Shown here: positions 1 through 34,146 of the stretch, piece after piece
Layout: every line of letters begins with the position of its first letter
Numbering within the stretch: the first letter of the stretch is position 1
Assembly: GCA_023128195.1 (NCBI GenBank)
Contig: JAGMEL010000054.1
Span: forward strand, 1 to 34,146
Origin: a candidate division WOR-3 bacterium
GTDB taxonomy: Bacteria; Hydrothermota; Tepidihabitantia; SM23-42
DNA: 34,146 bases
Direction of reading: 5' to 3'
Program-made: the position numbers and the translations under genes
The notes under the pieces: model-generated
Databases searched by the model: none
The model's input: only the letters and a program-made list of their open reading frames with translations
Told to the model about the DNA's origin: nothing

Positions 1-39
1 TGGGATTTGGAGTTTGGGATTTGGGATTTAATTATATTT

Positions 40-621
40 ATGGCATTAATTAATTACGCATCAAGAGAAATAAACGCTAAGATTGTATATTATGGTCCTG
101 GCCTGGGTGGGAAGACCACAAATATTAGATACATCTATAGTAAGTTGAATCCTTCTATTAAAGGAAAATTGATAAGTTTAGCCACGGAACTTGACCGAAC
201 GCTGTTTTTCGATTTTTTGCCTGTTGATCTTGGGACCATAAGGGGGTTTAAAACGAGATTCCATCTTTATACAGTTCCTGGTCAGGTTTTTTATAATGCC
301 TCACGTAAATTGATCCTTAGGGGAGTCGATGGAATTATATTTGTCGCAGATTCACAGATTGAACGATTTGATGAAAACTTAGAGTCATTGGATAATATGC
401 AGGATAACTTAAAGACCTATAATTTAAATTTAGAAAAAATTCCATTTGTTTTTCAATATAATAAAAGGGATTTACCTAACATCACCTCAGTAGAAGAATT
501 ACAAAAGGTTTTAAATCCTCAGAAGGTACGCGCTTATTTTGAAGCTGTTGCAACTCAGGGGATTGGTGTTTTTGAGACATTGAAAGAAGTATGTAAATAT
601 GTGCTTAAAGATCTGGCATAG
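40..621 (+). CDS. mglA: Ras-like small GTPase MglA (gliding/polarity regulator family)
   Basis: N-terminus MALINYASREINAKIVYYGPGLGGKTT (P-loop), then TDRTLFFDFLP, RFHLYTVPGQVFY and YNKRDL match the MglA signature along the full length. The ATG at 40 is the likely true start; the ORF-track start at 7 adds 11 residues not seen in MglA. Confidence 0.9.
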   Translation: MALINYASREINAKIVYYGPGLGGKTTNIRYIYSKLNPSIKGKLISLATELDRTLFFDFLPVDLGTIRGFKTRFHLYTVPGQVFYNASRKLILRGVDGIIFVADSQIERFDENLESLDNMQDNLKTYNLNLEKIPFVFQYNKRDLPNITSVEELQKVLNPQKVRAYFEAVATQGIGVFETLKEVCKYVLKDLA

Positions 622-642
622 TCGATTCAACAATAGATAATA

Positions 643-933
643 ATGTCTTCACAAATCTGCAGTCGATGTAGAAAAGTAATAAATCCTGGTGATTTATTCT
701 ATCGTTTGACTATTAAGGTCTTTGCTGATTTTGATGGTGTAATCAACATTAAAGATAGAAAAATAGATTTAGATAAGGAATTCGAAAAAATAAAATCCTG
801 TCCCGAGGATTTACTTGAAGAAGAAGTATATAAAGAATTCGATTTCATTCTGTGTCCAAGATGCAAAGAAATATACTGTGCCAATCCTTTATATTTACCA
901 TTGGGCGAAATAAAGATCGACGATAATGTTTAG
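643..933 (+). CDS. small zinc-ribbon protein (CxxC...CxxC), function unknown
   Basis: 96 aa with CSRC near the N-terminus and CPRC near the C-terminus. It starts 22 nt after the mglA stop on the same strand. No family recognised. Confidence 0.55.
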   Translation: MSSQICSRCRKVINPGDLFYRLTIKVFADFDGVINIKDRKIDLDKEFEKIKSCPEDLLEEEVYKEFDFILCPRCKEIYCANPLYLPLGEIKIDDNV

Positions 934-951
934 GAATAAATACAGTACAAC

Positions 952-1003
952 ATCACTGCGTTCGCAGCACCACTGCGTTCGCAGTATCACCTTTAGTTCG
1001 CGC
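952..1003. repeat. tandem 17-bp repeat, two good units plus one degenerate unit, each carrying GTTCGC
   Basis: ATCACTGCGTTCGCAGC (952-968) and ACCACTGCGTTCGCAGT (969-985) are followed by the degenerate ATCACCTTTAGTTCGCGC. Each good unit contains the interrupted palindrome CTGCG-TT-CGCAG. Confidence 0.8.
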
Positions 1004-1035
1004 AATTACGTTCTGTCATGTTTTGGCGAGGGGAA

Positions 1036-1068
1036 CGATCCTGCAAGCCCCGAAGGGGCGATCCTGCA
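1036..1068. repeat. direct repeat CGATCCTGCA x2 flanking a GC hairpin GCCCC-GAA-GGGGC
   Basis: CGATCCTGCA occurs at 1036-1045 and 1059-1068, with the hairpin at 1047-1059. It lies immediately upstream of the probable dnaE start and is GC-rich relative to its surroundings. Confidence 0.75.
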
Positions 1069-1077
1069 TTTAAAACC

Positions 1078-4000
1078 ATGACCTTTATTCATTTACATAA
1101 CCACACAGAATACTCATTGCTCGATGGTGCAATGAAGATTGATCGACTTACTGAGCTTGCAGCAAAATACAAGATGCCAGCCCTTGCAATAACTGATCAT
1201 GGCAATATGTTTGGTGCGATTAAGTTCTATAAAAGTGCACATAGACGAGGCATAAAACCAATAATAGGTATTGAAACATACATTGCACCCAGATCAAGAT
1301 TGGATCAGTCAAAAAATATACGAATTCCAGAATCTTCGTTTCATTTGACCCTTTTATGCGAAGACGAAACAGGATATAAAAATTTAATAAAGTTGTCATC
1401 ATTAGCCTATCTTGAGGGGTTCTATTATAAGCCAAGGATAGATAAAGAAATTTTATCGCAATATCACAAAGGATTAATAGGTTTATCAGGTTGTCTTAAA
1501 GGAGAAATACCATATAAAATTGGTATGGGTGATATTAAAGGTGCTAAAAAATCTCTTCAAGAATATCAAGATATTTTAGGCAAAAACAATTTCTATATTG
1601 AAATAATGAGACTGGGTATTAAAAAAGAAGAAAGAGTTCATAAAGAATTAATCAATCTTGCGAATGAATTTGATGCACCTCTTGTTGCAACAAATGACTG
1701 CCATTATTTCTATGCGGATGATTATAAAGCCCATGATGTTCTTTTATGTATCGGGACAAAAAAAACATTATCTGACAGAGAACGCCTACGTTTTGAAACG
1801 CATTATGCTTATTTTCGTTCACCCAAGGAAATGGCAAAACTATTTGAGGACTTACCTGAGGCAATTACAAATACAAGATTGATTGCTGAAAGATGTAATC
1901 TAAAGATTGATACTTCAGGAAAAGATGTGAAACTTCCAACTTTTCCAAGACCACAAAATTTTGAGACCGATTTTGACTATCTCAAATATTTAACATTTGA
2001 AAATGTAAAACATCGATTTGACAGGACAACTCCGGGTATCGAGGAGAGATTGAGATATGAATTAGGGATTATTAAAAAGATGGGGTTGTCAGGATACTTT
2101 CTCATCGTGCGGGAGATTGTTGAGTTTGCTCGGGAAAAAGGGATTCCGGTTGGACCAGGTCGAGGTTCAGCAGTTGGCAGTCTGGCATTATATTCCCTTG
2201 GTATAACTGATGTGGATCCCTTGAAATACAATCTTATTTTTGAAAGATTTCTCAACCCTGATCGACTTAGTCTGCCTGATGTTGATGCTGATTTTGGCGA
2301 TACGAGAAGGGATGAGATAATAGATTTTATTAAAAAGAGATATGGTGAAAAGAATGTTACGCAGGTGATCACCTTTGGTACAATGCAGGCACGGGCTGTG
2401 CTCAGGGATGTAGCCAGAGTTATGAGTATACCTTATGGTGAAATCGATCGTATAGCAAAACTCATTCCATTTCACAAGAGTATTGATGAGGCAATAAATG
2501 AAGTTAAGGAGCTCAAGACCCTTATTGACTCCAAGGAAGAATACAAAGAATTGGTAGATATTGCCAAAAAACTGGAAGGAATTGCCCGCCATCCAGCTAC
2601 CCATGCTGCTGGTGTAGTAATTACACCCAAGGAACTGGTTGAATATGTGCCACTATTCAGAAGCCCGGACCGGGGCGAAATTTCTACACAATATGCAAAA
2701 AATTCTCTGGAAGACATTGGAATACTCAAGATGGATATATTGGGTCTACGAACCCTGACCGTTATTGATAACACGCTTAAACTTATTGGCAGGCAGGTTG
2801 GAAACATCTCAATCTATGATAAGGAGACCTATGATATGCTCAAGCGGGGTGAGACAGTCGGTGTCTTTCAACTTGAGAGCCAAGGCATGCAAGAGATTCT
2901 GAAGAGCTTCAAACCCGAGAATTTTGAGGATTTAATTGCAGTAATTGCTCTGTATCGACCCGGACCCATGGGTAATATACAGAAAATGATCGAGAACAAG
3001 AATAACCCGAGAAAGATCAGATATCTACATCCTTTATTAGAACCGATTCTAAAAGAAACCTATGGTATGATTGTATATCAGGAGCAGGTTATGCGTATTG
3101 CTTCAACCGTTGCTGGATTCACTATGGCTGAAGCTGATACACTGCGTCGGGCAATGGGCAAGAAAATTCCTGAACTCATGAATGAAACAAGAGAAAAATT
3201 TATCTCGGGTGCTTGTGATAAAGGTCTTGTAGCCAGTGTTGCTGAAGATATATTCAATAAGGTTGCGCCCTTTGCAGGTTATGGTTTTAATAAATCACAT
3301 GCTGCTGCTTATGCGGCGTTGGCTAATCAAACGGCCTATCTTAAATGCCATTTTCCACAAGAATTCTTGATTTCTTTATTGAACAGCGAGATAAATGATA
3401 CTAAAAGATTATGGATTTTAATACGTGAAGTAAGAAGAATGGGAATGAAGATTTTAGCGCCTGATATAAACAAAAGTATTTATGAATTTAAAAAAGAAGG
3501 ATCTAATATAAGATATGGTCTTGGTGCCTTGAAAAATCTTGGAAAACCAATTGTTCAAACGATTCTTAAAGAAGTGCAGCGCGGTCCATTTACATCATTC
3601 TTTGAATTTCAAGCGCGAGTAAAGGGTTTGAATAAAAAATCTTTAGAATCTCTTATAAAATCCGACGCATTCCGTGAGTTTGAACCCGATATAAATAAAT
3701 TATTAAAGATTTTTACGAAAAATGAGGATGTGTTTGGTAGACAAGGTGTTCTTTTTGATGATTATAATGAAAATGATACGAAAAGACCAGAAAATACTAA
3801 AGATGTTGACCAGGATAATATATTGTATCAAAAAGAGGCTTTTGGATTCTATTTTTCCAAACATCCATTAGAAAATTATCAGGAAGAATTTTCTGCACTA
3901 GGGTTATTACCGATAAATGATCTTAGTAGTGTAAAAAATGGTGATTATATAATAATAGGCGGGCTGCTAAATTCAAAAAAGGTAAAAAAAGACAGAAAAG

Positions 4001-4440
4001 GGCGTAATTATGCCATTGTGAATTTAGAGGATTTTGAAGGTGCTATAGATGTATTTATTTTTTCAGACAATTTTGATAAATATTCACATATATTGAAAGT
4101 AGATACTCCATTAATAATTAAAGGTCGGATTTCAGGTGATGAAGACAGGAAAAGCATAAGGGCAGAGAATATTATCTTGTTTAAAGAAGCCAGGCACCAT
4201 TATAAGAAGATATATATTAATATTGATAGTAATAAACTTCCTGAACATGATCTTAAAAAGTTGTATGAGTTGATAAATAATAATAAAGGTGAATGTGAAA
4301 TTTGGTTTAAAGTGAATGGAAAAGAAGAATCTCGAAAATTTAGGTCGCGCACAATGAAAATAAAACCAGAACCAAAGGTAATTGATAAAATCAAAGATAT
4401 TGTTGGTGATATGTCTCTAAATATATACGGCAAAATATGA
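1078..4440 (+). CDS. dnaE: DNA polymerase III alpha subunit
   Basis: PHP domain start MTFIHLHNHTEYSLLDG, followed by ITDHGNMFGAIKFY, GPGRGSAVGSLALYSLGITDVDP, PDVDADF, KMDILGL, YRPGPM and FNKSHAAAYA. Length is about 1120 aa. The start was moved to the ATG at 1078 because the 20 extra residues from 1018 are not DnaE-like and overlap repeats. Confidence 0.95.
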   Translation: MTFIHLHNHTEYSLLDGAMKIDRLTELAAKYKMPALAITDHGNMFGAIKFYKSAHRRGIKPIIGIETYIAPRSRLDQSKNIRIPESSFHLTLLCEDETGYKNLIKLSSLAYLEGFYYKPRIDKEILSQYHKGLIGLSGCLKGEIPYKIGMGDIKGAKKSLQEYQDILGKNNFYIEIMRLGIKKEERVHKELINLANEFDAPLVATNDCHYFYADDYKAHDVLLCIGTKKTLSDRERLRFETHYAYFRSPKEMAKLFEDLPEAITNTRLIAERCNLKIDTSGKDVKLPTFPRPQNFETDFDYLKYLTFENVKHRFDRTTPGIEERLRYELGIIKKMGLSGYFLIVREIVEFAREKGIPVGPGRGSAVGSLALYSLGITDVDPLKYNLIFERFLNPDRLSLPDVDADFGDTRRDEIIDFIKKRYGEKNVTQVITFGTMQARAVLRDVARVMSIPYGEIDRIAKLIPFHKSIDEAINEVKELKTLIDSKEEYKELVDIAKKLEGIARHPATHAAGVVITPKELVEYVPLFRSPDRGEISTQYAKNSLEDIGILKMDILGLRTLTVIDNTLKLIGRQVGNISIYDKETYDMLKRGETVGVFQLESQGMQEILKSFKPENFEDLIAVIALYRPGPMGNIQKMIENKNNPRKIRYLHPLLEPILKETYGMIVYQEQVMRIASTVAGFTMAEADTLRRAMGKKIPELMNETREKFISGACDKGLVASVAEDIFNKVAPFAGYGFNKSHAAAYAALANQTAYLKCHFPQEFLISLLNSEINDTKRLWILIREVRRMGMKILAPDINKSIYEFKKEGSNIRYGLGALKNLGKPIVQTILKEVQRGPFTSFFEFQARVKGLNKKSLESLIKSDAFREFEPDINKLLKIFTKNEDVFGRQGVLFDDYNENDTKRPENTKDVDQDNILYQKEAFGFYFSKHPLENYQEEFSALGLLPINDLSSVKNGDYIIIGGLLNSKKVKKDRKGRNYAIVNLEDFEGAIDVFIFSDNFDKYSHILKVDTPLIIKGRISGDEDRKSIRAENIILFKEARHHYKKIYINIDSNKLPEHDLKKLYELINNNKGECEIWFKVNGKEESRKFRSRTMKIKPEPKVIDKIKDIVGDMSLNIYGKI

Positions 4441-4534
4441 GTATAAAAAGGCAAAAAAAGGCACAACATGGCTCAAAAAGGCTCGAGAGGGCTTTAATGG
4501 CCGCCAATTATAGCCCTTTTATTAAGGAGGTTAG

Positions 4535-5209
4535 ATGGTTTTAATCCTATTTTTCTTTAATCTATATTATGTTGATCAACCTTATCCAGATGTTTTAGAA
4601 CATGGTGAATTTGAACTTCAACTTCGTTTTGGTCCGGGCGGAGAGATTCTAGGGTTTTTTAATATTGGTGTTCTAAATAGATTTGGATTTGGGATAAGTT
4701 ATGGTGCTTCTAATCTTATTGGTGCTGGTGATCCAAATTTCTATGAGTTACCAGGTGTTCAGGTAAAGATTGCGGTAATTGAACAAGGATTTGCAGTACC
4801 ACAGATTTTATTTGGATTTGATAACCAGGGTTATGGCGGATATGACAGTGCAAGGTATGTAATTATGTCCAAAGGTCTATATTGTCAAATAGGAAAGACG
4901 CTTTCTTGGCCAAATATAGAATTTGTTCCGAGCTTTGGTATAAACTATTGTTTTGAAAAAGATAATAGATTCGATTTATTCTTTGGAATGAAAACTCTAT
5001 TTGGTTCAAGTACGTCTTTAATGATCGATTATACGCCAAATCTAAAGGATGATCTCGATCAAAACAAAGGTTATTTAAATATGAGCCTTAAATTCATTTT
5101 TTATGAAGAATTGTTCTTTGAAGTTGCCTTACGTGATCTTCTTGATAACAGCCCAGAAGACCTGCAGTTAAATAGAATGATCAGACTCGGGTATAAACAG
5201 ATTTTTTAG
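4535..5209 (+). CDS. hypothetical protein, possible small outer-membrane beta-barrel
   Basis: Strong RBS AAGGAGG 5 nt upstream. Alternating aromatic/Gly-rich segments and a C-terminal ...GYKQIF ending in Phe are typical of OMPs. The N-terminus is hydrophobic but is not a clean signal peptide. Confidence 0.45.
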   Translation: MVLILFFFNLYYVDQPYPDVLEHGEFELQLRFGPGGEILGFFNIGVLNRFGFGISYGASNLIGAGDPNFYELPGVQVKIAVIEQGFAVPQILFGFDNQGYGGYDSARYVIMSKGLYCQIGKTLSWPNIEFVPSFGINYCFEKDNRFDLFFGMKTLFGSSTSLMIDYTPNLKDDLDQNKGYLNMSLKFIFYEELFFEVALRDLLDNSPEDLQLNRMIRLGYKQIF

Positions 5210-5258
5210 CAATGTTTCACGTGAAACATTCTACTATAAATTATTCAAGGAGGTATTT

Positions 5259-5585
5259 ATGATTAAAGAATTAACTGATGGTAATTTTCATCAGGAAGTT
5301 GAGAAATCGGAAATCCCATATATTGTGGATTTTTGGGCAATTTGGTGTGCACCTTGTTCAATGGTTGCTCCTGTATTAGAAGAAATTGCTAAAGAACAGG
5401 AAGGAAAAGTTAAAATAGGCAAGATTAATGTGGACAATGAGATAAAAATAGCAAATGAATATACGATTCAGAATATACCGACTGTTATTATATTTAACCA
5501 AGGTAAAGAAGTTGAAAGAATAATTGGTGCAGTTCCTAAAGATCATATTGAAAAAAAGTTAAAAAAATATATAAGCGAAAAATAA
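5259..5585 (+). CDS. trxA: thioredoxin
   Basis: 108 aa with VDFWAIWCAPC active site and a ...IPTVIIF... thioredoxin fold pattern. RBS AAGGAGG upstream. Confidence 0.9.
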   Translation: MIKELTDGNFHQEVEKSEIPYIVDFWAIWCAPCSMVAPVLEEIAKEQEGKVKIGKINVDNEIKIANEYTIQNIPTVIIFNQGKEVERIIGAVPKDHIEKKLKKYISEK

Positions 5586-5603
5586 TAAGAATAAGGAGAA
5601 AAA

Positions 5604-6101
5604 ATGATTAAAAATCTATGGAAGATTGTATTAATTCTCTTGATATTTTTTGTTGTTTGTACAACTAAAGATCAGGAACAAGGAAAGACTTCAAATAACA
5701 GAGATTTTACACTGACAACGATTGATAATGAAGAAATTACTCTGTCAAAATTAAAGGACAAGGTTGTGCTCATTGATTTTTGGACTACGTGGTGTGCACC
5801 TTGTAGATATAGTATACCTGTTTTCATAAAACTTTATAATAAATTTCATGAACAGGGATTTACTGTTCTTGGTATAGGGCTTGAAGAAAAAGCACCGTTG
5901 GAAACTTATAGAAATCAACATAATATTCCCTATCCAATTCTCATTGGAAATAAAGAAGTTGCTCGAGCATTTGGTGTTCAGGCAATTCCGCATATTTTTA
6001 TTATTGATAAAAAAGGTAAAATAAGAAAAACACAACTCGGGTTTTCCCCAGGATTAGAGGCTGATTTTGAGACTTTGATTGACTCATTAATAAAAGAATG
6101 A
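5604..6101 (+). CDS. TlpA/ResA-like thiol-disulfide oxidoreductase (thioredoxin fold, exported or lipoprotein)
   Basis: Hydrophobic N-terminus with Cys (FFVVCTT). IDFWTTWCAPCRYSIP active site and a later AIPHIFIIDKKGKI motif are typical of the AhpC/TSA-TlpA family. Confidence 0.8.
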   Translation: MIKNLWKIVLILLIFFVVCTTKDQEQGKTSNNRDFTLTTIDNEEITLSKLKDKVVLIDFWTTWCAPCRYSIPVFIKLYNKFHEQGFTVLGIGLEEKAPLETYRNQHNIPYPILIGNKEVARAFGVQAIPHIFIIDKKGKIRKTQLGFSPGLEADFETLIDSLIKE

Positions 6102-6152
6102 GCCAATAAAATAATAGTCACAGAAAAGTATAATATAAACAGAGATCTTTAT

Positions 6153-6548
6153 ATGATTAAACTAACCTTAAATAAAGGATTGCAATTTATTGCAGAAGAT
6201 GAATATAATCATAAAATTATTATTGATACTGCACAAAATCTTGGAGGTTTTGATCAGGGATTTCGGCCTATGGATCTGCTTCTTGTTGCCCAGGCTGGAT
6301 GTATGGGTATGGATATAGTTTATATCCTTAAGAAAAAAGGCGGGAAAATCGATAAATTTGAGATATTAATACAGGGACAAAGAGCGCGTGAACATCCAAA
6401 AAGATATAAAAAGATAATTGTAAAATTTATATGTGAGGGAGATTATGAACGTAAAGATCTGTTGCGTTCATTTGAACTCTCTAGGGATAAATATTGCGGA
6501 GTATCTGCAACATTAAAAGATTGCCCAGAATTAGAATTTCTAATTTAG
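6153..6548 (+). CDS. OsmC/Ohr family peroxiredoxin-like protein
   Basis: 131 aa. RPMDLLLVAQAGCMGMD and C-terminal DKYCGVSATL (two conserved Cys) match the OsmC family pattern. Confidence 0.8.
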   Translation: MIKLTLNKGLQFIAEDEYNHKIIIDTAQNLGGFDQGFRPMDLLLVAQAGCMGMDIVYILKKKGGKIDKFEILIQGQRAREHPKRYKKIIVKFICEGDYERKDLLRSFELSRDKYCGVSATLKDCPELEFLI

Positions 6549-6567
6549 CAGGTTCATTCTAGAATAA

Positions 6568-8001
6568 TTATTTTAATTTAACAACCTTCTTTAAGAAAAA
6601 CTCATTATTGTTATTTAAAATACAGAAATAGGTTCCTGTTGGCAATTCTTTGCCATAATCATCAGTTCCATCCCAATACACAGAAACCACAGATTTATTT
6701 GGATTACACAGATTAGTAACAGGGAAGGAACGAGCCAGTCTTCCTGTAGCATCGTAAATACTCATTGTGACTTGGCTCTTGGAACTTGGAGTTTGGAATT
6801 TGATATTTGTCAGCTTTGAAAATGGATTTGGCGCTATGCTAAAAGAAGTTGTTTTATAGTTCCTTTTTGTTTGTTCCACTCCGATTGGATACTCAAAATC
6901 AGCAAAATAAATACTGTAAGGTAGTATTTCTCCTTGTGTCCAGATTAAATATGCACCACAGCAATTCGGAAATCTGATTGGTTCATCAATATTGAATAAT
7001 GCTCTTAATGAACCTCCATCATACCATCCGCCAGCCCACAGATAATAGAGATTGTAATATATATCAATATAACCTGAGGAATCTTCTTGCCAGAAAAGAT
7101 AACTCCAGTTTTCACCGACTGTTGAGATAACCGGATACATAGAATGTCCCTGGGTTGGATAACCTCCGCCCGGGTTACCGCCATAAAAAAATGCTTCTAA
7201 ATTACCGGATGTACTATCTTCCCAGCAAGCAGATAATGAGTCCAGACCATAGCAAAAATCGAGCGAAGGGTGTCGAAGTACATGCCAGTGGTCAGCCAAG
7301 GAATATGTTGTTATCCAATTACTTCCTTCTTTATATCGATAAAGTATATGATAAGGCGTGTAAGAACTAGTATCAACACAAGCCCACAATATATATATAC
7401 GATTATCCGGTTGGAATATACTAATAGATGAATGTGAATTAGTTGCCTGTGCAGAACCATAATCACTTATCCTAAAGGTATCACTAAGAAAACCATTATC
7501 GCATGAACGATAAAAGATTTGATTATACCCATCTACATCCTCGGTCCAGGTAATATGGGCAACAAGGCTTGAATCAATCACTAAATCAGGAAGAATAGAA
7601 TTACCTGATGATTCACTCACATTTATTGGCGGTGCCCAGTCATCAAGACAGTCATAATAGACTTCGTAATTACCACTACCAGAATCAAAATACTGCCACG
7701 CAACATGACGGAATCCATATGTATCAACATCAAGTGCTGGACAAATGCCTTCATGAAAAGCAACTGGTGTCTGCCACGAAATACCCTCGTCAGTTGTAAA
7801 AATGTAATATACACTATCTGAGGAATGATAAACAATATGAATAGTGTCACTCATCCACTCGCCATTCTGCGTTACAATCTTGTGGCTGTTATTAAATGCA
7901 GTTGCATCGAATGAATTGGATGTAGTAACAAAGTGATATTGGGCACGGGTATACACACAGCATATAATAATACAAAACAAACACTTTTGTTGTATAGACA
8001 T
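6568..8001 (-). CDS. secreted repeat protein (sialidase/BNR-like propeller suspected) with T9SS C-terminal sorting domain
   Basis: N-terminal signal-like segment, one Asp-box-like TTDEGISW, and recurring aromatic ..W... strands. The C-terminal ~80 aa (APNPFSKLTNIKF...SIYDATGRLARSF...GTYFCIL...VKLK) match the T9SS type A / FlgD-Ig-like sorting domain. Confidence 0.75.
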   Translation of the reverse strand: MSIQQKCLFCIIICCVYTRAQYHFVTTSNSFDATAFNNSHKIVTQNGEWMSDTIHIVYHSSDSVYYIFTTDEGISWQTPVAFHEGICPALDVDTYGFRHVAWQYFDSGSGNYEVYYDCLDDWAPPINVSESSGNSILPDLVIDSSLVAHITWTEDVDGYNQIFYRSCDNGFLSDTFRISDYGSAQATNSHSSISIFQPDNRIYILWACVDTSSYTPYHILYRYKEGSNWITTYSLADHWHVLRHPSLDFCYGLDSLSACWEDSTSGNLEAFFYGGNPGGGYPTQGHSMYPVISTVGENWSYLFWQEDSSGYIDIYYNLYYLWAGGWYDGGSLRALFNIDEPIRFPNCCGAYLIWTQGEILPYSIYFADFEYPIGVEQTKRNYKTTSFSIAPNPFSKLTNIKFQTPSSKSQVTMSIYDATGRLARSFPVTNLCNPNKSVVSVYWDGTDDYGKELPTGTYFCILNNNNEFFLKKVVKLK

Positions 8002-8017
8002 ATTATACCTCCAATAT

Positions 8018-8045
8018 ATTATACTATGATTAAACTTTTTGTCAA
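8018..8045 (-). promoter_or_regulatory. sigma70-type promoter for the 6568-8001 gene
   Basis: On the minus strand: TTGACA (8045-8040), 16 nt spacer, TATAAT (8023-8018), then GGAGG RBS and ATG at 8001. Confidence 0.55.
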
Positions 8046-8074
8046 GGGCGATTTATGAGCTCTCTGATCTATTA

Positions 8075-8108
8075 ATCGTTTTGTCATTTAGGCAATTGAC
8101 AAAACGAT
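8075..8108. repeat. inverted repeat ATCGTTTTGTCA-N10-TGACAAAACGAT
   Basis: 12-bp perfect arms at 8075-8086 and 8097-8108. It shares the core TTTTGTCAATTG (reverse orientation) with the palindrome at 19576-19613. Confidence 0.85.
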
Positions 8109-8170
8109 GAAACGAGCTGACGATCGGGTTTGTTAAGATGCTCCTTCTTTCTGGTTTAGTTCTGATATAG

Positions 8171-8198
8171 TTGACATATTGAAAAGCATAGCTATTAT
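8171..8198 (+). promoter_or_regulatory. candidate sigma70-type promoter
   Basis: TTGACA (8171-8176), 16 nt spacer, TATTAT (8193-8198). Confidence 0.35.
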
Positions 8199-8229
8199 AG
8201 ATTGTGAAACGTGCAGAGCAAGAAAAATT

Positions 8230-8265
8230 AAAGATGTCTGCTGTTAAAGAACAGCAGACATCTTT
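8230..8265. terminator. perfect 16-bp stem / 4-nt loop hairpin (terminator-like; T-run only on the minus-strand side)
   Basis: AAAGATGTCTGCTGTT-AAAG-AACAGCAGACATCTTT. On the minus strand it is followed by AATTTTTCTT, and on the plus strand by GGGAAAATTGTTTTA. Confidence 0.4.
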
Positions 8266-8357
8266 GGGAAAATTGTTTTAGAGACGCAAATTATGATTAT
8301 AAATCACTCGGTAATAAAGACTGGTCAAAGTTAATAGATAAGCTGAAAAAATATAAT

Positions 8358-8564
8358 GTGAAAAATGTTTTGGACAAAGACACAAAAGATTTTGTCCTGC
8401 TTAATGATGGCACACGAAATTATATAAAGGGGAAATTTAAGTATATGCTCTGGCGATACTGTGCTGATAAAGAAATTAAAGACCTGTGCAAAGATTTTGC
8501 TATTATTGAATTTAATGCAAGGAAAAATGGCAGGCGGAATGTATGGATAAAGAAAAAATCTTAG
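8358..8564 (+). CDS. hypothetical small protein, possibly a gene remnant
   Basis: GTG start with no clear RBS. The same frame stays open upstream to 8232 without an ATG. No family recognised. Confidence 0.25.
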   Translation: MKNVLDKDTKDFVLLNDGTRNYIKGKFKYMLWRYCADKEIKDLCKDFAIIEFNARKNGRRNVWIKKKS

Positions 8565-8710
8565 AATTTTTTACAATATTTATGTGCATTATTTGGAATA
8601 TTGGTTTTAGTATGCTAGAATTCCGATATTTTTCTTTTGATTTGATTGGTTTGAAATCTTAACTTAGTACCGACTCTATTATATAGTGATAACGAAGAGA
8701 GGAGGAAGTA

Positions 8711-11116
8711 ATGAATCAACGAGTTTTCCAATATCGAGTGTTGCTTTTATTATTTGTTCTTACGTGTAGTCTTGCTGCAGGTACTTCAGGTCAGGTACAT
8801 AGTGGCACGTTATCTGTTGACGAAATCCAGGGAATGTATGAAATGATCCGTGTTATATCATTTGATTCGACTAAAATACTACACATCGATACATGTATTT
8901 TACAGAGGGACGTAGGTCGGTTTGTCTTTGAATCAGGTTCTTTGTATTTCCTTGAGTCTGTGTGTAATAGAGTAATTGCTGCATATTTCAAGGGGAAAGG
9001 TATTTTCCAACTGACAACAGATAACACAATAGAAAGGCAACAATTACAAAGATTTACGGATGAAGATAACATCGAGCAAAAGTTTGAACGAGCCTTCTTT
9101 GTATTTACTGATAGTACTTATGAGCATTTCACTGCGCAACAAGCAACAATGACGCAGGCATTTGATCATAAGATTGCTAAAGAAATAGAAGAATTCAGGA
9201 AAAAAATCCGAGAATACTTTTTCTCGAATACGGATGCTCGTATATTGTGTGACTTGGCAACAAGTAAATATGGTCATATGTTTCAGGTTTATTTTGAATG
9301 TCCGAAATCAATAGAGTTTTGTTTTTCAGTTGACCCGCTACAAAATGAAGAAGTTGATCTTATCCGATACAAAAGGGCAAAGCATAAAAAATGGGCAGAA
9401 TTTGAGACGTGGTATTCTGCGCTTGCTCAAGATACTTGTATGCGGTATGACTATGCATTCGATATTAGACATATAGATATCGATGTCTCTATTGGTTCCA
9501 GGCAGATACTTTCGGCAACGACTAACCTTAATTTTACCAGCCTTGTTGATGGTGCGCAGGTCGTTCCAATGAGGCTTGCACCTGAACTTCGTGTCACAGC
9601 AGCTGTTAGTGGAGCAGATTCTTGTTTTTTTATTCAGGAGGCTAAGGAGCAAGATGCAATGTTATGGGTAATATTTCCTGCTCCATTAAAAAGAGATACC
9701 TTGTATGAACTTACACTTGTCTATTCTGGCAAAGATATTGTGCAAGATGTTGGAGGGAAGAATTTTGTGGTTAATCGAAGAACGTCCTGGTATCCGAATT
9801 TTGACGCAAACTGGCCGGACCCAGCGCGTTTTACTATGAAATTTGCGGTTCCAGAGAAAATGACACTTCTGAGTACAGGCAAGTTACTTCGCACATGGAA
9901 ACAAGATAAGATTGCTTACTCAGAATGGGATAGTGAAATAGAATACACTGTTGTAGGATTTAATTACGGTAAATTTTCAAATGTACGTGAAAAGAGTTCA
10001 TTATGTGAAGTTGACTGTTATACAAACAATTATCTGTCTGATGATTTGCATGAGATCCGTAGAATCCTTGAACAGAACAGGGCGTTGCAGGCTGAACTGA
10101 TGATGCTTCCGCAGGAATTGACTACGGATAAATTAGGTAAAAGAGCCGCCATAGAAAGTCGTAATGCATATGAAGTATATGTACACTTTTTTGGAGAAAT
10201 CCCTTTTCAGAAAATAACAGTTTCCCAACAACCACAGGCATCATTCGCCCAAAGTTGGCCTCGACTTATTTATTTACCCTTCACGGCATTTTTGAGGGAA
10301 TCGGTTTTAGAACGACTTTTCGGATTACGTCTGTATACAAAATATGAGCTTTTTTATGAAACCATAGCTCCCCATGAAATTGCACATCAGTGGTGGGGAC
10401 ATACAGTGATTATTAATTCATATCATGATGAGTGGCTCAATGAAGGGTTTGCTACGTATTCTACAGCTTTGTATTTCCAAATAGCAGAAGATACTAAAAG
10501 TTTTAAAAAGTATATGAATGTGCTAAGAGGAGAAGTACTTAAGAAAGTTGAAAAAGGCAAGCGCGCTACAGAACTCGGTCCAATATGGATAGGTCGAAGA
10601 CTGAATTCTTTAGATACTCCTACAGGATATATGTTGATTTATTCTAAAGGCGCGTACATACTACATATGCTTCGTATGATGCTTCTTGACTATAAAACAA
10701 AAAGTGATGAACGTTTTATCGCAATGATGAAGGATTATGTTAGTATATATTCAGGAAAGATTGCATCGACAGTAGATTTTAAAAGTGTTGTAGAAAAACA
10801 TTTTTCTGATGATATGACGTGGTTTTTTAACCAATGGGTCTATGGCACTGATATTCCTGTTTACACATTTGATTATTACGTTGATGCGACAGATGATGGT
10901 AAGTATCTCCTTACTATTACTGCTCAGCAAAAAGAGGTGTCTCCTGACTTCAAGATGCCGTTCCATTTTGTTGTTAATTTTAAAAACGAACATGCTGTTG
11001 TACATATGCTCATCACCGGATCTGAACCAATTAAGAAACAGTTTAAGCTTCCGAGCAAACCGAACTCAATTGAAGCCAATCCCTGGAACGGTGTTTTATG
11101 TAAGATTGAAGAATAA
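8711..11116 (+). CDS. M1-family zinc metallopeptidase (aminopeptidase N-like), secreted
   Basis: Signal-like N-terminus. Gluzincin motif HEIAHQWWGH followed by WLNEGFATY (HEXXH-18-E). RBS GAGGAGG upstream. Confidence 0.9.
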   Translation: MNQRVFQYRVLLLLFVLTCSLAAGTSGQVHSGTLSVDEIQGMYEMIRVISFDSTKILHIDTCILQRDVGRFVFESGSLYFLESVCNRVIAAYFKGKGIFQLTTDNTIERQQLQRFTDEDNIEQKFERAFFVFTDSTYEHFTAQQATMTQAFDHKIAKEIEEFRKKIREYFFSNTDARILCDLATSKYGHMFQVYFECPKSIEFCFSVDPLQNEEVDLIRYKRAKHKKWAEFETWYSALAQDTCMRYDYAFDIRHIDIDVSIGSRQILSATTNLNFTSLVDGAQVVPMRLAPELRVTAAVSGADSCFFIQEAKEQDAMLWVIFPAPLKRDTLYELTLVYSGKDIVQDVGGKNFVVNRRTSWYPNFDANWPDPARFTMKFAVPEKMTLLSTGKLLRTWKQDKIAYSEWDSEIEYTVVGFNYGKFSNVREKSSLCEVDCYTNNYLSDDLHEIRRILEQNRALQAELMMLPQELTTDKLGKRAAIESRNAYEVYVHFFGEIPFQKITVSQQPQASFAQSWPRLIYLPFTAFLRESVLERLFGLRLYTKYELFYETIAPHEIAHQWWGHTVIINSYHDEWLNEGFATYSTALYFQIAEDTKSFKKYMNVLRGEVLKKVEKGKRATELGPIWIGRRLNSLDTPTGYMLIYSKGAYILHMLRMMLLDYKTKSDERFIAMMKDYVSIYSGKIASTVDFKSVVEKHFSDDMTWFFNQWVYGTDIPVYTFDYYVDATDDGKYLLTITAQQKEVSPDFKMPFHFVVNFKNEHAVVHMLITGSEPIKKQFKLPSKPNSIEANPWNGVLCKIEE

Positions 11117-11129
11117 TCATTCCTAATCC

Positions 11130-11157
11130 TTGACTTTTCTATCAGTAAACTAATAAT
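11130..11157 (+). promoter_or_regulatory. candidate promoter directly after the peptidase stop
   Basis: TTGACT (11130-11135), 16 nt spacer, AATAAT (11152-11157). Confidence 0.35.
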
Positions 11158-11163
11158 CTGTGC

Positions 11164-11260
11164 ATTGAGATTTCTGAAAAAGCCAGAAATCTCTGATTAC
11201 AGTGATTAACGTAATAGATCTCAGAGATAAAAGTCATGAAATATCACTGTAATCTTTTTC
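11164..11260 (+). ncRNA. candidate ~95-nt structured small RNA, or an elaborate terminator
   Basis: Hairpin 1 is GAGATTTCTG-N7-CAGAAATCTC (11167-11193). Hairpin 2 has 12-bp arms GATTACAGTGAT (11195-11206) and ATCACTGTAATC (11243-11254), followed by TTTTTCGTATTTTT. A third GTAATCA copy at 11269-11275 allows alternative pairing. Confidence 0.3.
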
Positions 11261-11317
11261 GTATTTTTGTAATCAGGAGAGCGATGAATATTTTTTCAGA
11301 GCTCTCGCATTTAGTCC

Positions 11318-11346
11318 TTGACATTTAATTTAACTTATGTTATAAT
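11318..11346 (+). promoter_or_regulatory. consensus sigma70 promoter of the TetR-led cluster
   Basis: TTGACA (11318-11323), 17 nt spacer, TATAAT (11341-11346). Confidence 0.7.
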
Positions 11347-11373
11347 ACGGTCGTTATATAACGAATGTTATAA
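11337..11373. promoter_or_regulatory. probable TetR operator overlapping the -10
   Basis: Perfect 12-bp palindrome CGTTATATAACG (11352-11363) flanked by direct repeats ATGTTATAA (11337-11345 and 11365-11373). It sits between the -10 and the RBS. Confidence 0.5.
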
Positions 11374-11385
11374 AAGGAGCTTATT

Positions 11386-12054
11386 ATGCCACGAGAAATA
11401 ACTTTTACTAAAAAGGATGTAATCCAGGCTGCATTCGAACTTGTGCAAGAGCATGGGTTAGAAACTTTATCTGCACGTAGGGTTGCAGAACATTTAGGAT
11501 CATCAACAACACCGGTTTACTCATGTTTTGCTTCAATGCAGAAGCTGGAAAGGGCAGTAATCAAAAAGATTCGAGACCTGATGATTGCATATACAGAAAA
11601 ATCCTATACAGACCGCAGTGATTTGAACATGGGAATCGGTGTTGTCCTGTTTGCCCGCGATAACCCCAGGCTTTTCAGTACCCTGTTTTTAGAAAGTAAT
11701 CAATTCAAACAAGTAACAGATGAGATTTTTGAATCGTGTGACAAACGCCTGAAGCAGGTTCCAGAATATGATTGCATGTTTGATACTGAAAGAAGACGAC
11801 TTCTGCATAAACTTGAGATTTTCTCTCATGGACTTGCATCGCGTGCATGTGTCGGCTTACTCGAAAAAGACAGTGATGAGGATATTATTTTCATCTTATG
11901 GGAAATGGGTAGAGCATTTATACATGATGCATTCATGAATATTAAGGGTCGCGCTGGTTCTATTCAGAAGCATAGGCACCTACATGATGATTATGGGATA
12001 GTCGATTTCAAAACATGGAAAAAGAAGCACTATAGACGTGCAAAAAACAGATGA
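11386..12054 (+). CDS. TetR/AcrR family transcriptional regulator
   Basis: N-terminal HTH pattern KKDVIQAAFELVQEHGLETLSARRVAEHLGSSTTPVYSCFASMQKL. About 220 aa, typical size, with an RBS AAGGAG. Confidence 0.85.
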   Translation: MPREITFTKKDVIQAAFELVQEHGLETLSARRVAEHLGSSTTPVYSCFASMQKLERAVIKKIRDLMIAYTEKSYTDRSDLNMGIGVVLFARDNPRLFSTLFLESNQFKQVTDEIFESCDKRLKQVPEYDCMFDTERRRLLHKLEIFSHGLASRACVGLLEKDSDEDIIFILWEMGRAFIHDAFMNIKGRAGSIQKHRHLHDDYGIVDFKTWKKKHYRRAKNR

Positions 12055-12089
12055 ACAATAAGAACTAATTAGATGAAAGGAGAAATAAG

Positions 12090-14441
12090 ATGTTAAAAGG
12101 ATTGATAGTTGCATTTCTTAGTTTCTGTACTTTAGGGCTCAGTGCTACAGGCTCTATTGCTGGAAAGGTTGTAGATAAGACTACCCGGGAACCGCTTGCC
12201 GGTGCAAACATCATTGTGATGGACACCCAGCTGGGCGCAGCTGCGGATGTGAATGGAGATTTTATTGTCAGGAATATTGAGCCAGGGAGTTATAATATTG
12301 AGATTTCAATGTTGGGTTACGAAACCCTTATGAAGAATCGTGTAGTAGTCAAGCCTGGTAAAGCGATTTTCTTACACATAGAACTTAAACAAGAACCTAT
12401 TCAGATGTCTGGAATAGTGGTGACACCGAGTTTCTTTGAAAAGACAAAAGATGCGGTTGTATCGTCCAGGCGCATGGATTTTGAAGAGATAATCACTCAA
12501 CCAGGAGGATGTTATGATGTTCAGCGGGCAGTGCAGGCGCTTCCAGCAGTAGTGTCAGGGGCTGATCAGGATAATGAGATTATTGTAAGGGGTGGGAATT
12601 ATGGCGAAAATCTTTTTGTCATTGACAATATTGAAATTCCGAACCCGAATCATTTTGCCTGGCAGGGTACCGGCGGTGGTCCAATAAATATCATTAATAC
12701 TGATTTTGTAAGACAAATTGACTTTATGGCAGGAGCATTTCCTGCAAAATATGGGAATAAGGCATCGTCCGTCATGGATATTAAACTGAGACAAGGTGCA
12801 AGAGATGGTCTGCATGCAAAGTTTAACATAGGAATGGCTGGTGTTGGGGGAAGTATTGAAGGACCGATAAAGAACGGCTCTTTTTTAGTATCAGCGCATA
12901 GAAGTTATCTCTCGCTCATAAAATCGAGTTTTGGCATGACCGCAGTTCCTCATTATTATAATATTCAAGGAAAATTTACTTACGATTTATCACCCAAACA
13001 TAAATTAAACATACTTGGAATCTATGCTAATGACTGGATTTATATCGAGGATGAAACAGCCCATCGTCACATGGTATCAGATATTACAATAGATGCCAAA
13101 TCGTATCAATATACATTCGGAGGCAGTCTGGTATCACTTTTCAAAAGAGGATATTCTTCATTTACTTTATCGAGAACCCTGAATTACTGGAATCATTACG
13201 TAACTGATACTACTGAGGCACAGGTTTACCATAATTATGCAACCGAAGTAGAGAATACTGCAAAAATTGATATGGTTCTAAGACCTTTTGCAAAAAATGA
13301 AATCTCACTCGGGGTTTATCTGAAGAATCCAGAATATGATTATGATACGTGGGCAAAACCAGAGACCTTGTTTATTTATGATCCTGAAACCGGAGAGATT
13401 ATTGATACTACAGATTATATCTATGGATTGGATGTGAAGAAGCGCGAATCATCATGGAAACGTGGAGGCTATCTTCAGTACAGAAATAATCTCGGAAGAA
13501 TCCTCACTTTTACTCTTGGATTAAGGTATGACCGATTTGAATACACGGGGAATGCTTATTTTTGTCCAAGGGCAGGAGTAAGTATTCATCTGACAAAGAA
13601 TACTGATTTCAATCTTGCTTATGGAAAACATTCCCAGACACCGGATTGGTATCAGCTTGCCCTTGATACTGCTAATCACTATCTCAAAAATAAATATACG
13701 GATCAATATGTGGTCGGGCTTGAACATCTGTTTGCCGAGGATGTAAAAGGAACAGTTGAAGGTTATTATAAAAAATATCAGGATGTCCCAATACAGAGAG
13801 CTTATACAACAAGTGATCCAAATGACTGGGACAAAGTGTATGTAAATAAAGGAGAGGGGTATGCAAAGGGGATTGAGTTTTTCCTACAGAAAAAGGTGAA
13901 GCAGAATTTGTGGGGGACATTGAGTTATTCATATTCAATTGCCCGAATGACAGATCCCCGGGATTCCACAATTGAATTCAGTTGGGATTTTGATTATGAG
14001 CATGTTTTTACATTAATATCTGGTTACCGGCAAGAATTTAAGGGATTGGGCTGGTTTGAAAACCTGAAAAGAAAGTGGTGGTACAATATAATAAGTCTTA
14101 TCCCAATAGTTCCTGGAGATGAGACTGAATGCTCTTTTAGATGGCGATACATTGGAGGTAAGCCATACACTTCACAGACATGGCATCCAGAATGGAAACG
14201 ATGGACCCTTGATGAAGATCAACCAATAAACTCAACGCGAATGGATGCGTATAAGAGATTTGATTTTCACATCAAACGAAGATGGTTTTTTGGCAAATGG
14301 AGTCTGATGAGCTATTTAGAAGTAGAAAATCTCTTTAATACACCGAATATCTGGGATTATCAATACCTTGATACTGGAGAAATAGAGACAGTCTACCAAT
14401 ATGGCAGGATGATTATCGGAGGTGTAGTAGTAGAATTTTAA
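12090..14441 (+). CDS. TonB-dependent-receptor-like outer membrane barrel with N-terminal carboxypeptidase-regulatory-like domain
   Basis: Signal peptide, then GSIAGKVVDKTTREPLAGANIIV...NGDFIVRNIEPGSYNIEISMLGYET (CarboxypepD_reg). A plug-like DVQRAVQALPAVV...IIVRGG follows. Long beta-rich C-terminal part ending ...VVVEF (terminal Phe). Confidence 0.8.
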   Translation: MLKGLIVAFLSFCTLGLSATGSIAGKVVDKTTREPLAGANIIVMDTQLGAAADVNGDFIVRNIEPGSYNIEISMLGYETLMKNRVVVKPGKAIFLHIELKQEPIQMSGIVVTPSFFEKTKDAVVSSRRMDFEEIITQPGGCYDVQRAVQALPAVVSGADQDNEIIVRGGNYGENLFVIDNIEIPNPNHFAWQGTGGGPINIINTDFVRQIDFMAGAFPAKYGNKASSVMDIKLRQGARDGLHAKFNIGMAGVGGSIEGPIKNGSFLVSAHRSYLSLIKSSFGMTAVPHYYNIQGKFTYDLSPKHKLNILGIYANDWIYIEDETAHRHMVSDITIDAKSYQYTFGGSLVSLFKRGYSSFTLSRTLNYWNHYVTDTTEAQVYHNYATEVENTAKIDMVLRPFAKNEISLGVYLKNPEYDYDTWAKPETLFIYDPETGEIIDTTDYIYGLDVKKRESSWKRGGYLQYRNNLGRILTFTLGLRYDRFEYTGNAYFCPRAGVSIHLTKNTDFNLAYGKHSQTPDWYQLALDTANHYLKNKYTDQYVVGLEHLFAEDVKGTVEGYYKKYQDVPIQRAYTTSDPNDWDKVYVNKGEGYAKGIEFFLQKKVKQNLWGTLSYSYSIARMTDPRDSTIEFSWDFDYEHVFTLISGYRQEFKGLGWFENLKRKWWYNIISLIPIVPGDETECSFRWRYIGGKPYTSQTWHPEWKRWTLDEDQPINSTRMDAYKRFDFHIKRRWFFGKWSLMSYLEVENLFNTPNIWDYQYLDTGEIETVYQYGRMIIGGVVVEF

Positions 14442-14475
14442 TCTTTTTTGTAGACTTACACTGTGGGACCAATAC

Positions 14476-14503
14476 TTGAAAAATTGTGATTCTCATATAT
14501 AAT
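14476..14503 (+). promoter_or_regulatory. candidate promoter abutting the ABC ATPase start
   Basis: TTGAAA (14476-14481), 16 nt spacer, TATAAT (14498-14503). The ATG at 14512 is only 8 nt downstream, with no SD. Confidence 0.45.
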
Positions 14504-14511
14504 TAAGTTAT

Positions 14512-15462
14512 ATGCAGATTTTACAGTGTGAGAATCTAACGAAGATTTACAGAAATAAAAAGCAAACAGTACGTGCAGCAGACAATATTTCGTTCAGTAT
14601 TAAAAAAGGTGAACTGGTTGGTCTTCTTGGACCAAATGGTGCAGGTAAGACAACCACGATCAAGTGTTTATGCCGTTTGTTAAATCCGACATCAGGTAAA
14701 ATACATATTGATGGGTTTGATGTTATTAAGAACCCGCGCATTGCTTATGAAAAAGCTGCTGCAGTCCTGGAAGGCAACCGCAATATTTACTGGCGAATGA
14801 GCACAAAAGAGAATCTCAAATTATTTGCCGGGCTTCAAGGTTATTCTTATAAGCAGGTAAAGAACAAGATAGAGGAATTGGTTGAAATTTTCGGTCTTCA
14901 GGAAAAGATTAGTACAGAGGCGCGCTTCCTTTCCCGCGGGATGCAGCAGAAACTTGCGATTGCCTGTGCATTGATCAAGAATACTAAGATACTATTTTTA
15001 GACGAGCCAACACTTGGTCTTGATGTTGAAGCAATATATGAGGTGCGGAATTTGCTCAAGGGAAAGATATCATCTGAAGGAAAAACAATATTTTTGAGTT
15101 CACACAATATGGGTGTAGTTGAGGATGTGTGTAAGCGTGTAATTATAATTAATCACGGTAAGATTGTTGCTGACGAAGAGATAAAGAAAATTAAGGAGTT
15201 GTTCAGGGTTAATACATACAGGTTTGAGATTGAAGGGAAGATTGGTGAGCAAATAAAAAAAGAATTCCTTAAGAGATTTCTTGGCGTCAGGTTCTCTACT
15301 GATGAATCAAAAACCGAAATTATTATTGATTTAAAAGACTCCATAAGAATATATGAAGTGCTTGAGATTTTGAAAAAAAGAGGTGTTAAATTACTCAACA
15401 TTCAAAATATCGAACCTGATTTTGAAGAGATTTACCTTGAACTGGTGAAACGTGAAAAATAG
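14512..15462 (+). CDS. ABC transporter ATP-binding protein (ABC-2 type exporter ATPase)
   Basis: Walker A GPNGAGKTT, signature LSRGMQQKL, Walker B ILFLDEPTLGLD and H-loop SSHNM, plus a ~100 aa C-terminal extension. Confidence 0.9.
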   Translation: MQILQCENLTKIYRNKKQTVRAADNISFSIKKGELVGLLGPNGAGKTTTIKCLCRLLNPTSGKIHIDGFDVIKNPRIAYEKAAAVLEGNRNIYWRMSTKENLKLFAGLQGYSYKQVKNKIEELVEIFGLQEKISTEARFLSRGMQQKLAIACALIKNTKILFLDEPTLGLDVEAIYEVRNLLKGKISSEGKTIFLSSHNMGVVEDVCKRVIIINHGKIVADEEIKKIKELFRVNTYRFEIEGKIGEQIKKEFLKRFLGVRFSTDESKTEIIIDLKDSIRIYEVLEILKKRGVKLLNIQNIEPDFEEIYLELVKREK

Positions 15463-16234
15463 GCACTGGAATCTTTTCAAAACTATTTTTATAAAAGAAT
15501 GGATATCTTTAAAAAGGTATCCATTTAACACAATCTCTGCTATAGTCACAGTTTATTTAGTCTTTCTGCTTTTTTTTCTCGGCTACAAGTTTATCGGGGG
15601 AAATCAGGCAACATTTACCAGAACCACCGAAGGATTTGTTGTGGGTTTCTTTATCTGGACATATTCAATTGCTGCTTACTCCACACTTTCCTGGGGTATT
15701 ATTCAGGAGGCGCGTGCAGGAACCCTTGAACAATTGTATATGACGCCATTAGGTTATGAAACCGTAGCTTTTTATACGATTATTTCGAATTTTTTCTGGA
15801 GCCTGGCATGGGTTATCCCAATTCTTCTGTTAATGATGGTTACTACTGGACGGTATTTGCATTTTGATTTCATCACGCTTATTCCGCTTTTAATATTAAC
15901 GATTGCAAGTGGTTATGGTATTGGTTTTATAACTGGTGGACTCGGTTTGGTTTTTAAGAAAATTCAGGCATTCTTTCAGATACTACAATTTATCTTTGTG
16001 GGTTTTATTGTTGCACCAGTTGATAAAATGTCCGTTTTAAAAATCTTGCCCTTTTCCCTTGGCTCAAAAATGATTGCCAAAAATATGATCGATAAATTAC
16101 CTATTTATAAGATGCCAATATATGATATACTTATATTAATGGCTAATGCTATATTTTACCTGGTGATAGGATTTTTAATATTTAAATTGTGTGAAAAGGT
16201 TGCTAAAGACCGCGGGCTTTTGGGGCATTATTGA
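15452..16234 (+). CDS. ABC-2 family transporter permease
   Basis: Six predicted hydrophobic helices. GTG start overlaps the ATPase stop by 11 nt (translational coupling). Typical size of 260 aa. Confidence 0.75.
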   Translation: MKNRHWNLFKTIFIKEWISLKRYPFNTISAIVTVYLVFLLFFLGYKFIGGNQATFTRTTEGFVVGFFIWTYSIAAYSTLSWGIIQEARAGTLEQLYMTPLGYETVAFYTIISNFFWSLAWVIPILLLMMVTTGRYLHFDFITLIPLLILTIASGYGIGFITGGLGLVFKKIQAFFQILQFIFVGFIVAPVDKMSVLKILPFSLGSKMIAKNMIDKLPIYKMPIYDILILMANAIFYLVIGFLIFKLCEKVAKDRGLLGHY

Positions 16235-16517
16235 TGATTGACCCACGCCCCTCATAGAGGAGCGGGGTTTATCAGGCACAATTTACATGAGTAGCAGAGC
16301 TTGCTCTGCGCGATTATACGCGAAACAAGTTTTGTTATTCCAGTTCTCCTTGAGTTAACGCTAATTGCATAACGTAGTTATCTGTGTAATCATTTAAAAA
16401 TCTGTGAAATCTGTGAGGTGAAACTTTTCCCGATTTTATGCGTATAATATTATAGATGTTAATGCTTTTAATTAACCAATTAACTATTCACCAATTAACC
16501 AAATTTAAGGAGGTTTA

Positions 16518-18635
16518 ATGAATCTTTTATTATTGTTTTTGATGACCATAAATAGCGATAAAACAGTTGAGGTGCGGTATACAGATATAGCACCAAGGAT
16601 TGATGGGGTGATTGAGGAAGTCTGGCAAATAGCAGATTCGGCTTATGATTTTATCCAATTTGAACCCTATGAAAACGAAGAACCTACTGAAAAAACTGTA
16701 GTTTATGTATTGCAGGATAAAGAAAATCTCTATTTTGCGTTCCGCTGTTATGCAGAAAAGCATAAGCCAACATCCTGTTTAACTGCAGATGAGGATGATA
16801 TTAGAATAGGTATTGATTCTTTTGATAGCAAGACTACAGCATACTACTTTCAAGTTTTTGCAAGTGGAATATTTCACGATGGCTGGGTACTTGATAATGG
16901 CAGAACCTTTGATGATTCCTGGGAAGGTGTTTGGTATCGGGCAGTCAAATTATGTGACGACCGTTTTGAAGTAGAAATAAAGATACCGTTCAAATCGATC
17001 CGGTATAAAAAAGGGTTTGATAAATGGGGTATAACGTTTGTTCGATATACTGCACATAATAGAGAAGTGGCTTGCTGGAATGAGTTTTTACAGAAAGAAG
17101 GGGTTTTGATTTCTAAATACGGCACACTAACAGGTATAAATCCACAAGCCACAGGGTATTATTTTGAACTCTATCCTGAGGGATATTTAAGATACGATAG
17201 AGATTGGGTAAAAGATACTACTGAGTTCAAACCGAGTATGAGTTTGAATTTCAAATGGGATTTAACCCCGCAGACAACCCTCAATGCAACTGTTTATCCA
17301 GACTTTGCCCAGATTGAATCTGATCCATTTGAACTCAATCTGTCCAGGTATCCTACTTATTTAGATGAACGAAGACCATTCTTTCTCGAAGGCAAAGAAA
17401 TCTTTCGAATGGCAGATTTTGGTGACATGGGATTCTTTGATCCATTAGAAATTTTTTATTCACGCAAAATAGGAAAACTGGTAAAAAACGATGCAGTACC
17501 GATCATCGGTGGATTAAAATTGACAAATAAATCTAATGACTGGAATATAGGAGCTTTAGGTGCTTATACAAGTGAATATTATGATAGCCTTGGTGAAATA
17601 ATAATTGATGAACCCAATCAATGGTTTGGTGTGCTGAGAGCAAAACGCAGCGTATTTGAAAACTCAGATATTGGCATGCTCTTTAGCGGAGCAATGATAG
17701 ATAAAGATAATTACAACTACGCATTTGGGCTTGATGGCGCATATCGTAAAGGGGCTAATCAATTTGTTATACAGGGAGCAGTGAGTGACAAAAATGAAAA
17801 AAGAGGTTGGGCATTAAACACTGGTTATTTTGGCTTTATCAAAAACTTTATTATGTTTGCATCTGCTCAGGCGATTCATGAATCCTTTGATGTTAGTGAT
17901 ATTGGATTTGTTCCGTGGTCTGGTCAGAAAAAACTTCTCGTTATGAGTGGTCCTTATAAACAATTTCAAAAGGGATTTATTCGCGATTACTTCATAGCAC
18001 CGGGAATAAACGTTATTCAGGAACCAGGTGATTCAAATTGGTCAACAATTGGTGTAACAGAAATCAATACACATTTTCGCAATAACTGGGGGTTTGATTT
18101 TAATGTCGGTGCTGGTCCTTATTATGAAGCAGACACAAATTACTTTTATCGCAATATAAACCTTTCAGTCTGGGGTAATCTCTTTGGGAATCACATAAAC
18201 TTTGGCGGCGATTATACCTACACGTACAATTATTTGCGCAACTTTCTTGCATATCAAAGTTCAACCAGGTTTTCCTACACCCATTCAATAATACCACAAT
18301 TGAGCATTGGTTTAGCATCCTACCTATGGGTTGAATGGGATACACGTAATACTATTGTTGCGATGTGGCCAATCTTCAGGCCAAGAATCGATATAAGATT
18401 TAATGCAGATATGAGTTTAAGCATTTTCAATGAGATTGTTACGCAAATGCCAGGTACAGATTTTAATGAGACAGAGTTATTGTCAAATCGATTTGGTCTG
18501 CTTTTCTCCTGGAATTTCTTGCCTAAATCCTGGCTTTATGTTGCATTAAATGACTATCGTGTGGATGAGGAAGGTAGTTTACATTCACAATACCAGATTG
18601 GCGCAATCAAGGCGAAATATCTGCTATATTTTTAG
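16518..18635 (+). CDS. CBM9-like / DUF5916-like outer-membrane-associated protein
   Basis: The N-terminal segment APRIDGVIEEVWQIADSAYDFIQFEP...TVVYVLQDKENLYFAFRCY resembles the carbohydrate-binding-family-9-like module that precedes DUF5916 barrels. Long Tyr/Gly/Asn-rich beta region ends ...YLLYF. RBS AAGGAGG. Confidence 0.6.
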   Translation: MNLLLLFLMTINSDKTVEVRYTDIAPRIDGVIEEVWQIADSAYDFIQFEPYENEEPTEKTVVYVLQDKENLYFAFRCYAEKHKPTSCLTADEDDIRIGIDSFDSKTTAYYFQVFASGIFHDGWVLDNGRTFDDSWEGVWYRAVKLCDDRFEVEIKIPFKSIRYKKGFDKWGITFVRYTAHNREVACWNEFLQKEGVLISKYGTLTGINPQATGYYFELYPEGYLRYDRDWVKDTTEFKPSMSLNFKWDLTPQTTLNATVYPDFAQIESDPFELNLSRYPTYLDERRPFFLEGKEIFRMADFGDMGFFDPLEIFYSRKIGKLVKNDAVPIIGGLKLTNKSNDWNIGALGAYTSEYYDSLGEIIIDEPNQWFGVLRAKRSVFENSDIGMLFSGAMIDKDNYNYAFGLDGAYRKGANQFVIQGAVSDKNEKRGWALNTGYFGFIKNFIMFASAQAIHESFDVSDIGFVPWSGQKKLLVMSGPYKQFQKGFIRDYFIAPGINVIQEPGDSNWSTIGVTEINTHFRNNWGFDFNVGAGPYYEADTNYFYRNINLSVWGNLFGNHINFGGDYTYTYNYLRNFLAYQSSTRFSYTHSIIPQLSIGLASYLWVEWDTRNTIVAMWPIFRPRIDIRFNADMSLSIFNEIVTQMPGTDFNETELLSNRFGLLFSWNFLPKSWLYVALNDYRVDEEGSLHSQYQIGAIKAKYLLYF

Positions 18636-18669
18636 TTATTAGCCCATATTTATCTTCCTTATTCTCTTC

Positions 18670-18686
18670 TGCACAAATTTTGTGCA
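18670..18686. promoter_or_regulatory. 17-bp palindrome TGCACAAA-T-TTTGTGCA in the promoter region of the DUF4476-like gene
   Basis: 8-bp perfect arms. A third TTTGTGCA half-site lies at 18699-18706, and TATAAT at 18694-18699 sits between them. Confidence 0.4.
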
Positions 18687-26182: not shown

Positions 26183-26785
26183 ATGAATAATGCGCTAATC
26201 TTCTTAAGACATGCCAAAACAATACAAGATAAGAGCAAACCAAGCAGTCAATGGCGCCTGGCAGAAACAGGAAAGAAAATTGCTAAAGAACTAGCTACGA
26301 GCGGTATCTTTGATGATGTAGATATTGTAATCTCATCGAATGAAAAAAAAGCTTACCAGACTGCTAAACCATTTGCAGACAGAATAAGTAAAAGAATAAT
26401 CAAAATATCAGAGCTGGGTGAACTGAATCGTGATAAAGGTGGGCTTCTTACACAAGAAAATTACAAGCGAACGATGGTTAAGATATTTAAGGAATCAGAT
26501 TTTGAGGCTTATAAGTGGGAGACTAGCAGACATGCTCTAAGAAGATTTAAGCATGCTATAGAGAATATAGATAAGCAGTATCATAACAAAAAAATTCTCA
26601 TTGTGACCCATGGTATAGTAATGTCACTTTACTTTGCTGATATACAAAATATAAGGGGAAATATTTTTATGAGATGGGAATCTCTGGCTTTTTGTGCTTG
26701 GGGTATTGTTAAGAATAACAAAGTAGTGAAGGATGTTATAGAGCCTTTGGCTTCGATTACAATGATAACCGATAGATTACAGTGA
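26183..26785 (+). CDS. histidine phosphatase superfamily protein (phosphoglycerate-mutase-like)
   Basis: N-terminal LIFLRHAKT (RH[AG] catalytic motif) and later ILIVTHGIVM. 200 aa. Confidence 0.7.
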   Translation: MNNALIFLRHAKTIQDKSKPSSQWRLAETGKKIAKELATSGIFDDVDIVISSNEKKAYQTAKPFADRISKRIIKISELGELNRDKGGLLTQENYKRTMVKIFKESDFEAYKWETSRHALRRFKHAIENIDKQYHNKKILIVTHGIVMSLYFADIQNIRGNIFMRWESLAFCAWGIVKNNKVVKDVIEPLASITMITDRLQ

Positions 26786-26864
26786 TAAAGACTAGTGCGG
26801 TTTGAGTTAAATTATACTTATTGACTTCATGGTTTTCTTGTTTAGAATTGAGCAGGAAAGAATT

Positions 26865-26939
26865 ATGAATATCTATCTTGCAGGACCATTGTTTAATAAA
26901 GCAGAAAAGCAATTTAATCAAAAATTGTCTAAGTCATAA
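26865..26939 (+). pseudogene. 24-codon N-terminal remnant of a nucleoside 2-deoxyribosyltransferase-like gene
   Basis: Hand translation MNIYLAGPLFNKAEKQFNQKLSKS*. The M.IYLAGPLF..AE..FN start is characteristic of that family, which is normally ~150 aa. It is preceded by TTGACT-N16-TAGAAT and a GAAAG RBS-like site. Confidence 0.5.
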
Positions 26940-27001
26940 TATGATAAATTAGGCACAAACAAGACACAGTGTCAGTTACTTGATAACTCTACTCTATTAT
27001 A

Positions 27002-27030
27002 TTGACTCTATTGATAATATACAGTATAAT
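27002..27030 (+). promoter_or_regulatory. consensus promoter abutting the ATG of the next gene (leaderless architecture)
   Basis: TTGACT (27002-27007), 17 nt spacer, TATAAT (27025-27030). The ATG at 27036 is only 5 nt after the -10. Confidence 0.5.
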
Positions 27031-27035
27031 AATAT

Positions 27036-27545
27036 ATGAAAAAAACACTTGCAGTCATCAACGAGATGAAAAAGCAAAAAATTATTGAAGATTATGCTAT
27101 TGCAGGTGGTATAGCAACTATTTTCTATGTCGAGCCAATTCTCACATATGATCTCGATATTTTCTTTACTTATAAAACAGAGCCTACAAGATTAGATGTA
27201 TTAAAGCCAATTTATAAATTTTTGAGAAAGAAGGGCTCCAAGGAGAAACAAGAACATGTGTTAATTGAAGGAATCCCTGTTCAATTTTTTCCTGTTTATG
27301 ATGCACTATCTAGAGAAGCTGTAGAACAAGCACAAAAAATCACATACAGTAGTGTGAGCATAAAGGTTCTCAGTTCAGAACATCTAATAGCAATTATGTT
27401 ACAAGTCTACAGACCAAAAGACAAAGAAAGAATAATAATACTACTTGATCAAGCAAAGGTTGATAAACGTCGTTTGAATGCCATATTGAAACGGCATAAT
27501 TTGACAAAAAAATATAACAATTTCATGAGATTATATGGTAAGTAA
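27036..27545 (+). CDS. minimal nucleotidyltransferase-fold protein (MNT/DUF6036-like), function unknown
   Basis: AIAGGIATIFYVEPILTYDLDIFF fits the hG[GS]-x(9-13)-D-h-D NTase signature. 169 aa. The family assignment is tentative. Confidence 0.45.
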   Translation: MKKTLAVINEMKKQKIIEDYAIAGGIATIFYVEPILTYDLDIFFTYKTEPTRLDVLKPIYKFLRKKGSKEKQEHVLIEGIPVQFFPVYDALSREAVEQAQKITYSSVSIKVLSSEHLIAIMLQVYRPKDKERIIILLDQAKVDKRRLNAILKRHNLTKKYNNFMRLYGK

Positions 27546-27720
27546 ATACTATATAAATACAAGGATTAAAAAAATTTTCAAAGCCACGCAAAGGTTTCAC
27601 CGGAAAAGAGCCAGGATGTCCTTCGGAATGAAAATTAAACAGCTAGTTAAGTTACAGATGTTAGCTAATGAGATTAAATCGAATACCGGTAGAGAAAAAG
27701 GCTACATCTGGCAAATATAA
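27535..27720 (+). CDS. hypothetical small basic protein (doubtful)
   Basis: 61-aa ORF overlapping the previous stop by 11 nt. Lys/Arg-rich, with no RBS and no recognisable family. Confidence 0.2.
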   Translation: MVSKYYINTRIKKIFKATQRFHRKRARMSFGMKIKQLVKLQMLANEIKSNTGREKGYIWQI

Positions 27721-27802
27721 ATCCAAAACAAACAGATTATATTGCTGAAAATGAAGAAGAGTTGATTAAGTATTTAACTGATTACAGGAAAACCAATACA
27801 AA

Positions 27803-28558
27803 ATGAAGTACGATAAGACTGATATACCTTCGCGTTATGAGCAAGCTCGAAAACTTCCTGAAGAGACAACGAAACTGTGGCTTGAAACTGTCTCGAGGTA
27901 TATACCACAAGGTTCAATAGAAACTATTATCGATTTGGGTTGCGGTATTGGTAGATTTTCAAAGGCGTTAGCGGATCATTTCTCCGCACAAATCTATGGT
28001 ATTGATCCATCCTGGAAGATGTTGAAAGAAGCCAGAGGCGCTACATTGTCAACAAAAGTAACATTTCTACGAGGATCAGCAGAATATATACCGTTGACCG
28101 ATGGTTTAGCCGATCTAATTTTTCTCTCGCAAGTTTATCATCATATAGAGGATAAAAAAAGAGCTTTTTTAGAAATTAAAAGAGTATTAGAAGCAGATGG
28201 ATTTCTCTGTATCCGTACATCAACCATAGAGAATCTCAACACAATTCTCTACCTTCGGTTTTTCCCACCAGCATTGAAGAAAGATATGGAATTCCTATCA
28301 TCAAGAAATGATATAATAGATACTGTACATAGTAGCGGATTTAAGTTAAAGGGACACGAAATAGTACGGCAGAAGTTCGCTAATAATCTTGAGGAATATT
28401 GTGAAAAGATCAAATCAAGAGGATTATTAGATCTTGTTAGTATTACCGATGAAGAATTTCACGATGGGCTTGCTAAACTAGAGATTTACTGTAAAGAACA
28501 GGATACAGAAACAGATGTTCTTGAGGAACTCGATTTCTTTATCTATACAAAAGTATGA
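27803..28558 (+). CDS. class I SAM-dependent methyltransferase
   Basis: Motif I IIDLGCGIGRFSKALA, motif post-I IYGIDPS, and ADLIFLSQVYHHI. Confidence 0.8.
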   Translation: MKYDKTDIPSRYEQARKLPEETTKLWLETVSRYIPQGSIETIIDLGCGIGRFSKALADHFSAQIYGIDPSWKMLKEARGATLSTKVTFLRGSAEYIPLTDGLADLIFLSQVYHHIEDKKRAFLEIKRVLEADGFLCIRTSTIENLNTILYLRFFPPALKKDMEFLSSRNDIIDTVHSSGFKLKGHEIVRQKFANNLEEYCEKIKSRGLLDLVSITDEEFHDGLAKLEIYCKEQDTETDVLEELDFFIYTKV

Positions 28559-29217
28559 TTGAAGTAACTATCAAAGGGAAGCGGCTCATGTTCCAGACAA
28601 GCGACACCATGTTTTCCCCCCGTTACATTGATCCTGGCACTCTAGCAATGCTGTCTCAGGTTGATTTCCATAACGAAAAACTAATACTTGATTTCGGATG
28701 TGGATATGGGGTCGTGGGCATTCTTGCTGCAAAATTTATTGATCCATCCAGAGTGTACATAGTTGACATCGATGCAGAAGCAATTCGCCTTTCAAAGGAA
28801 AATGCAAGATTAAATAACGTTGAAGGTGTGCATATCATACAGAGTGATGGATTTAAGAACCTGGACGTCACAGGTTTCTCGCTCATTCTATGTAATCCTC
28901 CATATACAGTAGACTTTGCAGTTCCAAAACGCTTCATAAAAAAGGGATTCAATCGACTACGGATTGGTGGTCGCTTTTTCATGGTGACCAGGCGGCGCCT
29001 GTGGTATAAGAATAAGTTTATCTCCGTTTTCGGAGGAGTGCAGATCGAACAAGTAGACGACTACAATGTCTTCTGCGCTATTAAAAAAACTAAACATTAT
29101 GTAGATGGATTAGAAAAGCCGATGCGTAAGAGAAGCATGAGCAAGAAACTCACACGTAGAGTCAAAGCATCCGGACGACACAGAAGGTGTAAAAACAAAT
29201 ATGAGAAATTAATATGA
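28555..29217 (+). CDS. methyltransferase-small-domain protein (RsmC/RlmG-like, NPPY class) with a basic C-terminal tail
   Basis: ILDFGCGYGVVGILAA (motif I) and ILCNPPY (motif IV of N-methylating enzymes). The last ~35 aa are Lys/Arg-rich (KPMRKRSMSKKLTRRVKASGRHRRCKNKYEKLI). Its ATGA start overlaps the upstream stop. Confidence 0.75.
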   Translation: MIEVTIKGKRLMFQTSDTMFSPRYIDPGTLAMLSQVDFHNEKLILDFGCGYGVVGILAAKFIDPSRVYIVDIDAEAIRLSKENARLNNVEGVHIIQSDGFKNLDVTGFSLILCNPPYTVDFAVPKRFIKKGFNRLRIGGRFFMVTRRRLWYKNKFISVFGGVQIEQVDDYNVFCAIKKTKHYVDGLEKPMRKRSMSKKLTRRVKASGRHRRCKNKYEKLI

Positions 29218-29876
29218 AAGAAATTGAGGATTTAAAAAGGTATTATTCAGATAGAGCAAAAGAGTATAACAAAACTGCTGGATATAAAGACCCGGCTGCT
29301 GAAAAAATAAGAAAAAGAATAAAACTCCGACATCAAAAATATTTCAAAGGACACGATGTTTTAGAAATTGCCTGCGGTACAGGCTATTGGACTGAAGTTA
29401 TTGCAGAGACAGCAAACTCAGTTTTAGCAATAGACACAAGCGAAGAAATGATTTCAATTGCAAAAACAAGACTTTCTAAAAAACAAAATGTAAACTTCAA
29501 AATTACTGATGTCTATGTATTACATGACATACATGATTCTTTTACAGCTGCTTATGCGCACTGGTGGTGGTCACATATTCCAAAATCAAAAATAAGAAAT
29601 TTTCTACTGAATTTGCATAAGCAGCTAATATCTGGAGCATTCGTATTGTTCGCTGATCATTTACCTGATTATTTGGAAAAAGAGATTAAAGTGAATTACA
29701 ATGAAGATGGAGATAGACTAGAAGAAAGAATACTTAAAAATGGAAAAAAATATCTTGTTGTAAAAAATTTTCCATCCAAGGAAGAAATCTATTCTTCTTT
29801 ATCCGGTTTAGCAAAAAATATAAATTTTCAAGAATATGAAGGTTACTGGGAATTGTATTATAACGTATTAAAATGA
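29214..29876 (+). CDS. class I SAM-dependent methyltransferase
   Basis: VLEIACGTGYWTEVIA (motif I) and VLAIDTSEEM. Its ATGA start overlaps the upstream stop. Confidence 0.75.
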   Translation: MKEIEDLKRYYSDRAKEYNKTAGYKDPAAEKIRKRIKLRHQKYFKGHDVLEIACGTGYWTEVIAETANSVLAIDTSEEMISIAKTRLSKKQNVNFKITDVYVLHDIHDSFTAAYAHWWWSHIPKSKIRNFLLNLHKQLISGAFVLFADHLPDYLEKEIKVNYNEDGDRLEERILKNGKKYLVVKNFPSKEEIYSSLSGLAKNINFQEYEGYWELYYNVLK

Positions 29877-29904
29877 TAATGGTAACTATAGAGTCGGTGT
29901 TTGA

Positions 29905-29935
29905 CCCCGGTGAAATAAACAAAAATTGCACGGGG
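29905..29935. terminator. hairpin between convergent genes (possible bidirectional terminator)
   Basis: CCCCGGTG-N16-CACGGGG with one bulged G. T/A-rich flanks. Confidence 0.35.
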
Positions 29936-30034
29936 CAGGCATTTTGACATTTCATGGACTAAGTATAGCATCAAGGATTGTTTCTTTCCTTTTTTTTCCA
30001 GGTACTTAACTAAATCCCTGCGTTATACTGACAT

Positions 30035-30253
30035 CTATACTTCGACAGGAATTTGTTCTATAAGGGCTCTGCCAATCGGGAATTCTCTTTTCTGCTCCTT
30101 ATAAGCCCTTATCATTTCTTGTAAAGCATCCTTAAGCATATCTCTACATTCTTCTAAAGTTTTACCTTCAGTTATTACCTCTGGCCACTCCACCAGTTGC
30201 CCCATATAACCAGAACTTATTTTTGTGTATTTGGCTGTATAATTGCTTAACAT
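30035..30253 (-). CDS. hicB: HicB-like type II antitoxin (UPF0150 fold), apparently orphan
   Basis: 72 aa. GYMGQLVEWPEVITEGKTLEECRDMLKDALQEMI matches the HicB N-terminal domain pattern. RBS AAGGAG, and its own consensus promoter. Confidence 0.7.
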   Translation of the reverse strand: MLSNYTAKYTKISSGYMGQLVEWPEVITEGKTLEECRDMLKDALQEMIRAYKEQKREFPIGRALIEQIPVEV

Positions 30254-30362
30254 ATTATTGACTCCTTATATATTATTATATTGAAGCACCTGCCTATGTC
30301 AAGTATGCTAATCTATAATTTGCTAACCCCCAGCGGATTATTTCTTAATCCTTCTTCTCATT
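30195..30362. repeat. direct repeat copy 1 (hicB 5' end, RBS, promoter and upstream region)
   Basis: Aligns by hand with 33506-33655: about 11 mismatches over ~150 positions, plus an 18-nt segment (GACTCCTTATATATTATT, containing the RBS) present only here. Confidence 0.9.
30275..30302 (-). promoter_or_regulatory. consensus promoter of hicB
   Basis: On the minus strand: TTGACA (30302-30297), 16 nt spacer, TATAAT (30280-30275). Confidence 0.6.
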
Positions 30363-30459
30363 ATATTCATCTTTCTGTTCGATATCTACGACGAGATTTT
30401 CAGCGATACTAACGGTCGGCAAGTGTGTTAAAATATATAATAATAGACAGAATTTTATC

Positions 30460-30487
30460 TTGACATTAACCGATAAGCTCTTATAAT
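30460..30487 (+). promoter_or_regulatory. consensus promoter of the propeller cargo gene
   Basis: TTGACA (30460-30465), 16 nt spacer, TATAAT (30482-30487). The RBS AAGGAGG lies before the ATG at 30542. Confidence 0.55.
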
Positions 30488-30541
30488 GATATGTTACGTA
30501 TAAAAAATCGTATAATAGCACAAGAAAGGAGGTGACTGTAA

Positions 30542-31636
30542 ATGTTTAAAAGATTGGTGCTTGTTGCATTAATATCTCTTGCTGCAATTATTGGGTTGCC
30601 TGAGATATGTAGCGCTACTATGATGACACAGGGAGATCTGATGGTAAAAACTCCTGGAAATAGCATGGCATTGGATACAGGTCAGGTAGTTTTCCAGTTC
30701 AATGCTCCAAATACACAGGTTGATGGTTTGACCTGGGATGGAACTAACCTGTGGCTTTCCTGTGACGCCTTGAGTAGGATATGGAAGATTGATACACTTG
30801 GTTCAGTTCTTGACTTTATTCCTTCACCTGGTCCTTTACCTACAGGATTGACTTGGGATGGACAATATCTGTGGTGTGCTGACTGTTATACTTTCTTTAT
30901 CTACAAGCTGGATCCAGCTACAGGTAGCATCATTGATTCGATTCCATGTCCAGGTACTGGAAACTCCTGCGAGGGATTGGCGTGGATGAATGACACCCTC
31001 TGGAATACTAACTTCGTTAACAACTTCATCTGGGAGCTCGATCCAGCTACTGGCGATGTCTGGGATAAATTCCCTGCTCCAAATGGTAGTTCTACTGGAC
31101 TTGCGTGGGATTGGCACGATAACTGTTTATGGAATTCGGATCAAACCTCTAGCTTGATCTATAAGCTAGACCCTGCTACTGGTACGGTAATCACATCTTT
31201 TGCTCAGCCTGGTGGGGCTGGTACATATGTTCAGGATCTGGCCTTTGACGGTACATACTTATGGACTTGTACTTACGATCAGGCTATAGTTTACAAGATT
31301 GATATCGGGTATGTTGGTGTTGAGGAACATAAATCTTCGCAACCAATGTCTATTGTCTTACAGGTCAGTCCGAACCCATTCACAACAAAAACAGATATTA
31401 AATGGACGATGGGAGATGAAAGATTACAGACAGAAACCTTCTCGTTAAAGATATATGATACTTCTGGTCATTTAGTTAAAAACTTATCACTGCCTAGTGC
31501 CTACTCTTTGGCGTCTAATAAAGTTTCTTGGTACGGTTTTGATAACACAGGACAGCAACTTCCCAGCGGTGTTTATTTCTTAAAGGTTCAAGCAGAAGAT
31601 TACAGTACTACAGAGAAATTGCTGTTAATAAAATAA
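30542..31636 (+). CDS. secreted five-repeat beta-propeller protein with T9SS C-terminal sorting domain
   Basis: Signal peptide. Five repeats GLTWDG..LW...D....IYK(L/I)DPATG are paralogous to those of 24448-26049. The C-terminus is SPNPFTTKTDIKW...LKIYDTSGHLVKNL...SGVYFLKV...LLLIK. Confidence 0.8.
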   Translation: MFKRLVLVALISLAAIIGLPEICSATMMTQGDLMVKTPGNSMALDTGQVVFQFNAPNTQVDGLTWDGTNLWLSCDALSRIWKIDTLGSVLDFIPSPGPLPTGLTWDGQYLWCADCYTFFIYKLDPATGSIIDSIPCPGTGNSCEGLAWMNDTLWNTNFVNNFIWELDPATGDVWDKFPAPNGSSTGLAWDWHDNCLWNSDQTSSLIYKLDPATGTVITSFAQPGGAGTYVQDLAFDGTYLWTCTYDQAIVYKIDIGYVGVEEHKSSQPMSIVLQVSPNPFTTKTDIKWTMGDERLQTETFSLKIYDTSGHLVKNLSLPSAYSLASNKVSWYGFDNTGQQLPSGVYFLKVQAEDYSTTEKLLLIK

Positions 31637-31660
31637 GAGAGCTTTAAGTTTAATACAGAA

Positions 31661-31708
31661 GGAAGTACCCAATCCTTTCGCAGAAAGGGCTGGGTAAACT
31701 TCCTTTTT
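31661..31708 (+). terminator. rho-independent terminator
   Basis: Stem of about 18 bp (GGAAGTACCCAATCCTTTC / GAAAGGGCTGGGTAAACTTCC, with one mismatch, one GU pair and a 2-nt bulge), followed by TTTTT. Confidence 0.6.
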
Positions 31709-31954
31709 ACTAAAGACGATGATGGGGAATGATGGGGTCAAATTTCTACTTTGAACATAAAATCAGTGTTTAACACAATCAAAGCTCTACTTTTGATAGA
31801 TACTACACACTACGCTTTGAAAAGGAAGTCGGGTCATTCCTTCATCGAAATTGCAAAATTCTGCTGCTACACCGTCCTCCATCATGTTCAGAGGTTGAAT
31901 AAAGATTGTGGTGATTACTGCATTTTTTCGGACAGCTTTTAAATTTGTGGAAAT

Positions 31955-33451
31955 CTAATGTATTAGTATCATCCGTTTTGTGTTTATATAGTTTCCAGCA
32001 TTGAGGTAATAGAAGTAGATTCCACTCGGTACTACTTTACCTTTTTCATCCTTGCTATCCCATTTAACTGCATAGTTACCAGTTCCCTGATTTTTGCTCA
32101 CAAGCGTTCGCACACGTTTACCTGCGACGTTATGTATCCTTAAGCAAATATAACAATCAGATGGTACTTGATAGAAAATGGTCGTGTTTGTACTGAATGG
32201 ATTCGGATAGTTTTGGCTTAAAGTATAGACTTTCGCTAAATTAGTAGTCAATTTATCTTCTTCGACTCCAGCTTGCCAACTTTCATTATCACAAAAAATC
32301 TTATCGGTTCCTTCGCGGTAGTCTGTCCAAACTACTAGTGCGCTGTCGCTGTGCATATAACATATACCGATCCTTTGAAATGTCGTATTATCAACATCGT
32401 TTATGCGTAACCAAGAGGATGAAAAACTCGATGGTGTAGTTACTGCTTTATACTTGATATTATGCGATGTACCAAAACATGCTGCTCTAAACTTACCTCC
32501 GCCAAAGCAAATCGCGAAAGCATCATTTTCTCCACAGGCAACAGGAAGGTTAATTTCATACCAGTTGATTCCTCCGTTATTAGACCACACACATTTAGTT
32601 GATGGTGTTGAACCTCCTAATATAACTACATATGCATCGTTTGCGCATATTTTGGGGGTTCTCTCCACTATATCTATTGGAATAACTTGAGATGCAAAAC
32701 TGCTGCCTCCGTTAGTACTTTTGGCAAACTTTAGAGTGTCTAGGGCATCTGCATACCATACTATATATATTGTGTCTGAGAGAGGTATATGGTAAACATC
32801 AGGTCCTTCATGATCTTCATTAATGGCAAAATAACATTCGTTAATCCAACTTAGACCACCATCAGTAGATTTATAATAAACCACGCAATTTTCAGCGCCA
32901 CCTGTTCCATATTCATATATAAAAACTATATCGATAACATCACTCATCCCCCGTTTTTTGCTCATTCTAGATTCATCTGCTGGAATTTGAGGAAACGCGT
33001 AAAAATTTCCAGTTCCACCAGTTTTTGGAAGACTATAAGCTATAACTCTTTCTGGTGTGTTTTCTCTGGTGTAACTAATGCAAACTCTATTTTGGGTAAC
33101 AACTATGGATCCCAAAAGAAGTTCATAGTTATTGGTGTTAAAGATACCACCAAACTGCGTCCAGGTATATCCCCCGTCATTAGTTTTGAATATAAGAATT
33201 GCAGGATAATCGTTAATTTTTCCCTCAAAAGCGCAGTAAGCAGTATGATAATTTTGAGGATCATCATCTATCTCTGGAGCTTTATGTGGAACATAACCAT
33301 CTGTTATTTTAACATCATCAGCAAACCTAAAATGTGATTTCCGATGTGGTGTTTGATATTGTATTGCCAGAGGAGTTATTTCAATTTCCTCCTGTGCCCA
33401 GATGAGGGTGCAGCTGATTATTATTGTTAATACAAGAAATTTCTTAAGCAT
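31955..33451 (-). CDS. secreted BNR/Asp-box (sialidase-like) propeller protein with T9SS C-terminal sorting domain
   Basis: Asp-box repeats TNDGGYTW, STDGGLSW, STNGGSSF and SNNGGINW. C-terminus YPNPFSTNTTIFYQV...LRIHNVAGKRVRTL...SGIYFYYL. The start was moved to the ATG at 33451 (MLKKFLVLT signal peptide, GGAGG RBS). Confidence 0.8.
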   Translation of the reverse strand: MLKKFLVLTIIISCTLIWAQEEIEITPLAIQYQTPHRKSHFRFADDVKITDGYVPHKAPEIDDDPQNYHTAYCAFEGKINDYPAILIFKTNDGGYTWTQFGGIFNTNNYELLLGSIVVTQNRVCISYTRENTPERVIAYSLPKTGGTGNFYAFPQIPADESRMSKKRGMSDVIDIVFIYEYGTGGAENCVVYYKSTDGGLSWINECYFAINEDHEGPDVYHIPLSDTIYIVWYADALDTLKFAKSTNGGSSFASQVIPIDIVERTPKICANDAYVVILGGSTPSTKCVWSNNGGINWYEINLPVACGENDAFAICFGGGKFRAACFGTSHNIKYKAVTTPSSFSSSWLRINDVDNTTFQRIGICYMHSDSALVVWTDYREGTDKIFCDNESWQAGVEEDKLTTNLAKVYTLSQNYPNPFSTNTTIFYQVPSDCYICLRIHNVAGKRVRTLVSKNQGTGNYAVKWDSKDEKGKVVPSGIYFYYLNAGNYINTKRMILIH

Positions 33452-33505
33452 TTTTCCTCCTTTTAATATAATAATAAACATATTTTTAGAAAAATCAAGA
33501 ATACA

Positions 33506-33564
33506 AGTTGCCCCATATAACCAGAACTTATTTTTATGTATTTGGTTGTATAATTGCTTAACAT
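33506..33564 (-). pseudogene. truncated hicB 5' fragment (first ~20 codons)
   Basis: The minus strand reads MLSNYTTKYIKISSGYMGQL and then diverges, compared with MLSNYTAKYTKISSGYMGQL in the intact gene. There is no RBS. Confidence 0.6.
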
Positions 33565-33567
33565 ATT

Positions 33568-33595
33568 ATTATATTGAAGCACCTATCTATGTCAA
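33568..33595 (-). promoter_or_regulatory. duplicated hicB-type promoter, now upstream of the BNR cargo gene
   Basis: On the minus strand: TTGACA (33595-33590), 16 nt spacer, TATAAT (33573-33568). It lies ~115 nt upstream of the ATG at 33451. Confidence 0.45.
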
Positions 33596-33700
33596 GTATG
33601 CTAATCTACAATTTACTAAACCCCAGCGGATTATTTCTCAATCTTTCCTCTCATTCGACAAACTCAGGGCAGGCGGGATGAATTAATATTGTTTAGTTCG

Positions 33701-33728
33701 TTGACATAGTTTCTTTATTGAATATAAT
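33701..33728 (+). promoter_or_regulatory. consensus promoter of tRNA-Leu
   Basis: TTGACA (33701-33706), 16 nt spacer, TATAAT (33723-33728). The tRNA starts ~43 nt downstream. Confidence 0.5.
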
Positions 33729-33770
33729 AGTTTGCTGTTCCCTGATTCCTGTATCCTGTGCCCTAAACTT

Positions 33771-33856
33771 GCCGAGATGGCGGAACTGGGAGACGCGGCG
33801 GACTCAAAATCCGCAGTTCTGAAAGGAGCGTGGGGGTTCAACTCCCCCTCTCGGCA
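33771..33856 (+). tRNA. tRNA-Leu (anticodon CAA), type II with long variable arm
   Basis: Acceptor GCCGAGA/TCTCGGC plus discriminator A. Anticodon stem GCGGA/TCCGC with loop CTCAAAA. Long variable arm and T-arm GGGGG-TTCAACT-CCCCC. Overall very similar to bacterial tRNA-Leu. CCA is not encoded. Confidence 0.9.
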
Positions 33857-34076
33857 CTCTCCCCCTCGAAGGGGGGATACCCCCCTTCTCTCCACTCACT
33901 TTTCAAACAGAATAAAAACTTCGTGGAGACCTCGAAACCCCCCAGGGGTGTCCTTCTACATACGAAAATTTTATCTACAGACGCACTAACCCCAAAATGT
34001 GTAAGGCGGTGTAGCGACTTCCCCTCGAGGTATCTTTGGATAAATTCGAAATCCTAATATCTAAATTCTAAATAAA

Positions 34077-34146
34077 TGGAGCAGAGCGGGCTCGAACCGC
34101 CGACCTGTACCTTGCGAAGGTACCGCTCTCCCAACTGAGCTACTGC
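34077..34146 (-). tRNA. tRNA-Ala (anticodon CGC), 5' end cut by the window edge
   Basis: The reverse complement reads GCAG-TA-GCTC-AGTTGGGA-GAGC-G-GTACC-TTCGCAA-GGTAC-AGGTC-GGCGG-TTCGAGC-CCGCT-CTGCTCC-A. The anticodon loop TTCGCAA gives CGC. T70 is compatible with the G3:U70 Ala identity pair. The first 3 nt lie outside the window. Confidence 0.8.

Follow-up and report, generated by a model that had tools for sequence, protein, structure and literature searches.

The segment of about 3 kb that lies between two direct repeats at the hicB locus is a derived insertion, and the repeats are probably the two sides of that single event, produced by recombination anchored on a conserved hicB block and followed by decay of one copy in a hot-spot setting. 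The interval between hicB and tRNA-Leu(CAA) is a tRNA-adjacent insertion hot spot in this Fidelibacterota (Marinimicrobia) population. What we describe is ordinary genome plasticity in the form of a strain-specific insertion and not a new kind of element, and the locus adds a case to the known tRNA-adjacent flexible-island insertion hot spots. By the window we mean the whole stretch of 34,146 nucleotides that was analysed; contigs of related strains and lineages carry numbers beginning with L.

Structure of the repeat and the insert

The features of the locus are listed here by position in the window and by strand.

29988-30034, minus strand: hicA pseudogene remnant, of which the first 16 codons are left, with TAA at codon 4 (MSV*RRDLVKYLEKKG) and the remainder deleted; identified by tblastn with the L012 HicA and by alignment with the intact L008 hicA
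30035-30253, minus strand: hicB, 72 aa, a single-domain HicB/UPF0150 antitoxin (PF21748, E=1.7e-8, 34.7 bits against a cut-off of 27.3)
30195-30362, minus strand: repeat copy A, the functional copy, comprising the hicB promoter and RBS, the hicB coding sequence as far as 2 nt past codon 19, and ~60 nt of a conserved block upstream
30252-30269, minus strand: 18 nt found only in copy A, holding the hicB RBS (AAGGAG)
30275-30302, minus strand: hicB promoter of copy A, TTGACA-N16-TATAAT, 12/12 consensus matches
30363-30387, minus strand: alternative flank next to copy A, 25 nt, common to strains L006 and L021 with 2-3 changes; past these 25 nt L021 has a different island
30363-33505, no strand: insert-specific DNA, 3143 nt, missing from the empty-site relatives (BLAST of L008, L016 and L033 against the window, and alignments)
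30460-30487, plus strand: the propeller gene's own promoter, perfect consensus, divergent from hicB
30542-31636, plus strand: predicted T9SS cargo gene for a beta-propeller protein (DUF6923/SGL-like) whose C-terminal domain is Por_Secre_tail
31955-33451, minus strand: predicted T9SS cargo gene, BNR/sialidase-like propeller as inferred from the domains of its homologues, with a FlgD_ig/Por_Secre_tail C-terminus; RBS AAGGAGG upstream of the ATG at 33451
33463-33564, minus strand: dead hicB' stub ORF, 33 codons, lacking an RBS; read from the sequence, it departs from hicB after codon 19-20 and stops just ahead of the BNR-like gene's RBS
33506-33655, minus strand: repeat copy B, a dead hicB 5' stump beside the tRNA-Leu flank, lacking the 18-nt RBS segment
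33568-33595, minus strand: duplicated promoter of copy B, TTGACA-N16-TATAAT, 12/12, with two spacer changes, facing the BNR-like gene
33656-33770, plus strand: native tRNA-Leu-side flank, including the tRNA-Leu promoter (33701-33728); it abuts the single repeat copy in empty-site relatives
33771-33857, plus strand: tRNA-Leu(CAA), which bounds the hot spot on its far side as a conserved anchor

Local alignment of the two copies covers 150 aligned nucleotides with 10 mismatches (93.3% identity) and falls into two blocks, 30195-30251 against 33506-33562 (57 nt, 2 mismatches) and 30270-30362 against 33563-33655 (93 nt, 8 mismatches). The 18 nt between the blocks are the single indel. A repeat search and MAFFT agree with this alignment, and the longest run of perfect identity is 30 nt. 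The sequence-only reading had placed the two copies at these coordinates with an estimated ~11 mismatches and had noticed the 18-nt RBS gap, the promoter geometry and the presence of only two cargo genes between the copies, all of which the computation bears out. When copy A was compared by BLAST with the whole window, only two copies were found; copy B matched at E=2e-51 and everything else at E of at least 0.19, so the likeness of A and B is far beyond chance.

The working promoter and 5' end of hicB are those of copy A; copy B is a dead stump. The hicB frame of copy B had been described as diverging after ~20 codons, and we confirmed that B follows hicB for its first 19 codons and a further 2 nt before it departs. 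Copy A is nearly identical to the lone copy in relatives L008, L016 and L018 and has one private change, while copy B has six private substitutions as well as its 18-nt deletion. All single-copy relatives keep the 18-nt RBS segment. A direct repeat of 8 nt, AATAATAT, bounds this segment, and the absence of the segment from copy B therefore fits, on inspection, a slipped-strand or microhomology deletion.

With the Por_Secre_tail model (PF18962, cut-off 27 bits) the propeller protein reaches 32.2 bits and the BNR-like protein 23.9 bits, which is under the cut-off. The BNR-like protein does reach 33.5 bits with FlgD_ig, over the cut-off of that model, and its homologues carry PF18962. Judged by C-terminal sorting domains of this kind (Por_Secre_tail, PF18962, or CHU_C), both are predicted to be T9SS cargo, and hydrophobic N-termini were seen by eye in the cargo proteins (MFKRLVLVALISLAAIIGLPEICSA and MLKKFLVLTIIISCTLIWAQ). 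We did not find a donor of the insert; the nearest homologues are 60% (propeller, non-self) and ~50% (BNR-like) identical and occur in unrelated contexts.

Uninterrupted sites in diverged lineages

In three diverged lineages (L008, L016 and L033) the site is uninterrupted and runs from tRNA-Leu(CAA) through one repeat copy into hicB. The tRNA-Leu flank, homologous to the window from 33656 onwards, is joined directly to this single copy, and the breakpoints map exactly to 33503 and 30362 of the window. GH57 ends 818 nt from the start of hicB in L008 and 4109 nt from it in the window contig, and the difference of 3291 nt is the repeat spacing. The empty lineages are scattered across the diversity, at ~91-95% identity to the window, and the insert was seen only in contigs that are 99-100% identical to it. 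Given three diverged lineages with an uninterrupted site, the 3.1 kb with its two T9SS cargo genes is a derived insertion. Relatives whose hicB locus is without the 3.3 kb segment had been predicted, and these three lineages are such relatives.

The window comes from a metagenome scaffold and there is strain heterogeneity at the locus, so a chimeric scaffold that fuses two strains at shared sequence has to be considered. However, the structure recurs in independent assemblies. Both copies and both genes are spanned by ENA scaffold_10 and again by Logan contig L003 (3838 nt), and contig L032, from another run (SRR14339846), is 100% identical over 29739-32111, which takes it from copy A through the propeller gene into the BNR-like gene. 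An assembly artefact is essentially refuted.

It had also been suggested that the segment could be excised or amplified by recombination between the repeats. This would make it a currently active module, with RecA recombination of A with B giving copy-number or phase variation in the population. The geometry permits this, as the direct repeats lie 3.3 kb apart and share the 30-nt perfect run, and some assemblies break 50-90 nt from copy A (L002 and L004 at 30408, L006 at 30450), a pattern that graph branching at a polymorphic site could cause. However, no available contig contains a hybrid repeat or a head-to-tail amplification junction, and all contigs of the 99% clade that reach upstream of copy A (5/5) enter the alternative flank and not the tRNA flank. 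Empty sites are seen in diverged lineages only and have none of the private changes of copy B, which makes them ancestral sites instead of hybrid excision products. At 93% identity and with runs of at most 30 nt, recombination between the copies would also be inefficient, based on what is established about the minimal homology needed by RecA. An active module is extremely improbable.

Alternative cargo in the same slot

Other strains have different genes in this interval. In L018, the same intergenic site has a 9.3 kb insert with four Por_Secre_tail/propeller T9SS cargo genes and an N6_N4 DNA methylase; it sits within the tRNA-Leu promoter, is bracketed by a 28-29 nt repeat, and has L033 as its empty counterpart. 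Strain L021, which is 99.2% identical to the window, has genes for an HTH_5 regulator, a beta-lactamase, SIR2_2 and pP_pnuc_1 upstream of hicB. Counting the three empty lineages as one, four states of the slot were seen: empty, the window module, the L018 module and the L021 island.

Additive flexible genomic islands, which are tRNA-adjacent integration hot spots, are known from Alteromonas (Lopez-Perez and Rodriguez-Valera, PMC4898812). The locus is like them in that the slot lies beside a tRNA gene between conserved genes, close strains have different cassettes or none, direct repeats are left as a trace of addition, and the content turns over even among ~99% identical strains. It differs in that the repeats consist of hicB promoter and 5' sequence (window) or of the tRNA promoter (L018) and not of the tRNA gene, no integrase was found, and the cargo in two of the three filled versions consists of T9SS-secreted propeller proteins.

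An integrase-dependent element, with the repeats as attachment sites, could be a CIME (cis-mobilisable element) mobilised in trans or the decayed remnant of a tRNA-associated island. The insert directly adjoins tRNA-Leu, and tRNA genes are classic sites for islands. Direct repeats surround the inserts in both the window and L018, and the window and L021 islands end in the same 25-nt sequence at the same boundary. However, we found no integrase, recombinase or transposase domain among the ORFs scanned across the 34 kb window, those of the insert included, and no excised form among the available contigs. The repeats contain no part of the tRNA gene, the L018 repeat is elsewhere (in the tRNA promoter) and of another length, copy B stops within the hicB coding sequence and restores nothing, and a 20-mer of the repeat is missing from 2.9 million viral contigs. 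We consider such an element very unlikely. A transposon or insertion sequence was rejected: no transposase was found, the insert ends share only ~5 nt inverted (by inspection), and the duplications are of unequal length, 150-168 nt for the window insert and 28-29 nt for that of L018.

Origin of the repeat

We propose that the ancestral order was tRNA-Leu(CAA) with its promoter, a short flank, the conserved hicB promoter block, hicB and hicA. The 3.1 kb with the two cargo genes would then, in the window lineage, have been joined into hicB at about codon 20. The incoming piece would have brought with it, or restored, an entire hicB promoter plus 5' end, now copy A, and the old hicB 5' end would have been stranded beside the tRNA as copy B. 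Copy B would later have decayed, losing the 18 nt that include the RBS and gaining its six private substitutions, and would have kept a perfect sigma-70-type promoter, from which transcription most probably runs along an unstructured leader of 110 nt into the BNR-like gene. The recombination route is likely the most economical one, anchored on the conserved hicB block.

The sequence-only reading had put forward a segmental duplication. On this view the hicB promoter and 5' segment, 168 nt long, was duplicated in situ, by a long target-site duplication or template switching, and a spare promoter was placed before the BNR-like gene. The copies are direct, 93% identical and the sole two in the window. 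The L018 insert is likewise flanked by a duplicated local target, which would fit a process that duplicates targets of variable length, and the match of copy A to the single copy of the relatives is expected if both copies began as resident sequence and B decayed. However, to our knowledge no insertion mechanism duplicates its target at will over 28 nt in one case and 168 nt in another. On its upstream side the repeat ends exactly at the edge of the block conserved across all lineages, which is unexpected for a random staggered break. The 25-nt flank after copy A is common to a strain with a wholly different island, which argues for allele exchange and not for a one-off local copy. Since the repeat edge coincides with the edge of the conserved block, recombination of two hicB alleles explains the repeat as well as or better than a duplication in place, which is not needed and which we regard as unlikely. 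Mosaic alleles among strains at 30316-30351 point to recombination within the hicB block.

One observation counts against recombination anchored on this block: it is copy A, and not copy B, that resembles the single copies of the relatives along its whole length. The proposal therefore requires either a crossover at the very edge of the homology or decay of copy B after insertion.

The anchored recombination could have taken two forms, and the present data do not separate them. In the first, one side is homologous and the other illegitimate, and the incoming hicB comes from a donor strain with different upstream neighbours. This would be homology-facilitated illegitimate recombination (HFIR), reportedly described by de Vries and Wackernagel in 2002 and by Prudhomme et al. 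in the same year. HFIR has been invoked for the sequential displacement of T6SS effector-immunity modules, with orphan gene remnants left behind (Kirchberger et al. 2017, PMC5361080). As in that case, a conserved stretch would serve as the homologous anchor with the other end joined illegitimately, and the displaced piece of the resident gene is kept as an orphan stump by the incoming module. A homologous anchor is plausible in hicB and the genes downstream of it, and the illegitimate junction would be at 33502/33503. In contrast to the T6SS modules, the process here is inferred from sequence, and what is left stranded is a promoter with a 5' end, not a 3' orphan gene.

The second form is single-crossover integration of the Campbell type by a circle bearing the hicB block. 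Integration of this type leaves an insert between direct repeats whose length is that of the shared homology, and loop-out can in principle undo it. The window insert does lie between direct repeats, but no circular form or hybrid repeat was seen among the contigs, and since copy B diverges along its full length, the crossover would have to lie at the extreme end of the homology.

Promoters and the hicB gene

The ATG of the BNR-like gene is 117 nt downstream of the copy B -10 hexamer, and the ATG of the stump begins just 4 nt past the same hexamer. No terminator is predicted between the copy B promoter and the BNR-like gene, and the leader is predicted to be unstructured. All of the perfect consensus promoters in the window (7/7) are upstream of a correctly oriented gene, and six of these seven have N16 spacing, against 0.02 expected by chance. 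With an intact, putatively active promoter facing the BNR-like gene and no predicted terminator between them, capture of the copy B promoter by this gene is plausible. A weaker promoter-like site (TTGATT-N16-TATTAT, 9/12, 33498-33471) is found in insert-specific DNA just upstream of the BNR-like gene, so the gene may not depend on the copy B promoter.

A broader reading is that the hicB promoter block and the tRNA-Leu promoter act as an integrase-free "landing pad", where T9SS cargo modules are swapped among strains by homologous or homology-facilitated recombination and each event strands a strong consensus promoter that is reused for the incoming cargo. Fidelibacterota would then have a cassette system for surface and secreted proteins that works by recombination, a reading we think quite unlikely.

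The window hicB is a clear member of its family, which belongs to the HicAB type II toxin-antitoxin modules with the order hicB-hicA, and many of the 4718 homologues found are annotated as HicB (HicB family antitoxin). In L008, L012 and L013 an intact hicA is kept immediately 3' of hicB. The window differs in that no intact HicA toxin gene (PF07927) adjoins hicB, only the 16-codon remnant with its stop, and hicB is therefore an orphan antitoxin. A domain search of the 72-aa HicB detected the UPF0150 domain only and no DNA-binding domain, so co-regulation of the promoters of copies A and B by HicB is unsupported.

A lost ORF upstream of hicB had been proposed as the missing toxin partner. This does not hold, as hicA sits downstream in this HicB family and its decayed remnant is at 30034-29988. 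The 58-codon ORF upstream has no family match in a domain search and contains an in-frame TAA in L021. In strain L006, all five nucleotide differences in this ORF (5/5) change amino acids, with four residues altered.

Structure of the repeat and the segment it brackets

The window holds a direct repeat whose two copies, A (30195-30362) and B (33506-33655), differ by 10 mismatches over 150 aligned nucleotides (93.3% identity; local alignment, MAFFT and repeat search), with a single gap of 18 nt that are absent from B. On the minus strand, copy A consists, in order, of ~60 nt of upstream sequence, a promoter, 21 nt that include the RBS AAGGAG, and the 5' end of hicB as far as 2 nt past codon 19. 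The AAGGAG lies within the 18 nt missing from B; in A an 8-nt repeat, AATAATAT, bounds these 18 nt, which makes a slipped-strand deletion the apparent cause of their loss. The deletion places the ATG of the hicB stump in B 4 nt past the -10 hexamer; the stump frame departs from hicB past codon 19-20 and reaches a stop just 5' of the RBS of the BNR-like gene. The sequence-only reading had described a direct repeat with about 11 mismatches over ~150 nt, the absence from B of exactly the 18 nt holding the RBS, a hicB frame in B diverging after ~20 codons, and a TTGACA-N16-TATAAT promoter, and the alignment bears out all of this. Gene calls and domains likewise agree with its claim that the interval between the copies contains only two genes, both T9SS cargo genes.

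Features of the repeat and the interval between its copies
30253-30035, minus: hicB, 72 aa (PF21748 UPF0150/HicB, E=1.7e-8)
30302-30275, minus: hicB promoter in copy A, perfect TTGACA-N16-TATAAT
30460-30487, plus: propeller gene's own promoter, perfect consensus
30542-31636, plus: propeller cargo gene, DUF6923/SGL-type propeller with Por_Secre_tail domain
31955-33451, minus: BNR-like cargo gene, 498 aa, C-terminus FlgD_ig/Por_Secre_tail
33595-33568, minus: promoter in copy B, hexamers and spacing kept, 18 nt with RBS gone

BNR/sialidase-type domains occur in remote homologues of the 498-aa protein. The nearest homologues are ~50% identical for the BNR-like protein and 60% for the propeller protein, the best propeller homologue sits at an unrelated locus with another cargo neighbour, and the pairing of the two genes is not conserved. 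A search for the donor of the insert among database homologues of both cargo proteins did not find one. Between the convergent cargo genes, at 31650-31710, there is a GC-containing hairpin with a T-run, GGAAGTACCCAATCCTTTCGCAGAAAGGGCTGGGTAAACTTCCTTTTT, which the terminator scan missed and which is probably a terminator common to both. The window also has a further T9SS cargo gene (6568-8001, minus; FlgD_ig and Por_Secre_tail), whose perfect promoter ends just 17 nt before the ATG.

With copy A as BLAST query against the whole window, B was the only match (E=2e-51), nothing else being better than E=0.19, and no further copies were found. A conserved 20-mer of the repeat had no matches in viral contigs, one in GTDB genomes, from a relative, and two in JGI metagenome stretches, of which one (L018) is a relative and the other (L019) a chance match without hicB. 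With two copies in the window and few 20-mer matches, none of them viral, we rejected a dispersed repeat family or element and a phage origin.

The segment is absent from relatives

The window is part of a 129.5-kb ENA metagenome scaffold. The same arrangement recurs in two other assemblies of the locus, one from Logan that runs across both copies (L003) and one from a separate run (L032, SRR14339846), which rules out a scaffold chimera.

The sequence-only reading had proposed looking in relatives for a hicAB locus without the 3.3-kb segment, and close HicB homologues led us to three contigs lacking it from more diverged lineages (L008, L016 and L033, with HicB 96%, 93% and 94% identical to that of the window). 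In each, tRNA-Leu(CAA) with its promoter and a short flank is followed by a single repeat block and then hicB, without interruption, and the match to the window leaves the B side and resumes on the A side with breakpoints exactly at 33503 and 30362. L008 has 3291 nt less than the window contig between the upstream GH57 gene and hicB, a difference equal to the spacing of the A and B repeats. All three contigs are empty sites, and none is a recent excision product: the single copy has none of B's six private substitutions and retains the 18 nt. Three separate lineages show the empty state, whereas the filled one is confined to contigs with 99-100% identity to the window; 30363-33505 (3143 nt) is therefore a derived insertion. 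Three distant HicB relatives (P0007, P0009, P0013) were rejected as synteny outgroups because their contexts are unrelated to the window locus; they are informative for hicB-hicA order only.

Two directly repeated copies have the geometry that would permit an active module, excised or amplified by recombination between A and B, but their longest runs of identity are at most 30 nt, and hybrid or head-to-tail junctions were found in none of the contigs compared.

Origin of the insertion

Domain scans turned up no integrase, transposase or other recombinase, either in the insert or among the ORFs scanned elsewhere in the 34-kb window, whose other genes are ordinary chromosomal ones. The two ends of the repeat are of different kinds: upstream (30362/33655) it stops at the limit of a block conserved in all lineages, and downstream (30195/33506) it stops inside a coding sequence otherwise conserved throughout. 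This suggests that the upstream edge is the point at which two hicB alleles cease to be alike and that the downstream edge is the true illegitimate junction. Recombination anchored on the hicB block is the most likely origin of the insertion. One route would be homology-facilitated illegitimate recombination anchored by hicB together with its downstream genes: the other end would be joined at codon 20 of hicB, stranding the resident 5' end, an outcome that resembles the orphan remnants known from displaced T6SS modules (PMC5361080). The other candidate route is a Campbell-type integration; less probably, the two copies were made by a local duplication during insertion.

The locus adds a case to a known kind of event, in which an insertion polymorphism at a tRNA-adjacent hot spot is marked by a repeat scar. 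By class it belongs with the "additive" flexible islands that lie beside tRNA genes in Alteromonas (PMC4898812), from which it differs in that its repeats are promoter rather than tRNA sequence and in that it has no integrase.

A recombination-prone slot beside tRNA-Leu

Other cargo occupies the same interval in relatives. In L018 (JGI Ga0209986_10000542), a relative of L033 at 91%, hicB and tRNA-Leu are separated by 9.3 kb encoding four propeller/Por_Secre_tail proteins and an N6_N4 DNA methylase. This insert, whose empty counterpart is L033, interrupts the tRNA-Leu promoter and is bracketed by an imperfect direct repeat of promoter sequence, 28-29 nt long (L018 3623-3651 and 12934-12962); a longer repeat, hinted at by MAFFT, was rejected as not significant by local alignment.

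The second relative, L021 (GTDB genome GCA_030665885.1, DAOUYY010000033.1), is labelled Candidatus Neomarinimicrobiota (phylum Fidelibacterota, FCB group) and is 99.2% identical to the window over the neighbouring genes. It has copy A and just 25 nt more (30363-30387) in common with the window, and then a different island upstream of hicB (L021 3929-12010) that looks defence-like, with an HTH_5 regulator (ArsR-type), a beta-lactamase, a 944-aa protein, SIR2_2 and pP_pnuc_1. The 25-nt flank was sought as a recurring recombination site in the window and the collected relatives' contigs and occurs at this locus only.

Sister-strain assemblies end at 30408 or 30450, the sister strain L006 has five substitutions crowded within 30363-30410, and A-type and B-type states are mosaic among strains at 30316-30351. 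From these breaks, substitutions and mosaic alleles, together with the cargo of L018 and L021, we conclude that the hicB/tRNA-Leu interval is prone to recombination and exists in at least four states. The locus offers a base-resolved case in which near-identical strains of uncultivated Fidelibacterota/Marinimicrobia (FCB group) differ in their T9SS-secreted repertoire, at a tRNA-adjacent hot spot in a 34-kb window without a recombinase gene. Current concepts are unchanged by it; it is of use for annotating genomes of this group and for studying their population genomics.

Near-identical strains also vary elsewhere in the window. At 27802-27807, directly 5' of a 251-aa methyltransferase gene, the sister strains L021, L024, L027 and L029 have an extra 1.1 kb with Formyl_trans_N and SET-domain genes, and the same 6 nt match at both edges. 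Within 28555-29876, called methyltransferase lengths differ (176 aa in strain L022 and 220 aa in the window; for a second methyltransferase, 182 aa in L021 and 220 aa in the window), which suggests frameshifts or nonsense changes.

A promoter aimed at the incoming gene

The window has seven perfect consensus promoters (12/12 matches to TTGACA/TATAAT) in 34 kb: 8018-8045(-), 11318(+), 22514-22541(-), 30275-30302(-), 30460-30487(+), 33568-33595(-) and 33701-33728(+). Such sites appear to be in use in this organism, because all seven lie 5' of a correctly oriented gene or tRNA and the spacer is N16 in six of them (17 nt in the seventh), compared with 0.02 expected by chance. This abundance is unusual for an FCB-group organism and among natural promoters generally.

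The promoter in copy B is intact and oriented toward the BNR-like gene, and no terminator or unusual structure is predicted in the 110-nt leader between them (z = -0.25). A weaker promoter-like site (9/12) lies inside the insert DNA at 33498-33471. Judging from sequence, we lean somewhat towards capture of promoter B by the BNR-like gene. The locus also illustrates how an insertion can strand a strong orphan promoter aimed at the incoming gene, with a plausible effect on that gene.

The hicBA module has decayed

In two contigs of HicB relatives (L012, L013), a 62-aa HicA (PF07927) starts 2 nt past hicB, and hicA is intact in L008 (4352-4537), so the order in this family is hicB then hicA. In the window, hicA is reduced to a remnant:

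30034-29988: first 16 codons of hicA, interrupted by TAA at codon 4; remainder deleted

The hicA of L021 is truncated in the same way, with 16 N-terminal codons, but has no stop; in L016 and L018 an internal deletion, in frame, has left MSV + ICKQAGLK.KF, and L033 has a further, different deletion. Across the lineages compared at the locus, hicB is intact in all and hicA only in L008. Because its downstream hicA is truncated, the window hicB is an orphan antitoxin, the toxin gene having decayed by differing deletions across lineages.

The sequence-only reading had instead proposed that a lost upstream ORF might be the missing toxin. That ORF end is no gene: it has no family match and has an in-frame stop in L021, and the empty-site relatives have no space for it, their tRNA promoter being just 45-80 nt away; the five substitutions in L006 alter four of its amino acids. 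The toxin-partner idea therefore gives way to a decayed hicBA module; the repeat observation of that reading stands, and its interpretation is supported in part.

The 72-aa HicB is at least 80% identical in MAGs and genomes labelled Stahlbacteria, Moorella, Dehalococcoidia and Hermodarchaeota, and the homologue search gave 4718 matches at E<=1e-5. This cross-phylum conservation suggests very frequent horizontal transfer.
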